Assembly: GCA_964515155.1 (NCBI GenBank)
Contig: CAZESK010000002.1
Coordinates: 10,950 to 74,949, forward strand
From: an uncultured Bifidobacterium sp.
Lineage (GTDB): Bacteria > Pseudomonadota > Gammaproteobacteria > Burkholderiales > Burkholderiaceae_D
DNA length: 64,000 bases
Direction: 5' to 3'
Notes under the pieces: model-generated
What the model was told of the DNA's origin: nothing
The model's database searches: none
The model's input: the letters and a program-made list of their open reading frames with translations, nothing else
Position numbers and translations under genes: made by a program
Shown here: positions 1 to 64,000 of the stretch, piece after piece
Layout of the letters: each line of letters opens with the position of its first letter
Numbering within the stretch: position 1 is the stretch's first letter

Positions 1-80
1 TGCGTTCCATCGACAGCCAACACAACTCCGTCGCCGCTGTCGCTGTAGCCGGTTCAGGCAAACAGTCGAGAACAGAAAAC

Positions 81-122
81 AAAAAGCCCCGGACAGGCGA
101 GACGCCTGTCAGGGGCTTTTTT
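81..122. terminator. Rho-independent hairpin flanked by an A-run and a T-run (bidirectional)
   Basis: AAAAAGCCCCGGACAGGCG-aga-CGCCTGTCaGGGGCTTTTTT, a GC-rich stem of about 14 bp followed by T6. It follows a partial + strand reading frame ending in TAG at 46-48. Confidence 0.6.
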
Positions 123-367
123 GCCTTGCGCGGCTCAGGCAATGTTGGCTGAGCCGCTGACGAATTGTGGTCCCGCGCTATGTTGCAGGACGGCTTTAGA
201 GTACGACGTTGAATTTTCCCTTGTCAACAACTGCGCGAAAGATTTTTCGCGAATCCATCCAAAGTTTTCTTACGCTTTGCATAAGAAAAGCTTTTCCTTT
301 CCTAAATGACTATGCACGACGCACGCAATTGACGCATCGCAGCGCACCTGAACCGAGCAGTGGGGAT

Positions 368-1249
368 TCAGCGGTGCAGCCGATCACGTATCTGCACCAC
401 GCTGGCCACCTCCCCGCCAGAAGCCTCAACCAGGCGGCGCGCGTTGCGTACCTGCTCGACATTGCCGACAGGATGGCCGAATGGCACATCCTCAAGCCCG
501 ACACGCAGGTGTCCGCCGCGCCGCACAATCTCCTCGGTCAATGGCGCGACTGTCGTACCCAATCCGGCCGCCATCCACGGCGCCCCCGGATCGAGCTCGT
601 CGAGTAATGTCAGATAGGCGTCGATCGCCCAGGGTCGCGGCGGAAAGCCGAAGGAGAAACGGTCGGAGAACATCAAGCGGTATACCGGCTGCGGCACGCC
701 GTCGTAACAGCGCGCCAGCGCCGCACCCAGTCTCATGAATCCGGGCTCATAGATCGCATACGACGGCACGATGCCGTGCCGCCGGCACAGGTCCAGCCCG
801 TGGCGCACGTGGCTGTCGGGATTGGCATAAATGAAGCCCTCACGCCCCTCGGGAAGCTCGTCGAGCAGGCTGATGTTGGTCGAGCCGGGATCGACGACCG
901 ACCATTCAAGCAGGCCACTCGCGGCGAGCTTCTCGACCGCCTCGAAGCGTCGCTTGGCCGTCATGGGCTCGTTCGCATCGACATCGCCGGTAAAGGGCAG
1001 CGTGCCATAGCAGATGACATCGACACGGGTGCGGATGCGCTCAATGATGGGTGCATAGATCTCGTACGCATCGCGCTGACGCCCGGTCGTCGGATCGTAC
1101 GGATGAAAGTGGATGATGGAGGCACCTTCGCCGGCGCAGGCCACGGCCTGCTCGACAATCTCGTCGGCAGTAATTGGGATGCCCGGCTGCCGCTCGCGCG
1201 ACCAGGGGCCATTGAGCGCGGCTTCGAGCCACACGGCGTGCTTATGCAT
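368..1249 (-). CDS. beta-keto acid cleavage enzyme family protein (BKACE / DUF849, 3-keto-5-aminohexanoate cleavage-like)
   Basis: 293-aa ORF. The pattern MHKHAVWLEAALNGPW...PITADEIV...GASIIHFHPYDP is typical of BKACE. AGGAGA SD lies upstream of the ATG at 1249. Confidence 0.8.
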   Translation of the reverse strand: MHKHAVWLEAALNGPWSRERQPGIPITADEIVEQAVACAGEGASIIHFHPYDPTTGRQRDAYEIYAPIIERIRTRVDVICYGTLPFTGDVDANEPMTAKRRFEAVEKLAASGLLEWSVVDPGSTNISLLDELPEGREGFIYANPDSHVRHGLDLCRRHGIVPSYAIYEPGFMRLGAALARCYDGVPQPVYRLMFSDRFSFGFPPRPWAIDAYLTLLDELDPGAPWMAAGLGTTVAPLTEEIVRRGGHLRVGLEDVPFGHPVGNVEQVRNARRLVEASGGEVASVVQIRDRLHR

Positions 1250-1438
1250 CGGTCAGTCTCCTGCTTCCGGTTTACATTGTGCGGCCCGCAGCGGGCGGCG
1301 TTGACGTCCCGATTGTAGAGGGGAAAACACCGTCCCGGCGTTGGCAACCAAGGTAACCATGACTGCGCCTTGCTAGAATCACCACGCGATCTCGATGCGA
1401 GGAGGACAAGCCATGACGATACGGATGACGGGGGCCAG

Positions 1439-1843
1439 ATGCTGAAGACACTGATCGTCTGCCTTGCCGGATGCGGCACACCCACCTCCATCAGTGACGA
1501 GCTGGGCAAGATATCGGCCGGATACCTTCGGACCTGTCACGAATTACAAGAGCTGCGTCGCGCTTTCTGTCCCGAGTGGCCAGCCCCACCGCTGCTCCAG
1601 TGCGTCAATGATGTCGAGCGCGAATTGCCGGCACGCTACCGCGGCGAGTTTCGCCAGGGAGTGGGCGTTTTGGCACAGCGCTTCGCGTCCGAGCTGCCTT
1701 CGGCCGTGGCTGCACGCTTTGCTGCGGAAGTCAGGGCTGCAGGTGGCGAGGCCGGCCCTGCCTGCGCGGCCATGGCTGCTGACATCGACCACCAGCGGCT
1801 GCAGTTGCGTAGTCAGTTAAGGAGTTTCAGCAAGGCGAAATGA
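1439..1843 (+). CDS. hypothetical Cys-rich protein, possible lipoprotein (MLKTLIVCLAGC)
   Basis: Internal ATG of ORF 1370..1843. Short N-terminal hydrophobic stretch with an LAGC lipobox-like motif. No recognisable family. A 10-codon mini-ORF (1413..1445) with a strong GAGGAGGA SD overlaps this start. Confidence 0.35.
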   Translation: MLKTLIVCLAGCGTPTSISDELGKISAGYLRTCHELQELRRAFCPEWPAPPLLQCVNDVERELPARYRGEFRQGVGVLAQRFASELPSAVAARFAAEVRAAGGEAGPACAAMAADIDHQRLQLRSQLRSFSKAK

Positions 1844-1856
1844 AGCTCGCGTGGCA

Positions 1857-2861
1857 TCAAAGCCCGGCGAGGCGGGAAGCCAGCGCCGCCAGTGGCGCGG
1901 CCTTGCGCCCGGTTTGCACGGCGTCCGGACTGTTGGCATTGCCCTGCAGCGCACGCTCAGCAATGCCATGCAGGATCGCCGACATGCGGAACAGGTTGAA
2001 GGCGAGGTAGAAGCGCCAGGCCTCATCATCGACTGTCTGCCGCCGCTCCGCGTACCAGCGCCGGTAAAGCGCCTCATCCGGAATGCCGAGCGACATGAGA
2101 TCGAGACCGCGGATGCCGCGCCACAAGTCATGTGGTATGTGCCAGCTCATGCAGTGGTATGCGAAGTCCGACAGCGGATCGCCGAGCGTTGACAACTCCC
2201 AGTCCAGCACGGCGATCACCCGGTCCGCCACCGGATCGAAAATCAGATTGTCGAGACGGAAGTCGCCATGAATCAGCGTTGCCGGCTGGGCCGGTGGCTG
2301 GTGCTCTGGCAGCCATGCCATCAAGCGGCGCATATCGTCAGTGGGCGGCAGTGAGGACTGCTCGAGCTGTCGCGACCAGCGATCAACCTGACGGCTGATA
2401 AAGCCGTCGCGCCGACCGTAGTCGGACAGGTCCACTGCGTCGATATCGACCTCGTGCAGCGCGGCGATCACGCGGTTCATGTCGCGGTATATGGCCTCCC
2501 GCTCCGCAGACGACATACCGGGCAGGGACTGGTCGACGATGACCCGACCCTCGACATAGGACATCAGGTAGAACGGCGTGCCGATGACGTCCGTCTCATC
2601 GCACCATGCAATGCCCTCGGGCACGGGCACCGCGCTGCCATGCAGCGCGCGAATCACCCGATACTCGCGATCGATCGCGTGCGCGGACTTCAGCAATACG
2701 CCGGGCGGCTGCTTGCGCAATACCATGCGCGCCTCGCCCGTATCGAGCAGGTAGGTGGGATTCGACTGTCCACCGGCCAGTGGCTTCATCTGCAGCATGC
2801 CGCCGGCAAAGCCGCGCGCACGCAGCCAGTCATGCAGTCGGATCTTGTCTGCGTCGTTCAC
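1857..2861 (-). CDS. phosphotransferase (APH/kinase-like) family protein, LvaA / ACAD10-N-terminal type
   Basis: 334 aa. Has the kinase catalytic loop LIHGDFRLDNLIF and VLDWELSTLGDP. Its start overlaps the upstream SDR stop by 4 nt. Confidence 0.85.
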   Translation of the reverse strand: MNDADKIRLHDWLRARGFAGGMLQMKPLAGGQSNPTYLLDTGEARMVLRKQPPGVLLKSAHAIDREYRVIRALHGSAVPVPEGIAWCDETDVIGTPFYLMSYVEGRVIVDQSLPGMSSAEREAIYRDMNRVIAALHEVDIDAVDLSDYGRRDGFISRQVDRWSRQLEQSSLPPTDDMRRLMAWLPEHQPPAQPATLIHGDFRLDNLIFDPVADRVIAVLDWELSTLGDPLSDFAYHCMSWHIPHDLWRGIRGLDLMSLGIPDEALYRRWYAERRQTVDDEAWRFYLAFNLFRMSAILHGIAERALQGNANSPDAVQTGRKAAPLAALASRLAGL

Positions 2862-3624
2862 AGCGAACTCACCAAATGGCCTCGGTCGACGGCGATGCAG
2901 GCACCAGTCATGCCAGCGCCTGCGTCGGAAGCTAGCAGCAGCAGCGGACCGTCGAGATCAGACAGTTGACCGAATTCGCGGGTTGGTACGCGCTGACGTA
3001 GCCGCTGACCCGGCTCGCTATCGAGAAAATCGCGATTCAGATCGGTCACGACATAGCCGGGCAACAACGCATTGATACGGATCTTGTATCGTGCAAGCTC
3101 CAGCGCCATGACCTTCGTTGCCTGCACAACGCCGGCTTTCGAGATCGCATACGGTGCCACACCGGCAGCGACGCGTTCGCCAAGAATGGAGGCAACGTTG
3201 ACGATACTGCCCGGGCGGCCCGCATCGCGTAACTGACGCGCGGCCTCGGTAGCGACCAGCCAACAGCCCTTGAGATTGGTGTCGATTACGCTGTCCCAAT
3301 CGTCTTCGGTCTGATCAAGCAGACCGCGCGTGACCGTAATTCCCGCGTTGTTGATCACGATATCGCAGGCGCCTGCTTGCGCAAACGCATCGCGCACGCT
3401 GGCCGCCGATGCAACATCCAGCGCAACCACGTCAGCGCGCCTGCCCTGCGCCTGTAACGCATCGGCGAGGGCACGCAGCTTGTCGGTGCGGCGCGCGGCC
3501 AGCACGACCTCGGCGCCAGCATCCGACAGCAGCTGCGCGAAATGCGCGCCAAAACCGCTGGAGGCGCCAGTCACCAGCGCGCGCTTGCCGTCGAGCCTGA
3601 GCATCGTATCGGTACGACCAGTAC

Positions 3625-3628
<4 letters not shown>
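2858..3628 (-). CDS. SDR family oxidoreductase
   Basis: 256 aa. LVTGASSGFG Rossmann motif, NNAG, and a YxxxK context (YAISKAG). 4-nt overlaps with both neighbours. Confidence 0.9.
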
Positions 3629-4791
<1,163 letters not shown>

Positions 4792-4806
4792 CGCGATTCA
4801 GTCCAT

Positions 4807-4835
4807 AAAAAAAGCCGACCCTTCAGGGACCGGCT
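4807..4835 (-). terminator. probable intrinsic terminator downstream of the PQQ dehydrogenase gene
   Basis: On the minus strand: AGCCGGTCCCtgaaGGGTCGGCT followed by T7. The stem has one internal loop. Confidence 0.45.
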
Positions 4836-4902
4836 AAAGCCAAAGGCGGAGTCAACATGAACGTGCCCCGACCGTTGCCGGCCGGGGTACGCACTACTTC
4901 AC

Positions 4903-6654
4903 TTACTTTGCCAGCTTGAACACCAGCACCGTTCCGCCCTGCGGAACGACCGTGTTGGTGCCACGTACGTGGTCTACTGCACTGGCCAGACGCTGGGCAT
5001 CGACACCCCAGCCAGCAACCACGGTAATGTACTGCTCGCCGTCGACTTCATAGGCGGCCGGCACACCGATCACGCCGGACGGCGCGTTGAAGGACCACAG
5101 CTCCTTGCCCGTCTTCGCGTTGAACGCACGGAACTTGCGGTCCGAGGTGCCGCCTGCGAACACAAGGTTACCACCGGTGACGAAGGTCGGCGTCCAGATC
5201 TGCTCCTTGAATTTCTGCGTCCAGACTTTCTTGCCGGTCGCAGGATCCCAAGCCTGGATCTCACCGATGTGGTCCTTCGCTCCCGGGCCAAGGCGGACGT
5301 TGGTCAGGACAGCCTCGAGGGGGAAGCCGATGAACAGATCACCCGCTTTGTAGGTGGTCTCCTCGCCCTTTGGCAACGCCGAGCACATGTTTTCGTTGGC
5401 CATAGTGTAGACCAAGCCGGTCTTCGGGCTATAGGCCTCCGGCAGCCAGTCCTTGCCGCCCCAGATCGACGGGCAGAAGGCAGCACCCTGCTTCAGCGAC
5501 GGCTTCTTCGACATATCGTACTCAGGACGGCCCGTCTTCGAGTCGACCTGCTTGAACACGTCATTGCCGACATAAGGCCACGCGTTATGGAATGCCAGTG
5601 CACCCGTCTTGGTACGCTCGAGCACATAGAAGTAGCCGTTACGTGCGGCACGCACGGCCAGCGGCGTCTTCTTGCCCTTGATGTTGGCGTCGAACAGCAG
5701 CGGCGGAGTGACTTCGTCCCAGTCCCACGAATCGTTGGGCGCGTATTGCTGATAGCCCTTCAGATCGCCGGTGCTTGCGTCGATCGCCATGGTCGAGCTG
5801 GCGAACAGGTTGTCGCCCTCGCGCAGATCAGGCGTCCACGGACCCGGGTTGCCGGTACCCCAGTAGGCCGTGTTGGTTTTCGGATCGTAAGTGCCGGTGA
5901 CCCAGACCGAACCGCCGCCCGTCTTGTACGAGCCGTTGTTGGGCCAGGTATCGCCGCCCATTTCATCCGGCGCAGCGATGGTGTGGCGACGCCATGCGAG
6001 CTTGCCGGTCTCGGCATCGACACCCGCGACAAAGCCCCGGATACCGTATTCGCCGCCAGACACGCCGACCATGATCTTGCCCTTGGCCGCCAGGGGAGCC
6101 AGCGTCATGTAGTAGCCGGTCTTCCAGTTCTCGATCTGCGTCTGCCAGAGCACCTTGCCGGTCTTGGCATCGAGCGCGATCAGGAAGCAATCGGTGGTGG
6201 CCACATAGACCTTGTCACCATACAGCGCCACGCCGCGGTTGGTCGGGTGCAGCTGGAATAGTTCTGCGGGGATCTCTTTTTTATAGCGCCACAGTTCCTG
6301 GCCGGTCTTGGCGTTGAGCGCAATGACCTGGTTCTGCGGGGTCGTGACATACATGTAGCCGTCATTAACAATCGGTGGCGACTGGTGACCCTCGGTCACG
6401 CCGGTCGAGTACGACCATGCCAGCTGCAGCTTGCCGATGTTCTTGTCATTGATCTTGTCCAGCGCCGAGTAGCCCCAGCTACCGTAATTGCCGCGCCAAC
6501 TCAGCCAGTTGCGCGCTTCCGGATTCTGCAGGCGGGCATCCGTGACCGGGTTGTAGGGCATCGCCTGGCTCTTCGCAGCCGACGGGCTTTCGGCCACTGC
6601 CATCAGGGGCAGCAGGCCAAGTGCCAGTGCGAGGTACTTGGTACGCAGTCTCAT
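4903..6654 (-). CDS. PQQ-dependent dehydrogenase, methanol/ethanol family, periplasmic (atypical: no vicinal Cys-Cys)
   Basis: 583 aa with a Sec signal (MRLRTKYLALALGLLPLMAVAES). Motifs VGVSGGEYGIRG, WGTGNPGPW and PNDSWDWDEV align to the metal/PQQ site of MDH/ADH quinoproteins. GGAGGAGAG SD is present. Confidence 0.85.
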   Translation of the reverse strand: MRLRTKYLALALGLLPLMAVAESPSAAKSQAMPYNPVTDARLQNPEARNWLSWRGNYGSWGYSALDKINDKNIGKLQLAWSYSTGVTEGHQSPPIVNDGYMYVTTPQNQVIALNAKTGQELWRYKKEIPAELFQLHPTNRGVALYGDKVYVATTDCFLIALDAKTGKVLWQTQIENWKTGYYMTLAPLAAKGKIMVGVSGGEYGIRGFVAGVDAETGKLAWRRHTIAAPDEMGGDTWPNNGSYKTGGGSVWVTGTYDPKTNTAYWGTGNPGPWTPDLREGDNLFASSTMAIDASTGDLKGYQQYAPNDSWDWDEVTPPLLFDANIKGKKTPLAVRAARNGYFYVLERTKTGALAFHNAWPYVGNDVFKQVDSKTGRPEYDMSKKPSLKQGAAFCPSIWGGKDWLPEAYSPKTGLVYTMANENMCSALPKGEETTYKAGDLFIGFPLEAVLTNVRLGPGAKDHIGEIQAWDPATGKKVWTQKFKEQIWTPTFVTGGNLVFAGGTSDRKFRAFNAKTGKELWSFNAPSGVIGVPAAYEVDGEQYITVVAGWGVDAQRLASAVDHVRGTNTVVPQGGTVLVFKLAK

Positions 6655-6749
6655 TTTCTTCTCTCCTCCATCGTTAAAATTCGCCGCTGGTGGCGGCGCC
6701 TTGCAATCAGCAGCCCGTGTGGAGGCCGCTGAAATCTTCCCCCGGCCGA

Positions 6750-7301
6750 TCAGACCCCCGGCTTGTTAGAAAATCCTCCGGCGACGACCAGGAAGCCGTC
6801 CTTCTCTGCCAGCGGTACGAAGGGCAGGCTCTTGGTGGCCGGCCCCTTCGCAACGCTGCCGTCGCCAGGGTTGAATTTCGAGAAATGGCAGAAACACATC
6901 AGCAGCTTCTCCGACGCGACGAACTCGGTCACGTCACAGGCCTGGTGCGTGCAGATCGACGAATAGGCCAGTACGCCACCCACCGAGCGCTGCTTCATCT
7001 CGTCGCTCATCTCTGCCGGATCCATGCGGATCAGCAGCAGCTTGTTCAGGCGAGAGTCACTGCGCGCAGCTTTCTGGGCAAGGTCGTAGGGCCAGACAAG
7101 CACCGGCTTGCTACCCGCCTTGATATCGCCAGCCTTCAGCGGTGCGGTGGCATCGCCCTTCGCGGGCACCAACAGGTCGCCCTCGACGACACCCTGCGCC
7201 TGCTGTGCGCCGGCCGGCGCGGCCTGCAGCGCACAGCATCCGGCAACCGAGGCGCCGGTGGCCTTGAGCAGCAGGCGGCGGCGCGAATCAACTGCATCCA
7301 T
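6750..7301 (-). CDS. Tat-exported Rieske (2Fe-2S) protein
   Basis: Twin-arginine signal (SRRRLLLKATGASVAG). Rieske ligands CTH...(17 aa)...CFCH. Start set at the internal ATG (MDAVDSRRR) preceded by GAGGAGAAG; the ORF could extend to 7328. Confidence 0.8.
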   Translation of the reverse strand: MDAVDSRRRLLLKATGASVAGCCALQAAPAGAQQAQGVVEGDLLVPAKGDATAPLKAGDIKAGSKPVLVWPYDLAQKAARSDSRLNKLLLIRMDPAEMSDEMKQRSVGGVLAYSSICTHQACDVTEFVASEKLLMCFCHFSKFNPGDGSVAKGPATKSLPFVPLAEKDGFLVVAGGFSNKPGV

Positions 7302-7342
7302 GTTCTTCTCCTCTGTCATGTCATTCATTGGTTATCCGCAGA

Positions 7343-9067
7343 TCAGGACGCACGCCACGTGCGCTCGGCCTCTTCCCATGCGCCCAGCGGCTGCAGGTCG
7401 GGCACCCAAGCGAGTCCGGACTTGCCATCGGAGGACTTCGCCTCGGGAGAGACCAACACGTCGAGCAGCGCCGGCAGCTTGTCAAGCGCGCGTTCGATGG
7501 CAGGGCCCAGATCCTCGGCCCGCTCCACGCGCTCGGCATGCATGCCGAAGGCACGCGCCATCGCCGCGTAGTCCGATAACTGCAGCCGGGTCCCAACGAC
7601 CTTGCCGTGGCTGTCCTGCTGGTCATGCACCTCGATCTGCCACGCACCGTTGTTCGCCACCACGATCAGGGGCTTGGCGCCGTGCCGAACGGCCGTATCG
7701 ATCTCCATCGCATTGAAGCCAAACGCGCCATCGCCGGTGGCGACCAGCACCTGTCGCTCCGGATATGCGAGGCTGGCCGCGATGCCGAATGCGGTACCGA
7801 TACCGATGCAGCCCAGCGAACCGGGATCCAGATAAGCGGAAGAGGACAAGCCGACACGGGCGAAGCTCAGAAAATCACCACCGTCGGCGACGACCACGGC
7901 GTCCGGCGCAAGGCGCTGCTGCAGCTCATGCAGCACGCGGTTCGGATGGATGCGGCCTTCCTTGTCCGACGGCGCGGCAGCCATCGTTGAGCGCAGCTTG
8001 GTCGCGCGCTCTTCATGCTGGCGACGCAGGCTCTGTGCCCAGTCACGGTCGGTTGCGGCTTTGCGTGAGCCAGCGTGTGAGAGCATGGCGGCAATCGATG
8101 CCGCGGGTGTGGCCAGCAGCTCGGCATCACCGCGGCGGTTGTCGCGCAGCTCGGAAGCCGTGCCGGCGATACGCAAAAAGCGGGCACCCTTGAACACAGC
8201 CGGCGAGCCATAGGCCAGCTGGAAATCAAGCTTGCGGCCGATGGTGATGACGAGGTCGGCATCGCCCATCACCGAGCCACGCATCGCACCAACAAAAGAT
8301 GGGTGACTGTCGGGTACCAGGCCGCGACTCTCCCCGGTATCCAGATAGACCGCGCCGGTCGCGTCGAGCAGGCGCAGTAGTTCGGGGCCGGCTCCGCGCG
8401 CACCGCGCCCGGTAATGACAAGCGGCTTTTTCGCATTCCACAGCAGCTCGACGGCGGCGGCCACGCTGGCGGCGTCTGGTTGCGTGACGGCGACCGGCTT
8501 GGGACGAAAATGCTCGTTCAGCTGCAATACCTTCGGAATGACGCCGCGCTGGGTGTCGACCGGGAAGTCGATATAGACCGGACCCGGGTCACCGCCCTCA
8601 CCCAGCGCGCGCGCCACGGCCTCGTCGAGTTCCTGCAGCACCAGTGCAGGTTCGCGTACGGTGCGCGCATAGCGGGTGATGGGCCGGACCATGTCAATGT
8701 GCGGCATGTCCTGCAGCGCGCCACGGTTTTCCTGCGCACGCGGCGGGCCACCGGAGAGTACTAGTACCGAAGCGCGGGAAGTGTGTGCATTCGCGATGCC
8801 GGTCATCGCATTGGTCATGCCGGGACCCGCCGTGACGAGAGCCACGCCCAGGCGACCCGTCAGCTCGCTGTGCGCATGCGCCATGTAGACGGCGGCGCGC
8901 TCATCGCGTACGTCGATGATGCGGATGCCCTCAGCATCACAGCGCATCCAGATCGGCATGATGTGGCCACCGCATAGCGCGAAGATGCGGTCGACACCGC
9001 GCGCCTTCAGGAAGCGGGCGATCACGCCAGCAGCCATATCGGCATGAAGTTCAGGCGCCTGGATCAT
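7343..9067 (-). CDS. thiamine-diphosphate-dependent enzyme (acetolactate synthase / oxalyl-CoA decarboxylase / 2-hydroxyacyl-CoA lyase superfamily)
   Basis: 574 aa. N-terminal Pyr domain (VALVTAGPGMTNAMTGIANA) and ThDP-binding motif GDGAFGFNAMEIDTAVRHGAKPLIVVANNGAW. Its ATG overlaps the upstream ligase stop (ATGA). Confidence 0.85.
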   Translation of the reverse strand: MIQAPELHADMAAGVIARFLKARGVDRIFALCGGHIMPIWMRCDAEGIRIIDVRDERAAVYMAHAHSELTGRLGVALVTAGPGMTNAMTGIANAHTSRASVLVLSGGPPRAQENRGALQDMPHIDMVRPITRYARTVREPALVLQELDEAVARALGEGGDPGPVYIDFPVDTQRGVIPKVLQLNEHFRPKPVAVTQPDAASVAAAVELLWNAKKPLVITGRGARGAGPELLRLLDATGAVYLDTGESRGLVPDSHPSFVGAMRGSVMGDADLVITIGRKLDFQLAYGSPAVFKGARFLRIAGTASELRDNRRGDAELLATPAASIAAMLSHAGSRKAATDRDWAQSLRRQHEERATKLRSTMAAAPSDKEGRIHPNRVLHELQQRLAPDAVVVADGGDFLSFARVGLSSSAYLDPGSLGCIGIGTAFGIAASLAYPERQVLVATGDGAFGFNAMEIDTAVRHGAKPLIVVANNGAWQIEVHDQQDSHGKVVGTRLQLSDYAAMARAFGMHAERVERAEDLGPAIERALDKLPALLDVLVSPEAKSSDGKSGLAWVPDLQPLGAWEEAERTWRAS

Positions 9068-10740
9068 GCCGTCACCGCCACTTTCTTCTGCTTTTTCTGC
9101 GCACGCAGGTCGATCACGCCCGGTTGCGTGCGCGGGTCAACACCCGGAGGGAAGATATGGATCTTCTGCACCTTGGCCGAGGTGCCCATCGGCAGGCTAT
9201 CGACGAACAGTACCCAGCCCGGTGCCTTGAAGTAGGCCATGCGCTCGTAAGCCCAGTCGAACAGGTCCTGCGCCAGCGCGTGCTTCGCGACCTCGCTGCC
9301 GATGTCCGCATCGTCTTTCACCACAACGCAGGCCATGACTTCTTCTTCGCGCACTTCATCCGGTGCGGCCAGCACCGCGACCTGCCTGGCCTTCGGGTGT
9401 GCATTCAGGCAGGCCTCGATCTCGGCAGCGGCAATGTTTTCACCGGCGCGGCGAATGATGTTCTTCTTTCGATCCATGAAATAGAACATGCCCGACGCGT
9501 CGCGCACGGCGGCATCACCGGTGTGGAACCAGCCACCCTTCCAGGCTTCCTCAGTCGCTTCGTCGTTCTTCAGGTAGCCTGAGAAGAAACCCTTGCGCGG
9601 TGCTTCGGCGCTGTGTCGGATGACGAGTTCGCCGGGCGTATCTGCCGGCAGCTCGTTACCGTTCTCGTCGATAATCCTGGCCTCGACCCACGGATTGACG
9701 CGACCGAAGGAGCGCGTATGAACCAGCCTGGGTTCATGGTTGTCGCTGATCAGACGCCCCACTTCCGTCATCGACCACATCTCGATCACCGGGAGGTTGA
9801 ACCGCTTCTCGAAAAGCTCATGCAAGCTGGGCTCAACACCCGCGCACAGCGCAAAGCGCACCGAGTGCTGCCGCTCCTCCGGGCACTCCGGCAGCTTCAG
9901 CAAAATATTCGGGATCACACCCTGGAACTGCACGACGGTTGCGCGCGTGGCGACCAGGTCTTTCCACCAGGTGCTCGCATGGAAGCGGTCGGGGAAGATG
10001 AGGCAACCACCCGACATCAACATCGCCGGCAGCGAAATCGACAGGCAGTTTGCATGATGTAAAGGTAGCGGGTTGACCAGGCGCTCCACCCCTTCATGCA
10101 TCGTGAGCCTACCGCCGAGACCCAGATAGCAGGCACCGAAGGAGTGGAAGTATTCGTTGGTCAGGATGCAGCCCTTGGGCTTGCCGGTGGTACCCGAGGT
10201 GTAGAGCAGTGCGGCCTCGGTTTGCGCATCGGGCTGTCCTGCGCATGCAGCTGTTTTCGGCGCTGGAATACGCTCTGGAAAACGGTCGAAGGAGACACGG
10301 CTGCAGGCGCCATTGAGCATCCCGACCACGGACTCGAGATCCTCGCTTCGGGCATCGACGCCGACGATCAGTGAGGATTCCGAGTGTTCGACAACGTAGT
10401 GAATTTCTTCCCGGCGGTAGTCCGGATTGATCGGCACCACCGACACGCCAAGCGCATTGAGTGCGAAGTAGTGGAAGACAAACTCGGGACGCTGCTCGAA
10501 AAGAATGGATACGCGGTGACCGATGCCGTAGCCGGCGGCAGCGTAGATGGCGCGCAAGCGCTCGACCTCGGCCAGGGTATCGCGGTAGCTGACTTCCCAT
10601 CCGTCCGGATGGTAGGCACGACCGGCGGCCGGCGGCACGGCATAGGCCGAGTGCTCCGGATAGGTCGCGGCCGCCTTGTGCAGTGACTGGTACAGGGTAC
10701 CGTAGTGACTGGCGTCCATCTGTTGGCTTTCCTTGTTCAT
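9064..10740 (-). CDS. AMP-dependent synthetase/ligase (acyl-CoA synthetase family)
   Basis: Motifs LLYTSGTTGKPKG, GWFHTGD and a C-terminal lysine region. The 653-aa ORF was trimmed to MNKESQQMDAS because the extension overlaps the MFS gene. An alternative ATG lies at 10719. Confidence 0.85.
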   Translation of the reverse strand: MNKESQQMDASHYGTLYQSLHKAAATYPEHSAYAVPPAAGRAYHPDGWEVSYRDTLAEVERLRAIYAAAGYGIGHRVSILFEQRPEFVFHYFALNALGVSVVPINPDYRREEIHYVVEHSESSLIVGVDARSEDLESVVGMLNGACSRVSFDRFPERIPAPKTAACAGQPDAQTEAALLYTSGTTGKPKGCILTNEYFHSFGACYLGLGGRLTMHEGVERLVNPLPLHHANCLSISLPAMLMSGGCLIFPDRFHASTWWKDLVATRATVVQFQGVIPNILLKLPECPEERQHSVRFALCAGVEPSLHELFEKRFNLPVIEMWSMTEVGRLISDNHEPRLVHTRSFGRVNPWVEARIIDENGNELPADTPGELVIRHSAEAPRKGFFSGYLKNDEATEEAWKGGWFHTGDAAVRDASGMFYFMDRKKNIIRRAGENIAAAEIEACLNAHPKARQVAVLAAPDEVREEEVMACVVVKDDADIGSEVAKHALAQDLFDWAYERMAYFKAPGWVLFVDSLPMGTSAKVQKIHIFPPGVDPRTQPGVIDLRAQKKQKKVAVTA

Positions 10741-10766
10741 GATGCTTGTACTTGCGGAATGTCGTT

Positions 10767-12080
10767 CTATCGATTCACGACGTTGGCCGGCAGGCGCAGT
10801 ACCATCAGCGCGCCGATGGCCACGATGCCGGAGAAGAGGTAAAGGCTGACGTTTGGCGTACCGGTCAGATCGGTCAGCCAGCCGACCAGCGAGGTGCTGG
10901 CCATGCCAGCTACGTTGCCGAGCGAGTTCACCAGCGCGATGCCTGCAGCAGCGCCCGCACCAGTCAGGAAGGCCGGTGGCAGGGTCCAGAAAGCGGCCTG
11001 CGCAGTCGATGCACCTGCCGCGCACAGCACGAGCCCAAGCATCGCGACGGTCACGCCGATATCCGGTGTGGCGACCACGGCAAGGCCAACGGCAGTCACG
11101 AAACAGGGCACGGCGGTGTGCCAGCGGCGCTCGCCATGACGGTCGGCGCTGGCATTGCCATAGAACATGGCGATGATGGCGACGGAATAGGGAATCATCG
11201 TCAGCAAACCGATCTGCAGCGGATCGGCAAAGCCCAGCTGCTTGACCAGGGTCGGCATCCAGAAGCTGGTGATGTAAATGGCCGCGGCGATGCAGAAATA
11301 CGCCACGCCGAGCATCCAGACGCGACCGCTGCGTAATGCTCCCAGTGCGCTGGCATGCTGGGTTCCGATGCCGGCCGCAGTTTCGTTCGCGAGATCGGCG
11401 GTGATGCGTGCCTTTTCGTCGGCGCTGAGCCAGCGCGCATCCTCGACCCGGTTATCGAGGAATTTCAAGATAGCCAAGCCCAGCAGGATGGACGGTGTGG
11501 TTTCGATGATGAACAGCCACTGCCATCCGCGCAGGCCGCCGACATCGCTCATGCTGGCGAGGATCCATCCCGACAGCGGGCCGCCGATGATGTTGGACAT
11601 CGGTATTGCGGCAAGGAAGAGCGCGATGATGCGCCCGCGCCATGCAGCCGGAAACCAGTAGGTCAGGTAGAGCAGCACACCGGGAATGAAGCCGGCCTCG
11701 GCCACGCCGAGCAAAAAACGCAGCACGTAGAACTGGGTTGGCGTGGTAACGAAGGCCATCGCCCCACCGAGCAGACCCCAGGTCAGCATGATGCGCGCGA
11801 TCCAGACCTTGGCGCCGACCTTGTGCAACAGGATGTTGCTCGGCACCTCGAAGATCACGTAGCCGAGAAAGAAAATCCCTGCACCGAGGCCATAGACAGT
11901 ATTGCTCCAGCCCAGGTCGGCCAGCATATTGAGCTTGGCGAAGCCGACATTCACGCGGTCCAGATAGGCCGCGAGATAACAGATGCAGAGAAATGGAACG
12001 AGCCTGAGTGCGACCTTACGGTAAAGGGTCTGCGCGTCGAGCGACCCCGCGACCTCGATCGTCTGCGTGTTGGTTTGCAT
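10767..12080 (-). CDS. MFS transporter (anion:cation symporter-like)
   Basis: Multi-TM protein with YLDRVNVGFAKL near TM1, typical of ACS-family MFS. Start set at MQTNTQ, preceded by GGGAGA. Confidence 0.85.
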   Translation of the reverse strand: MQTNTQTIEVAGSLDAQTLYRKVALRLVPFLCICYLAAYLDRVNVGFAKLNMLADLGWSNTVYGLGAGIFFLGYVIFEVPSNILLHKVGAKVWIARIMLTWGLLGGAMAFVTTPTQFYVLRFLLGVAEAGFIPGVLLYLTYWFPAAWRGRIIALFLAAIPMSNIIGGPLSGWILASMSDVGGLRGWQWLFIIETTPSILLGLAILKFLDNRVEDARWLSADEKARITADLANETAAGIGTQHASALGALRSGRVWMLGVAYFCIAAAIYITSFWMPTLVKQLGFADPLQIGLLTMIPYSVAIIAMFYGNASADRHGERRWHTAVPCFVTAVGLAVVATPDIGVTVAMLGLVLCAAGASTAQAAFWTLPPAFLTGAGAAAGIALVNSLGNVAGMASTSLVGWLTDLTGTPNVSLYLFSGIVAIGALMVLRLPANVVNR

Positions 12081-12205
12081 GATGTCTCCCCCATGGGACC
12101 CGGCTGCGTCACGCACGCCTGCCGGCCCAGATTGTTCTTATCGATGCGGTCCGGGGTCTGCGCCCCTCATGGACTGCGGTATTCGGTCCTGCCTCATCCG
12201 CCGCT

Positions 12206-12877
12206 TCAGCGGGCGACTGCCGCCTCCTGATCCAACTGGCGCAGCAACGAATCGGTTGCGTTATTCACATGGGCACGCGACAAGCGCTCGGCCTCGGCCA
12301 CATCGCCGCTCGCCACGGTACGCAGGATGGCTTCATGTTCGGCCCAGATGTCGCGCGGGGACTCACCCTGCATCAGCACCGCACCCATCACGCACCGCAG
12401 GTACGTCCAGTGCGGGGAGGCTGTCTCCGCGATCAGCGGGTTCCCCGACAGGTCGTAGAGAAAATGATGAAAGGCCATGTCGGCGGCGATCATGTCCGAG
12501 ATCGACTGCCTCGCAACAGCCTCTCTGCCGCGAAGGATGTACTCGGTGCCTTCCCGCTGCGCGCGCGGATCGGCGCGGCGTGCGGCCTTGACAACCGCGA
12601 GCGCATCCAGGCTGGCGCGAATCTCATACACATTGCGTACCTTGTGCTCTTCGAGCGGCGCGACCATCAGCCCCCGCCCCGGGGCGCTGATCAGGACACC
12701 CTCGTTGCGCAGCAGCAGGAGCGCCTGCTGCACTGGCTGACGCGAAACGCCCAGCTTCTCGGCGATTTCTTCCTGAACGAGCCGGGCATCGGGGCCGAAC
12801 TGGCCGGCCTCGATCCGCGACAAGATCGCCTCATACACCTGATCAACCAGCGAAGGCTGGGAGCGAAGGATTTCCAT
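12206..12877 (-). CDS. GntR family transcriptional regulator (FadR/FCD type)
   Basis: 223 aa. N-terminal winged HTH (LVQEEIAEKLGVSRQPVQQALLLLRNEGVL) and a helical C-terminal domain. Confidence 0.9.
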   Translation of the reverse strand: MEILRSQPSLVDQVYEAILSRIEAGQFGPDARLVQEEIAEKLGVSRQPVQQALLLLRNEGVLISAPGRGLMVAPLEEHKVRNVYEIRASLDALAVVKAARRADPRAQREGTEYILRGREAVARQSISDMIAADMAFHHFLYDLSGNPLIAETASPHWTYLRCVMGAVLMQGESPRDIWAEHEAILRTVASGDVAEAERLSRAHVNNATDSLLRQLDQEAAVAR

Positions 12878-12936
12878 GGCTCGGGCTCCAATCGGGTACG
12901 TATTGCAATGTTTCTAACGGAAAACATCCGTCCGGT

Positions 12937-12973
12937 ATTCAGAATTCTGAACTCCGAACTCTGAATTCAGAAT
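12937..12973. promoter_or_regulatory. candidate operator: two GAATTC-centred palindromes and a 9-bp direct repeat
   Basis: TTCAGAATTCTGAA (12938-12951) and TCTGAATTCAGA (12960-12971). ATTCAGAAT occurs twice (12937-12945 and 12965-12973). AT-rich patch in the divergent gntR / di-heme gene intergenic region. Confidence 0.4.
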
Positions 12974-13077
12974 GCAGTAAGTGTAATCCCGTTTTTTTCA
13001 ACGCGTCAATACCCTCCTTGCCGGTCCCGATTGGGCGGTAGTCAGCCATGTGAACCCGTGGGAAGATACGAGGCACC

Positions 13078-14505
13078 ATGCGCCCCTCACACCTCATCCG
13101 CCCCGTCGCTGCGGTCTTGCTGGTGGCCGGCCTCGCCGCCGTTCACCTGCGCGCCAGCACGAACACCTCCCCGCCATCGCGACCGGTAGCGCCACACACC
13201 GCCTACCTCCAGCCCGTGCCCGGCCTGACGCCAGACCAGCAACAGACCTTCCGCGCCGGCGAGAAAGTGTTCAACAACTTCTGGATCGCCATACCGAACG
13301 AGGTGATCTCACAGTGGTGGGATTTATCGCAGCCGGGACCCGGGGGTGGCGGCTGGGGATTGGGACCGACCTTCCTTGCGACTTCCTGCGTTTCCTGCCA
13401 CGTGCAGGCCGGGCGCGGACGCGTCCCCGATACCGGTGCCGGCCCGCTGTTCCAGCAGACACTGCGCCTCTCCCTTCCCGGCGATGGTCCGCACGGTGGC
13501 CCGAATCCGGATCCGCACTACGGGCTGCAGTTGGAGCCCTTTGACATCATCAAAAGCAAGGACCAGACGCGACAGCCCGGTGAAGGCGAGGTTCACATCA
13601 CGTGGGTCACGAGCCAGTTTCGCTTCCCCGATGGCGAGACGGTTCCCTTGCGCAAGCCCGTCATCCGCATCGAGAAGCTGAACTTCGGCCCGCTCGCTGC
13701 GGGATTGATGACCTCGCTGCGCAATACGCAGGCACTGGTTGGCCTCGGGTACTTGCAGGCGGTGAGCGAGGAAGACATTCTCGCGCTGGCCGAACTGCAG
13801 AAATCGCAGGGACTCAACGGCCGGCCGAACTATGTGCGCGACGACATACACGACCGCATCGCACTGGGCCGCTTCGGATGGAAAGCAAACCAGCCTTCGC
13901 TGCGGCAGCAGATCGCCGGTGCCTTTCACAACGACATCGGTATTACCTCATCGCTCTACCGAGCACAGAACTGCCCGCCGGTGCAGAAAGACTGTCATCT
14001 CGAGAAAGATCCGGAGAAGCCGGAGCTCTCCGACGAACTGTGGGGACAGGTGGCTTTCTGGGCCATGGCGCTCGACGCGCCGGCGCCAGTCGACACGGCG
14101 AACCCGGCGGTGCAGCGCGGCGAGAAGCTGTTCCATGCAGCCAAGTGCGCGCAGTGCCATGTGCCCGAACTGAAGACGGGGGCCTTCCCCGAACTGCCGG
14201 CACTGGCGAACAAGCGCATCCGCCCCTACACCGACCTGTTGCTGCACGACATGGGGCCGGATCTGGCCGACGGCCGCCCGGACTTCCGCGCCGGCGGCTC
14301 CGACTGGCGCACGCCGCCGCTCTGGGGCATCGGCCGCTCGAAGCAGGTCAACGGCAGCACACACTTCCTGCATGACGGCCGAGCGCGCAACCTGGTTGAA
14401 GCCATCCTCTGGCACGGCGGTGAAGCGACGGCATCACGCGAGCATTTCGCTAAGTTGTCGAAGCAGGAGCGGCAGGAGTTGATTGCGTTTCTGGAGGCGT
14501 TGTAG
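13078..14505 (+). CDS. di-heme c-type oxidoreductase (DUF1111 / thiol-oxidoreductase-like)
   Basis: 475 aa with a signal peptide and two CxxCH motifs (CVSCH, CAQCH). C-terminal HDGRARNLVEAILWHGGEA is typical of the DUF1111 family. Confidence 0.8.
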   Translation: MRPSHLIRPVAAVLLVAGLAAVHLRASTNTSPPSRPVAPHTAYLQPVPGLTPDQQQTFRAGEKVFNNFWIAIPNEVISQWWDLSQPGPGGGGWGLGPTFLATSCVSCHVQAGRGRVPDTGAGPLFQQTLRLSLPGDGPHGGPNPDPHYGLQLEPFDIIKSKDQTRQPGEGEVHITWVTSQFRFPDGETVPLRKPVIRIEKLNFGPLAAGLMTSLRNTQALVGLGYLQAVSEEDILALAELQKSQGLNGRPNYVRDDIHDRIALGRFGWKANQPSLRQQIAGAFHNDIGITSSLYRAQNCPPVQKDCHLEKDPEKPELSDELWGQVAFWAMALDAPAPVDTANPAVQRGEKLFHAAKCAQCHVPELKTGAFPELPALANKRIRPYTDLLLHDMGPDLADGRPDFRAGGSDWRTPPLWGIGRSKQVNGSTHFLHDGRARNLVEAILWHGGEATASREHFAKLSKQERQELIAFLEAL

Positions 14506-14664
14506 CCCGTGCCGGGGGTGATGGCTCAAGGCGATCGAGTATCCAGGAAAGTGACAGCTATTCAGTGGAGACTGAAGTTGAAAAACAAGGGATGTCGACC
14601 GAATGTGAGCAAACTGAGACCAGTATCACGGACGGAGAGCCCGCAACGTCTTCAGCTTCCCAAT

Positions 14665-14692
14665 AAAAAAGGCCCCTGAGTCTCAGGGGCCT
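14665..14692 (-). terminator. intrinsic terminator downstream of tRNA-Ser
   Basis: Minus strand: GGCCCCTGAGaCTCAGGGGCC followed by TTTTTT. Confidence 0.8.
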
Positions 14693-14700
14693 TGACTGTC

Positions 14701-14791
14701 TGGCGGAGAGAGGGGGATTCGAACCCCCGATAGGCTATGAACCTATACACGCTTTCCAGGCGTGCGACTTAAACCACTCATCCATCTCTCC
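14701..14791 (-). tRNA. tRNA-Ser (anticodon GGA)
   Basis: The reverse complement folds as a class II tRNA: GGAGAGA acceptor, anticodon loop CTGGAAA, long variable arm, GGTTCGAATCC T-loop, encoded CCA. Confidence 0.9.
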
Positions 14792-14883
14792 GGATACGCT
14801 ACAAGCAGGGAGGCCTGAGCGAAGCCCGCGATTATAGCAAAGCCAGGCGCGCATTGGCATCTTCCCGGCAGGACTACCGAAGC

Positions 14884-14917
14884 AAAAAAAAGCCGCCCCA
14901 TCGCGAGATGGAGCGGC
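14884..14917 (-). terminator. intrinsic terminator downstream of acs
   Basis: Minus strand: GCCGCTCCAtctcgcgaTGGGGCGGC followed by T8. Confidence 0.75.
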
Positions 14918-15031
14918 AATCCGGTAATAGGGCCATCGGAGTGGGCCCTACGACCTTCCCCCACAAACTTGCAGTGATACTAAAAACAAACTTCCGTTGC
15001 AGGCGACGCAGAATGCGTCACCAGTGCATCA

Positions 15032-17014
<1,983 letters not shown>

Positions 17015-17195
17015 GCCGTCTCCATGATGATGGTTATTCGGTGAAAAGATAAGACGACTCTCTTACTCAAGCCTTACATAGCGCATATCCCGCTGGGTTG
17101 CATTAAGACTCGGCAGTCATGGGCAGGTGCGGCGTGTAAAATGACGCGCCGCATGATTTCCCTCTGAAAACCGTTACTTTTTCGACTGATTCGCG

Positions 17196-17807
17196 ATGAC
17201 TCCTGACCGCACGTCCGCCAAAAGCACCATTCCCGCTCTTGCCAATTTCATATTCATGGCGCGCTGGTTACAGCTGCCGCTGTACCTGGGCCTGATTCTT
17301 GCGCAGTGCGTTTATGTTTTCCACTTCTGGGTCGAGCTGGTTGACCTCGTCGGCGCCATCCTGGGTAACGGCGCATCGCTCGAGCACATCCTGGCCGCCA
17401 CGAGCATCAGTGGCGCGCCCGCCCAGACCAAGCTGACCGAGACAGCGATCATGCTGGTAGTCCTTGGACTCATCGACGTAGTGATGATCTCCAACCTGCT
17501 GATCATGGTGATCGTCGGCGGCTACGAGACCTTCGTCTCGCGCATGCATCTCGAAAACCATCCCGATCAGCCGGAGTGGCTCTCGCATGTGAATGCCTCG
17601 GTGCTGAAGGTCAAGCTGGCCACGGCGATCATCGGGATCTCCTCGATTCACCTGCTCAAGACCTTCATCAATGCGGGTGCCTACGATGCCAAGACGCTGT
17701 ACGCGCAAACCGGCATCCACTTGGTGTTCCTGCTCTCGGCGCTGGCAATCGCCGCCGCGGATCGCCTTATGGCAGCCACCCTGAGTGCGAACCAGCAATC
17801 TCACTGA
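17196..17807 (+). CDS. UPF0114 / YqhA-family membrane protein
   Basis: 203 aa. MARWLQLPLYLGLILAQ start region and multiple TM segments typical of TIGR00645/YqhA. Confidence 0.75.
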   Translation: MTPDRTSAKSTIPALANFIFMARWLQLPLYLGLILAQCVYVFHFWVELVDLVGAILGNGASLEHILAATSISGAPAQTKLTETAIMLVVLGLIDVVMISNLLIMVIVGGYETFVSRMHLENHPDQPEWLSHVNASVLKVKLATAIIGISSIHLLKTFINAGAYDAKTLYAQTGIHLVFLLSALAIAAADRLMAATLSANQQSH

Positions 17808-17873
17808 TCCGATACGGCCGCTACTCGCTTGCTACTCGTCCGCTTTCTACCAATCTGACCAAGCACGATTGCC

Positions 17874-19412
17874 ATGACCATCATCCGACAAGACGACCTC
17901 ATAGAATCCGTCGCCGCTGCGCTGCAGTTCATCAGCTACTACCATCCGGTGGACTACATCCGCCATCTCGCACGCGCCTATGAGCGCGAGCAGAGCCCGG
18001 CGGCCAAAGATGCCATCGCGCAGATCCTGACCAACTCGCGCATGTGCGCCGAGGGCAAGCGTCCGCTCTGCCAGGACACCGGCATCGTCAACGTCTTCCT
18101 GAAGATCGGTATGGACGTCCGCTTCGAGGGCTTCAAGGGCTCGATCGAGGATGCGGTCAATGAGGGTGTGCGTCGCGGCTATAACCACCCGGACAACAAG
18201 CTGCGCGCGTCGGTCGTTGCCGATCCGCAGTTCGAGCGCAAGAATACGAAAGACAACACGCCGGCCGTCGTGCACATGGAACTGGTGCCCGGCAACACGG
18301 TCGATGTGCAGGTGGCGGCCAAGGGCGGCGGCTCGGAGAACAAGACCAAGTTCGTCATGCTCAACCCCTCCGACTCGCTGGTGGACTGGGTGCTCAAAAC
18401 CGTACCCGCCATGGGCGCCGGTTGGTGCCCGCCGGGCATGCTCGGCATCGGCATCGGCGGTACGGCCGAGCGTGCGATGCTGATGGCCAAGCAGTCGCTG
18501 ATGGATGACATCGACATGTATGAGCTACTGCAGCGCGGCCCGCAGAGCAAGCTGGAGGAACTGCGCATCGAGCTCTATGAGAAGGTCAATGCGCTTGGTA
18601 TTGGCGCTCAGGGACTGGGTGGCCTGACCACCGTGCTCGATGTGAAGATCAGCATGTACCCGACGCATGCGGCCTCCAAGCCGGTAGCAATGATCCCCAA
18701 CTGCGCGGCCACGCGCCATGCACATTTCGTGCTCGACGGCTCCGGCCCCGCCTACTGCGAGCCTCCGTCACTCTCCGAATGGCCCGAGGTGCACTGGACG
18801 CCAGACACGCAGCGCTCGCAGCGGGTCAATCTCGACACACTCACCGCCGCCGAAGTCGCCGCATGGAAGCCGGGGCAGACACTGCTACTGAACGGCAAGA
18901 TGCTGACCGGTCGCGACGCCGCGCACAAGCGCATCCAGGACATGCTCGCCAAGGGTGAACCGCTGCCTGTGGATTTCAGGAACCGGGTCATTTACTACGT
19001 CGGCCCGGTCGATCCCGTGCGCAACGAGGTCGTCGGCCCAGCTGGCCCGACCACGGCAACGCGCATGGACAAGTTCACCGACATGATGCTCGAGAAGACC
19101 GGACTGATCGCCATGGTCGGCAAGGCCGAGCGCGGTCCGGTGGCCATCGAGTCGATCAAGAAGCACCAGTCGGCCTACCTGATGGCCGTCGGCGGCGCCG
19201 CGTATCTGGTATCGAAGGCAATCAAGGGCGCGAAGGTGGTCGGCTTCGCCGATCTCGGCATGGAAGCAATTTACGAATTCGATGTGACCGACATGCCGGT
19301 GACGGTCGCCGTGGATTCCACCGGCACCTCGGTGCACCAGACCGGGCCCAAGGAGTGGCAGGAGCGGATTGCGTCGGGCACGCTGGCCGGCATTCCGGTG
19401 AGCGTTGGCTGA
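17874..19412 (+). CDS. fumA: class I (Fe-S) fumarate hydratase
   Basis: 512 aa. PLCQDTGIVNVF motif with fused alpha/beta domains. Confidence 0.9.
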   Translation: MTIIRQDDLIESVAAALQFISYYHPVDYIRHLARAYEREQSPAAKDAIAQILTNSRMCAEGKRPLCQDTGIVNVFLKIGMDVRFEGFKGSIEDAVNEGVRRGYNHPDNKLRASVVADPQFERKNTKDNTPAVVHMELVPGNTVDVQVAAKGGGSENKTKFVMLNPSDSLVDWVLKTVPAMGAGWCPPGMLGIGIGGTAERAMLMAKQSLMDDIDMYELLQRGPQSKLEELRIELYEKVNALGIGAQGLGGLTTVLDVKISMYPTHAASKPVAMIPNCAATRHAHFVLDGSGPAYCEPPSLSEWPEVHWTPDTQRSQRVNLDTLTAAEVAAWKPGQTLLLNGKMLTGRDAAHKRIQDMLAKGEPLPVDFRNRVIYYVGPVDPVRNEVVGPAGPTTATRMDKFTDMMLEKTGLIAMVGKAERGPVAIESIKKHQSAYLMAVGGAAYLVSKAIKGAKVVGFADLGMEAIYEFDVTDMPVTVAVDSTGTSVHQTGPKEWQERIASGTLAGIPVSVG

Positions 19413-20235
19413 CGCTGCGCTCGCTGTTGTCCCCGAGGCGCCGATCGGCGTCTTCGACTCAGGCATCGGCGGGATGTCGGTGCTGCGCCATGTGCATGCG
19501 CTCCTGCCTTCCGAGGAGCTGCTGTATTTCGCGGATTCCGGTTTCGCGCCCTACGGCGAGAAGCCGGAGCAGGTCATTGTTGAACGCGCGCTCGCGATCA
19601 CAAGCTTTCTGCAGCGCTTCGGCATCAAGGCCATGGTTGTCGCCTGCAACACCGCCACAGCCGCCGCGATTACGGCGCTGCGCGAACACCACCCGCAACT
19701 GCAGGTTGTCGGCGTCGAGCCGGGGCTCAAGCCGGCCGCGCAGCTGACGCAATCGGGCAAGGTCGGCGTACTGGCCACCGCCGGCACGCTGGCCAGCGAT
19801 AAATTCCTCAAGCTGCGCCAGCAGGTCGCGGACACGACGCAGGTCACCTTCCACTTGCAGGCCTGCAATGGCCTGGCCGACCAGATCGAAAAAGGCGAGC
19901 TGACCTCGCGCGAGACGAAGCAGCTGGTGCAGCGCTATGTCGCACCGCTGATCGGGCAGAACGTGGACACACTCGTCCTCGGCTGCACGCACTACCCCTT
20001 CGTCGAGTCGCTGGTGCGCGAGGCCGCCGGCCCCGGTGTTACGCTGGTCGACACCGGCGAACCGGTCGCGCGCCAGCTCGAGCGCCTGCTGCGCCAGCAG
20101 TCGCTGCTGCGAGCCAATGCGATGGGCGTGGGCGGTCTTTCCGCCTACACGACCGGCAGCCGCAGCGCGCTATCGCAGGCCTTTCGCAGGCTGCTCGATC
20201 TCGATCCGCCGATCGAAGCGGTGACCGTGGCTTGA
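19405..20235 (+). CDS. murI: glutamate racemase
   Basis: IGVFDSGIGGMSVL and VVACNTA motifs. TTG start overlaps the fumA stop. Confidence 0.9.
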   Translation: MADAALAVVPEAPIGVFDSGIGGMSVLRHVHALLPSEELLYFADSGFAPYGEKPEQVIVERALAITSFLQRFGIKAMVVACNTATAAAITALREHHPQLQVVGVEPGLKPAAQLTQSGKVGVLATAGTLASDKFLKLRQQVADTTQVTFHLQACNGLADQIEKGELTSRETKQLVQRYVAPLIGQNVDTLVLGCTHYPFVESLVREAAGPGVTLVDTGEPVARQLERLLRQQSLLRANAMGVGGLSAYTTGSRSALSQAFRRLLDLDPPIEAVTVA

Positions 20236-20287
20236 GGCAACTACTACAGTGTTTGGCGGATTTCGCCTTCCATGACAAAAATTCTTG

Positions 20288-20293
20288 TATAAT
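20288..20293 (+). promoter_or_regulatory. perfect -10 hexamer TATAAT about 17 nt upstream of tRNA-His
   Basis: cttgTATAATcgcccgc lies immediately upstream of the mature tRNA 5-prime end. The -35 is not clear. Confidence 0.4.
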
Positions 20294-20310
20294 CGCCCGC
20301 TTGTTTCAGT

Positions 20311-20387
20311 GGTGGCCGTAGCTCAGTTGGTAGAGTCCCAGATTGTGATTCTGGTTGTCGTGGGTTCGAGTCCCATCGGTCACCCCA
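20311..20387 (+). tRNA. tRNA-His (anticodon GTG)
   Basis: Encoded extra G(-1) pairing with C73, anticodon loop ATTGTGA, GGTTCGAGTCC T-arm, encoded CCA. Confidence 0.9.
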
Positions 20388-20602
20388 AGTAAACCGGCAC
20401 GATTCAGCAGCCCTCCCCGTTTCGGTGCTCTCCGCCTTACCCCTCCTTGCAAGTCTCCGTTGCGTCCCGGGCATTTCTCACACGCTCGTCACGTTCTGAT
20501 GTCTGACGGTCGATGACCGGCAGCCTGATACGTTGACATTCATCAGTATTTCCCTCGATCAGCATTGGTATTTTTGCAATGTATTCACCTTGGGAGATCG
20601 TG

Positions 20603-20977
20603 ATGAACCCCTGGCTACTCGCCATCCCGCTGCTGGCCCTTGGCGCGCCGGCCGTCGCGGCCTGGACCTTTGTCGATGGCGGTGAAGGTTATGAGCGATA
20701 CATCGACCGCAATACCATCGACCGCGACGGCGACCTCGTGCGCGTCTGGGAGGTAGATAACAATGCGGTGGCCGATGCCCGCGGCGTCGTCTCGCTGCGC
20801 AGTCACACCGAGTACGACTGTCAGGCGCGCCGCTACCGCATCGTCCATCTGTCCGGGCATACGCGCGACATGACCGAGGGCGATGTGGTGTTCTCCCAGG
20901 CCATGGCCGGCGAGTGGCGCCCGGTTGCGCCCGAGACGCTCGGGGAGGTGAGCATGGAGATGGCCTGTGCGGAGTGA
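20603..20977 (+). CDS. secreted hypothetical protein, possibly surface-adhesin protein E-like
   Basis: Signal peptide MNPWLLAIPLLALGAPAVAA and GGGAGA SD. YIDRNTIDRDGDLVRVWEV...TEYDCQARRYRIV resembles the adhesin-E fold family. Family call is tentative. Confidence 0.55.
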   Translation: MNPWLLAIPLLALGAPAVAAWTFVDGGEGYERYIDRNTIDRDGDLVRVWEVDNNAVADARGVVSLRSHTEYDCQARRYRIVHLSGHTRDMTEGDVVFSQAMAGEWRPVAPETLGEVSMEMACAE

Positions 20978-21044
20978 TGGGGAGGGAACCACCGGATTTC
21001 TTTGGTAGAGTGACATTCCTCTTACCCCAGACGACGGATACTCC

Positions 21045-21928
<884 letters not shown>

Positions 21929-21932
<4 letters not shown>

Positions 21933-22579
21933 GTCTGCTGCGCGAACAGATCGTCGCCACTTGCAGGAAGCTCGAGAGCAGCGGCCTGAACCGGGGTACC
22001 TCGGGCAATGTCAGCTGCCGCGAAAACGATCATTTCCTCATCACCCCGACCGGCGTGCCGGTCGAGGACATTACGCCATCGAAGATCGTCGCCGTCGGCT
22101 TCGACGGCAAAGTGATCGGCATCGGCAAGCCCTCCAGCGAATGGCATTTTCATTGCGATATCCTGAAGGCGCGGCCGGAAGTGAATGCGGTCGTGCATAC
22201 GCACTCGCCGCATGCAACCGCGCTGGCCTGCCTGCGTGAGGACATCCCGCCCTTCCACTACATGATCGCCATGGCCGGTGGCGACTCCGTGCGCTGCGCA
22301 CCCTACGCGCTGTTCGGCACCGAGGAGTTGTCGGCGCATGCGGTCGCCGCACTGGCTGACCGCAAGGCCTGCCTGCTGGCCAACCATGGCATGATCACGC
22401 TCGGCCGCGATCTCGACGAGGCACTGGCGATCGCCGTCGAAATCGAGTCGCTGTGCCAGCAGTACCTGCTCGCGCGCCAGGTCGGGCGGCCGACGCTGCT
22501 GTCCGCAGATGAGATGACGCAGGTAATTGAACGCTTCAAGACCTACGGGAAGCATGCCGCTCCAACGCAAAAGACATGA
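21929..22579 (+). CDS. class II aldolase (FucA-like); candidate 5-methylthioribulose-1-phosphate aldolase
   Basis: 216 aa. Collinear with FucA ([27 protein letters not shown]). ATGA overlaps on both sides. The function is inferred from operon context. Confidence 0.75.
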
Positions 22580-23106
22580 ACGATATCCGCTCCCTGATCC
22601 GCACTATCCCCGATTATCCGAAGCCTGGCATCCAGTTCCGTGACATCACGACGCTGCTCAAAGATGCTGCCGGCTTCAAGGCCACCATCGATGCGCTGCT
22701 CGCGCGCTACCGAGGCAAGCCCATCACCAAGGTGGTTGGTACCGAGGCGCGCGGCTTCCTGTTCGGTGCACCGCTAGCCTATGCGCTGGGCGTGGGCTTC
22801 GTGCCGGTACGCAAGAAAGGCAAGCTGCCGGGCAAAACCACCGGTCACGAGTACGCGCTGGAGTATGGGCACGACCGTATCGAGATGCATGACGACGCCA
22901 TCGATGCCGGCGACCGTGTACTGGTTATCGACGATCTGCTGGCTACCGGGGGTACCGCGCAGGCCACCGTGATGCTGGTACGCGGACTCGGCGGCGAGGT
23001 CGTCGAGTGCGCGTTCGTGGTCGATCTGCCCGACCTGGGCGGCCGCGCCAGGCTTGAAAAGATGGGGCTGTCCGTGTTCACGCTGTGTGCGTTCGAGGGC
23101 CACTAA
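22576..23106 (+). CDS. apt: adenine phosphoribosyltransferase
   Basis: 176 aa. [18 protein letters not shown] and [17 protein letters not shown] motif. Confidence 0.95.
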
Positions 23107-23107
23107 G

Positions 23108-24184
<1,077 letters not shown>

Positions 24185-24185
24185 C

Positions 24186-26849
24186 TCAGACGCTCGGCAT
24201 CTGCGAAGCAAAAAACGAGCGTCCTGCAAGCGCAGGAATCTTCTCCGGCGGCACCGGCGGCGACACCAGGTAGCCCTGGATCTGGTGGCAACCCATTTCA
24301 CGCAGGATCTCCAGCTGCGGCCCGGTTTCCACGCCCTCGGCCACCACCGCAATACCAAGGTTGCGGCCGACTGAAATCATCGACTGGCACAACGCCCAGG
24401 TCTGGCGATCGGTTTCCAGCTTGCGGACAAAGGACTGGTCGATCTTGATGACGTCGATATCGAGGCTCTGCAGCTTGGACAGCGATGAATAGCCGGTGCC
24501 AAAGTCGTCGATCTCGAGTTCGATGCCCATCTGGTGCAAGCGGTGCAATTCTTCCTGCGCAACGCCGCTCTCATCCAGCATACTCGACTCAGTCAATTCG
24601 ATGGCCACCAGCGACGCCGGAAGGGTATGCCGCTGCAGCGCCTCCGTCAGCGAAAGACGGAACCGGTCGCTGTTAAGCTGAAGTGCCGACACGTTGACCG
24701 ATACCGGCCTGAGCGACATGCCAGAAGCGCGCCAAGCTGCCAGCTGTGCGCAAACCTTGCGCACGACCAGCTCGCCGATGGGCACAATCAGGCCGGTCTG
24801 CTCGGCAATGCCGATGAATTCGGTCGGACCAACCAGGCCACGCTGCGGGTGACGCCAGCGGATCAGCGCCTCCATGCCGCACAGGGTGCCGCTACCGGCA
24901 TCGACACGCGGCTGGTAATAAATGACGAATTCATCGCGCTCGAGCGCCAGCTCCAGTTCGTGTTCGGTCGAGATCCGGTCACGTATCCTTTGTGCAAAGG
25001 CCTCGTCGAAATGCCGGAACTGTGCCTTGCCCTGGGACTTGGCCTCGTACATCGCGATGTCTGCCGAGCGCAGCAGTCCGATGACGTCATTTGCATCATC
25101 CGGAAACAGGCTGATGCCGATGGAAGCCTTCAGGCTGAACATGCGCCAGTCCGTGCCGGCACCGAGCTGGCCAAGTGCATCGATCAGGCGGCGGGCGATG
25201 GATGCCGGTTCGCTACAATCCGCCACGTTCTCGATGATGACAGTGAATTCGTCGCCGCCAATACGCGCCAGATGAGCACGCTCGCCCAGTACTTGCTCGA
25301 AGCATCGCGCGACCGAGACCAGCACGGTGTCGCCAACGCGATGACCAAGTGAATCATTGATATGCTTGAAATTGTCGAGATCGATGTACAGCAGCGCCAG
25401 CTTGCCGTGGGTACGCTTTGCTGTATCGAGGGCACTCGGCAGGAAATCGTTCAGCCAGTGCCGGTTCTGCAGACCGGTCAGTGCGTCGGTGCGAGCCATC
25501 GCCGCCAGTGTTGCCGACTGCTGACGCGCCTCGGAGACATCACGTACGGTCACGGCAATGCCGATACCGGAACGCACCCCGCGACGCTGGAACCAGCCGG
25601 GCGCGTGGGTCCGGTCATGGGGAACATGGAACTCCTCTTCGACGAAGCCATTCTTCTGCACATGCTGACAGAACTTCAGCACCGACTCCAGTTCGCTGCC
25701 GGCATATACCTGTGACAGAGTACAGCCGATCAGCTCGCTGCGCGAGCGTCCCTGCAGCTCGGCACCTCGTTCGTTACAGTCCTCAACCAGCCAACCCTCG
25801 GCCTCGCCATCCGGCACGATGATATAGAAACCCTCGCGCGCGCCGTCGACCGCCAGACGGAAAGTGGACTGTACCTCTGCAGCATGCAAGCGCTGGGCAG
25901 CTTGCCGTATCTGCGCGTTCGCTCCGAACGCTGCCACGAGAACAAGCAGCAGACTGACCATGGCAGCAATACCAATGTAGGTATTCTCGGTTTCTCTATA
26001 CGGCTCAAGTACCGTGGTCATTCCGGTAGCAGCAATCGTAAGCAGGGGATAGCCTTCCAGCCGCTTCCAGCTGACGATGCGCGCCTGGCGATCGATGAAG
26101 GCCTCGGCCGGCTCGATCCGCGCCCCCTCTTCTCCATCAAGACGCGGACGCTCGAGGAAGAGCCGCGCCGGTGCGTCGCCGGCAGCGCGTACCACCAGCG
26201 GTGTGCCATCGATAAAGCGCACAGCTACAAAGTCCCCGGGTACCAGCTTGGCGAGGTCATGGAATGCGGCCAGGCGATCAGCCTCCACCACGACCAGGAC
26301 CACACCATCGAAGCTGCCATCGGGCTTGTTGAGGCTGCGGGAGAACCGGACGATTTGCTTGCCGGCAAAACCGCTGCGGCCCTCGGCCGGCGGCGAGATC
26401 AGCCATGGCGATTGCGGTGAGGTCCTGTGATGCCTGAAGAAGTCGAGGTCGCCCATGAAGGTGCCGCGCCGCAGGTTGCGCGTGGCTGTGATAGCGTGAC
26501 CACTGGCATCGATCACCGCCGGATAAATATCGGGCGGATACACGCCGCGCGCATACTGCTCCTCAAGATTCAGCGCACCGCTACGACGCTCCCATTGGTA
26601 CTTGATCGACATCGACAACTGGTCGATCTGCGTGATCGTACGCAGTAGCTGGTCTTCGTAAGTCCGTGCACGGAAGCTGGTATCGACCAGTGCCCGTTCA
26701 ATCAGGTGCTCCTCGTCGGCATGGATTTTAGATAGGGCGGCAATCCAGACCCCCCCGACCAGCAGCGCGCACGACAGTGCCCATAGCGACCCGATACGGG
26801 CATAGCTACGGCGTACTGCCTGGCTGGATTGGAGATACTCTGTCTGCAT
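24186..26849 (-). CDS. membrane sensor diguanylate cyclase/phosphodiesterase (periplasmic sensor domain-PAS-GGDEF-EAL)
   Basis: RIGGDEFTVII (GGDEF) and MEALIRWRHP (EAL) motifs, with two TM segments flanking a roughly 270-aa periplasmic domain. ATG at 26849 was chosen over TTG at 26879. Confidence 0.9.
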   Translation of the reverse strand: MQTEYLQSSQAVRRSYARIGSLWALSCALLVGGVWIAALSKIHADEEHLIERALVDTSFRARTYEDQLLRTITQIDQLSMSIKYQWERRSGALNLEEQYARGVYPPDIYPAVIDASGHAITATRNLRRGTFMGDLDFFRHHRTSPQSPWLISPPAEGRSGFAGKQIVRFSRSLNKPDGSFDGVVLVVVEADRLAAFHDLAKLVPGDFVAVRFIDGTPLVVRAAGDAPARLFLERPRLDGEEGARIEPAEAFIDRQARIVSWKRLEGYPLLTIAATGMTTVLEPYRETENTYIGIAAMVSLLLVLVAAFGANAQIRQAAQRLHAAEVQSTFRLAVDGAREGFYIIVPDGEAEGWLVEDCNERGAELQGRSRSELIGCTLSQVYAGSELESVLKFCQHVQKNGFVEEEFHVPHDRTHAPGWFQRRGVRSGIGIAVTVRDVSEARQQSATLAAMARTDALTGLQNRHWLNDFLPSALDTAKRTHGKLALLYIDLDNFKHINDSLGHRVGDTVLVSVARCFEQVLGERAHLARIGGDEFTVIIENVADCSEPASIARRLIDALGQLGAGTDWRMFSLKASIGISLFPDDANDVIGLLRSADIAMYEAKSQGKAQFRHFDEAFAQRIRDRISTEHELELALERDEFVIYYQPRVDAGSGTLCGMEALIRWRHPQRGLVGPTEFIGIAEQTGLIVPIGELVVRKVCAQLAAWRASGMSLRPVSVNVSALQLNSDRFRLSLTEALQRHTLPASLVAIELTESSMLDESGVAQEELHRLHQMGIELEIDDFGTGYSSLSKLQSLDIDVIKIDQSFVRKLETDRQTWALCQSMISVGRNLGIAVVAEGVETGPQLEILREMGCHQIQGYLVSPPVPPEKIPALAGRSFFASQMPSV

Positions 26850-27038
26850 AATGACCCGTTGCGCCGCGGAACGATTCAACGATGGAAAACGGAAGGCCCA
26901 TGCGCAAGGTCATGTGCTTTCCGACGAATTTCCATTATGCAAGACGATGGGTAATTATCAAAGTTCCCTACAGGAAACATTCATCACGCCGGGAGCGCAT
27001 CGGAAGTGCGCCCACGGCCAGTGATAGGACAACGGCCC

Positions 27039-27536
27039 TCAGAATCCCGCGCCGGGCCGTGCTCTGGCGCGCTCCTGGCGGCTCGCTTCCTGTGTCTCGC
27101 GGTAAATCGGCAGGTAGACCAGCGCAAGCGTGCCACGGTCATCAACCTTGCTGAACTCGAGCTCGATGTAGACCTTCTCCTCGCCGCCGCCCCAGACGCG
27201 GGTCTCGGTGAAGCGCTGGCCGACGCGGCCCTCGCCCCACTGGGCTGTTGCATGCGCGAGCAGCGCGTCATAGGCAGCCTGGCCGACAAACTCCATCTGC
27301 GCAAAATAGAAGCGGTCACCAGCAAAGCACAGACGCTGATTGCTGACGGGCGTACCGCCGACTTCGCCTTGGCCCTCGCCGCTGCGATAGCACTCGTAAA
27401 TCTTTGTCTCGGCAAGCTTGGTTGCATTGGCGAGCTGGGCAACCGGCGCCTCCCAGCGCAGGCTGTTAAAGCCCTCGGGCAGACCCCCGGCCAACACATG
27501 GCAGGGGAGCAGCGCGAGCAGCAGAAGTTTTTTCAT
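27039..27536 (-). CDS. secreted hypothetical protein
   Basis: Signal peptide MKKLLLLALLPCHVLAG and GGAGA SD. The longer ORF start would overlap the upstream terminator. Confidence 0.6.
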   Translation of the reverse strand: MKKLLLLALLPCHVLAGGLPEGFNSLRWEAPVAQLANATKLAETKIYECYRSGEGQGEVGGTPVSNQRLCFAGDRFYFAQMEFVGQAAYDALLAHATAQWGEGRVGQRFTETRVWGGGEEKVYIELEFSKVDDRGTLALVYLPIYRETQEASRQERARARPGAGF

Positions 27537-27570
27537 GTTCTTGTCTCCGGCAGGGTGCTTATCGTTATGC

Positions 27571-27600
27571 AAAAAAAACGGCGCGGTTACCCGCGCCGTT
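27571..27600 (-). terminator. intrinsic terminator downstream of the substrate-binding protein gene
   Basis: Minus strand: AACGGCGCGGgtaaCCGCGCCGTT followed by T8. Confidence 0.85.
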
Positions 27601-27618
27601 GATTATGAAGGAATCAGT

Positions 27619-28824
27619 TCATTTCCACAGGGCGCACTTGCTCTCCGCTTTGGTCATGTAGGCCTGCTCGCCCGGGATGACTTGCACGACCTTGTAGTAG
27701 TCCCATGCATACTTGGATTCGGCGGGCGACTTCACTTGCATGAGCGTCATGTCATGCACCATGCGTCCATCGGGACGCACGATGCCGTTCTTGGCGAACA
27801 CATCATTGACTGGGGTGGACTTCAACTTGGCCATCACCTTGTCACCGTCGTCAGTGCCGATGGCCTTGACCGCGTTCAGGTAGAAGTTGGTGGCCGAGTA
27901 ATCGGCGGCATGCAGCATCGAGGGCGCTTTCTTGTTACGCTGCATGAAGCGCTTTGACCAGGCGCGCGTCTCTTCGTTGGTGTCCCAGTACCAGCCGTCG
28001 GTGAGGTACATGCCCTGCGTGACATTCAGTCCCAGCGCGTGCACATCGTTGACGAACATCAGCAGGCCGGCCAGCTTCATCTTCTTGTTGATGCCGAACT
28101 CGTTGGCAGCCTTGATCGAGTTCACGGTATCTCCGCCAGCATTGGCTAGCCCGAGCACCTGAGCCTTCGAGCCTTGCGCCTGCAGCAGAAAGGACGAGAA
28201 GTCGGCAGCTGCCAGAGGATGGCGAGTCGACCCCATCACCCGGCCACCCCCCGATTTAACGATCTGCGCCGCGTCGTTCTCGAGGGAGATGCCAAATACG
28301 TAGTCAGCGGTCAGGAAATACCAGTCTTTGTTGCCTTGCTTGGTCAGTGCCGCGGCCGTACCGCGCGCCATTGCTGCGGTGTCGTAGGCATAGTGAATGG
28401 TGTAGGGCGTGCACTCCTCGTTGGTGAGCCGCGAGGTACCCGCACCAACCGAGATGAAAGGCTTCTTCTTCTCGGCTGCGACCTTGGCCATGGCCAGGTT
28501 GGTCGCTGAGTTGGTGCCGCCGATAAGCATATCGAGACCCTGGCGGTCGAACCATTCGCGTGCCTTGCTGGCGGCAATGTCGGCCTTGTTCTGGTGGTCA
28601 GCGGTCAGTAACTCGATTTTCTTGCCGTTGATGTTGCCGCCAAAATCGGCAATCGCCATCTTGATTGCGTCGGTACCGGCGGGTCCGTCAACGTCGGCAT
28701 AAACACCGGACATATCGGTGATGAAGCCGATGCGTATCGTGTCATTCGATATCTGCGCATGGGCTCCGGGAGCGCCGAAGGTGATAGCGGCAGCGGCAGC
28801 GAGTGTGAGGGTGCGAATCTTCAA
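27619..28824 (-). CDS. ABC transporter substrate-binding protein (branched-chain amino acid / amide type), orphan
   Basis: 401 aa with a signal peptide and LivJ-like periplasmic binding fold pattern. No permease or ATPase genes are adjacent. Confidence 0.8.
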   Translation of the reverse strand: MKIRTLTLAAAAAITFGAPGAHAQISNDTIRIGFITDMSGVYADVDGPAGTDAIKMAIADFGGNINGKKIELLTADHQNKADIAASKAREWFDRQGLDMLIGGTNSATNLAMAKVAAEKKKPFISVGAGTSRLTNEECTPYTIHYAYDTAAMARGTAAALTKQGNKDWYFLTADYVFGISLENDAAQIVKSGGGRVMGSTRHPLAAADFSSFLLQAQGSKAQVLGLANAGGDTVNSIKAANEFGINKKMKLAGLLMFVNDVHALGLNVTQGMYLTDGWYWDTNEETRAWSKRFMQRNKKAPSMLHAADYSATNFYLNAVKAIGTDDGDKVMAKLKSTPVNDVFAKNGIVRPDGRMVHDMTLMQVKSPAESKYAWDYYKVVQVIPGEQAYMTKAESKCALWK

Positions 28825-29099
28825 GTGGGGTCTCCCTTTTTATTAATCTGAAACTTGAGCCGCGCAAATCTTAGCATGAGGGCATGCTTCCTCATGGCGC
28901 TCCGCTCAGCCTGTCTGTCAATCTTCCCTGCGGATGGCGGACAAGGATCACGATTACCTCAAGCTCGCGGTACTGTGACCCGGCGAACGCCGCAAACATC
29001 GCACATGCCACGGGTCGCCCGACGCGGATCAAACACACGAACTTTGCCGTGCATACCTTGCCTATCCACTAACGGAATGTACTCGCTGGCCTTGACGGC

Positions 29100-29115
29100 T
29101 GGCATGTGCTGCGCC
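29100..29115 (+). promoter_or_regulatory. candidate sigma-54 (-24/-12) promoter upstream of the elaB-like operon
   Basis: TGGCATG-tgct-GCGCC. GG and GC are at the canonical 12-nt offset and the -24 element is near consensus (TGGCACG), but the -12 element is weak (GCGC vs TTGC). It lies about 37 nt upstream of the ATG at 29152. Confidence 0.3.
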
Positions 29116-29151
29116 GCCCTCCCTCAAACGCAACCGCAGGAGACCATAGCG

Positions 29152-29553
29152 ATGGAACCGACTTATCCGACCACCGGTAGTGAATCGACGGGGCTGCACA
29201 AGAGTGGCAGCAGTACCGGCAGTACGGGAGAATCCGGCGTCAGTAGCCATGCTCCGGCCAGCAGGACTGCGCGCCTGCGCGACGAGTTATCGATTCTCAA
29301 GAGCGATCTCGATGCGCTAATGTCGCATGCGTCCACGCTGAATGAGCACGAGCTGCAGGAAGCGCGCGACCGCATCCTTGCACGCTTCTCGTCGATGCGC
29401 TATGCCGCACGTGGTATCGCCGAGCAGGCGACACGGCAGTTCAGCCACGGCCGCGACATGACGGTGGACTATGTGAAAGACAAGCCCCTGCAGTCCGTAG
29501 CCCTTGCTGCCGGGCTCGGGCTCCTGATCGGCACAATCCTGCGCCGTAGCTGA
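29152..29553 (+). CDS. ElaB/YqjD/DUF883 family membrane-anchored ribosome-binding protein
   Basis: 133 aa. C-terminal KPLQSVALAAGLGLLIGTILRRS anchor and GCAGGAGA SD. The upstream ORF extension has no support. Confidence 0.8.
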   Translation: MEPTYPTTGSESTGLHKSGSSTGSTGESGVSSHAPASRTARLRDELSILKSDLDALMSHASTLNEHELQEARDRILARFSSMRYAARGIAEQATRQFSHGRDMTVDYVKDKPLQSVALAAGLGLLIGTILRRS

Positions 29554-29581
29554 TACGAACGACCTGACAGGAGATTGTCGC

Positions 29582-29950
29582 GTGTTCGAAACTCTGAAAA
29601 AAACACGGCAGCTGTCACTGATTGCCATCGATCGGCTCGGTGATTATCTCGCGCTGTTACGTATCGAGGTCAAACTGCAGGGTCGTGAACTCGCCGCACA
29701 GATGATCGGCTACGCCGCGGCAGTGCTGCTCGGACTGTTCGTGCTGCTGTTTCTGGGTATCGCGATCATCGTCAGCTTCTGGGACAGTGAATACCGAACG
29801 CTCGCCGCGTGGTTGGTGGTGGCCCTGTATGCAAGCGGTGCGGCCGCGGGTATCGGGCTGGCGCGCAGGCGCCCATCCCAGACAGCCGGCCTGAATACCC
29901 TGCGCGAGGAATTGAAACGGGATGTTGCTCTGGTCAGGGAGTATCTATGA
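29582..29950 (+). CDS. YqjE-like membrane protein (DUF1469 / holin-like family)
   Basis: 122 aa, GTG start with AGGAGA SD, two TM helices. Gene order matches E. coli yqjD-yqjE-yqjK. Confidence 0.7.
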   Translation: MFETLKKTRQLSLIAIDRLGDYLALLRIEVKLQGRELAAQMIGYAAAVLLGLFVLLFLGIAIIVSFWDSEYRTLAAWLVVALYASGAAAGIGLARRRPSQTAGLNTLREELKRDVALVREYL

Positions 29951-30483
29951 AGCCTTCGCTGGAAGACGAACGCAGCGCGCTGCTCGAGCAGATCGAAGCC
30001 AGCCGTGCGGTCTACCGCCGCATGCTGGCAGGCGAAGCGGGCACGTCGCCGTCGCGCGGCATGAGCAGTACAGGAGCAGGTCCGCATGCAGCGGCGGACA
30101 AGCCGACGCTTCGCGAGCGGGTCGCACAGAGCCCCGTCGTACTGTGGATGATGGAGCACCCGCTCTGGGTGGCAGGAGGTGTCGCACTGCTCGTGCTGAT
30201 GGCACCAAAGATAAGAGACAGGACCACCGCTTTGGTACGCAAGCGCCGGGCTGCCGGGCAGCGTGATTCACAGGAGCAGATGGCGCGCGCGGTAGCGGGC
30301 GGCACCGCCAGGGCATTGCTGCCGCTCGCTTTGCTGCTTCTGCGAGATACGGCCCGCCTGCGCGCCATCGTACGCCTTGCCGGAGCCACCTGGCAGTGGC
30401 TGCTGAAGCCCGGGCAGAGAAAAGCAAGCCGATCCATCACCACGTTCGCGCCGACAGCGGGCGTGGCCAACCGTAGTCACTGA
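29947..30483 (+). CDS. YqjK-like protein
   Basis: ATGA overlap with the preceding gene. N-terminal DERSALLEQIEASRAVY resembles the YqjK start. One TM segment. Confidence 0.6.
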   Translation: MKPSLEDERSALLEQIEASRAVYRRMLAGEAGTSPSRGMSSTGAGPHAAADKPTLRERVAQSPVVLWMMEHPLWVAGGVALLVLMAPKIRDRTTALVRKRRAAGQRDSQEQMARAVAGGTARALLPLALLLLRDTARLRAIVRLAGATWQWLLKPGQRKASRSITTFAPTAGVANRSH

Positions 30484-30497
30484 CAAGGAGGCACACC

Positions 30498-30674
30498 ATG
30501 CGGCAATTCACTCTCAAGCATCTGATGCTTAATTATTTGATGCGCGGGCTCGGCGTGCTGGCAGTCGGTATCGCCCTGTCCGGATGTAATACCATGCGCG
30601 GCTTTGGCAAGGACGTCGAGCGCGGTGGCGAGCGCGTGCAGGACGCCGCCACCAGCACGCAGAACCGGAAGTAA
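30498..30674 (+). CDS. entericidin A/B family lipoprotein (58 aa, below the ORF-track cutoff)
   Basis: Hand translation gives MRQFTLKHLMLNYLMRGLGVLAVGIALSGCNTMRGFGKDVERGGERVQDAATSTQNRK. Lipobox LSGC followed by CNTxRGxGxD as in EcnA/EcnB. Strong AAGGAGG SD. Confidence 0.8.
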   Translation: MRQFTLKHLMLNYLMRGLGVLAVGIALSGCNTMRGFGKDVERGGERVQDAATSTQNRK

Positions 30675-30714
30675 TCCGGCAATCAGGTCATCCGGCTGTC
30701 CGGATCACGAGGCT

Positions 30715-31203
30715 TCACGCAGTGGCAGACGGCGATGGCGGCTGCGGCTTGCCTTGGTGGATTTCGCCGCGCCACGCCCCCGACTCCAGTCCCTGCGTTT
30801 CGAGCATGTCCTTAAAACGCATCAGATCCTGCTCGATGCGGCGTCGCAGATCGGTCTCGTGCTGTGCGTGCTCGCTGGCCGGCAGCCGGGCTGCGAGGTT
30901 GATCTCCAGTTCAACCCGGGTAGCATCTTCGGTGAGCGGAAAGAAACGCAAATTGCCGTGGTTGCCCGGGCCACCAATATCGCGCCAGCCGATCACCTGG
31001 TCTGGTATCTGCTCGACGATCTCTGAATCCCACTCGATCTCCCGCCCCTGGCGGTGAGCGCGCCAGTGCAGGTGAGTATCATCGAGTTGCCAGACTTCGT
31101 GCACGCCTTCCATGAAGCGTGGAAAATCCTCGAACTGGGTCCACTGGTTGTAGACCGACCTCAGCGGTACATTCACATCGATGCGGTGCCTGATCTGAGT
31201 CAT
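30715..31203 (-). CDS. SRPBCC (polyketide cyclase/dehydrase-like) family protein
   Basis: IDVNVPLRSVYNQWTQFEDFPRFMEGV is typical of the Polyketide_cyc2 family. AAGGAG SD. The second of two adjacent ATGs was chosen. Confidence 0.75.
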   Translation of the reverse strand: MTQIRHRIDVNVPLRSVYNQWTQFEDFPRFMEGVHEVWQLDDTHLHWRAHRQGREIEWDSEIVEQIPDQVIGWRDIGGPGNHGNLRFFPLTEDATRVELEINLAARLPASEHAQHETDLRRRIEQDLMRFKDMLETQGLESGAWRGEIHQGKPQPPSPSATA

Positions 31204-31393
31204 CATTGCTCCTTCATGTCCTGGTTGATATCAACGACCGACATTGACTTCGGATACTGACTGCGAGGATGAAGGCGCATCCCAAACCCTCGCCCATACC
31301 CGATGCATTACTGCCCTCGTGCCACTGTCCGCAGTGATGGAGTGACGCGCCAATGATGGCCAATCGCGCCACAGCGAAGCGCCACCATCAATT

Positions 31394-31687
31394 TCAAGAA
31401 AACGTGTAATACACCAGCCTCACCAGAGAGGAATCGAAGTACAGCGCTTGCCACGGGATCACTACCGGCGCCTTGCCGCCCTGCGGAGCGACGATGACAA
31501 AGCGTAGCTGCCGATTGTGCATGTCCACCAGAACCGAGCGCACCCTCCCCATCGGCTGCCCCGTCGCCGTGACGACCGGACAGGACCGCAACAGCTCGGT
31601 GGCCGACGATTGACCGGCGGTCATGCAGGCAAAGCGTTTGTGCGGTGCGCTCGCCGGACCGGTTCTTCCGTCATCAGTTCTCAGCAT
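31394..31687 (-). CDS. PRC-barrel domain protein (small)
   Basis: VVTATGQPMGRVRSVLVDMHNRQLRFVIVAPQGGKAPVVIPWQAL fits the PRC-barrel pattern. Start chosen at MLRTDD with GAGAGGG SD; the start is uncertain. Confidence 0.6.
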   Translation of the reverse strand: MLRTDDGRTGPASAPHKRFACMTAGQSSATELLRSCPVVTATGQPMGRVRSVLVDMHNRQLRFVIVAPQGGKAPVVIPWQALYFDSSLVRLVYYTFS

Positions 31688-31755
31688 GGCGCCCTCTCGA
31701 ATGAGTAGACTAAGACAGCTTCCTACCCATGCAGTTTCAAGGCGGCGCATCCTGC

Positions 31756-32634
31756 TCAGGATCGCGCGGGGTCAGTGCGGATGGGGTTCATGGTCGGTGT
31801 ACTTTCCATGTCATCCGACTCGGCCCAGGTCGTACGACGCGCGCCCATGGCACCCAGCGCGCCACCAACGAAACTCAGCGCCAGCGATAGTGCGACAGCG
31901 CCGAATGCGACCCACGCCGCCGTGCTGGCGCCCTCGATCGCCCGGTCGGCAGCGGCCCGCCCCTGCGGCGATGCCTGCTCGGGTGACCCCGACAGAATAA
32001 GGGCCTGGTCGACGATGGTCGATGCACGCTCGCGCTCCACACCCATCGTGCTGCTCATGAAGTTGATCGCCTGATCCCGCCGGCCAGCAGTGATATGGCC
32101 TTGCAGTGTGCGCATGTTGTCGGCGCTGATATTGGTACCAAGCTGGCGGTTAAGCAGCGCGGTGAGACCGCCGACCGAAGTGCCACTCTGTACCACCGTA
32201 TTCGCGCCCTGCCCGACACTGGCGAAGAGGCCTGACAGCAAAGAGCCGCCGGCCGAGGTGGCCAGTACGACGAAAAGCAGTGTCGTCACTGCCCACGACA
32301 CCACACCGTGCAGCATGCCATCCATCTTGCGCTTGAGGCCGGACATACGGCCAGCGACATAGGCGCCCACAAGCGCAGAGATGAGCATTGCAATACCGGC
32401 CCATACCAGCGCGCCAGCACCGGGCATCTCTGCCTGCTGCACGCTGGTCATCGACAGGCCGCTGGCAATACCCAGCAGGGTGAGTACGAGCTGCACCGAA
32501 ATACCGACCGCCACGCCTGCCAGCACCGCACCCCAGCGTATGGCCGGGAATAGCGGACGCCGGATGACATTGTCCTGCGAGATCAGGGTTCCGCCCGGAT
32601 GGTTAGCGCCGGTGTCGAGATGAATCGTGGCCAT
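31756..32634 (-). CDS. hypothetical integral membrane protein
   Basis: 292 aa with 4-5 predicted TM helices and an AAGGAGA SD. No family recognised. Confidence 0.7.
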   Translation of the reverse strand: MATIHLDTGANHPGGTLISQDNVIRRPLFPAIRWGAVLAGVAVGISVQLVLTLLGIASGLSMTSVQQAEMPGAGALVWAGIAMLISALVGAYVAGRMSGLKRKMDGMLHGVVSWAVTTLLFVVLATSAGGSLLSGLFASVGQGANTVVQSGTSVGGLTALLNRQLGTNISADNMRTLQGHITAGRRDQAINFMSSTMGVERERASTIVDQALILSGSPEQASPQGRAAADRAIEGASTAAWVAFGAVALSLALSFVGGALGAMGARRTTWAESDDMESTPTMNPIRTDPARS

Positions 32635-32748
32635 CTGGAAATCTCCTTGCGTGATTGGTGGTTAGTTGTTGGAGTGGTACCGGCGCGAATCCTCGCGGCG
32701 CTTTGGCGGGTATCAAATGCCGCGCGAACCATGCGCGACATCATCTGC

Positions 32749-33204
32749 TCAAAGTTTCGTCAAGACACCGTTGGTGATCTGTACGCGGTCGCCCTGCTTG
32801 ATGGTTGGAGCGGCTTCCTGCGCGAATGATTGCGTGGTGCCGTCGTCCATCCGAATAGTGACCTTGAAAACCTGACCTGCGCTGCGACGCTTCTCCATTT
32901 CGCTGCCGACATAGGCTCCACCAGCCGCGCCGGCAGCAGTGGCTACCGTGCGTCCGCTACCGCCGCCGACCTGACTGCCGATGATGCCGCCAACGGCAGC
33001 ACCAGCGAGCGTACCTAAGCCAATGCCCTGGGAGCGCGGTACGACCTCGATTGACTGGATGATGCCAGTACCGTTGACGTTGGATGCGATTGGCTGGACC
33101 TGTTGCGATGAACTGCGACCGAATAGATCACCGTTACCCTGGCAACCCGCAGCGAGCGCTGCCACCATGACGATGAACACGGACATCCTTTTACTGATCC
33201 ACAT
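32749..33204 (-). CDS. glycine-zipper 2TM outer-membrane lipoprotein (SlyB / 17-kDa antigen-like)
   Basis: Lipobox LAAGC and glycine zipper GTLAGAAVGGIIGSQVGGGSG. AGGAGA SD before MWISKR. Confidence 0.8.
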   Translation of the reverse strand: MWISKRMSVFIVMVAALAAGCQGNGDLFGRSSSQQVQPIASNVNGTGIIQSIEVVPRSQGIGLGTLAGAAVGGIIGSQVGGGSGRTVATAAGAAGGAYVGSEMEKRRSAGQVFKVTIRMDDGTTQSFAQEAAPTIKQGDRVQITNGVLTKL

Positions 33205-33407
33205 ACTGTTCTCCTGCAATGCGTTTGAGTTGATGAAACGATGAGATGCCTCACCTGCCGAACAGCATCCATGTCAGGTGCATGGCACAGCGAGGAGGCG
33301 GGCCTGCCATCTGGACTCGCCCGCACCGCGGTCGACGAGATTTCGAGCAGCCGGGTGCGGAAGAGAGAGGCGGCAATGCCGACGGCGCCGACATCGCAAC
33401 CTGCGAG

Positions 33408-33848
33408 CTACTGCCGCCAGTACGGTTGCTGGTTGTAATATGAGTGAACTTGCGAAGCCCAGCTCTCTTCGGCCATCGAGGGCCAATGATCTTTATTGAA
33501 GCCGGGTGCGCTCTGCAGCCTATCCTTGGGTACGTCGAGGATGAAACACTTGCGGTCGGCGTCGAGCGTCAGCGAGCTCCAGGGTATGGCAAACAGCTTG
33601 TCGCCCAGGCCGAGGATGCCGCCAAAGGATAAGACCGCATACGCGATGCGGCCACCTTGTACGTCGAGCATGATGGCCTCGATATTGCCAAGCTTCTCCC
33701 CTTGCAGGTTGACCACATCATCACCCTGCAGTGTCCCGGCGGCCATGATCTCTGGCCCCGGTCCGCTGTCATCATCAGGATAGCGCTGAACAATACGGGC
33801 GCCCTGCGGGCCCGGTGTCCCTTGGGAGGGATCGGAAGTGAGACTCAT
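33408..33848 (-). CDS. PRC-barrel domain protein
   Basis: VVNLQGEKLGNIEAIMLDVQGGRIAYAVLSFGGILGLGDKLFAIPWSSL. AAGGA SD before MSLTSD. Confidence 0.8.
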   Translation of the reverse strand: MSLTSDPSQGTPGPQGARIVQRYPDDDSGPGPEIMAAGTLQGDDVVNLQGEKLGNIEAIMLDVQGGRIAYAVLSFGGILGLGDKLFAIPWSSLTLDADRKCFILDVPKDRLQSAPGFNKDHWPSMAEESWASQVHSYYNQQPYWRQ

Positions 33849-33926
33849 CTGGTGTCCTTTCATTTATCGGGTGGTTGGTACGCGGAATGCGTTCCGATTG
33901 GACTGGCGCCAGATCGATTAAGTGCC

Positions 33927-35312
33927 TCATAGGTGGTGTGGTACTTGCAAGGCCATGGACGCAGGCATGCCCTGATGGGTCACATCCCGGAATGCCGCGT
34001 GTTCGTCGCTGGCATATTCCTCAAGCCGGTTATAGAGGGTCTTCAGGCTGATCCCGAGCAGATCGGCAGTACGTTTTTTCACACCACCGCAAAGCTCGAG
34101 CGTGGCGAAGATCAGCTTGCGATCAACATCGGCCAGTGAGGTGCCGACCGGAATGGCCAGCGTCAAGGCTGTTGCCGGACTGCGTGCGGGCTCGGTCTCA
34201 AGAGTGGTTACGTCGAGTAGCTGGTCAGAAAGGATGTAGGCACGATGAATGAAATTACGCAGTTCACGAACATTACCGGGCCAGTGGTACTGGCAAAGCG
34301 TAACCAGTGCCTTGGCGGAGATCTGCTTACCGGTACCGTGGGTTGTGTTGAATTCCTCGAGAAAATGACGAGCGAGTATTTCGATATCCTGTCCACGCTC
34401 TCGCAACGCCGGAATCCTGAGCGGAAAGACATTCAGCCGGTGGTATAAGTCGAGCCGCAGACGTCCCTCGGCAATGGCTGCCTCCGGATCGCGGTTGGTT
34501 GCGGCGATGATGCGCACGTTGGCGCTCAACTCTTGATTGCTGCCAATACGCATGAAGGTCCCCGTTTCGAGCACGCGCAGCAGCTTGACCTGCAGCTCGA
34601 TCGGCATTTCGATCACTTCATCAAGGAAGAGCGTACCGCCTGAGGCACGTTCAAAGTAACCCTTATGCTGCCGATCTGCGCCGGTGAAGCTGCCTCGCTC
34701 GTGACCAAAGATCTCGCTTTCGATCAGGTGCGGAGAGATCGCACCGCAGTTCACCGGGAGAAAGGGTCGACTGTGACGCAACGAAAGCGCATGGATGCTC
34801 TGCGAAACGAGTTCCTTGCCGGTGCCGCTTTCGCCCAGCAGCAGTACGTTGGCCTCGGTCGGGGCGACGCGGCCGATATGCTCACGCAAGGTCTGCATCA
34901 CTGCTGACGAACCCAACAGTTGCGGTGCAACAGCCGTGAGCGATGTCTCAGTGCGGAGACGTGGTTTACACGAGCCCATTAATTGGCGCAGACGGCGCAG
35001 ATCGACCGGCTTGATCAAATAGTCGACTGCTCCGCGGCGGAAGGCATCGATCACCTGAGTCGCCGTGGGCTGCTCAGCCATGAGCGCCAGCGCCGGCGGA
35101 TCGCTGACGCTCAATGCTTCGAGCAGGTCGAGCCCGCTGCCATCTGGCAGATGCTGCGCAGCGAGGATAAGGTCAGGCAGTTGGATCGCCAGCTGTATGA
35201 CAGCCTGCTTCAGGCTGGACGCAACAGTACAGGTGCAAGGCTCGCCGGATAGCATGGCGCTCAGTGCTCCCGTGTTCAGCGTATCGGCATCAACAATCAG
35301 GACATGTGGCAT
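33927..35312 (-). CDS. sigma-54-dependent transcriptional activator with an atypical (Asp-less) receiver domain
   Basis: 461 aa: receiver-like N-terminus, AAA+ domain (GESGTGKE, GSFTGA) and a C-terminal Fis-type HTH. PDLILAAQHLPDGSG aligns to NtrC PDVLLSDIRMPGMDG, placing Ala at the phospho-acceptor position. Confidence 0.9.
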   Translation of the reverse strand: MPHVLIVDADTLNTGALSAMLSGEPCTCTVASSLKQAVIQLAIQLPDLILAAQHLPDGSGLDLLEALSVSDPPALALMAEQPTATQVIDAFRRGAVDYLIKPVDLRRLRQLMGSCKPRLRTETSLTAVAPQLLGSSAVMQTLREHIGRVAPTEANVLLLGESGTGKELVSQSIHALSLRHSRPFLPVNCGAISPHLIESEIFGHERGSFTGADRQHKGYFERASGGTLFLDEVIEMPIELQVKLLRVLETGTFMRIGSNQELSANVRIIAATNRDPEAAIAEGRLRLDLYHRLNVFPLRIPALRERGQDIEILARHFLEEFNTTHGTGKQISAKALVTLCQYHWPGNVRELRNFIHRAYILSDQLLDVTTLETEPARSPATALTLAIPVGTSLADVDRKLIFATLELCGGVKKRTADLLGISLKTLYNRLEEYASDEHAAFRDVTHQGMPASMALQVPHHL

Positions 35313-35355
35313 CGGGCAAACTGACCGGATGAAACGGTCACGGCGATAGGAAGAA

Positions 35356-35388
35356 GAAAGGGACAGTACCTGCGGGCCCGTCCCTTTC
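35356..35388 (-). terminator. possible terminator after the lipoprotein pair
   Basis: GAAAGGGAC-15 nt-GTCCCTTTC hairpin with a T-rich tract following on the minus strand. Confidence 0.45.
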
Positions 35389-35417
35389 GGAGTGCGCTGC
35401 GCGCAGCGAATTTACTT

Positions 35418-35687
35418 CTACTGCGACGGGGACTTTGACGGGCCCGACGGAGAACCCGGCTCCGTGCCGGCACCAGCACCACGGCTGCTGTCACTGCCGG
35501 TACCGCTGGTACCGCCGCGGCTGTCCGTCGCCTTGCCTCCACCGGATTGCGAGCTGCCGATGCCGCTGCGCCCGGATGAGCCTGCTGCCCCGCTATCTTC
35601 ACCAGCTCTCTGGCAAGCGACCAGCGAGCCGGTGACGAACAAGGGCAATAACAGCAATGCCAACCAGCGAGTGATTTGTCTGTTCAT
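35418..35687 (-). CDS. Gly/Ser-rich low-complexity lipoprotein (89 aa)
   Basis: MNRQITRWLALLLLPLFVTGSLVAC lipobox with GAGGA SD. The mature part is almost entirely G/S/T/A/R. Confidence 0.6.
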   Translation of the reverse strand: MNRQITRWLALLLLPLFVTGSLVACQRAGEDSGAAGSSGRSGIGSSQSGGGKATDSRGGTSGTGSDSSRGAGAGTEPGSPSGPSKSPSQ

Positions 35688-35738
35688 ATCGACCGTCCTC
35701 ATAAAGAAATGATGCATTCTTCAGGCGCAGGAGAGCGC

Positions 35739-36230
35739 TTACCGCGATCCACCCGGGCTGCTGCTGCCACCGGTCGAACTGCCCGATGCGCCGCCCAAAC
35801 TGCTGCCCAGACCGCTATCACTGCCCGCACTGCCCGGTGTACTGGTGCCAGTCCCGCCACTACCCGTACCCGAGGCACCAGCGCTTGACGAGCCTGAGGG
35901 ACTGACGCTCGAGGTGTCAGCACCGCTGGATGATGCACCGCTGCCGGCGCTGCCGGTTCCAGGTGAACCGCTGCTACCACCACCCGGTGTGGATGCACCG
36001 CCCGGCGGCGTGGTGCTGTCCCCACCCGAGGGGGCGCTCGGCGCGGCTCCCGGCGACTCGGACGGCGGCGGTGTGGTGGTGGCCGGTGCCGACGAGCTGG
36101 GCGCGCTGCTCGTACCGCCGGTGCCGCCCTGGTCTGCGCTGCCGCCACCGCCGCGGTTGCAGGCTGCGACGCTCATCGTCAGCAAGCCCGCCAGGATGAG
36201 TAATTTTGAAGCATGCAGTCTTGAGTTCAT
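35739..36230 (-). CDS. Gly/Ser/Thr/Pro-rich low-complexity lipoprotein (163 aa)
   Basis: MNSRLHASKLLILAGLLTMSVAAC lipobox with AAGGA SD 6 nt upstream. The mature part is a non-repetitive G/S/T/P/A tract. This frame was chosen because it is the only one with a signal peptide. Confidence 0.6.
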   Translation of the reverse strand: MNSRLHASKLLILAGLLTMSVAACNRGGGGSADQGGTGGTSSAPSSSAPATTTPPPSESPGAAPSAPSGGDSTTPPGGASTPGGGSSGSPGTGSAGSGASSSGADTSSVSPSGSSSAGASGTGSGGTGTSTPGSAGSDSGLGSSLGGASGSSTGGSSSPGGSR

Positions 36231-36476
36231 TGCCATTCCTTTCAACTAACGATGAAGTCGTCGCCTTCCGTCTTGACTGGGGCATGCTGCATAAGTTTCA
36301 ACATGGAGGGTGACCGTCTGCGATTCAGCAAAACCATTCACGCTACCCGTATCGCGTGCAGCGATCGCTGTGATGCGGAATGACTGATCGCGTTTGATCT
36401 CCCGCAGGGAATGAAACACTGTGGGGCGCGGCCAGGCACGGCAGGTGTCCAATGCTTGTTTCTTGGCGGTGAATGG

Positions 36477-37514
36477 ATGACCAATAAGAAAGCGCTGAAG
36501 CAATTCGGGCGGCTATACGGCAGTTCAGTGGTGATGGAAGACCTGTATCGCCAGCTTGAGCGCGCGGCCAGCACCGACGCCACCGTCTTGCTCGAAGGCG
36601 AAAGCGGCACCGGTAAGGAGCTCATTGCTCATACCCTGCATCTGTCCAGCCAAAGGTCGGGGCGCCAGTTCGTCGCCGTCAATTGCGGCGCGATCCCGGG
36701 TCATCTGATTGAGGCGGCGCTGTTTGGGCACGAAAAGGGAAGTTTCACCGGTGCTCTTCGGCAGCAGACGGGCTACTTCGAGCATGCCAGCGGCGGCACG
36801 CTCTTCCTCGATGAGATCACCGAAATGCCCTGTGATATGCAGGTCAAGCTGCTGCGGGTGCTTGAGAGTGGCTGCTTTCATCGGGTCGGTGGAAGCGACC
36901 AGGTCAGCGTGGATGTGCGGCTCATTGCAGCGACGAACCGCTCGCTGCTGCAATCGGTCCAGGCGGGGCAGCTGCGGCAAGATCTGATGTATCGGCTTGC
37001 GGTCTTGCCGATCCGGGTACCGCCGCTACGCCAGCGCGGACACGATATCGAGTTGCTGGCTTACCATTTCCTGAAGGAGCTGAATACGCAGGCTGGCACA
37101 TCCAAACGGTTCTCGCGTTCGACCATTGAGGTTCTGCGTAACCATACCTGGCCAGGAAACGTGAGGGAGCTGCGGAATGTTGTCCACCGGGCCTACATTC
37201 TGTCGGCTGATGTTGTGGATGTGGACGCGCCCCCTGCGCGCGGGGTGGGAACTACCGTGCTGACCAATGGGACGTTGCGCTTTCCGGTGGGTACGCCACT
37301 GGCCGATGCACAGCGCGAACTGATCATGGCTACGCTGAGCCACTTCAGCGGTAACAAGCGACTGACCGCATCAGTACTGGGAATCAGCGTGAAGACACTC
37401 TATAACCGGCTAAAGGCATATGGACCTCACGCGAGGCATCCGCGACCAGCGTGCCGGCTGTCCGGTTGTATACCTGTCGTCAACGCCGGCGATAAACAGG
37501 CCTGCAGAGAATGA
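36477..37514 (+). CDS. sigma-54-dependent transcriptional activator lacking any N-terminal regulatory domain (PspF-like architecture)
   Basis: 345 aa. The AAA+ core starts about 12 aa after the ATG (GESGTGKE, GSFTGA), followed by a Fis-type HTH. Clear paralog of the 33927..35312 activator. Confidence 0.85.
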   Translation: MTNKKALKQFGRLYGSSVVMEDLYRQLERAASTDATVLLEGESGTGKELIAHTLHLSSQRSGRQFVAVNCGAIPGHLIEAALFGHEKGSFTGALRQQTGYFEHASGGTLFLDEITEMPCDMQVKLLRVLESGCFHRVGGSDQVSVDVRLIAATNRSLLQSVQAGQLRQDLMYRLAVLPIRVPPLRQRGHDIELLAYHFLKELNTQAGTSKRFSRSTIEVLRNHTWPGNVRELRNVVHRAYILSADVVDVDAPPARGVGTTVLTNGTLRFPVGTPLADAQRELIMATLSHFSGNKRLTASVLGISVKTLYNRLKAYGPHARHPRPACRLSGCIPVVNAGDKQACRE

Positions 37515-38510
37515 TCAGGCTGCTTCAGGCAGAGCCTGTGCCGCCTGCCAGAGCAGCTGTGGATCGCCGCAGGCCAGCGCTTTTGCGTCCGACATTTTCT
37601 GTCGGAACTCACGTGCGCCGCGCAAGCCCATCATGATACCCAGCATGTGGCGCACGATGGAGTTCATGCGCGGACCACCGGTAGCGACTTGGGAAGCGAT
37701 GTAGGGCAACATGGCTTCGACCACTTGCAAACGTGTCTGGGTGAAAGGCTGATCGCCGTAGTAGCGTTCGTCGAAAGCCGTGAGTAGCCAGGGATTGTGA
37801 TAAGCCTCGCGACCGATCATCACGCCATCGAGATGCTCCAGGTGCATGTCGATCTCTTCCAGCGTACGGATACCACCATTGACGATAATCTCGAGCTGCG
37901 GGAAATCCTTTTTCAGCTGGTACGCATAGGCATACTTGAGCGGCGGGATATCGCGGTTTTCTTTCGGTGACAGGCCTTTGAGGATTGCATTACGCGCGTG
38001 GACAATGAACGTTTTGCAGCCGGCCTCCGCGATGGTACCGACAAAGTCACGCACAAAATCGTAGGACTCGACATCATTGATGCCAATGCGGTGCTTGACG
38101 GTGACGTCAATATCGACCGCATCACGCATCGCTCTCACGCCGTCGGCAACCAGTGAAGGCTCGGCCATCAGGCAGGCGCCGAACGCACCCCGCTGGACGC
38201 GCTCGGACGGGCAGCCGCAGTTCAGGTTGATCTCATCGTAACCCCATTGCTTTCCGAGCTTCGCGCACGCGGCGAGCTCATCCGGCTCGCTGCCACCGAG
38301 CTGCAGCGCAACCGGATGCTCTTCCTGATTGAAGTCGAGCTGACGCGGTGCATCACCATGGATGACCGAGCCGGTCGTCACCATCTCTGTGTAGAGCCAG
38401 GTGTGTTTCGTCAGTTGCCGATGAAAATAGCGGCAGTGGCGGTCCGTCCAGTCGAGCATAGGGGCGACGGACAGGCGGCGGGACGGAAGCTTGTTTCGAT
38501 GCGGGCTCAC
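37515..38510 (-). CDS. dusA: tRNA dihydrouridine(20/20a) synthase
   Basis: RRLSVAPMLDWTDRHCRYF and the rest are collinear with DusA. Start set at the GTG below the typA terminator; the start is uncertain. Confidence 0.85.
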   Translation of the reverse strand: MSPHRNKLPSRRLSVAPMLDWTDRHCRYFHRQLTKHTWLYTEMVTTGSVIHGDAPRQLDFNQEEHPVALQLGGSEPDELAACAKLGKQWGYDEINLNCGCPSERVQRGAFGACLMAEPSLVADGVRAMRDAVDIDVTVKHRIGINDVESYDFVRDFVGTIAEAGCKTFIVHARNAILKGLSPKENRDIPPLKYAYAYQLKKDFPQLEIIVNGGIRTLEEIDMHLEHLDGVMIGREAYHNPWLLTAFDERYYGDQPFTQTRLQVVEAMLPYIASQVATGGPRMNSIVRHMLGIMMGLRGAREFRQKMSDAKALACGDPQLLWQAAQALPEAA

Positions 38511-38553
38511 GGTGATCGGGATACGTTGTATGAGAATGATTGTAACGGAGGGG

Positions 38554-38581
38554 AAAAAAGAAAAAGCGCCGTCAGGCGCTT
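38554..38581 (-). terminator. intrinsic terminator downstream of typA
   Basis: Minus strand: AAGCGCCtgacGGCGCTT followed by TTTTTCTTTTTT. Confidence 0.8.
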
Positions 38582-38601
38582 TCTCTTTGTGCCGTACAGG
38601 C

Positions 38602-40440
38602 TTATGCCGCTTCTTCGCGCGAGGCGCGCTTGCGCTCATGTTCCTTCAGGTAGCGCTTGCGCAGGCGGATGCTTTTCGGCGTGATCTCGACCAGTTCGTC
38701 ATCCTCAATGAACTCGACCGCGTACTCCAGCGTCAGCTCGATCGGCGGAACCAGCCGTACGGCTTCATCAGTTCCTGACGCACGCACGTTCGTCAGCTGC
38801 TTGCCCTTGATCGGATTGACCACGAGGTCATTGTCGCGCGAGTGAATGCCGATGATCATACCCTCGTACACCGGGTCGTTATGGCTGACGAACATGCGGC
38901 CGCGATCCTGGAGCTTCCACAGCGCATAGGCGACGGCAGCGCCATCGTCCTGCGAAATGAGCACGCCATTGCGGCGGCCGGCCAGCTCGCCTTTGCTCGG
39001 ATCAACCGGTCCATAGGCATCGAACACGTGGCTCATCAGACCCGTGCCGCGCGTGAGCGTCATGAATTCGCCCTGGAAGCCGATCAGGCCACGCGCCGGG
39101 ATACGGTATTCGAGACGCACGCGGCCCTTGCCGTCTGGCTGCATATCCTGCAAGTCGCCGCGACGTCGACCAAGTTCTTCCATCACACCACCCTGGTGCA
39201 CTTCCTCGACATCGACGGTGAGATTCTCGAAGGGTTCATGACGCACGCCATCAACCATCTTGAAGACCACGCGCGGGCGCGAGACAGCAAGTTCGTAGCC
39301 TTCGCGGCGCATGTTCTCGAGCAGGATGGTCAGATGCAGTTCACCGCGACCGGATACCTCGAAAATGGTGTCATCACTCGTGGGGGCGACACGCAGCGCA
39401 ACGTTGGATTTCAGTTCGCGCTCGAGGCGCTCGCGCAGCTGGCGGCTGGTGACGAACTTGCCTTCGCGGCCGGCGAGAGGCGAGGTGTTGACGATGAAAT
39501 TCATCGTCAGAGTCGGCTCGTCGACGGTCAGCATGGGCAGTGCGTCCGGCGCATCCACCGCGCAGACGGTGGAGCCGATACCGATGTCTTCGATACCGTT
39601 GATCAGCACGATGTCACCGGCCATCGCTTCAGGCACGATCTCACGCTCGAGACCTTTGAATTTCAGCACCTGGTTGATGCGGCCCTTGATCGGGGTCGAA
39701 TCCGGTCCGTTGAGGATCAGTACATCCTGCAGCGGTTTGGCGCGGCCACGCGTGATGCGACCGATACCGATCTTGCCGACATACGATGAGTAGTCGAGCG
39801 ACGAGATCTGCAGCTGGAGCGGACCCTCGAAGTCGTCGTCGCGTACCGGCACGTGCTTGAGGACGGCGTCGAACAGTGGCTTCATGTCGCCTTCGCGCAC
39901 TTCCGAATCGAGGCTGGCATAACCGTTGAGCGCGGACGCAAACACGACCGGGAAATCGAGCTGTTCCTCGGTCGCGCCGAGCTTGTCGAACAGTTCGAAG
40001 GTCGCATTAATCACCCAGTCAGGGCGCGCGCCCGGACGGTCGATCTTGTTGACGACGACGATGGGCTTGAGGCCCAGACCGAGCGCCTTGCGGGTAACGA
40101 AGCGGGTTTGCGGCATCGGGCCCTCGACCGCATCGACCAGCAGCAGCACTGAATCGACCATCGACAGCACGCGCTCGACCTCGCCACCAAAGTCGGCGTG
40201 ACCGGGGGTGTCAACGATATTGATGTGCGTACCCTCGTACTCAACCGCGCAGTTCTTCGCGAGGATGGTGATGCCGCGCTCTTTTTCGAGATCGTTCGAG
40301 TCCATCACGCGGCTGTCGACCTGCTGATTTTCGCGGAAGGTGCCCGATTGTTTGAGCAGCTGGTCAACCAGCGTGGTCTTGCCATGATCGACGTGGGCGA
40401 TGATGGCGATGTTGCGCAGCGCGCGTTGGGTAGTGGTCAT
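38602..40440 (-). CDS. typA: translational GTPase TypA/BipA
   Basis: [18 protein letters not shown] and [14 protein letters not shown], about 610 aa. Start set at [10 protein letters not shown]. Confidence 0.95.
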
Positions 40441-40520
40441 GGGATGCGGAGCAAGATAGATTCGGGAAACCCGCGAGTTTAGCACGCCGGCGTGTCAGAA
40501 TTGAGAAAAATCCTGAAATT

Positions 40521-41453
40521 TCAATGGGTTGGGATGCTGGACATCAGCCGTTCGGGAACCAGCAACGCACCTTCCACCAGCCTCGCCGTGCCGAGCAATA
40601 CGAGGCCTGGCCCGTAGACCCGCACTCGTCCGTCCCGGCAGGGCGCAGTGATCCCTGCGCGCTGCAGGGCAATCCGTTGCCCCTGCCCGAAGCGGCGTGC
40701 CAATTCGGCATCGAGTTGCAGCAACGGGAAGGTCGACAACAGCGCGTCGACCGGTAGCAGGTGTGCAGGCCGCTTGTCCTCGGCCAACGAGGCCAGCGCG
40801 TCAAGCCCGGTGGCGGCGGACAGATCCAGGGTGTCAATGCCGGTCCGGCGCAAGGCCCGCAGGTGGGCGCCACAACCCAGCGCCGCACCGATGTCCTCAC
40901 CGAGCACGCGCACATACGTTCCCTTGCTGCAGGTGACACGCAGCGTCATTTCCGGCAGTGCCAAATCGATCAATTCCAGCGCATGAATACTGACATCGCG
41001 CGCCTCGCGTTCGAGCGTGATGCCCTTGCGCGCATATTCGTAAAGCGGCTTGCCATCGCGCTTCAAGGCCGAATACATCGGCGGCACTTGCCGGATGGGT
41101 CCGCGAAAGTTCCGCAATACGGCTTCCACCTCGTCGCGGCAGATTGTCACCGGACGCGTCTCAACAACCTCGCCCTCGGTGTCGCCCGTCGTCGTGGTGA
41201 TACCCAGCCGCACGACGGCTTCATAGGTTTTGTCTGCTTCGAGCAAATCCTGCGCAAACTTTGTGGCCTCACCGAAGCACAACGGTAGCAGGCCGGTGGC
41301 AAAAGGATCGAGCGTACCGGTGTGTCCTGCCTTCTCCGCGTTGAGCAACCACTTCGCCTTGGCCAGCGCCTGTGTGCTGCTCATGCCGGCGGGCTTGTCG
41401 AGCAGCAGCACGCCGTGCACGGGCACGCGCTTGCGTTTCACGGGCAGGTTCAT
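40521..41453 (-). CDS. truB: tRNA pseudouridine(55) synthase
   Basis: GVLLLDKPAGMSS and HTGTLDPFATGLL motifs. Confidence 0.95.
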   Translation of the reverse strand: MNLPVKRKRVPVHGVLLLDKPAGMSSTQALAKAKWLLNAEKAGHTGTLDPFATGLLPLCFGEATKFAQDLLEADKTYEAVVRLGITTTTGDTEGEVVETRPVTICRDEVEAVLRNFRGPIRQVPPMYSALKRDGKPLYEYARKGITLEREARDVSIHALELIDLALPEMTLRVTCSKGTYVRVLGEDIGAALGCGAHLRALRRTGIDTLDLSAATGLDALASLAEDKRPAHLLPVDALLSTFPLLQLDAELARRFGQGQRIALQRAGITAPCRDGRVRVYGPGLVLLGTARLVEGALLVPERLMSSIPTH

Positions 41454-41469
41454 CAGGCGGCGTGGAGCG

Positions 41470-41859
41470 TTACTGCTCGTCTCCGTCTTTCGCGCGGGTG
41501 GCGTTCGCTTCGTCGATCAGCTTCGACAACGCTGCCCCCCGTGACGTGGAGATATCGTGCATGAAGTGCAGCTCAGGTAACGTGTGGATATGCAAGCGTC
41601 GCCCGAGTTGGGCGCGCAAGAAGCCAGACGCTTTTTTCAGGCCCTGCAAGGTGTTCTGTACGGCTGCCGGCTCATCATTCAGGGTGGTGAAGAAAATCTT
41701 GGCATGCGCGTAATCGGGGGTCAGCTGTACCTCGGTCAGCGTGACCATGCCGACGCGCGGATCCTTCACTTCCATGGCAATCAGCTCGGCCAGATCCTTT
41801 TGGATCTGGTCGGCGACGCGCTGGCTGCGTCCGGGAATGGATTTGCTGTGTTTGACCAT
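41470..41859 (-). CDS. rbfA: ribosome-binding factor A
   Basis: [17 protein letters not shown]...[25 protein letters not shown]. Confidence 0.95.
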
Positions 41860-41906
41860 GCTTCAGAACCGCCCCGGCACAAGCCGGGGAGCGGTATCCT
41901 GGTGAA

Positions 41907-44666
<2,760 letters not shown>

Positions 44667-44711
44667 TCAATCCTCTTTTCTTGTGACGCGTTGGGATGAT
44701 GTTCCGACTGC

Positions 44712-46271
44712 TTACTTGCTCTCTGCGACACTCCAGACGTGCGCCTGTAGTGCCTTGGCGCGGTCGTCGTACTTCGCATCGATCAGTCGCATTTCATCGT
44801 CTGTCACATCCTTGAATTCTTCATCGATCAGCTGGCGCGCGCGGTCGGTTGACAGCGCGAGGATCGCGCCAAACTCGTCGTACGCGAGGCTCGCGAACTG
44901 GTCGAGCGTCTTCACGCCTGCCAGGCCCAGCTTGCCGGCAGTAACGCGATCCATACCCTCGAGGTTAATCAGCGCCTCGTCCATGCCCTCGAGCCCTTCT
45001 TCCGAGGCAATGGCCTCGGTGACGAGCGCGTCGCGTGCGCGGTTGCGCAGTTCGTTCACGGTATCCTCGTCGAAAGCCTCGATCTCGAGCATCTCCTGGA
45101 TCGGAACATAAGCGATCTCTTCGAGCGTGGCGAAGCCTTCCTGAGCAAGGATGTCGGCCACTTCCTCGTCGACGTCGAGCTTTTCCATGAACAGCGTACG
45201 GACCGCCGCTGTTTCCGAAGCCGCCTTGTCCGCCGATTCCTCGGCCGTCATGATGTTGATCTGCCAGCCGGTCAGCTCCGAAGCCAGACGAACGTTCTGA
45301 CCGCCGCGACCAATGGCAATCGCCAGGTTTTCCTCATCGACCACGACATCCATCGCGTGCTTGTCCTCGTCAACAACGATCGACGACACGTTGGCCGGCG
45401 CCAGCGCGCCGATCACGAACTGGGCAGGATCGTCGGACCACAGGACGATATCGACGCGCTCGCCGCCTAGTTCGCCGGTCACGCTCTGCACACGCGAGCC
45501 GCGCATGCCAACGCAGGTGCCGATCGGGTCGATACGCTTGTCGCTGGTGTATACCGCGATCTTCGCGCGCACGCCGGGGTCGCGCGCTGCCGACTTGATC
45601 TGAAGCAGACCCTGCTCGATCTCGGGGACCTCGAGCTCGAACAGCTTCGAGATGAAATCCGGGGCGGTGCGCGAGAGGATCACCTGCGGGCCACGCGCGT
45701 TGCGGTCAATGCGAAGAATATAGGCGCGCACGCGATCGCCGATGCGGAGGTTTTCCTTCGGGATCATCTGGTCGCGCGGCAAGCGCGCTTCGATCTTGCC
45801 GGACTCAACGATGGCATCGCCGCGCTCCATGCGCTTGATCGTGCCTGTGACCAGGGCATCGCCACGGGCGAGGAAGTCGGCCAGGATCTGCTCGCGCTCA
45901 GCGTCGCGAATGCGCTGGAGGACGACCTGCTTGGTATCTTGTGCGAAGCGGCGACCGAAGTCGACCGACTCGATCGGTTCCTCGATGTAGTCATCAACCT
46001 CGATATCCTCGATCTGCTCCTTGGCTTCGAACAGCAGAATCTCCTGGTCAGGCAGTTGCAGGCCGGCTTCATCGGGCACCACGTGCCAGCGGCGGAAGGA
46101 CTCGAATTCGCCGCTGTCGCGGTCGATGGACACGCGAATATCGACCTCACCTTCGTAGCGCTTCTTGGTGGCCTGGGCCAGTGCGTGCTCGAGCGCGCCA
46201 AAGACGACTTCCTTGTCGACATTCTTCTCACGCGCCAGCGCATCGACCAGCAACAAAATTTCGCGACTCAT
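44712..46271 (-). CDS. nusA: transcription termination/antitermination factor NusA
   Basis: [19 protein letters not shown]1 and KH domains, and C-terminal acidic repeats. Confidence 0.97.
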
Positions 46272-46741
46272 TTACGGCTCCTGAAATCCACTTTGGGCAC
46301 TAGGCGTGCCTTGTCCACTTCCGCCAACGAAAACTCCAGCATCGCCGGCCCTTCATTTCCTTCGAATTCAAGCTTCAGCGTCTCGCCCTCGGGCTCGTGC
46401 AGCACACCCTGGAAAGACTTGCGATTAGCCGCGGCGGGCATGGCCATCCGTAGCTTGACCACCGCCTCCTGACCGGCGAAGCGCGCATAGTCAGCCAGCT
46501 TCTTGAGCGGACGATCCAGCCCCGGCGACGACACTTCGAGGCGCTCATAACTCGCGTTCTCGACCGTCAGCACGTGCAACAATTGGTGCGTGACTTTTTC
46601 GCAGTCCTCTACCATCACAGGCCGATCCTCTTCAGGCAGCGTATCGATGTAAACGCGCAGCAGGCCGCGCGCGGCAAGTTCGACATCCACCACCTCGTAA
46701 CCCATGCCGGTCACGGTTTTTTCAATCAGCGCGGATAACAC
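46268..46741 (-). CDS. rimP: ribosome maturation factor RimP
   Basis: [20 protein letters not shown]. 4-nt overlap with nusA. Confidence 0.9.
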
Positions 46742-46814
46742 CAGACATCACCCCATCGACAGCGGACGCGACACGCGACCGGATACGGCGCCGGACAACC
46801 ACGACGCGTTCGGG

Positions 46815-46839
46815 AAAAAAAAAATGGGCATCTGCCCAT
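46815..46839 (-). terminator. intrinsic terminator downstream of rluB
   Basis: Minus strand: ATGGGCAgaTGCCCAT followed by T10. Confidence 0.7.
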
Positions 46840-46996
46840 CTTCTTATACTTCCCGCTTCACGGGCGCCTCGGAGCACTTGCGCACTCACGAATTACCGGC
46901 AGCTCCGCTAAGCCCATGATTATATTCGATTGGTTCGTGCGCCGCAACGCAAAACCGGATCAGGAAGTTATCAAATACGGAATGTCGGATCACCCG

Positions 46997-48529
46997 TCAG
47001 CCGCGCGAACGGCGGCGCTGACCCATGCCGAAAGTGTCGGGCGACCAAACACCGACGGCCGCAGCGGCGTTCGCATTGGCGCGACGCTGCTGGCCGCCGC
47101 GCTGCGGACGCCCGCCCTTGCCTGCGGCCGGGAAGCCGAGCGCGGTCTGCAACGGATCCGGCTGGCGCGGCCGCTTTGGCCCCTGCGCAGCCTTGCTGTT
47201 CCTGCCGCCCTGCCCTTGCCCCTGCCCCTGCCCGGCTCCCTTGCCCTTGGATTGCGCACCCTGCCGGGGCTTTTCCAACCCACTCGCCGCCATGAGGTTA
47301 CGCACGGCATGCTCGTCGAGCTCTTCCCAGCGTCCGCGTCTGAGGCTGCTGGGCAAGGTCAGCGCACCATAACGGGTGCGAATCAGGCGCGAGACCGTCA
47401 GGCCGACCGCCTCGAACATTCGCCGCACCTCACGGTTGCGGCCCTCGGAAATGGTCACGCGGTACCACTTGTTGACGCCCTCGCCGCCGCCATCGGCAAT
47501 CTTGTTGAAGTTCGCCGGACCGTCGTCGAGGTCCACCCCGGAGAGCAGCTTCTGCCGCATTCCTTCCTCAAGCTCGCCAAGCGTGCGCACCGCATATTCG
47601 CGCTCAATGCTGTAACGCGGATGCATGAGCCGGTTGGCGAGGTCGCCAGAAGTCGTGAAGAGCAGCAAGCCCTCGGTATTGAAATCAAGCCGGCCCACGG
47701 CCAGCCACTTGGCTGTTTTGATGACGGGCAGGCGGTCGAAGACCGTGGCACGCCCCTCGGGATCGCTGCTGCTGACAATCTCCCCGGCCTGCTTGTGGTA
47801 CACCAGCACGCGCGGAGGCTTGGTGCTGACCTTGCGCTGGATAAGCTTGCCGTTGATGCGAACTTGATCAGCCGGCAGAATGCGCTGGCCGATGTGAGCC
47901 GGCTCGCCGTTAACCGACACGCGGCCGGCAATGATGAGTTCTTCCATGTCGCGCCGCGAACCGAGACCGGCTTCGGCCAGCACCTTATGCAGCTTGGGTG
48001 CATCGTCATCGGCGGTAAGGTCGCGCCGCACCGGCTTGGACTGACGTCCACGCCCGGACTTGTCGTCACCGGCCACGGGGTCGTCGAAGGCGCCGGAGGT
48101 CACAAGGCTAAAGATTGCATCGGCATCGGCGTCGGGCTTCCGCTGGCCCTGTTTCGCCGCAGGCCGCGACTTGCCGCCCTGCCCTTGCCCGGGATTTTGT
48201 CCCTGGCGTGAATTCTGCCCCGACCGCTTGCCGCGGTTGCGCTCCGCCCCTTGCTTTGGCGCGGGCTCGTTACCCTGACCAGCCTCGGGTGGCGCTCCCT
48301 CGCCGCGCTCGGCGCCGCGTGCACGGCGCAAAGACCGCGGACCACGAACGCCACGTCGGGCATTCTTCTTATCCTGTGCCTTGTCGTCGGTATCGGTAGC
48401 CGGAGCACTCGATGCCGCCGCCTCGCCATGATCGGCGACAGGCATCAGCGGTGTGTCATTGGGATTGTGAACTGTCATGTTGGGCTTCGGGAAGGGTTTC
48501 GTCAGGCGCACCAGCATCGGCGCGGGCAT
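46997..48529 (-). CDS. rluB: 23S rRNA pseudouridine synthase RluB with long Arg/Gly/Gln-rich N- and C-terminal tails
   Basis: S4 domain ([21 protein letters not shown]) and catalytic [15 protein letters not shown]. Start ambiguous (48529, 48478 or 48445). Confidence 0.85.
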
Positions 48530-49418
48530 CGCCGCCTATTTCAGGCTTTTGTCCGGAAACCTCTTCGTCCGTTCCGGCCGGACTTTGCTCGTCAAATTGA
48601 ATTGCTGCATCGACCTGCGCTTGCACGGCGGGCACAGCATGATCAACCGATTGCGAGCCGTTATCAGCCGCTTCGGCGTCCATGAGCAACGCTTCGGACT
48701 CAGCAACGGCTTCGGCTCCGCCCTCGGTTTCGGCCTCCTCCGCGCGCGCGACCGATACTTGCTGCACATCGGCAGGCGCGGCATCCGTGTCGGCAAAATC
48801 AATGGATGCCTGATCCAGCGTTGCTTGCAGGCTCAACTCCATCGCCTCCATTGCGTTCTCCGGCCCGCCGGGCAGGTGATCCTGTCCCACTTGCTGCAGC
48901 GGCGGCAACTCATCGAGCGAAGCAAGACCGAGGTCGTCAAGAAAATGCTTGGTGGTTGCCAGCAGTGCCGGACGGCCCGGTACATCGCGGTGACCGATAA
49001 CGTCCACCCACCCACGATCTTCCAGCATCTTGATCGTCTGCGAGTTGACCGCGACGCCACGAATCTCTTCGATGTCGCCTCGGGTCACGGGCTGGCGGTA
49101 AGCGATAATGGCCAGCGTCTCAAGCGTGGCACGCGTGTATTTGGGTGGCTTTTCCGGATTCAGTCGGTCAAGAAAGACCTTCATCTCGGGGCGGCTTTGA
49201 AAACGCCAGCCCGTCGAGAGCCGCACCAACTCGATGCCACGCTCAGTCCACTCCTGCTGCAGCTCATCGAGGATGGCGCTGATCGTGTCGCTGTCGAGCG
49301 CCGATTCGTGCACCTCGCCCGGGCTGGTGAACAATTTTTTCAGGTCATTGATCGCCATCGCCTCGTGGGCACATAGCAGTGCCGTCTCGAGGACTTTCTT
49401 CGCCTCAGCTGTATTCAT
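48456..49418 (-). CDS. scpB: SMC-Scp complex subunit ScpB with an acidic C-terminal extension
   Basis: [24 protein letters not shown] winged-helix region, followed by about 130 residues of D/E/A-rich tail. Confidence 0.85.
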
Positions 49419-49732
49419 CTACGATTCGTGTAGTGCGGGTTGGTTGCAGTGAGCGGCTTAAAATCAAGGCCTGCATCAAGGACGCCGCAGGCAAATACAT
49501 GTGTGGTGATGCTGGCGAGCCAGGGACCGGATGTGGAATTTTTTTGTGGTCGCTGGCGTGATCTGCGCCTGGTAAGACTCTTGGACCGACCGTATTGCAG
49601 CGAAGCTGGGCACTGCGCGCGGACTCAAGTTGAGCCGGATTATAGGGTAGTTCGGCGGACTTGTCATTCGCCCATGAAGCCGTCCCACACCGGTCTGCAT
49701 GCCGCCCGGTGACGCGCCCAATGCTGATCCTC

Positions 49733-49763
49733 AAAAACAAAAGGGTCCGGAAAACCCGGACCC
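49733..49763 (-). terminator. intrinsic terminator downstream of the initiator tRNA
   Basis: Minus strand: GGGTCCGGgttttCCGGACCC followed by TTTTGTTTTT. Confidence 0.8.
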
Positions 49764-49773
49764 TTCTCTTGTC

Positions 49774-49850
49774 TGGTTGCGGGGACAGGATTTGAACCTG
49801 TGACCTTCGGGTTATGAGCCCGACGAGCTGCCAGACTGCTCCACCCCGCG
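49774..49850 (-). tRNA. initiator tRNA-fMet (anticodon CAT)
   Basis: Reverse complement is CGCGGGG...GGGCTCATAACCC...CCCCGCAACCA. It has the C1:A72 mismatch and three G:C pairs closing the anticodon stem, both hallmarks of the bacterial initiator. Confidence 0.9.
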
Positions 49851-49986
49851 TCTGAAGACCGCAAATATAACGCATGTGGCTTCGCGATGCAAACGCAGAA
49901 TGAAGATAAATGAGGCGTGTCGGTGAATGCTACACTCGGCGACATCCACTTTCTGCCGCGCTACGGGCCGGCCTTCCCTGCTACCG

Positions 49987-50553
49987 ATGAATTTCTGCTC
50001 CGATTGCGGACAACCGGTCTCGCTAGCCATGCCGGCAGATGACAACCGCTTGCGTCACATCTGCGGCCACTGCGGCACCATCCACTATCAGAATCCGAAG
50101 ATGGTCATTGGCAGCATTCCGCTCTGGATGCAGGACGGCCAGCCGCAGCTGCTCCTGTGCCGCCGCGCAATCGAACCACGACGCGGTTACTGGACGCTGC
50201 CAGCGGGTTTCATGGAAAACGAGGAGACCACGGAAGAGGCTGCGCAGCGCGAGACAGTTGAAGAAGCGGGTGCCCGCATCGAATTACAGGGCTTATTCAC
50301 CTTGCTCAACGTGCCGCACGTCCACCAGGTGCACCTGTTCTATCGCGCGCGGCTGCTCGATCTGGGCTTTGAGGCGGGTACCGAAAGCCTCGAGGTGAAG
50401 CTATTTGCCGAAGACCAGATACCGTGGGACGAGATCGCCTTCCCCACGGTGTCGCACACACTGAAGCTGTTCTTTAGCGAGTTCGCGGCGCATCGCGAGG
50501 GCAAACCGTTCGGCGTGCACAGCATCGACATCCGTCGCAGCATCGGGCGATAG
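49987..50553 (+). CDS. NUDIX hydrolase with an N-terminal zinc ribbon
   Basis: MNFCSDCG...CGHCG zinc ribbon and Nudix box GFMENEETTEEAAQRETVEEAG. Confidence 0.85.
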   Translation: MNFCSDCGQPVSLAMPADDNRLRHICGHCGTIHYQNPKMVIGSIPLWMQDGQPQLLLCRRAIEPRRGYWTLPAGFMENEETTEEAAQRETVEEAGARIELQGLFTLLNVPHVHQVHLFYRARLLDLGFEAGTESLEVKLFAEDQIPWDEIAFPTVSHTLKLFFSEFAAHREGKPFGVHSIDIRRSIGR

Positions 50554-50683
50554 CAGCGGGGACGAGCGAGAGCGAGTGTACGCCTGCAGTCCCACCACCC
50601 CGTCGGCGCCGGTGAGCGACGACCACGGTTGACGCGCAGGCCGGGTAGCGCGAAGCGACACCCACCCTGCGCTAGTTCCTGCC

Positions 50684-51886
50684 TTACCAGCTCACCTCAC
50701 GCTCAGGCGTGGCCGTGATCTTGTGGATCGTCAAGTCTGCGCCAACGTACTCGTCCTCGGGATCGAGGCGGATGCCGATCCACATTTTCAGCGCACCATA
50801 GACCAGCAGCCCGCCGAGCGTGGCAATGGTGATACCCAGCACGGTGCCGACCAGCTGCGATAGCAGTGACACTCCACCCATACCGCCCAAGGCCTTCGAA
50901 CCGAAGATACCCGCGGCGATTCCGCCCCACGCACCACATAGCCCGTGCAATGGCCAGACCCCGAGCACATCATCAATCTTCCAGCGGTTCTGCGTGAGCG
51001 TGAAGAGCCACACAAAGATGGCACCGGCGATGCCGCCGGTGACCAGGGCGCCGACCGGATGCATCAGGTCCGAACCGGCGCAAATCGCGACCAGTCCCGC
51101 AAGCGGGCCGTTGTAGGCAAAGCCCGGATCATTTTTGCCCATCAGAGCAGCGACCAGCGTGCCGCCGACCATGGCCATGAGCGAGTTCATTGCGACCAGA
51201 CCGTTCATCTGGTCCAGTGTCTGCGCGCTCATGACGTTAAAACCGAACCAGCCCACGGCGAGGATCCACGCACCCAGTGCAAGGAAGGGGATGCTCGACG
51301 GCGGATGCGCAGCTATGCCGCCATCCTTGGTGTAGCGGCCGCGGCGGGAGCCGAGCAGGATCACGGCCGGCAGCGCCGCCCAACCGCCAAAGGCGTGCAC
51401 CACCACCGAGCCGGCAAAGTCATGGAAGGGCGCGCCGAAGCTCGACTCCAGCCAGGCCTGGACGCCAAAGCGCTGGTTCCACGCAATACCCTCGAAGAGC
51501 GGATATGCGAAGCCCACCATCAGCGCCGTGGCAACCAGCTGGGGGTTAAAGCGCGCACGCTCGGCAATGCCGCCGGAGATGATGGCGGGAATGGCCGCAG
51601 CGAAAGTCAGCAGGAAGAAAAACTTCACCAGCTCGAAGCCACTTTTTTCAGCGAGCACCTCGGCGCTGCCGAAAAAATGAATGCCGTAGGCGATGCCATA
51701 GCCAATGAAGAAATAGGCCACCGTGGAGACGGCGAAATCAACTAAGATTTTTACCAGCGCATTGACCTGGTTCTTCTTGCGCACGGTCCCGAGCTCGAGA
51801 AACGCAAAACCGGCATGCATCGCCAGAATCATGATCGCGCCAAGCATAATGAACAGGCTGTCGGCGCCACTGCGGAATGCATCCAT
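50684..51886 (-). CDS. amt: ammonium transporter
   Basis: Amt/MEP family (FAFLELGTVRKKN, HAFGGWAAL, 11 TM). Start at MDAFRSG with GGGGAGA SD. Confidence 0.9.
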   Translation of the reverse strand: MDAFRSGADSLFIMLGAIMILAMHAGFAFLELGTVRKKNQVNALVKILVDFAVSTVAYFFIGYGIAYGIHFFGSAEVLAEKSGFELVKFFFLLTFAAAIPAIISGGIAERARFNPQLVATALMVGFAYPLFEGIAWNQRFGVQAWLESSFGAPFHDFAGSVVVHAFGGWAALPAVILLGSRRGRYTKDGGIAAHPPSSIPFLALGAWILAVGWFGFNVMSAQTLDQMNGLVAMNSLMAMVGGTLVAALMGKNDPGFAYNGPLAGLVAICAGSDLMHPVGALVTGGIAGAIFVWLFTLTQNRWKIDDVLGVWPLHGLCGAWGGIAAGIFGSKALGGMGGVSLLSQLVGTVLGITIATLGGLLVYGALKMWIGIRLDPEDEYVGADLTIHKITATPEREVSW

Positions 51887-51934
51887 AATGATCTCCCCTT
51901 TTGAGTGCAGGAAAATAAGAAAAGCCTGTTCATA

Positions 51935-51951
51935 AGCAATAACTGTTCCAT
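51935..51951 (-). promoter_or_regulatory. sigma-54 promoter of amt
   Basis: Minus strand reads TGGAAC-AGTTA-TTGCT. GG/GC spacing is exact and 10 of 12 consensus positions match (TGGCAC-N5-TTGCW). It lies about 50 nt upstream of the amt ATG. Confidence 0.7.
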
Positions 51952-51976
51952 TATTGTGCAAGTCTGCATATATTCA

Positions 51977-51989
51977 TAAGCTGTTGATT
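51977..51989 (-). promoter_or_regulatory. IHF-like site between the enhancer and the sigma-54 promoter
   Basis: Minus strand AATCAACAGCTTA matches WATCAANNNNTTR, within an AT-rich tract. Confidence 0.45.
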
Positions 51990-52031
51990 TTTAATATTAA
52001 TTTTTGTTTTTTAAAACAGCTGGCGCCATCA

Positions 52032-52050
52032 TGCGCACTTCCAAGGTGCA
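52032..52050. promoter_or_regulatory. NtrC-type enhancer site
   Basis: tgCGCACttccaagGTGCA has GCAC-N7-GTGC half-sites as in TGCACCAnnnTGGTGCA. It lies about 85 bp upstream of the -24 element. Confidence 0.5.
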
Positions 52051-52074
52051 TAAGATCGGCCCGAATTGGTGAAG

Positions 52075-52860
52075 ATGCCCATTCCCTGGATTGATATCGA
52101 CACGCCGTTTCCCGATCCCGCCTCGGCCCTGTCCGAGCTGGACGGCGCGCCGGGCCTGCTCGCCGCCGGGGCGGACCTCTCGCCGGGTCGACTGCTCGAC
52201 GCTTATCGCAACGGCATCTTTCCTTGGTTCTCGGAGCACCAGCCGATCCTCTGGTGGAGCACGGATCCGCGCATGGTGCTGCTCACCGCAGACTTCCATG
52301 TGTCGCACAGCCTGCGAAAGACCCTGAAAAAGATCGACCGCAGCATGGCTGATGGCGGCCCGTGGAAGGTGCGGTTCGACAGTGCATTCAGCGCGGTCAT
52401 GCTCGCCTGCGCCGGGCCGCGCGCCGACCAGGCCGGCACCTGGATCTCGCCGCAAATCATTGATGGGTATGCAGGGCTGCACCAGCTGGGATACGCGCAC
52501 TCGTCCGAGCTCTGGTTCGACGGGCAGCTGGTGGGCGGGGCGTATGGCGTGTGCCTCGGCAGGATGTTTTACGGCGAATCCATGTTCGCACTACGGCCGG
52601 ATGCCTCGAAAGTGGCGCTGGCCTATCTGGTGCACTTCCTGCGCGTCGAGGGAGTCCAGATGATCGACTGCCAGCAGGAGACCTCGCATCTCGGCTCGCT
52701 CGGTGCGCGGCCGATGCCGCGAGCCGACTTCCTCCAGCACCTGCGGGTAGCGGTGACAAAGCCCCCGATCCCGGTGTGGAAACCCCGACTGCTCGCCGAT
52801 GGATTCTTCGGCGAAAGTGCCGCAAACAAAGCTTTGCAAGCAGATGCGGGATCAGTGTAA
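52075..52860 (+). CDS. aat: leucyl/phenylalanyl-tRNA--protein transferase
   Basis: [30 protein letters not shown]. The first ATG in the ORF was chosen; TTG at 52066 or GTG at 52069 are possible. Confidence 0.9.
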
Positions 52861-52869
52861 ATTCGTGGC

Positions 52870-53598
52870 ATGACCCACCTCAAGGATCTGCCTTTCTCAA
52901 CGTTGCAGTTCTATGCAACGGCGCCCTACCCGTGCAGCTACCTTGAGCACCGGCAGGCGAGGTCGCAGGTTGCTACGCCCTCGCATCTCATCAATGCCGA
53001 CGTCTATTCTGAACTGGTGAAGAACGGTTTCCGCCGCAGCGGCATCTTCACTTACCGCCCCTACTGCGACGGTTGCCAGGCCTGCACGCCGGTGCGCGTG
53101 AGAGCGGCCGACTTTGTCGCCAACCGCAGCCAGCGTCGCGCATGGAAGCAGCATGGCAATCTGACCACCTCGGTATCGCGCCTGGCTTACGTGCATGAGC
53201 ACTACGAGCTCTACCTGCGGTACCAGTCGGTGCGCCATGCCGGCGGCGGCATGGACCAGGACAGCCGCGACCAGTACGCGCAATTCCTGTTGCAGAGCAA
53301 GGTCAACACGCGACTCGTCGAGTTCCGCGATCCCGAGGGTACGCTGCGCATGGTCAGCATCATCGACGTACTCGATGACGGTCTGTCCTCGGTCTATACC
53401 TTCTTCGATCCGGATGAGCAGAAATGCAGCTACGGCACCTACAACGTGCTGTGGCAGATCGAACAGGCGCGCCAGCTGAACATGCCCTATGTCTACCTCG
53501 GCTACTGGATCGCCGAGAGCGAGAAGATGCGCTACAAAGTCAACTTCCATCCGGTCGAGGCATTGCGCCGCGGACGCTGGGAGCCAATGGATAGCTGA
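52870..53598 (+). CDS. bpt: arginyltransferase-family aspartate/glutamate leucyltransferase
   Basis: [18 protein letters not shown] and CxxCxxC region. Adjacent to aat, as is common. Confidence 0.9.
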
Positions 53599-53641
53599 CT
53601 GTCCGTTAGAATGGGCGGCATTGCCCCAAGACTGCCCCATC

Positions 53642-54679
53642 GTGTCCGATCGCCTGCTCTATTCCCTCGCCCGCCCGCTGCTGTTCTCGCTTGATGCCGA
53701 GTCCGCGCATAACCTGACCCTACCGGCCCTGCGCGTTGCCGCAAAAGCAGGCATCGCGCAACGGATTCCGAAGCCGCAGCCCGACCCACGCACGGTGATG
53801 GGAATCCGCTTTCCCAACCCGGTGGGCCTGGCTGCGGGGCTCGACAAGGACGGTGCCTATATCGACGGCCTGGCTGCGCTCGGATTCGGCTTCATCGAAG
53901 TCGGCACGGTCACGCCGCGCCCGCAACCGGGGAACCCGCGACCGCGCATGTTCCGGCTGGCTGATGCCAATGCACTGATCAACCGGATGGGCTTCAACAA
54001 CGGCGGCGTTGATGCATTTGTGCGTAATGTGCAGGCCTCGCGGTTCTATCAAGACAAGCTCGGCGTCCTTGGCCTGAACATCGGCAAGAACGCGGACACG
54101 CCGATCGAGCGCGCCACCGAGGACTACCTGACCTGTCTCGAGCAGGTCTACCCGTATGCTGCCTACGTGACGGTGAATATTTCCTCGCCGAACACCAAGA
54201 ACCTGCGCCAGCTGCAGCAGGCTTCCGAGCTCGACGACCTGCTGCAGCGGCTCAAGCAGTCCCAAGCGAAGCTGGCCGACCTGCACGGGCGTTATGTGCC
54301 GGTCGTGCTGAAGATCGCGCCCGACCTCGACGATGAGCAGATCAAGACGATCGCCGGTGCGCTGCTGCGGCACAAAATGGACGGCGTAATCGCGACCAAT
54401 ACGACCATCACCCGTGAGGCCGTACGAGGTCTGCCGCATGCCGAGGAAACCGGCGGCCTGTCCGGTGCGCCGGTGCGCGAGCTGTCGACGAAGGTCATCC
54501 GCGCGCTGCATCATGAACTGGGCGACGCGCTGCCCATCATTGGCGTCGGCGGCATCCTGTGCGGCGCGGATGCGAAGGCAAAAATCGATGCGGGCGCGAG
54601 CCTCGTGCAGCTCTACACCGGACTGATCTATCGCGGACCGGCACTGGTACGCGACTGCGCATCGGCGCTGGCTGCCTGA
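53642..54679 (+). CDS. pyrD: dihydroorotate dehydrogenase (quinone), class 2
   Basis: [19 protein letters not shown]-terminus, [10 protein letters not shown] and NISSPNT motifs. GTG start; the upstream ORF extension overlaps bpt. Confidence 0.9.
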
Positions 54680-54708
54680 ATAACTTCACAAGAAAAACGG
54701 AGACACGC

Positions 54709-55749
54709 ATGGACAAGATCCGACTCGGCAACAGTGATCTCGAGGTATCGAAGATCTGCCTCGGCACCATGACCTTCGGCGAGCAGAACACGGAAGCCGA
54801 AGGCCACAGCCAGCTCGATTACGCGCTCGAGCGCGGCGTCAATTTCATCGATACAGCGGAAATGTATCCGGTGATGCCGCGCGCCGAAACCACCGGCGCG
54901 ACCGAGCGCATCATCGGCAGCTGGCTCAAGGCATCGGGACGACGCAAGGACGTCATCCTCGCGACCAAGATCGCCGGTCCGTCGCAAATGCAATGGATAC
55001 GCAATGGCGAGAACAACTTCGACCGCAAAAACATCCGTGCGGCCATCGAAGGCAGCCTGCAGCGCCTGCAGACCGACTATATCGACCTGTACCAGCTGCA
55101 CTGGCCGAGCCGCAATGTGCCCGTCTTCGGCCAGCTGTTTTTCGATCCGCGCCGCGAGCGTCCCTGCGTGCCGATCGAGGAAACGCTGGCTGCCCTGAAA
55201 GAGCTCATTGACGAAGGCAAAGTGCGCTACATCGGTGTCTCCAATGAGAGCGCCTGGGGCGTGGCGGAGTTCGTGCGCATCGCCGAGCAGATGGGGCTAC
55301 CACGCATCGTGTCGATCCAGAATGCCTACCATCTGGCCAACCGGCAGTTCGAGTCCGGCATCGACGAAGCCTGCTACCGCGCCAATGTCGGTCTCCTTGC
55401 CTACAGCCCGCTCGCCTTCGGGCAGCTCACCGGTAAATACATCGACAACCCAAAAGCGCCCGGCCGGCTGACGATCTTCCCGCCAAACTGGAGCCCGCGT
55501 TATTTGCGCCCGCGCGTGGTCGATGCCACCCGCCGCTACATGAAGATCGCTGCCGACAACGGCATGAGTGTGACCGAGCTGGCGCTGGCCTGGTGCTATA
55601 CGCGCTGGTTCATCGCCTCGACCATCATTGGCGCCACCAGCATCGCGCAGCTGAAAACCGACATCGATGCGTATTCGGTGACACTATCGGACGAGATAGT
55701 GAAGGCAGTCAACGAGGTACACCTCGAGTTTACGAATCCGGGGATGTAA
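54709..55749 (+). CDS. aldo/keto reductase (Tas/YdhF-like NADP-dependent oxidoreductase)
   Basis: MDKIRLGNSDLEVSKICLGTMTFG, GVNFIDTAEMY, DLYQLHWP. ACGGAGA SD. Confidence 0.9.
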   Translation: MDKIRLGNSDLEVSKICLGTMTFGEQNTEAEGHSQLDYALERGVNFIDTAEMYPVMPRAETTGATERIIGSWLKASGRRKDVILATKIAGPSQMQWIRNGENNFDRKNIRAAIEGSLQRLQTDYIDLYQLHWPSRNVPVFGQLFFDPRRERPCVPIEETLAALKELIDEGKVRYIGVSNESAWGVAEFVRIAEQMGLPRIVSIQNAYHLANRQFESGIDEACYRANVGLLAYSPLAFGQLTGKYIDNPKAPGRLTIFPPNWSPRYLRPRVVDATRRYMKIAADNGMSVTELALAWCYTRWFIASTIIGATSIAQLKTDIDAYSVTLSDEIVKAVNEVHLEFTNPGM

Positions 55750-55755
55750 AAGGGC

Positions 55756-55923
55756 GCGGGTGGGGATGGCGGGTTTCGCTGCGCTCTACCCGCCCTATGG
55801 TTTGAAGGTGGCCTTTACAACATCGGGCGTGTTGGGCGTGTTGGGCGTGTTGGGCGTGTTGGGCGTATTCGGCATATTGGGCTCATAGGGCGGGTAGAGC
55901 GCAGCGAAACCCGCCGCACCCGC
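55756..55923. repeat. REP/BIME-like element: 32-bp perfect inverted repeat enclosing a 9-bp tandem repeat
   Basis: The left arm GGCGGGTTTCGCTGCGCTCTACCCGCCCTATG (55768-55799) is the exact reverse complement of 55884-55915. Each arm is itself a hairpin (GGCGGGT/ACCCGCC). Between them GGGCGTGTT occurs 4 times perfectly, plus 3 degenerate units (55825-55887). Confidence 0.85.
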
Positions 55924-55926
55924 CGA

Positions 55927-56322
55927 TCAGCCGAACACCACCGGATACAGCACCACGCCCCACGTCACCAGCGCGAACAGACAACTCAGCATCACTGCCG
56001 CGCTACCCAGATCCTTGGCATTCTTGGACAGCAAATGCCGGTCAAGCGATACCCGATCCACGACCGCTTCGATGGCCGAGTTGAGCAGCTCAACCACCAG
56101 CACCAGTACCAGCACGCCGATCAGTGCAAGCTTTTCGAAACGTGAGATTGGCAGCATCAGCGCTATCACGATGCCGGGCACCGCGACCATCAGCTCCTGA
56201 CGGAACGCATGCTCATGACGCCACGCAGTGCGCAGCCCGTCAATCGAGTAAACAAACGCTGAAAAGACCCGCTTGATACCGCTCTTACTCTTGAACTCGC
56301 TGGTTTGCTGGCTGTCGGACAT
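55927..56322 (-). CDS. dgkA: diacylglycerol kinase
   Basis: 131 aa. GIKRVFSAFVYSIDGLRTAWRHEHAFRQE and three TM helices. Confidence 0.9.
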   Translation of the reverse strand: MSDSQQTSEFKSKSGIKRVFSAFVYSIDGLRTAWRHEHAFRQELMVAVPGIVIALMLPISRFEKLALIGVLVLVLVVELLNSAIEAVVDRVSLDRHLLSKNAKDLGSAAVMLSCLFALVTWGVVLYPVVFG

Positions 56323-56325
56323 CGG

Positions 56326-57741
56326 TCAGGAAGATTGCCGCTCTCGGTACAGCTCCCTGAAGGTCTTGCCCGAGGGAGCCGGCATGTCGCGATTATCCGT
56401 CCATCCGCCGGCGCCCGGCAATGAATGGATCACCTTGCCGCTACCGCCCCACAGCTTAAGCACGCGCGCGGCGGCCTTCGTAGCAAAACGATAAAGCCTC
56501 GGACGTTTGGCAAAGAAGGCCCATGCTTCGAAAGCCAGGTACTCGAAGCGCGGGCGCAGGCCCTTCTTGAACTGCTTCTCGCGCAGCTTGCGCAGCAGGT
56601 CCGGCAGTGGAATCTTCACCGGGCACACCACATGGCATTCGCCGCACAGCGTCGAGGCCTGGGGCAGGTCCATCGCATTCTCGACGCCGACATAAGACGG
56701 CGTAAGCACACTGCCCATCGGCCCCGGGTAGACCCAGCCATAACTGTGGCCACCGATCTTCTGGTACACGGGGCAGTGGTTCATGCACGCGCCGCAGCGG
56801 ATGCAGCGGAGCATGTCCTCGAACTCCGAACCAACCAGGCTGGTACGCCCGGCATCGACCAGCACGAAATACATATGCTCCGGACCATCCTGGTCATCCT
56901 GGCCGCGCGGGCCGGTGAGCAGCGAGAAGTAATTGGAAATCGACTGGCCTGTGGCCGAGCGCGGCAGCAGGCGCATCACCGTCGCGAGGTCGGACAGCGT
57001 CGGCAGTACTTTCTCGATACCGGTCACGACCACATGTACCTTGGGCGGCATGATCGTGCACATGCCCTCGTTGCCCTCGTTGGTGACAACAGCCACCGAG
57101 CCGGACTCGGCAATGATGAAATTACCGCCGGTGACCCCCATGTCGGCCGACAGAAAGTGCGGCCGCAGCACCTCGCGCGCCTCCCGGGTCATTTCCGGAA
57201 TATCCGTGACACGCGGCTTGTTGTGTACCTTGGCAAAGAGATCCGCAATCTCTTCCTTGTCCTTGTGGACCACGGGGGCAATGATGTGCGACGGCGCCTC
57301 GTTATCGTTGATCTGCAGGATGTACTCGCCGAGATCGGTCTCGATCGGCGTCACGCCAACGGCCTCGAGCGCACGGTTCAGCTGCATCTCCTCCGACACC
57401 ATCGACTTCGACTTGATGACCTTCTTTACCTGATGCTTTTGTGCGATCTCGACCACCAGCCGCGATGCTTCCTCGGCGGTCTGCGCATAGAGCACGGTGG
57501 CACCGCGACGGCTTGCTTCCTGCTCGAAGGTGGCGAGCCAGACGTCGAGATTCTTGATCGCGCGCATGCGGCGCTCGACTGCGGCATCGCGCGTGCCTTC
57601 GAAGTCATCAAGCTCAGTGATGGCGCTGGCGCGCGCCGTGACGAACTTGGTGGATAGCTTTTTGAGATTCTGTTGCAGACGCAAGTCGGCGAGTTTCTCT
57701 CCGGCGCGCGCCTTGAAGTGCATGGATTGAACTTGCATCAT
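56326..57741 (-). CDS. lutB: lactate utilization protein B (LutB/YkgF-like Fe-S protein)
   Basis: CIRCGACMNHCP and LCGECHVVCP ferredoxin motifs plus a LUD domain. Start ATGATG overlaps the lutA stop; the long ORF extension was rejected. Confidence 0.85.
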   Translation of the reverse strand: MMQVQSMHFKARAGEKLADLRLQQNLKKLSTKFVTARASAITELDDFEGTRDAAVERRMRAIKNLDVWLATFEQEASRRGATVLYAQTAEEASRLVVEIAQKHQVKKVIKSKSMVSEEMQLNRALEAVGVTPIETDLGEYILQINDNEAPSHIIAPVVHKDKEEIADLFAKVHNKPRVTDIPEMTREAREVLRPHFLSADMGVTGGNFIIAESGSVAVVTNEGNEGMCTIMPPKVHVVVTGIEKVLPTLSDLATVMRLLPRSATGQSISNYFSLLTGPRGQDDQDGPEHMYFVLVDAGRTSLVGSEFEDMLRCIRCGACMNHCPVYQKIGGHSYGWVYPGPMGSVLTPSYVGVENAMDLPQASTLCGECHVVCPVKIPLPDLLRKLREKQFKKGLRPRFEYLAFEAWAFFAKRPRLYRFATKAAARVLKLWGGSGKVIHSLPGAGGWTDNRDMPAPSGKTFRELYRERQSS

Positions 57742-58475
57742 GCGTCTCCCGCAAGTACCTGGGCAACATGCAGCACCCGGGTGGTATGGTCGCCGGTGCG
57801 GCGCAGCCGGCCCTCGATATTGAGCATGCAGCCGAGATCGCCGAGCACGACGGCACCAGCGCCACTCTCGTGAATGTGCTCGCATTTTTCATCAACAATG
57901 GCGGTCGAAATATCGCCGTACTTGACCGCGAAGGTACCGCCGAAGCCGCAGCACTGGCGCGCCTGCGCCATTTCCTTCAGCTCGACGCCCTCGCGGCGTG
58001 CGAGCAGCTCACGCGGCTGGCGTTGCACGCCCAGCTCGCGCAGACCGCAGCATGAGTCGTGATAGGTCACCGTACCTTTGAAGGCGCCGGGCAGGGCGGC
58101 CGGCAGCGTCTCGAGCTTGACGACGGTGGCAAGGAAATCGGTGAGCTCGTAGACGCGCTCCTTGATCTTCGCATAGCGTGCCAGCAGCGCGGGATGGCCG
58201 GTGAAGATATCGTCGTAATGGGTCTTGATCGTCCCGCCGCAAGAGCCGGAGGGGATCACAATGTAGTCAAAGCTCTCGAACTCGTCGAGGAACTTGGCGG
58301 CTAGCTCGCGCGCCGCGTCCTTGTTGCCGCTGCTGTAGGCAGGCTGCCCACAGCACGTCTGGTTCTCGGGCACGATCACCTTGCAACCGGCGGCTTCGAG
58401 TAATTTGAGAGTGGAAAATCCTATCTCGGGACGCATGACGTCCACGAGGCAAGTCACCAGGAGTCCAACACGCAT
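57738..58475 (-). CDS. lutA: lactate utilization protein A (LutA/YkgE-like CCG-domain oxidoreductase)
   Basis: MRVGLLVTCLVD start and two CCG-type Cys motifs (QTCCGQP, HDSCCG, CCGFGG). Confidence 0.85.
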   Translation of the reverse strand: MRVGLLVTCLVDVMRPEIGFSTLKLLEAAGCKVIVPENQTCCGQPAYSSGNKDAARELAAKFLDEFESFDYIVIPSGSCGGTIKTHYDDIFTGHPALLARYAKIKERVYELTDFLATVVKLETLPAALPGAFKGTVTYHDSCCGLRELGVQRQPRELLARREGVELKEMAQARQCCGFGGTFAVKYGDISTAIVDEKCEHIHESGAGAVVLGDLGCMLNIEGRLRRTGDHTTRVLHVAQVLAGDA

Positions 58476-58663
58476 GACGTATTCCCGTTTCGGTGCAGTT
58501 TTTGACAGCCCCAATTATCTGACGATAGCCCGGGCATCCGGGCGACTTCAAGGGATGAAATAAATTCGCGGAATGTGTGAGGTGATTGCAGACGGGCATC
58601 GCAAAGCGGGCGGCGCCCGAATGCCGCTGATCGCGGCAAGAGCCGGAAATCGCACCGGACAGC

Positions 58664-58696
58664 TTGTGATGACTTTTCACATTGTGGTATAACCAC
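58664..58696 (+). promoter_or_regulatory. candidate promoter and operator of the IclR-family gene
   Basis: TTGTGA (58664-58669), 18 nt, TATAAC (58688-58693). The -10 sits inside the palindrome GTGGTataACCAC (58684-58696). Confidence 0.4.
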
Positions 58697-58721
58697 TGCA
58701 TGTCATCGTACCCGCTTCGCC

Positions 58722-59510
58722 ATGAAAGCCGATTCTTCCGCACCCAGTGACAAAACTTCGATCCAGGTGATCGAACGCATGATGACGCTGCTCGATGCGT
58801 TGGCGGCGCACCCCGATCCCGTCAGCCTCAAACAGCTATCCACCGTCACCGGGCTGCATCCGTCGACCGCGCACCGAATCCTGAACGACATGGTCGCCAA
58901 GCGCTTCGTCGATCGGGCAGAGCCGGGCACCTATCGGCTGGGTATGCGCCTTCTGGAATTGGGTAACATCGTGAAAAGCCGGCTGAATGTGCGCGAGGCC
59001 GCCCTGCCCTATATGCAGGCTCTGCACCGCAAGACGCAGCAGACGGTGAACCTGTCGGTTCGTCAAGGCGATGAGATTGTGTATATCGATCGTGCCTTCT
59101 CCGAGCGATCCGGCATGCAGGTCGTGCGTGCGATCGGTGGCCGTGCGCCGCTACACCTGACCTCGATTGGCAAGCTCTTCCTGTCCGTCGACGACACGAA
59201 AGCCGTGCGCGCATATGCCACCCGTACCGGACTGGCCGGCCATAACCGCAACTCGATCACCGATCTCACGAAACTGGAGCGAGAGCTCTCGCTGGTGCGC
59301 GCACGCGGCTATGCAAGGGATAACGAGGAACTGGAACTGGGCGTGCGCTGCATGGCCGCCGGTATACGCGATGATGCCGGGCGAATGATCGCCGGGCTGT
59401 CGATCTCGGCGCCGGTCGACCGGCTGCGGGACGAGTGGCTGGAAGACCTGATTGCCACGGCCAACGATATTTCGTCGGTACTGGGACACCGGGCGGCCGA
59501 AAGCGCTTGA
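58722..59510 (+). CDS. IclR family transcriptional regulator
   Basis: 262 aa. IQVIERMMTLLDALA wHTH region and a C-terminal IclR effector domain pattern. Confidence 0.9.
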   Translation: MKADSSAPSDKTSIQVIERMMTLLDALAAHPDPVSLKQLSTVTGLHPSTAHRILNDMVAKRFVDRAEPGTYRLGMRLLELGNIVKSRLNVREAALPYMQALHRKTQQTVNLSVRQGDEIVYIDRAFSERSGMQVVRAIGGRAPLHLTSIGKLFLSVDDTKAVRAYATRTGLAGHNRNSITDLTKLERELSLVRARGYARDNEELELGVRCMAAGIRDDAGRMIAGLSISAPVDRLRDEWLEDLIATANDISSVLGHRAAESA

Positions 59511-59551
59511 GCCTGCGCCGGTATTTCAGGCATCGGCAGTAGGCGAGGCTG

Positions 59552-59582
59552 AAAAAAAGCGAACCATCGGGGTTCGCTTTTT
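59552..59582. terminator. bidirectional intrinsic terminator
   Basis: A7-GCGAACCatcggGGTTCGC-T5, between the convergent iclR-family and pbpG genes. Confidence 0.85.
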
Positions 59583-59602
59583 CGTTGGGCTGCTGCCCGC
59601 GA

Positions 59603-60703
59603 TCAGCTGCTCTGGGCAGCCCGCTCCGACATCGCCGAGGCCCCGCGGTTCTCCAGCCACTTACGGATGCGGCTGGCGTCCGCGAGACGCGACTGTTTGC
59701 TCTTGGAGTCAAGGAAGATCATCACCACCGGCCGGCCGGATACATGGACCTGCATCACTAGGCAGCGCCCCGCCTCGGAGATGTAGCCGGTCTTCTGCAG
59801 ACCGATCTCCCAGTCCGGCTTTTCGATCAGGCCATTGGAATTACGGTATTCGAGCATGCGACCGCCCGGATCGACCGCGTAGCGGCTGTCGGTTGAGTAT
59901 TGACGGATCAGCGGATGCTGGTAGGCAGCGATCACCAGCTTGGCGAGATCACGCGCACTGGACACATTCCCGCTGTTGAGGCCAGTCGAGTCGGCAAAAT
60001 TCGAGCTGGTCATGCCCAGTTCACGCGCCTTGACATTCATTGCAGCGACGAAGGCGCGGATTCCGCCCGGGTAGTGCCGGCCAAGTGCCGAAGCAGCGCG
60101 GTTCTCGGAGCTCATCAGCGCGATGTGCAGCATGTTAGCCCGCGAAAGCTGGGAGCCCACGCGCAGGCGCGAGTGACTGAATTTCTCGCGGTCGACGTCT
60201 TCTTCCGTCACCATGAGCATTTCGTCAAGATCCTGGTTGGCCTCGACCACAACGAGGCCCGTCATCAGCTTGGTGATCGAGGCAATCGGTAGGGCGATAC
60301 CGGCATTCTTCTCAAACAGTACCTCGTTGGTGGACTGGTCGAGAACCAGTGCGACGCTGGAATTGAGGTCGAGCGGATCACGGGTGAGGTGAAGGCCGGC
60401 GAGGTCGCCCGCTGTGACCAATGCCGGCACGCCCGCCATCGCCGAAGCGTAGGCCACGCGCTGGGAAGACACCTTGCTCTTGGACTGGCTGGCACGCATC
60501 ACGCGCGGCTTGTTCGCGTCAGCCACGGCCTTGCTGGATTTGGCGGACTTGCCGGCTTGGGCAGCCTTGGCTTTTTTCCCCTGGGCGACCTGCTTACTGC
60601 TGGCCGCACGCTCATCCTTCTGCGACCGCGCGCCATGCGCCGCAGGCATCACGATAACCGTAGCCAATGCGACAACCAACGCCTTGAAAGATAAACCGCG
60701 CAT
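59603..60703 (-). CDS. pbpG: D-alanyl-D-alanine endopeptidase (PBP7/PbpG-like, peptidase S11)
   Basis: Signal peptide, SITKLMT (SxxK) and SSENRA (SxN). There is a Lys/Ala-rich linker after the signal. Confidence 0.85.
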   Translation of the reverse strand: MRGLSFKALVVALATVIVMPAAHGARSQKDERAASSKQVAQGKKAKAAQAGKSAKSSKAVADANKPRVMRASQSKSKVSSQRVAYASAMAGVPALVTAGDLAGLHLTRDPLDLNSSVALVLDQSTNEVLFEKNAGIALPIASITKLMTGLVVVEANQDLDEMLMVTEEDVDREKFSHSRLRVGSQLSRANMLHIALMSSENRAASALGRHYPGGIRAFVAAMNVKARELGMTSSNFADSTGLNSGNVSSARDLAKLVIAAYQHPLIRQYSTDSRYAVDPGGRMLEYRNSNGLIEKPDWEIGLQKTGYISEAGRCLVMQVHVSGRPVVMIFLDSKSKQSRLADASRIRKWLENRGASAMSERAAQSS

Positions 60704-60858
60704 CGCGTACCCCGAAATTGATGCCGAAAAATTGCTTGCAGTTTAGCAAAAAACTGAAATTCTGCAAGCAAATGAGGGAGTTAGCAGCAACAATTAAACA
60801 GGTTTGTCACCCCATGTTGGGTGGGGTCACGGTTTTCGCTTCGTTAAGTTACTCGATT

Positions 60859-61941
60859 TCAAAGTGCCTGCGCAATGGCTTTCCCGAGTTCCATCGTGGT
60901 GCCCTTCCCACCCATGTCGGGAGTCAGCGGGGCGTTATCAGGACCAGCCCCCAGTACGCGCTCGATGGCTTGCACGATGGCCGCCGCAGCATCGGCATGG
61001 CCGAAGTGCTCGAGCATCATCGCCGCCGACCAAATCTGCCCGACCGGATTGGCGATGCCGCGACCGGCGATATCCGGCGCCGAGCCATGCACGGGCTCAA
61101 ACAGCGAGGGCCAGGTACCCTCCGGATTGATGTTCGCCGACGGCGCGATGGCGATTGTTCCCGTGCATGCGGGACCGAGGTCGGACAGGATGTCGCCGAA
61201 CAGGTTGGAGGCAACCACCACATCAAACCAGTCAGGGTGCCGCACGAAGTGGGCGCACAGGATATCGATATGGTACTTGTCACAGTTCACGTCAGGATAG
61301 GCGCGCGCCATATCGGCCACGCGCTCGTCCCAGTACGGCATCGTGATCGAAATACCGTTCGACTTGGTGGCTGAGGTCAGGTGCTTCTTCGGTCGCTTAC
61401 GCGCCAGCTCGAAGGCGTACTTCAGTATGCGGTCGGTGCCGGTGCGCGAAAACACGCTCTGCTGGAACACCATCTCACGCGGCGTGCCTTCATACATGCG
61501 TCCGCCGACCGATGAGTATTCACCCTCGGTGTTTTCACGCACGACGAGAAAATCGATCTCGCCCGGCGCTCGTCCGGCCAGCGGCGACGGCACGCCGGGC
61601 ATCAAACGGCAAGGCCGCAAGTTCACATACTGATCGAACTCACGCCGGAACTTGAGCAGTGAGCCCCAGAGCGATACATGGTCGGGCACGGTTGCGGGCC
61701 AGCCGACGGCGCCGAAGAAAATGGCGTCCTTCGGTGCGAGCTGCTCCTTCCAGTCATCGGGCATCATCTGCCCATGACGAGCATAATAATCGCAACTCGC
61801 ATAATCGATATGCTCGGCATCAAAAGCGATACCGAACTTGCGCGCGGCCTCATCGAGCACGCGTAATCCTTCGGGCATGACTTCCTTGCCGATGCCGTCG
61901 CCGGCGATGACGGCGATCTTCTTCACGAAATCACTCCACAA
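60859..61941 (-). CDS. tartrate dehydrogenase/decarboxylase / D-malate dehydrogenase family protein
   Basis: KIAVIAGDGIGKEV, WGSLLKFRREFDQYVNLRP, NLFGDILSDLG (isopropylmalate/isocitrate DH superfamily, TDH-like). Confidence 0.85.
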   Translation of the reverse strand: MWSDFVKKIAVIAGDGIGKEVMPEGLRVLDEAARKFGIAFDAEHIDYASCDYYARHGQMMPDDWKEQLAPKDAIFFGAVGWPATVPDHVSLWGSLLKFRREFDQYVNLRPCRLMPGVPSPLAGRAPGEIDFLVVRENTEGEYSSVGGRMYEGTPREMVFQQSVFSRTGTDRILKYAFELARKRPKKHLTSATKSNGISITMPYWDERVADMARAYPDVNCDKYHIDILCAHFVRHPDWFDVVVASNLFGDILSDLGPACTGTIAIAPSANINPEGTWPSLFEPVHGSAPDIAGRGIANPVGQIWSAAMMLEHFGHADAAAAIVQAIERVLGAGPDNAPLTPDMGGKGTTMELGKAIAQAL

Positions 61942-62626
61942 ACCTGACGAATTCCGACACCGGCGCGCGATCGGTAATCAGCGTGTTCTCGATCTTCGAT
62001 AGATCCGCATGACCGAGCGCCATGCCGCAGACCAGTTGCTCGCCATCGGGAATCTGCAGCACCTCCGCGATCACGCGATGGAACTGCGTAAATGCTGCCT
62101 GCGGGCAGGTATCGAGCCCCCGCGCGCGTGCCGCGATCATCACGCTTTGCAGGAACATGCCGTAGTCGAGCCACGAGCCCTGCTCCATGACCCGGTCGAT
62201 CGTGAAGATCAGGCCGACCGGCGCATCGAAGAAGGCATAGTTGCGCCCGTGCTGGGCCTGCATACCAGTCTTGTTCTCGCGCGTGAGACCGAGCAGCGCG
62301 TACAGATCCCAGCCGACCTTGCGCCGTCGGTCGACGTAGGGCGAGACCCATTCGCGCGGGTAGTAGTCGTACTCTTCCTTGTGCTGCGCGGTCTGCTGTG
62401 GATCGAGGTAGGCCTCGAGAATACGCTGAGACAGCCGCTGGCGGACGTCGCCAGTCAGCACATAGACTTTCCACGGCTGGGTATTCGAGCCTGAAGGCGC
62501 ACGTGACGCAACCGACAGAATGGCTTCAATGTCCTCGCGCGCGACTGGTGTCGGCAAGAAGGCGCGGATCGAGCGACGCGAGGTGATGGCGTCGTCGACG
62601 GTATGTTGGGCTGGCGTAGTGATCAT
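61931..62626 (-). CDS. nitroreductase family protein
   Basis: AITSRRSIRAFLPTPV N-terminus and a 231-aa nitroreductase fold pattern. Confidence 0.8.
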   Translation of the reverse strand: MITTPAQHTVDDAITSRRSIRAFLPTPVAREDIEAILSVASRAPSGSNTQPWKVYVLTGDVRQRLSQRILEAYLDPQQTAQHKEEYDYYPREWVSPYVDRRRKVGWDLYALLGLTRENKTGMQAQHGRNYAFFDAPVGLIFTIDRVMEQGSWLDYGMFLQSVMIAARARGLDTCPQAAFTQFHRVIAEVLQIPDGEQLVCGMALGHADLSKIENTLITDRAPVSEFVRFVE

Positions 62627-63060
62627 GAGTGGGTCAGGAGGGTCTGCAAAAGCGCACGTGCGGGCGCGGGAATCGGTGTCGGCTTGCGCGTGATACGGTC
62701 GACGTAGACATGAATGAAGTGGCCTTGTGCCGAGGCCGAGTCATCGTCCTCGCGAAAAATACCAACCTCATAACGGACGCTGCTCTCGCCGAGCCGGGTC
62801 ACGCACAGACCGGCGGTGATGGGCTCGGGGAATGCGATCGGCGCGAAGTAATTGCAATGCGTCTCGACCACCAGCCCGATCGCCTCGCCGGCATGAATGT
62901 CGAGCGTGCCATTGACGATCAGGAATTGATTCACCACCGTATCGAACCACTGGTAATACACAACGTTATTTACATGGCCGTAGGCATCGTTGTCGGCCCA
63001 GCGCGTGGTAATCGGATGGAAGTGCCTGAAATGGGATCGGGTCTTGGGGCTGTCTCTCAT
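62623..63060 (-). CDS. acyl-CoA thioesterase (4HBT/YbgC-like hotdog)
   Basis: RWADNDAYGHVNNVVYYQWFD motif. 4-nt overlap with the nitroreductase gene. Confidence 0.8.
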   Translation of the reverse strand: MRDSPKTRSHFRHFHPITTRWADNDAYGHVNNVVYYQWFDTVVNQFLIVNGTLDIHAGEAIGLVVETHCNYFAPIAFPEPITAGLCVTRLGESSVRYEVGIFREDDDSASAQGHFIHVYVDRITRKPTPIPAPARALLQTLLTHS

Positions 63061-63070
63061 GGTGTTCTGG

Positions 63071-63964
63071 TTATTTTTTTACGACGAAGGCCACGCCAGC
63101 GACCGCCAGCAGCATACCTGCCAGCCCGGAGAGGCCAAAGCGCTCGCCAAACATCAGCCAGGCGATGAGCGCGGTGACCGGCGGTGTCAGGTACATCAGG
63201 CTCGATACATGGGTCGCGGCATTCTTGCGGATCAGCGCAAACAGCAAGAACATCGCACCGATAGATAGAGCGAACACTGACCAGGCGAGCGCCAACAGGA
63301 AATCAGGCGTCCATTGTACTGTGCTGAAATCCGGCGTTAGCCCCTCGAGCCAAATGGCCAGCGGAAGCGTGACAGCGACCGAGGCGCCGAACTGTATGGC
63401 CGCACCGGTACGCAGGTCGAACCTCGGGCAGAAGCGCCTCTGGTACATCGTGCCAGCGGTGATCGACAACAGCGCAAAAACACACAGCGCCACATTGAGC
63501 ACCGAGCTACCATCCGGCGTCAATTTCTCCATCACCACCAGCGCCACCCCGGCCAACCCGAGCAGCAGCCCAACCCACTGACGCGGACGCACAGGCTCGC
63601 CAACCAGTGGTGCAGCCAGGCCGGTGAGCAGCGGCTGCAAGCCGACGATCAGGGCAGACAGGCCGGCGGGCATGCCGAGCTTGATCGCGCACCAGACGCC
63701 GGACAGATAACCGGCCTGTACGAGCACGCCGGCCACCGCAATATGGACTGCCTGTCCGTGCGGCCAGGGCGCGCGCATCACGGCCAGCGCCGGCAGCAAA
63801 AGCGCCAGCACACCGAGGTAGCGCAGCAGCAGGAAGGTCAGCGCCGGGGCATAGGGAAGGCCGAACTTGGCGACGATGAAACCGGTGCTCCAGATCAGCA
63901 CGAACAGCAATGGCATCGCGGCTTCGGCCAGCGGCGTACGGTCTACGGCGACGGTATCGGTCAT
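63071..63964 (-). CDS. DMT (EamA) family transporter
   Basis: 297 aa with 10 TM segments and an EamA repeat pattern. Confidence 0.8.
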   Translation of the reverse strand: MTDTVAVDRTPLAEAAMPLLFVLIWSTGFIVAKFGLPYAPALTFLLLRYLGVLALLLPALAVMRAPWPHGQAVHIAVAGVLVQAGYLSGVWCAIKLGMPAGLSALIVGLQPLLTGLAAPLVGEPVRPRQWVGLLLGLAGVALVVMEKLTPDGSSVLNVALCVFALLSITAGTMYQRRFCPRFDLRTGAAIQFGASVAVTLPLAIWLEGLTPDFSTVQWTPDFLLALAWSVFALSIGAMFLLFALIRKNAATHVSSLMYLTPPVTALIAWLMFGERFGLSGLAGMLLAVAGVAFVVKK

Positions 63965-64000
63965 GTGCCCGCCCGTTGGCAGTAGCCGGCGGCGATACCG

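Follow-up and report, generated by a model that had tools for sequence, protein, structure and literature searches.

The locus raises the question of whether an unusual mixture of acyl-CoA and periplasmic redox genes forms one catabolic unit, and for which compounds. The window, the whole stretch of 64,000 nucleotides that was analysed, comes from a freshwater bacterium. The initial annotation described ten same-strand genes, encoding a GntR regulator, MFS transporter, AMP-ligase, ThDP enzyme, Rieske protein, PQQ dehydrogenase, acyl-CoA dehydrogenase (ACAD), SDR, APH kinase and BKACE. The gene grouping exceeds chance, since the modules recur together in several arrangements and share a common operator. 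The reading favored here, with a probability of about 0.55, is a single GntR-controlled catabolic unit of three modules for short C2- or C4-oxygenated compounds. The island would span about 1857-13077, and perhaps up to 14505 with a di-haem gene.

The ORF list and profile searches place all ten minus-strand ORFs at the claimed coordinates and in the claimed families, and the 4-nt start/stop overlaps are as described (ATGA for ligase/ThDP enzyme and ACAD/SDR, GTGA for SDR/APH). The same-strand run is broken between APH and BKACE by an ORF on the plus strand (about 1439-1843), whose N-terminus is of the lipoprotein type (MLKTLIVCLAGC). The ACAD/PQQ junction is bridged by contigs from two runs of different studies, which rules out an artefact of assembly. 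Comparisons covered 151 genomes of the family, 80 related loci and an 84-row tree for 2-hydroxyacyl-CoA lyase (HACL), with counts across genomes of one genus not being independent.

The GntR/FCD-family regulator (12206-12877, minus strand, as are the genes below unless noted; Pfam GntR 54 bits, FCD 85 bits) is probably an autoregulated repressor of the island, and its homologue adjoins HACL in 50 of the 80 loci. A candidate operator (12939-12971) sits in the spacer separating gntR from the divergent di-haem gene, with an exact palindrome, TCTGAATTCAGA, at 12960-12971 and two 2-mismatch copies at 12939 and 12946. The exact palindrome occurs once, in the island, in the window's own 2.44-Mb genome, and only twice in the 6.5 Mb of genome G076, both times inside the cluster. 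With up to 1 mismatch, the 12-mer has 69 sites in 54 of the sequences searched, of which 67 fall in the 500 bp upstream of a GntR, HACL, ligase, Rieske or MFS homologue. In relatives it precedes HACL/ligase units, Rieske-PQQ units (L059/L089, L079, L086, L087, L093) and an MFS-ACAD-SDR-APH unit (L088).

The di-haem gene (13078-14505, plus strand) encodes a periplasmic di-haem cytochrome c of the DHOR family (Pfam DHOR 277 bits) and shares the operator region with gntR. The divergent layout is also found beside GntR-Rieske-PQQ in L093, with homologues in L002, L022 and L029. This gene may belong to the island, perhaps in an electron-transfer role. It lies beyond gntR, where the initial annotation ended, and that description is confirmed only in part.

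The MFS transporter (10767-12116, likely start ATG at 12080; Pfam MFS_1 143 bits) is of the anion:cation symporter type and scores about 311 bits against the NCBIfam HpaX and D-galactonate-transporter subfamilies, under their cut-offs. It is presumed to import the acid, and TRAP transporters replace it in relatives with the other ligase type. The AMP-forming acyl-CoA ligase (9064-10740; Pfam AMP-binding 195 bits) could be read as a 653-aa ORF up to 11025, but this overlaps the MFS gene, making the ATG at 10740 the likely start. The ligase passed no NCBIfam equivalog cut-off. Its closest solved relatives are oxalyl- and malonyl-CoA synthetases, a distant match (E 3e-45), and the 2-HIBA-CoA ligase is absent from its 19 solved-structure matches at E<=1e-30. 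An orthologue (at least 55% identity) adjoins HACL in 43 of the 80 loci. The ligase stop overlaps the lyase start, and the two are translationally coupled. The proposed uptake and CoA activation of an organic acid fit this transporter type and the lyase-coupled ligase.

The ThDP enzyme (7343-9067) scores 823 bits against NF058623 (cut-off 600) and matches PDB 7pt1 over residues 11-570 (E 3.1e-181). Its E56, L118, Q119, I478 and E479 align with E65, L127, Q128, I492 and E493 of AcHACL, among the catalytic and size-limiting residues named in PMC8760513, and do not vary among the 69 orthologues compared. The C-terminal lid is likewise kept, and the position of AcHACL Q41 is Cys in 68 of the 69. 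These matches support an AcHACL-type lyase, predicted to convert a 2-hydroxyacyl-CoA to formyl-CoA and a ketone or aldehyde, in line with the C-C cleavage first proposed for it. In AcHACL the lid, with L127 and I492, restricts the acyl group to C5 or less (PMC8760513).

The Rieske [2Fe-2S] protein (6750-7328; Pfam Rieske) is bc-type, with disulfide cysteines and a Tat signal (SRRRLLLK near the N-terminus). Among solved structures it comes closest to the Thermus Rieske protein (1nyk/3fou, E 2e-26), and eight of eight sequences share C126, H128, C131, C145, C147 and H148. All nine PQQ-bearing loci of the 80 pair it with this PQQ clade, and it presumably accepts electrons from the PQQ enzyme. The latter (4903-6654) is a periplasmic alcohol dehydrogenase of the methanol/ethanol family (TIGR03075, 562 bits, cut-off 480), closest among solved structures to the quinoprotein ethanol dehydrogenase 6zcv (E 7e-105). 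It lacks the vicinal Cys-Cys (LHPT versus CCDV in 6zcv). The genome carries pqqC. No aldehyde dehydrogenase was found in the window; one lies beside Rieske-PQQ in four relatives (L059, L079, L094, L101), consistent with an alcohol being oxidised to an acid. The periplasmic step had been described as a separate attachment. It is attached, and "separate" understates a link seen in the same operator in relatives.

An intrinsic terminator (4813-4835) follows the PQQ gene, its T-run about 22 nt from the ACAD start. It had been called weak; the terminator is real and is kept after PQQ in three relatives (L006, L002, L093), but a 9-bp stem with 6 G-C pairs and T7 does not suit that description. Since it is conserved, and no operator copy with up to 2 mismatches was found before ACAD or Rieske in the window, co-expression of ACAD-SDR-APH here would need read-through.

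ACAD (3625-4791) is a homologue of the LvaC/ACAD10-11 type, with 4hr3 and ACAD11 (2wbi, 8v3u) as its best solved relatives. In the alignment with ACAD11, R243 falls on R626, H251-C-M-R254 on the HCMR motif and D368 on D753 (PMC12440821), giving the R-x7-HCMR motif and catalytic Asp. The APH-fold kinase (1857-2861), of the ACAD10/11 N-terminal type, matches PDB 3dxp (E 1e-103) and ACAD11 8v3v (E 5e-69). Its HGDFRLDN stretch covers the positions of ACAD11's catalytic D220/N225, and it also keeps the Arg of SRQV and the IDRE motif. The SDR oxidoreductase (2858-3628; Pfam adh_short 168 bits) and ACAD are 52% and 70% identical to their counterparts in an lva-type operon of L097. That operon comprises a sigma54 PrpR_N regulator, APH, DUF6285, His-phosphatase, ACAD and SDR, a layout that agrees with the P. 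citronellolis lva cluster as given in PMC6692424. Judged by these LvaC/ACAD10-11 hallmarks, the three genes appear to be an lva-like module for 4-oxo- and 4-hydroxyacyl-CoA, as the annotated 4-hydroxyacyl-CoA processing anticipated. The SDR is presumably an LvaD-like 4-oxoacyl-CoA reductase, the kinase a 4-hydroxyacyl-CoA kinase, and ACAD the enzyme converting 4-phosphoacyl-CoA to 2-enoyl-CoA and phosphate. ACAD also lies beside HACL without SDR or APH in four cases (G086, G116, L002, L003), which a plain kinase-dependent reading does not explain.

In the favored reading, the substrates would be short (roughly C4-C7) alcohols or diols and their hydroxy- or oxo-acid derivatives, with a C2 or C4 oxygen function that would block ordinary beta-oxidation. 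The PQQ enzyme would oxidise the alcohol or diol towards the acid, with electrons passing to the Rieske protein and from there perhaps to the di-haem protein. This step would fill the role of MpdB/MpdC in the Actinomycetospora 2-methylpropane-1,2-diol pathway. The acid would enter through the MFS transporter and become a CoA ester through the ligase, which may serve both CoA branches. From a short 2-hydroxyacyl-CoA, probably a tertiary one like 2-hydroxyisobutyryl-CoA, the lyase would release formyl-CoA and a ketone or aldehyde. In the lva-like module, the SDR would reduce 4-oxoacyl-CoA, the APH kinase would phosphorylate the 4-hydroxyl, and the HCMR-type ACAD would eliminate the phosphate, giving a 2-enoyl-CoA for beta-oxidation. 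Since the lyase product is released without CoA, no single CoA ester would pass through both branches. The Cys at the Q41 position also counts against this reading, as does, if the product is acetone, the failure to find the Hydantoinase_B family in the genome. Mammalian 4-hydroxy acids take two routes, kinase plus ACAD or beta- then alpha- then beta-oxidation (PMC12440821), which is a precedent for one compound class being handled by both a lyase and a kinase/ACAD pair.

Those two routes also suggest a 4-hydroxy-acid catabolon that has both known exits and mirrors the minor mammalian route. Secondary 4-hydroxy- and 4-oxoacyl-CoAs would leave through SDR, kinase and ACAD, and escapees, such as tertiary 4-hydroxy acids, would go through a single beta-oxidation round, leaving a short 2-hydroxyacyl-CoA for the lyase. 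A lyase limited to C5 or less suits the products of one such round on C6-C7 acids, and the repeated co-occurrence of HACL and ACAD fits as well. We consider this unlikely. A profile search found no hydratase, 3-hydroxyacyl-CoA dehydrogenase or thiolase in the island. The ligase-lyase coupling, together with the stand-alone GntR-ligase-HACL units that make up the majority of related loci, points to a free 2-hydroxy acid being activated directly. The same majority indicates that the PQQ and lva-like modules are not obligatory: among the 80 related loci, 9 have PQQ, 8 have a close ACAD and 3 have both.

Somewhat less likely still is a linear pathway with a single substrate, a tertiary 2-hydroxy-dicarboxylic acid such as 2-hydroxy-2-methylglutarate. 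Activated at C1, it would be cleaved to formyl-CoA and a free, levulinate-like 4-oxo acid, which the same ligase would re-activate for SDR, kinase and ACAD to convert to an enoyl-CoA. Each cytoplasmic gene is then used once, and the lyase product gains a fate in a 92%-complete genome where Hydantoinase_B, the acetone carboxylase subunit family, was not found. ACAD follows the lyase by about 30 bp in the closest relatives (L001, L004, L005, L007), and HACL-ACAD adjacency recurs in at least five places on the HACL tree, but most loci have ligase and lyase without lva-like genes. The ligase is closest to dicarboxylate ligases, albeit at the distance given above. The conserved lid and the L127/I492 equivalents also speak against this pathway, in that a C6 dicarboxylyl group needs changes not seen in the lyase. 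We know of no natural source of such an acid, which counts against it too.

It is also doubtful, a little more so, that chance brought functionally unrelated units, namely an operon for the lyase, a cassette for alcohol oxidation and an lva-like operon, into one variable region. The terminator after the PQQ gene fits such a view, and the modules also occur alone: G026 has Rieske-PQQ-ALDH and lacks HACL, 14 of the 21 genomes (of 151) with an ACAD orthologue lack HACL, and G041 has its Rieske-PQQ unit on a different contig. But HACL and this PQQ clade, each found in 9 of the 151 genomes, occur together in 8, and are no more than about 10 kb apart in 7 of these. Seven of the 9 HACL genomes carry ACAD, each time no farther than 12 kb from HACL, with differing gene orders and two unrelated ligase types in use. 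On the HACL tree ACAD adjacency changed at least 5 times and PQQ adjacency at least 9 times. The operator, whose exact copies are confined to the cluster in the window's genome and G076, precedes all three kinds of unit.

It is very improbable that BKACE (368-1249; Pfam PF05853) adds a second C-C cleaving step, as the ten-gene version had it: the gene shares its strand with APH, some 600 bp downstream of it, and beta-keto acids and acetyl-CoA are substrates of BKACE enzymes (Pfam PF05853), but of the 102 loci compared only two carry it, both of them the window's own DNA (0 related loci), the opposite-strand ORF separates it from APH, and no operator copy was found in 1245-1860. BKACE was rejected as an island member, and the original interpretation is supported in part.

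No pathway using the whole gene set was found in the literature searched, as the initial annotation had supposed, although each block has a characterised counterpart (PMC7176365, PMC6692424 and PMC12440821). In the literature covered, the combination of lyase, kinase/dehydrogenase set and periplasmic alcohol oxidase is undescribed; it recurs in related genomes. The cluster of Actinomycetospora chiangmaiensis DSM 45062 (GntR, AcHACL, HCL as 2-HIBA-CoA ligase, MpdC and MpdB; PMC7176365, PMC8760513) is induced on 2-HIBA (PMC7176365). It shares with the island an orthologous lyase that passes the equivalog cut-off and keeps the E493/Q128/E65 equivalents, L127/I492 and lid, a GntR regulator, a CoA ligase adjoining the lyase, and an attached alcohol-oxidising step. 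Its host is an actinobacterium, whereas the island is in a betaproteobacterium of the Burkholderiales kind. The island ligase is not HCL, its lyase has Cys at the Q41 position, and an MFS importer and lva-like module are added. Oxidation is periplasmic, by PQQ enzyme and Rieske protein with no aldehyde dehydrogenase, in contrast to the cytoplasmic GMC enzyme MpdB and MpdC.

The levulinate lva operon of Pseudomonas putida KT2440 and P. citronellolis LA18T likewise has an SDR, a kinase and an HCMR-type ACAD beside an acyl-CoA ligase, but its regulator is the sigma54 activator LvaR (PMC6692424) rather than GntR. The island kinase belongs to the ACAD10/11 type and shares 24% identity with L097's LvaA-type kinase. 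The island has no LvaB or DUF6285 gene, its order is ACAD-SDR-APH, and this module is linked to the lyase and PQQ enzyme. Mammalian ACAD11 is among the closest solved relatives of both kinase and ACAD (PMC12440821, PMC11342911), and its D220/N225, R626, HCMR and D753 have island equivalents. Unlike in ACAD10/ACAD11, the island kinase and ACAD are separate genes with the SDR between them.

PedE/PedH-type quinoprotein ethanol dehydrogenases (PDB 6zcv, 6zcw) are periplasmic members of the same family (TIGR03075) and the closest solved relatives of the island PQQ enzyme, which differs in lacking their vicinal Cys-Cys. No description of a PQQ dehydrogenase paired with a Tat-exported Rieske protein was found in the literature searched. 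Such a Rieske protein is the neighbouring partner here, as opposed to the c-type cytochrome of the PedE/PedH type.

The ThDP enzyme (7343-9067, minus strand), an orthologue of AcHACL from Actinomycetospora, is on family grounds a predicted AcHACL-type 2-hydroxyacyl-CoA lyase. It has the TPP_enzyme_N, TPP_enzyme_M and TPP_enzyme_C domains, scores 823.2 bits against NCBIfam NF058623 (equivalog cut-off 600), and matches the solved AcHACL (7pt1) over nearly its full length, up to query residue 570 of 574 (E 3.1e-181). In AcHACL, E493 is the acid/base residue, Q128 is a further functional residue, L127 and I492 limit substrate size, and a C-terminal lid confines substrates to C5 or less (PMC8760513). 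The corresponding residues of the window's enzyme (E479, Q119, L118 and I478), as well as E56 for the cofactor-activating E65, do not vary in any of 69 full-length orthologues. The lid (AcHACL residues 556-590) is also kept, and 68 of the 69 have 39-49 residues beyond its start. AcHACL Q41, the partner of E493, is replaced by Cys in the window and in 68/69 orthologues; the passages of PMC8760513 drawn on here do not describe it as catalytic.

The lyase gene is coupled by an ATGA overlap to an AMP-ligase gene (9064-10740, minus strand; a longer ORF to 11025 would overlap the MFS gene), which lies next to an MFS transporter gene (10767-12116, minus strand, likely start 12080). The ligase passes no NCBIfam equivalog model, and its closest solved relatives are oxalyl- and malonyl-CoA synthetases, with 2-HIBA-CoA ligase absent among its 19 structure matches at E<=1e-30. 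These genes would form a core module that imports a short 2-hydroxy acid, activates it with CoA and cleaves it to formyl-CoA and a carbonyl compound, the best-grounded part of a three-module mechanism. Four related loci (L057, L063, L068 and L072) carry a lyase orthologue with genes for an hcm-type B12 mutase (B12-binding, methylmalonyl-CoA-mutase-type), MeaB and a PaaK-like ligase. Based on these loci, the size-limiting residues and lid, and the range of the characterised enzyme, which takes in 2-hydroxy-2-methylbutyryl-CoA (PMC7176365) and 2-methylglyceryl-CoA (PMC13327070), we infer that the substrate is tertiary and akin to 2-hydroxyisobutyrate. Each of the four loci brings together the two known exits for 2-hydroxyisobutyryl-CoA.

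Published accounts, in the passages drawn on here, treat the AcHACL-type lyase as actinobacterial only and name proteobacteria for other enzymes. A scan of one genome per species gave 794 relatives, and the best 80 loci, which were kept, are almost all Burkholderiales-type records. Six of the loci (L001-L005 and L047) have records titled "uncultured Bifidobacterium sp.", yet this Burkholderiales-type gene cluster is on their contigs, the lyase being 79-86% identical; such titles are probably mistaken. Neighbours within 10 kb of the lyase, found by tblastn, included the window-type ligase at 43 of these best 80 of 794 loci, a second, unrelated ligase type at 21, a GntR regulator at 50, the PQQ enzyme, always with the Rieske protein, at nine, a close acyl-CoA dehydrogenase (ACAD, at least 60% identity) at eight, a more distant HCMR-type ACAD at three and the APH-fold kinase at seven; many of the 80 are short contigs, only 38 reaching 5 kb or more beyond the lyase in both directions. 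The initial annotation had drawn all these functions into one catabolic island, and the lyase, PQQ/Rieske and ACAD modules do co-locate in related genomes, in varied orders. The BKACE gene (368-1249, minus strand) does not share in this: it is near the lyase at none of the 80 loci, and occurs in none of the 102 loci compared except the window's own DNA, so that its place as an island member is not upheld.

Lyase, ACAD, SDR oxidoreductase and APH genes are directly adjacent in L001, L004, L005 and L007, whereas L002 and L006 have the order of the window, with Rieske-PQQ inserted. The Rieske-PQQ pair lies upstream on the opposite strand in L003, L059, L079 and L086-L088, and in genome G041 it is on a separate contig with its own GntR gene ahead and a di-haem gene beside it (L093). 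In a family sample of 151 genomes, the lyase was found in nine, the PQQ clade in nine and both in eight; an ACAD orthologue was found in 21, including seven of the nine lyase genomes, where it is always less than 12 kb from the lyase. These counts are not independent, since five of the genomes share one genus. A FastTree phylogeny of 84 lyase sequences requires at least five changes for ACAD adjacency and at least nine for PQQ adjacency, with rows scored as unknown where no match was found and the flank was shorter than 5 kb. Duplicate DNA (L081, L083, L103, L085, L089 and L101) and lyase matches with fewer than 500 aligned residues or below 60% identity were left out of this tree. Four Rhodocyclaceae-type loci (L062, L064, L066 and L049) combine the lyase with a distant HCMR-type ACAD, an SDR, a PEBP-family protein and a PhaC-like alpha/beta hydrolase, and no APH gene was seen at them.

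The GntR/FCD regulator (12206-12877, minus strand) is divergent from a gene for a DHOR-family di-haem cytochrome c (13078-14505, plus strand), and the operator region is common to both. A perfect palindrome, TCTGAATTCAGA, lies between them at 12960-12971, adjoined by two degenerate copies. This 12-mer has 45 exact and 24 one-mismatch occurrences in 54 sources (102 loci, some overlapping in the same DNA, plus the window; 1.66 Mb), and all but two of the sites are at most 500 bp upstream of a GntR, lyase, ligase, Rieske or MFS homologue. It precedes the Rieske-PQQ units of L059/L089, L079, L086, L087 and L093, and in L088 it is 71 bp ahead of the MFS-ACAD-SDR-APH unit. The 6.5-Mb genome G076 has only two exact copies, one before a ligase/TRAP-lyase unit and one before a Rieske-PQQ unit; the window's own genome has a single exact copy, that of the island. 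In this in-silico counterpart of a regulon test, the shared predicted operator favours one regulon for the sub-blocks, as the initial annotation would have it, but the window itself has no further copy (up to two mismatches) before its Rieske or ACAD genes.

The terminator after the PQQ gene had been described as weak; with a 9-bp stem, six G-C pairs and a seven-T run at 4835-4813, it is not. About 22 nt lie between its end and the ACAD start, and it is kept in L006, L002 and L093. Because of this conservation, and because no operator precedes the Rieske or ACAD gene in the window, the Rieske-PQQ cassette, along with its terminator, was apparently inserted between the lyase and ACAD genes. Expression of ACAD-SDR-APH would then need read-through or a promoter not seen. 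A one-mismatch operator copy elsewhere in the window's genome, at the prfB gene, was read as chance, and extra copies in the AT-richer genomes G086 and G141, by ABC transporter or ankyrin/Sel1 genes or within coding sequence, gave no pathway clue; a control pattern also matches in G086.

The PQQ dehydrogenase (4903-6654, minus strand) has its characterised counterparts in the PedE/PedH-type dehydrogenases. It scores 562.5 bits against TIGR03075 (cut-off 480.05) and is closest to the quinoprotein ethanol dehydrogenases. A vicinal Cys-Cys disulfide near the PQQ is a hallmark of the methanol/ethanol quinoprotein family, but this enzyme is without it, having LHPTNRG where 6zcv has CCDVINRG. It has D311-W-D313, matching the D-x-D pattern of lanthanide-dependent quinoproteins. 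The enzyme is always paired with a bc-type Rieske protein with a Tat signal (6750-7328, minus strand; SRRRLLLK twin-arginine motif in the window), which is closest to the Thermus respiratory Rieske protein and keeps the four cluster ligands and two disulfide cysteines in 8/8 relatives. The Rieske protein is a candidate redox partner of the quinoprotein, a role for which a literature search found no published report. The divergent di-haem layout recurs beside GntR-Rieske-PQQ in L093, and in L022 and L029, which showed no PQQ gene, di-haem homologues adjoin the lyase. The gene pqqC was found in the window's genome, and an aldehyde dehydrogenase accompanies PQQ/Rieske in L059, L079, L094 and L101. 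The pair may convert an alcohol or diol to the acid that feeds the core module; in Actinomycetospora, MpdB and MpdC supply the acid from the alcohol or diol (PMC7176365). In some relatives (L091, L092, L094 and L097), sigma54 activators with PrpR_N or GAF domains adjoin Rieske-PQQ or lva-type units, and L091 also has an outer-membrane MetA-pathway-type channel.

The ACAD (3625-4791), SDR (2858-3628) and APH (1857-2861; Pfam APH 193 bits) genes, all on the minus strand, resemble the levulinate (lva) operon of Pseudomonas putida and P. citronellolis and the ACAD10/11 proteins, their characterised counterparts. The best solved relatives of ACAD and APH include both domains of mouse ACAD11. The hallmarks of ACAD10/11 and LvaC are R626, the HCMR motif (H634-R637) and a catalytic Asp, D753 (PMC12440821), which align with R243, H251-C-M-R254 and D368 of the window's ACAD. 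It therefore has both the Arg eight residues before HCMR and the Asp in place of the catalytic Glu. R-x7-HCMR is found in 24 of 24 ACAD homologues of at least 41% identity and the YDGPSE signature in 21 of them, the three at 42-44% identity being unmatched by the pattern used. The APH gene lies two genes downstream of ACAD with 4-nt overlaps (ATGA for ACAD/SDR, GTGA for SDR/APH), which gives the dehydrogenase a putative kinase partner. In G086, G116, L002 and L003, ACAD is alone beside the lyase, with no SDR or APH, and the only APH found in G086 and G116 is the canonical paralogue. The kinase HGDFRLDN aligns with HGDFKLDN of 8v3v, spanning the catalytic D220/N225; the Arg of SRQV corresponds to R175 of the 8v3v chain (paper R176), a CoA-contacting Arg, and IDRE is kept, although the placing of paper R86 on it is uncertain. 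Judged by these residues, APH is a putative 4-hydroxyacyl-CoA kinase of the ACAD10/11 type.

A second, canonical cluster on contig C47 of the same genome (L084, 4682-8728) encodes an enoyl-CoA hydratase, a His-phosphatase, an APH and an HCMR-type ACAD, the last two 51% and 34% identical to the island copies, respectively; the island therefore holds a specialised extra copy. The island ACAD and SDR are 70% and 52% identical to their counterparts in L097, where a sigma54 PrpR_N regulator, an LvaA-type APH, a DUF6285 protein and a His-phosphatase precede ACAD and SDR, the layout of the P. citronellolis levulinate cluster (PMC6692424). Between the window's kinase and the LvaA-type kinase of L097, identity is only 24%, so the two differ in type. 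The regulator is also different, GntR/FCD as opposed to the sigma54 PrpR-type LvaR. The SDR passes no NCBIfam cut-off, and its likeness to LvaD was judged via the L097 SDR rather than the P. putida sequence. No LvaB counterpart (DUF6285 or another small ORF with a family match) was found here, and an 82-residue ORF (1544-1792) has no Pfam match.

The lva-like module would convert 4-oxo or 4-hydroxy acyl-CoAs to enoyl-CoAs, and its link to the lyase can be read in several ways. Parallel handling of related compounds is possible, and mammalian 4-hydroxy acids are handled by both a kinase/ACAD route and an alpha-oxidation route (PMC12440821). The link may also be linear, with a 4-oxo acid released by the lyase, or a rescue of 2-hydroxyacyl-CoA arising from beta-oxidation of 4-hydroxy acids. 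None of the three simply fits G086, G116, L002 and L003, where the lyase has the ACAD for a neighbour but neither SDR nor APH. Nor do they simply fit the lack of the Hydantoinase_B family (acetone carboxylase), which was not found in the 92%-complete genome, or the presence of family III CoA-transferases near formate dehydrogenase (FDH) genes on two of its contigs; this vicinity is compatible with formyl-CoA disposal, though not specific to it. On chemical reasoning, neither pantoate nor 2,4-dihydroxy acids were accepted as the single substrate, since a quaternary C2 or C3 leaves ACAD no proton to abstract. On one of the two contigs, C73 (3-4154), a formate-dehydrogenase-like frame directly follows a fragment of a family III CoA-transferase gene; its single in-frame TGA may encode selenocysteine. 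The other, C13, has a second CoA-transferase at a distance of 13 kb from the main FDH alpha gene.

Our joint reading is a tentative one, with roughly one chance in five of being right as a whole. AcHACL-type formyl-CoA alpha-oxidation would be a widespread trait of freshwater and soil Burkholderiales under GntR/TCTGAATTCAGA control and not an actinobacterial curiosity. In the window it would form one pathway with the lva-like module, which would take the carbonyl product of the lyase, or a sister compound, to a 4-phosphoacyl-CoA. A new kind of periplasmic chain would feed this pathway: electrons would pass from the quinoprotein, which lacks the Cys-Cys ring, to a soluble, high-potential Rieske protein, perhaps also to the di-haem cytochrome, in place of cytochrome c. 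The lyase block has its own characterised counterpart in AcHACL and its cluster, but a literature search found no published description of the whole combination of lyase, PQQ/Rieske and ACAD/APH. The repeated, co-regulated link of the lyase to the lva-like and PQQ/Rieske modules points to an undescribed route in small-genome aquatic bacteria, which could serve short branched or oxygenated acids and diols, for instance products of fuel oxygenates, isoprenoids or photo-oxidised organic matter. The loci also offer natural variants of the lyase, an enzyme sought after in one-carbon biotechnology. Cultured strains stand behind the L059 (Noviherbaspirillum suwonense DSM 26001) and L079 (Variovorax brevis J22R133) records, so the predictions are directly testable.

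All ten minus-strand ORFs (368-12877) are present with the domains first named for them, and the claimed start/stop overlaps were confirmed. The ten-gene layout nevertheless overlooked the plus-strand di-haem gene and a small plus-strand ORF with a lipoprotein-type signal (about 1439-1843), which lies between APH and BKACE, convergent with APH. This ORF has no family match and, like BKACE, no counterpart in the related loci. Gene picking by longest ORF produced many antisense artefacts in the G+C-rich DNA here, and a GC3 filter broke down for the lower-GC relatives. The island is bounded by an amidase/ABC-transporter operon past BKACE and by acetyl-CoA synthetase and housekeeping genes past the di-haem gene. 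The former operon (L083; contig C2, bases 1-10949, directly before the window) is of the aliphatic-amidase type and encodes AmiC-like binding proteins, a branched-chain-type ABC transporter, a CN-hydrolase, a CbbQ/VWA pair and an AmiR/ANTAR regulator. The window's genome is 2.44 Mb in 140 contigs. Near-identical DNA is present in aquatic, riverine, estuarine and freshwater metagenome runs, with no RNA run among 24 listed, and among contigs of four runs compared, those of two runs from different studies span the ACAD/PQQ junction, so the arrangement is present in other samples. Although G086 and G141 are assigned to the same genus and their ACAD proteins are 87% identical, three of their loci (L105-L107) are at 46-48% G+C, compared with about 62% for the window.

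Follow-up and report, generated by a model that had tools for sequence, protein, structure and literature searches.

The 64,000-nt stretch of DNA analyzed here (the window) carries on its minus strand two adjacent genes for exported redox proteins, namely a small Rieske [2Fe-2S] protein (positions 6750..7301) and, downstream of it, a PQQ-dependent dehydrogenase (4903..6654). The longest open reading frame of the Rieske gene extends from 6750 to 7328. Translation almost certainly begins with the ATG at 7301, in line with the original prediction, because a GAGGAG ribosome-binding motif (7308-7313) lies 6 nt 5' of this codon and the close homologues are 183 aa long, the length of the product from this start. 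Exactly 95 nt separate the stop codon of the Rieske gene (6750) from the ATG of the PQQ gene (6654), so that the sequence confirms the predicted arrangement of a gene with a Tat signal directly upstream of, and on the same strand as, a gene with a Sec signal. The intergenic spacer (6655..6749) contains the ribosome-binding motif of the PQQ gene, GGAGGAG, and no promoter-like site. A regulatory RNA or a terminator in the spacer was considered and rejected, as the folding z-score was −0.38 and the stability was no greater than that of shuffled sequences. Just 3' of the PQQ stop codon, a terminator-like hairpin with a 9-bp stem and a T7 tail (4813..4835, minus strand) was found, and the operon appears to end there. 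On the other side of the pair, the stop codon of a gene for a 2-hydroxyacyl-CoA lyase, a ThDP enzyme (7343..9067; NCBIfam equivalog NF058623, 823 bits versus a cutoff of 600), precedes the Rieske ATG by 41 nt, and, therefore, the two genes are probably co-transcribed. The lyase gene has a 4-nt overlap with a gene for an acyl-CoA ligase (9064..10740, the start at 10740 being probable). Further upstream on the same strand follow genes for an MFS anion transporter, D-galactonate/HpaX-like according to profile matches (10767..12080), and, at the head of the cluster, for a GntR/FCD regulator, likewise recognized by a profile match (12206..12877).

The Rieske protein matches the Pfam Rieske domain (PF00355, E 2e-9) and starts with a twin-arginine signal peptide, read from the sequence as MDAVDSRRRLLLKATGASVAGCCALQAAPAGA followed by QQ (7206..7301, minus strand), in which the motif SRRRLLLK is followed by an A-x-A. 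A simple motif scan of 63 distinct family members detected the RR in 60 and the A-x-A in 59, and by eye the RR is also present in members that the scan missed. Judging from these motifs, cleavage at the A-x-A, before QQ, is probable. Alternatively, the signal may be retained as a membrane anchor or, in the subclade of the window, lipidated. Lipoprotein anchoring was rejected as a trait of the family, given that the lipobox-like VAGC is confined to that subclade (12 of 63), whereas the A-x-A is general. The cluster-binding loops, CTHQAC...CFCHFS (6885..6953, minus strand), were assigned by alignment and comprise the two Cys and two His ligands as well as the two cysteines of the bc-type disulfide. 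The residues C, T, H, C, C, C, and H of these loops are invariant in an alignment of 21 Rieske sequences, and in the Thermus Rieske protein the loops correspond to CTHLGC...CPCH. The Ser after CxCH (H+2) is kept in the family alignment, and Phe takes the place of Tyr at H+4; both positions are motif hints to the midpoint potential of the cluster.

In agreement with these motifs, a profile of the family gave its best match with the Thermus thermophilus Rieske protein (1NYK/3FOU), with an E-value of 6e-43 over the entire soluble domain. In the AF2 model, residues 50-192 have a pLDDT above 90, and the signal region has low values and is unstructured except for a short helix. The top fold match of the model was 1NYK (TM 0.88, rmsd 1.6 Å), with the three-layer beta-sandwich of the bc1, b6f, and Thermus Rieske domains, followed by actinobacterial QcrA and the arsenite oxidase subunit AioB. 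The protein is of the bc type, not of the ferredoxin type; its Tat signal and the cysteines of the disulfide rule out a Rieske-type ferredoxin of oxygenase systems, and the toluene monooxygenase ferredoxin was a distant fold match at rank 35. The scores with the NCBIfam models for the bc1, b6f, and AioB proteins were far below every cutoff. For AioB (TIGR02694), 37.7 bits were obtained versus a cutoff of 95.65, and the downstream gene encodes a PQQ propeller, not AioA.

The downstream gene product, of 583 aa, belongs to the methanol/ethanol family of PQQ-dependent dehydrogenases (TIGR03075, 562.5 bits versus a cutoff of 480.05; PF01011), and its best match in the PDB is PedH (6zcv/6zcw, E 1e-105). 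Its signal peptide, MRLRTKYLALALGLLPLMAVA followed by E (6592..6654, minus strand), reads as Sec-type and lacks an RR. A fused haem c domain is absent, as the protein has no CxxCH and ends with the propeller. At the site of the vicinal Cys-Cys ring, where classical enzymes have CCDxxNRG, the window enzyme has QLHPTNRG (6232..6255, minus strand). The alignment of RPCCDVINRG of PedH to FQL-HPTNRG implies a one-residue deletion and corroborates the predicted absence of the ring. This region is free of Cys in all 71 distinct orthologues, with H-P-T nearly invariant, and the HPT motif occurs in 119 of 120 database homologues with at least 60% identity. By contrast with the ring, the PQQ and metal ligands are kept: Glu202, Asn269, Asp311, Arg338, and Trp251 align to PedH, and these residues, together with Asp313, are invariant in the 71 orthologues. 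The invariance of all PQQ and metal ligands implies that the enzyme is expected to be redox-active. Asp311-Trp-Asp313 (5716..5724, minus strand), aligned to WDFDG of PedH, combines the catalytic Asp with the extra Asp of lanthanide-dependent enzymes (XoxF, PedH, ExaF), and WDWDE is invariant in the 71 orthologues and in all outer-clade members checked. From its sequence, the enzyme is probably a lanthanide-dependent alcohol dehydrogenase.

Genes for a cytochrome cL, c550, XoxG, or PedF protein are missing from the 64-kb window; the original prediction had noted that no gene of the cL, c550, or PedF type is nearby. The sole real CxxCH protein is a di-haem DHOR/peroxidase-like protein (13078-14505). 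It was rejected as the true acceptor because it is encoded on the opposite strand and is absent from the conserved neighborhoods of the pair. To assess these neighborhoods, relatives of the Rieske protein were collected from 284 species genomes, and 80 loci were kept, mostly from environmental Betaproteobacteria, which together with five loci collected earlier gave 85. An orthologous PQQ gene (52-87% identity) is located immediately downstream on the same strand in 83 of the 83 testable loci, the remaining two being contig ends. The reverse search, starting from the PQQ gene in another collection made up of metagenome loci, placed a Rieske gene directly upstream in 68 of 74 testable cases, with gaps of about 0-200 nt, including all testable loci with a PQQ identity of at least 57%. 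The six loci without an adjacent Rieske gene have a variant motif, for example, HPHRTNRG. With adjacency at this frequency on both sides, the pairing is not due to chance, and the co-occurrence that the original prediction had proposed to count is borne out. Its own refuting condition, a pairing that is absent from other genomes, clearly does not hold. The order Rieske-then-PQQ on one strand with short gaps is found in Burkholderiales, Rhodocyclales, Bradyrhizobium, Neptuniibacter, Dokdonella, and unassigned metagenome lineages, with Bradyrhizobium liaoningense, Aromatoleum petrolei, and two long metagenome contigs as examples of the same arrangement. At the shortest distances, the genes overlap or are about 5-15 nt apart. 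(The locus of the Derxia lacustris protein P0072 is identical to L042 of the genome scan.)

The other neighbors vary and include the lyase and ligase, an aldehyde dehydrogenase, a sigma-54 MimR-like activator, TRAP and MFS transporters, and an outer-membrane channel; across these changing contexts, only the Rieske-PQQ pair is constant. The 2-hydroxyacyl-CoA lyase is near the pair in about 35 of the 85 loci, a GntR homologue in about 41 loci examined, and an aldehyde dehydrogenase gene lies directly downstream of the PQQ gene in about 43. In the closest relative (L006), the pair is intact, and the lyase and MFS genes are present only as fragments. A conserved neighboring ORF family with CxxCH was not found across the 85 loci. 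The two proteins also diverged together: their pairwise distances correlate with r = 0.83, a value reached in 0 of 999 Mantel permutations, as compared with a correlation of 0.54 between the PQQ enzyme and the adjacent aldehyde dehydrogenase.

A further indication of the function of the upstream gene comes from a sister lineage within the same Cys-Cys-less clade, in which the slot upstream of the dehydrogenase gene is occupied by a cytochrome c protein. These enzymes share the HPT(N/S)RG and WDWDE motifs and 48-53% identity with the window enzyme and differ from it in the partner, cytochrome c domains being encoded upstream or fused where the window has a Rieske domain. In one case (P0208, locus L088), the product of the slot is secreted and has a cytochrome c domain; in a Trueperaceae genome (P0378, L089), it is a tri-haem cytochrome c; and in P0207, the cytochrome c protein forms, as a fusion, the N-terminal region of the dehydrogenase. 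Since cytochromes c fill this slot, we argue that it encodes the electron acceptor. In two further members of the clade (L090 and L093), as in the six metagenome loci mentioned above, no gene for a Rieske protein or a cytochrome c is adjacent, so that this type of enzyme can use carriers encoded elsewhere. The Cys-Cys-less clade is older and broader than the association with Rieske proteins. The original prediction had tied the loss of the ring to a different electron-transfer partner, and this holds in part: ring-less enzymes do pair with Rieske proteins, but some pair with cytochrome c or have no adjacent carrier. Accordingly, the loss was rejected as a specific mark of Rieske partnership. 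The broader suggestion, that the pairing points to a different periplasmic partner, is supported by the synteny, the lack of a conserved cytochrome c, and the displacement in the sister lineage.

Taken together, comparative genomics and the known properties of the two families argue, with a probability that we put at roughly 0.75, that the Rieske protein is the dedicated periplasmic acceptor for a dehydrogenase that probably oxidizes alcohols with the help of a lanthanide. The two gene products would then make up a periplasmic dehydrogenase system of two components. Of these, the PQQ enzyme would be exported unfolded via Sec and loaded with PQQ and the metal, which the Asp-x-Asp signature suggests to be a lanthanide, in the periplasm. 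The Rieske protein would use Tat because its folding around the [2Fe-2S] cluster has to take place in the cytoplasm, and probable cleavage at the A-x-A would yield a soluble bc-type domain of 150 aa. Oxidation of an alcohol, and possibly also of the resulting aldehyde, would leave PQQH2; the Rieske domain would dock at the PQQ funnel, transiently or as a small subunit, and take up the two electrons singly, the role of cytochrome cL, c550, and XoxG in the classical enzymes. From there, the electrons would pass to a high-potential periplasmic acceptor encoded elsewhere, for example, a c-type cytochrome or a terminal oxidase. In the window, the pair closes an operon that would also provide the GntR regulator, the MFS transporter, the acyl-CoA ligase, and the 2-hydroxyacyl-CoA lyase. 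The enzyme would probably produce a 2-hydroxy acid from a diol or a hydroxy-aldehyde in the periplasm, and this acid would then be imported, activated, and cleaved.

How stably the two proteins associate is the sole difference between this model and a variant of it, in which a heterodimeric "quino-Rieske" dehydrogenase holds the Rieske protein permanently as its redox subunit, the cluster serves as an internal relay, and a separate soluble carrier docks on the Rieske protein, reminiscent of the arsenite oxidase AioAB or of quinohaemoproteins. The strict gene order, the very short gaps, and the strong co-divergence are compatible with such a complex, as are the fold match to AioB, itself the Tat-exported Rieske subunit of a periplasmic oxidase, and the physical fusion of the alternative carrier to the dehydrogenase in P0207. 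However, among 388 PQQ homologues there was no Rieske-PQQ fusion and one cytochrome c fusion, and the export routes differ, so that any Rieske-PQQ complex must assemble in the periplasm. We regard permanent binding as a tenable possibility, at somewhat less than even odds. It is improbable that the Rieske protein is an accessory factor, active in enzyme activation, in the protection of PQQ or the metal from over-oxidation, or in redox sensing, with a housekeeping cytochrome c taking most of the electrons. General carriers may indeed suffice for clade members without an adjacent carrier, and MxaI, the small subunit of the classical methanol dehydrogenase, is a precedent for a subunit of unknown function. 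Nevertheless, all cluster ligands of the Rieske protein are invariant, the cytochromes c in the slot of the sister lineage point to plain electron transfer, and we know of no precedent for a Rieske protein as such a factor. Still less probable is that the propeller is an "empty" quinoprotein devoid of PQQ chemistry and that the pair has a task other than alcohol oxidation. A match to TIGR04528 ("acido-empty-quinoprotein group A") that stays below the threshold, with 386 bits versus a cutoff of 650, and the Cys-Cys-less homologues of unknown function in marine Thaumarchaeota (PMC11845868) would fit this proposal, but the TIGR03075 score exceeds its cutoff, the PQQ and metal ligands do not vary, in Bradyrhizobium the pair has pqqA at a distance of 4 kb, and the frequent downstream aldehyde dehydrogenase is in line with alcohol oxidation. 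Finally, the least credible explanation is that the Rieske protein is part of some unrelated respiratory or oxidase complex, with genes at another site, and has nothing but the operon in common with the dehydrogenase. Despite a fold that is that of the bc-complex Rieske proteins, it stays adjacent and co-diverges with the dehydrogenase through changing contexts, scores far below the bc1, b6f, and AioB cutoffs, and has no cytochrome b or other complex subunit in the gene tables of the contigs carrying the pair.

If the Rieske protein is indeed the dedicated acceptor, it would represent a new class of carrier in quinoprotein biochemistry and the second known role of bc-type Rieske proteins outside bc complexes, after arsenite oxidase. 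The natural substrates of bc-type Rieske clusters are quinols, and the potentials of these clusters, about +130 to +300 mV, are higher than that of PQQ/PQQH2, about +90 mV, which speaks for the proposed role as acceptor. A more far-reaching proposal, which we consider doubtful, is that these proteins constitute a hitherto unrecognized, widespread class of lanthanide-dependent PQQ dehydrogenases in which the soluble cluster would oxidize enzyme-bound PQQH2 directly, by histidine-mediated, proton-coupled one-electron transfer as at the Qo site of bc1. With such direct oxidation, the pair would be a naturally occurring model of the Qo reaction, soluble and made of two proteins, and periplasmic respiration would gain a new branch. 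The module is common, given the range of species genomes and the many metagenome lineages with relatives of the Rieske protein, and, on account of the Asp-x-Asp signature, its enzymes would add to the candidates for lanthanide dependence outside methylotrophy. In current annotations, the dehydrogenase is called an "alcohol dehydrogenase (cytochrome c)" and the Rieske protein a subunit of bc1, and both names would mislead metabolic reconstructions. Furthermore, because the same ring-less active site occurs with a Rieske or a cytochrome c partner, the clade is a natural experiment on the purpose of the Cys-Cys ring.

To our knowledge, all characterized PQQ-dependent alcohol and methanol dehydrogenases pass their electrons to haem, in cytochrome cL, c550, XoxG, or a fused haem domain. 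The original prediction had regarded a PQQ-Rieske couple as undescribed, and full-text literature searches indeed found none, the promising matches being bc1 Rieske or unrelated proteins. The closest solved relative is PedH/ExaF, which works with cytochrome c550 (PedF/ExaB). PedH/ExaF and the window enzyme agree in their periplasmic location, their export via Sec, the Glu/Asn/Asp-x-Asp metal site, and the residues that bind PQQ, and a dedicated small periplasmic acceptor, a candidate one in the window, is encoded near each of them. However, PedH has the vicinal Cys-Cys ring and delivers its electrons to a c-type cytochrome, whereas the window enzyme has QLHPTNRG and an adjacent Tat-exported Rieske protein. 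MxaFI-cytochrome cL and XoxF-XoxG likewise belong to TIGR03075 and resemble the window in that the gene for a dedicated one-electron acceptor, putative in the window, lies beside the dehydrogenase gene, but MxaF and XoxF keep the ring and their acceptor is a haem protein, so that the window pair differs in both respects. A XoxJ- or MxaJ-like gene does not accompany the Rieske-PQQ pair. The Rieske proteins of Thermus thermophilus (1NYK) and actinobacteria (QcrA) share the CTHxGC...CxCH motifs and the disulfide with the window protein. Those proteins belong to quinol:cytochrome c reductases, as subunits with a membrane anchor, and their genes accompany that of cytochrome b, whereas the gene of the window protein accompanies that of a PQQ dehydrogenase, and the signal peptide of the window protein is probably removed. 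In AioAB, as proposed for the window pair, electrons leave a periplasmic oxidase via a bc-type Rieske protein with a Tat signal, from which they pass to a soluble cytochrome c or azurin, but the catalytic partner there is a molybdopterin/[3Fe-4S] protein exported together with AioB, not a Sec-exported PQQ propeller. A precedent for quinoproteins with a non-cytochrome acceptor encoded in the same operon is provided by methylamine dehydrogenase with amicyanin and aromatic amine dehydrogenase with azurin, in which the cofactor is TTQ and the carrier is a cupredoxin, whereas the window pair would combine PQQ with a Rieske protein.

The Rieske gene (6750-7301, minus strand) and the PQQ dehydrogenase gene (4903-6654, minus strand) follow each other head to tail in the window. 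The longest Rieske reading frame begins at 7328, but the gene almost certainly starts, in line with the original coordinates, with the ATG at 7301: a GAGGAG box lies 6 nt 5' of this codon, and close homologues have a length of 183 aa. The dehydrogenase ATG at 6654 is preceded by GGAGGAG, and the gap of 95 nt on the same strand, from the Rieske stop codon at 6750 to this ATG, is exactly as originally predicted. The two export signals attributed to the proteins were also recovered: the Rieske protein has a twin-arginine N-terminus with an A-x-A site (MDAVDSRRRLLLKATGASVAGCCALQAAPAGA|QQ), and the dehydrogenase begins with a plain Sec-type signal and is predicted to be exported via Sec (MRLRTKYLALALGLLPLMAVA|E). 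The Rieske protein belongs to Pfam family PF00355, and the dehydrogenase to the PQQ methanol/ethanol family TIGR03075 (562.5 bits, NCBIfam cutoff 480). In databases they are named a bc1 subunit and 'alcohol dehydrogenase (cytochrome c)', respectively.

The pairing is conserved in other genomes, as tested from both sides. For the Rieske side, one genome per species was scanned; relatives were found in 284 genomes, of which 80 were kept and combined with five loci fetched earlier. An orthologous dehydrogenase gene (product 52-87% identical) was located directly downstream on the same strand in 83 of these 85 loci, and in the other two the contig ends right past the Rieske gene. For the dehydrogenase side, a separate collection of metagenome contigs provided 74 testable loci, and 68 of them have a Rieske gene directly upstream, including all loci with at least 57% identity. 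The six exceptions show 54-56% identity and variant motifs, e.g., HPHRTNRG. The same pair, with gaps down to 15 nt, is present in Bradyrhizobium liaoningense, in Aromatoleum petrolei and on two long metagenome contigs. Cultured carriers also include Methyloversatilis universalis FAM5, Variovorax humicola and Noviherbaspirillum suwonense. Furthermore, the pairwise distances of the Rieske proteins and the dehydrogenases are correlated (r = 0.83; 0 of 999 permutations were as high); for the dehydrogenase and the neighboring aldehyde dehydrogenase, the value was 0.54.

The solved structure nearest to the dehydrogenase is that of PedH, a lanthanide-dependent ethanol dehydrogenase (6zcv/6zcw, E = 1e-105). 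In a residue-level alignment, RPCCDVINRG of PedH corresponds to FQL-HPTNRG of the window enzyme, so the vicinal Cys-Cys ring, reported missing in the original prediction, is truly absent. The Glu of GGE(Y/F)G, the Asn of GTGNP, the stacking Trp and the Arg of ARNG are retained, as is Asp311-x-Asp313, the second Asp of which is the mark of the lanthanide enzymes XoxF, PedH and ExaF. The ring region is free of Cys in all 71 distinct orthologues from related loci; H-P-T-N-R-G is almost invariant there, and every ligand is invariant. Neither a CxxCH motif nor an extra domain was found in the window dehydrogenase. Quinoprotein homologues that lack Cys-Cys and contain the lanthanide motif have been noted in marine Thaumarchaeota in a 2024 review, with 'function completely unknown' (PMC11845868).

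It had further been claimed that no cytochrome c gene accompanies the pair, and this holds. The only c-type cytochrome in the 64 kb window is a di-haem DHOR protein, a putative peroxidase (PF06537; 13078-14505), encoded on the opposite (plus) strand, divergently from the GntR regulator, and not conserved with the pair; haem-binding motifs are absent from all conserved neighboring ORF families of the 85 loci. Outside the window enzyme's group, the nearest relatives, found by an exhaustive search of cluster representatives, are 48-53% identical and share the HPT(N/S)RG and WDWDE motifs. Two of these have a cytochrome c gene directly 5' of the dehydrogenase gene: the product in locus L088 (L088:4404-5930) is a secreted propeller protein whose C-terminal domain is a cytochrome c, and that in the Trueperaceae locus L089 (L089:3707-5962) is a tri-haem protein. 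In a third homologue, P0207, a protein of the L088 type is fused with the dehydrogenase in a single chain of 1075 aa. Both carriers are unusual proteins: the L088 carrier has an SGL-type propeller and a long Q/D/E-rich linker to its cytochrome c domain, and the L089 carrier comprises 751 aa with Q/G-rich spacers. A Rieske-PQQ fusion was not found among 388 PQQ homologues, and a minority of the clade members have no adjacent carrier gene.

Thus, the slot 5' of the ring-less enzyme is filled by a Rieske gene in some lineages and by a cytochrome c gene in others, which, judged from gene content, is what one would expect if the slot encodes the electron acceptor. The original prediction had taken the missing ring together with the pairing as a sign of a different electron-transfer partner. 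The part concerning the pairing stands, because the pairing is conserved, but the part concerning the ring is only partly right: as the ring-less sister lineage has cytochrome c, the comparison shows that the ring was lost before the Rieske association and that its loss is not specific to the Rieske partnership.

The Rieske protein itself is a member of an unnamed subfamily of the bc-type fold. The motif CTH(Q)xC...CFCH, which comprises the four cluster ligands and the two cysteines of the bc-type disulfide, is invariant in the family alignment. The best match of the family profile is the Thermus thermophilus Rieske protein, with the whole soluble domain covered (E = 6e-43); actinobacterial QcrA and arsenite oxidase AioB come next. 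An AlphaFold2 model (pLDDT >90 from residue 50 on) has 1NYK as its top fold match (TM 0.88, rmsd 1.6 Å). The protein scores far below every cutoff of the curated NCBIfam models for bc1, b6f, AioB and SoxL. A simple motif scan revealed RR in 60 of 63 family members and an A-x-A site 25-30 residues further on in 59 of 63. A cleaved Tat signal is therefore plausible, and the pattern fits a soluble mature protein, membrane anchoring being the alternative. A lipobox-like V-A-G-C occurs within the Tat signal of the window protein (residues 19-22; 7236-7247, minus strand) and is limited to its subclade (12 of 63 members), so that some members might be lipidated after Tat export instead of being soluble. 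At H+2 the family has Ser, and at H+4 Phe instead of Tyr, residues that suggest an intermediate cluster potential.

Upstream of the pair, at 7343-12877 on the minus strand, genes for a GntR/FCD regulator, an MFS anion transporter, an acyl-CoA ligase and a 2-hydroxyacyl-CoA lyase were found; together with the pair, which comes last, they apparently form one operon. The ligase gene and the next gene share 4 nt, and the Rieske start follows the lyase stop codon after only 41 nt. The longest ligase ORF (9064-11025, minus strand; 653 aa) would share about 260 nt with the MFS gene; a start at 10740 (MNKESQQ..., 558 aa), giving a gap of 26 nt, is probably the real one. A terminator-like hairpin (4813-4835) follows the dehydrogenase gene. 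The lyase matches the equivalog NF058623 (823 bits, cutoff 600), which is of the actinobacterial 2-hydroxyisobutyryl-CoA lyase type, while the host here has a Betaproteobacterium-like genome. Judged from the operon content, the enzyme may oxidize a diol or hydroxy-aldehyde, itself a guess, in the periplasm to a 2-hydroxy acid, which would be imported, activated and cleaved to formyl-CoA and a carbonyl compound. Past the terminator (368-4791, minus strand) lie genes for an acyl-CoA dehydrogenase, an SDR, an APH-type kinase and, further on, a BKACE enzyme. The kinase and the acyl-CoA dehydrogenase recall the 4-hydroxyacyl-CoA route (bacterial Lva, mammalian ACAD10/11), and the acyl-CoA dehydrogenase/SDR/kinase trio turns up again in a number of related loci (L008, L024, L041, L056 and L082).

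The genes around the pair vary widely between loci. Some loci have the lyase and the acyl-CoA ligase (a lyase is near the pair in roughly 35 of 85), about 43 have an aldehyde dehydrogenase gene immediately 3' of the dehydrogenase gene, and other neighbors include sigma-54 MimR-like activators, GntR regulators, TRAP or MFS transporters and an outer-membrane channel. Clearly, the Rieske-PQQ module serves different pathways in different genomes. The channel (Phenol_MetA_deg, PF13557) is often encoded directly 3' of the dehydrogenase gene (L087:9810-11204, where a DUF1097 protein follows, and 14 other loci), which may point to a hydrophobic or unusual substrate being taken up. In Bradyrhizobium liaoningense (L086:4016-7139), pqqA and a [2Fe-2S]/molybdopterin oxidoreductase pair (Fer2 and MoCoBD, aldehyde-oxidase-like) are located just 5' of the pair, and two NIPSNAP proteins, an SDR and an aldehyde dehydrogenase are encoded 3' of it. 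In the closest relative, a Burkholderiaceae MAG (L006; Rieske protein 86% identical), the MFS and lyase genes are reduced to fragments between the GntR and Rieske genes (L006:6565-8000), and neither the pair nor the acyl-CoA dehydrogenase gene 3' of it is damaged; the fragments may reflect operon decay or an assembly/MAG artefact.

Gene anatomy combined with established knowledge makes the following mechanism the most likely one. The dehydrogenase would be exported by Sec and acquire PQQ and the metal in the periplasm, and the Rieske protein would fold around its cluster in the cytoplasm before Tat export. Substrate oxidation would yield PQQH2, a quinol with a potential of about +90 mV. In bc-type Rieske clusters that have the disulfide and a conserved Ser after CxCH, the potential is typically about +130 to +300 mV, and such clusters oxidize quinols one electron per step via an exposed histidine ligand. 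The reduced Rieske protein would then pass its electron to a high-potential acceptor encoded elsewhere, and the two proteins may act as a stable heterodimer or through transient encounters. A full-text literature search found no description of a PQQ-Rieske couple; publications containing both terms deal with the Rieske protein of bc1 or with proteins unrelated to the pair. A dedicated periplasmic acceptor of a PQQ dehydrogenase is known; a Rieske protein, the candidate encoded here, would be new as an acceptor class.
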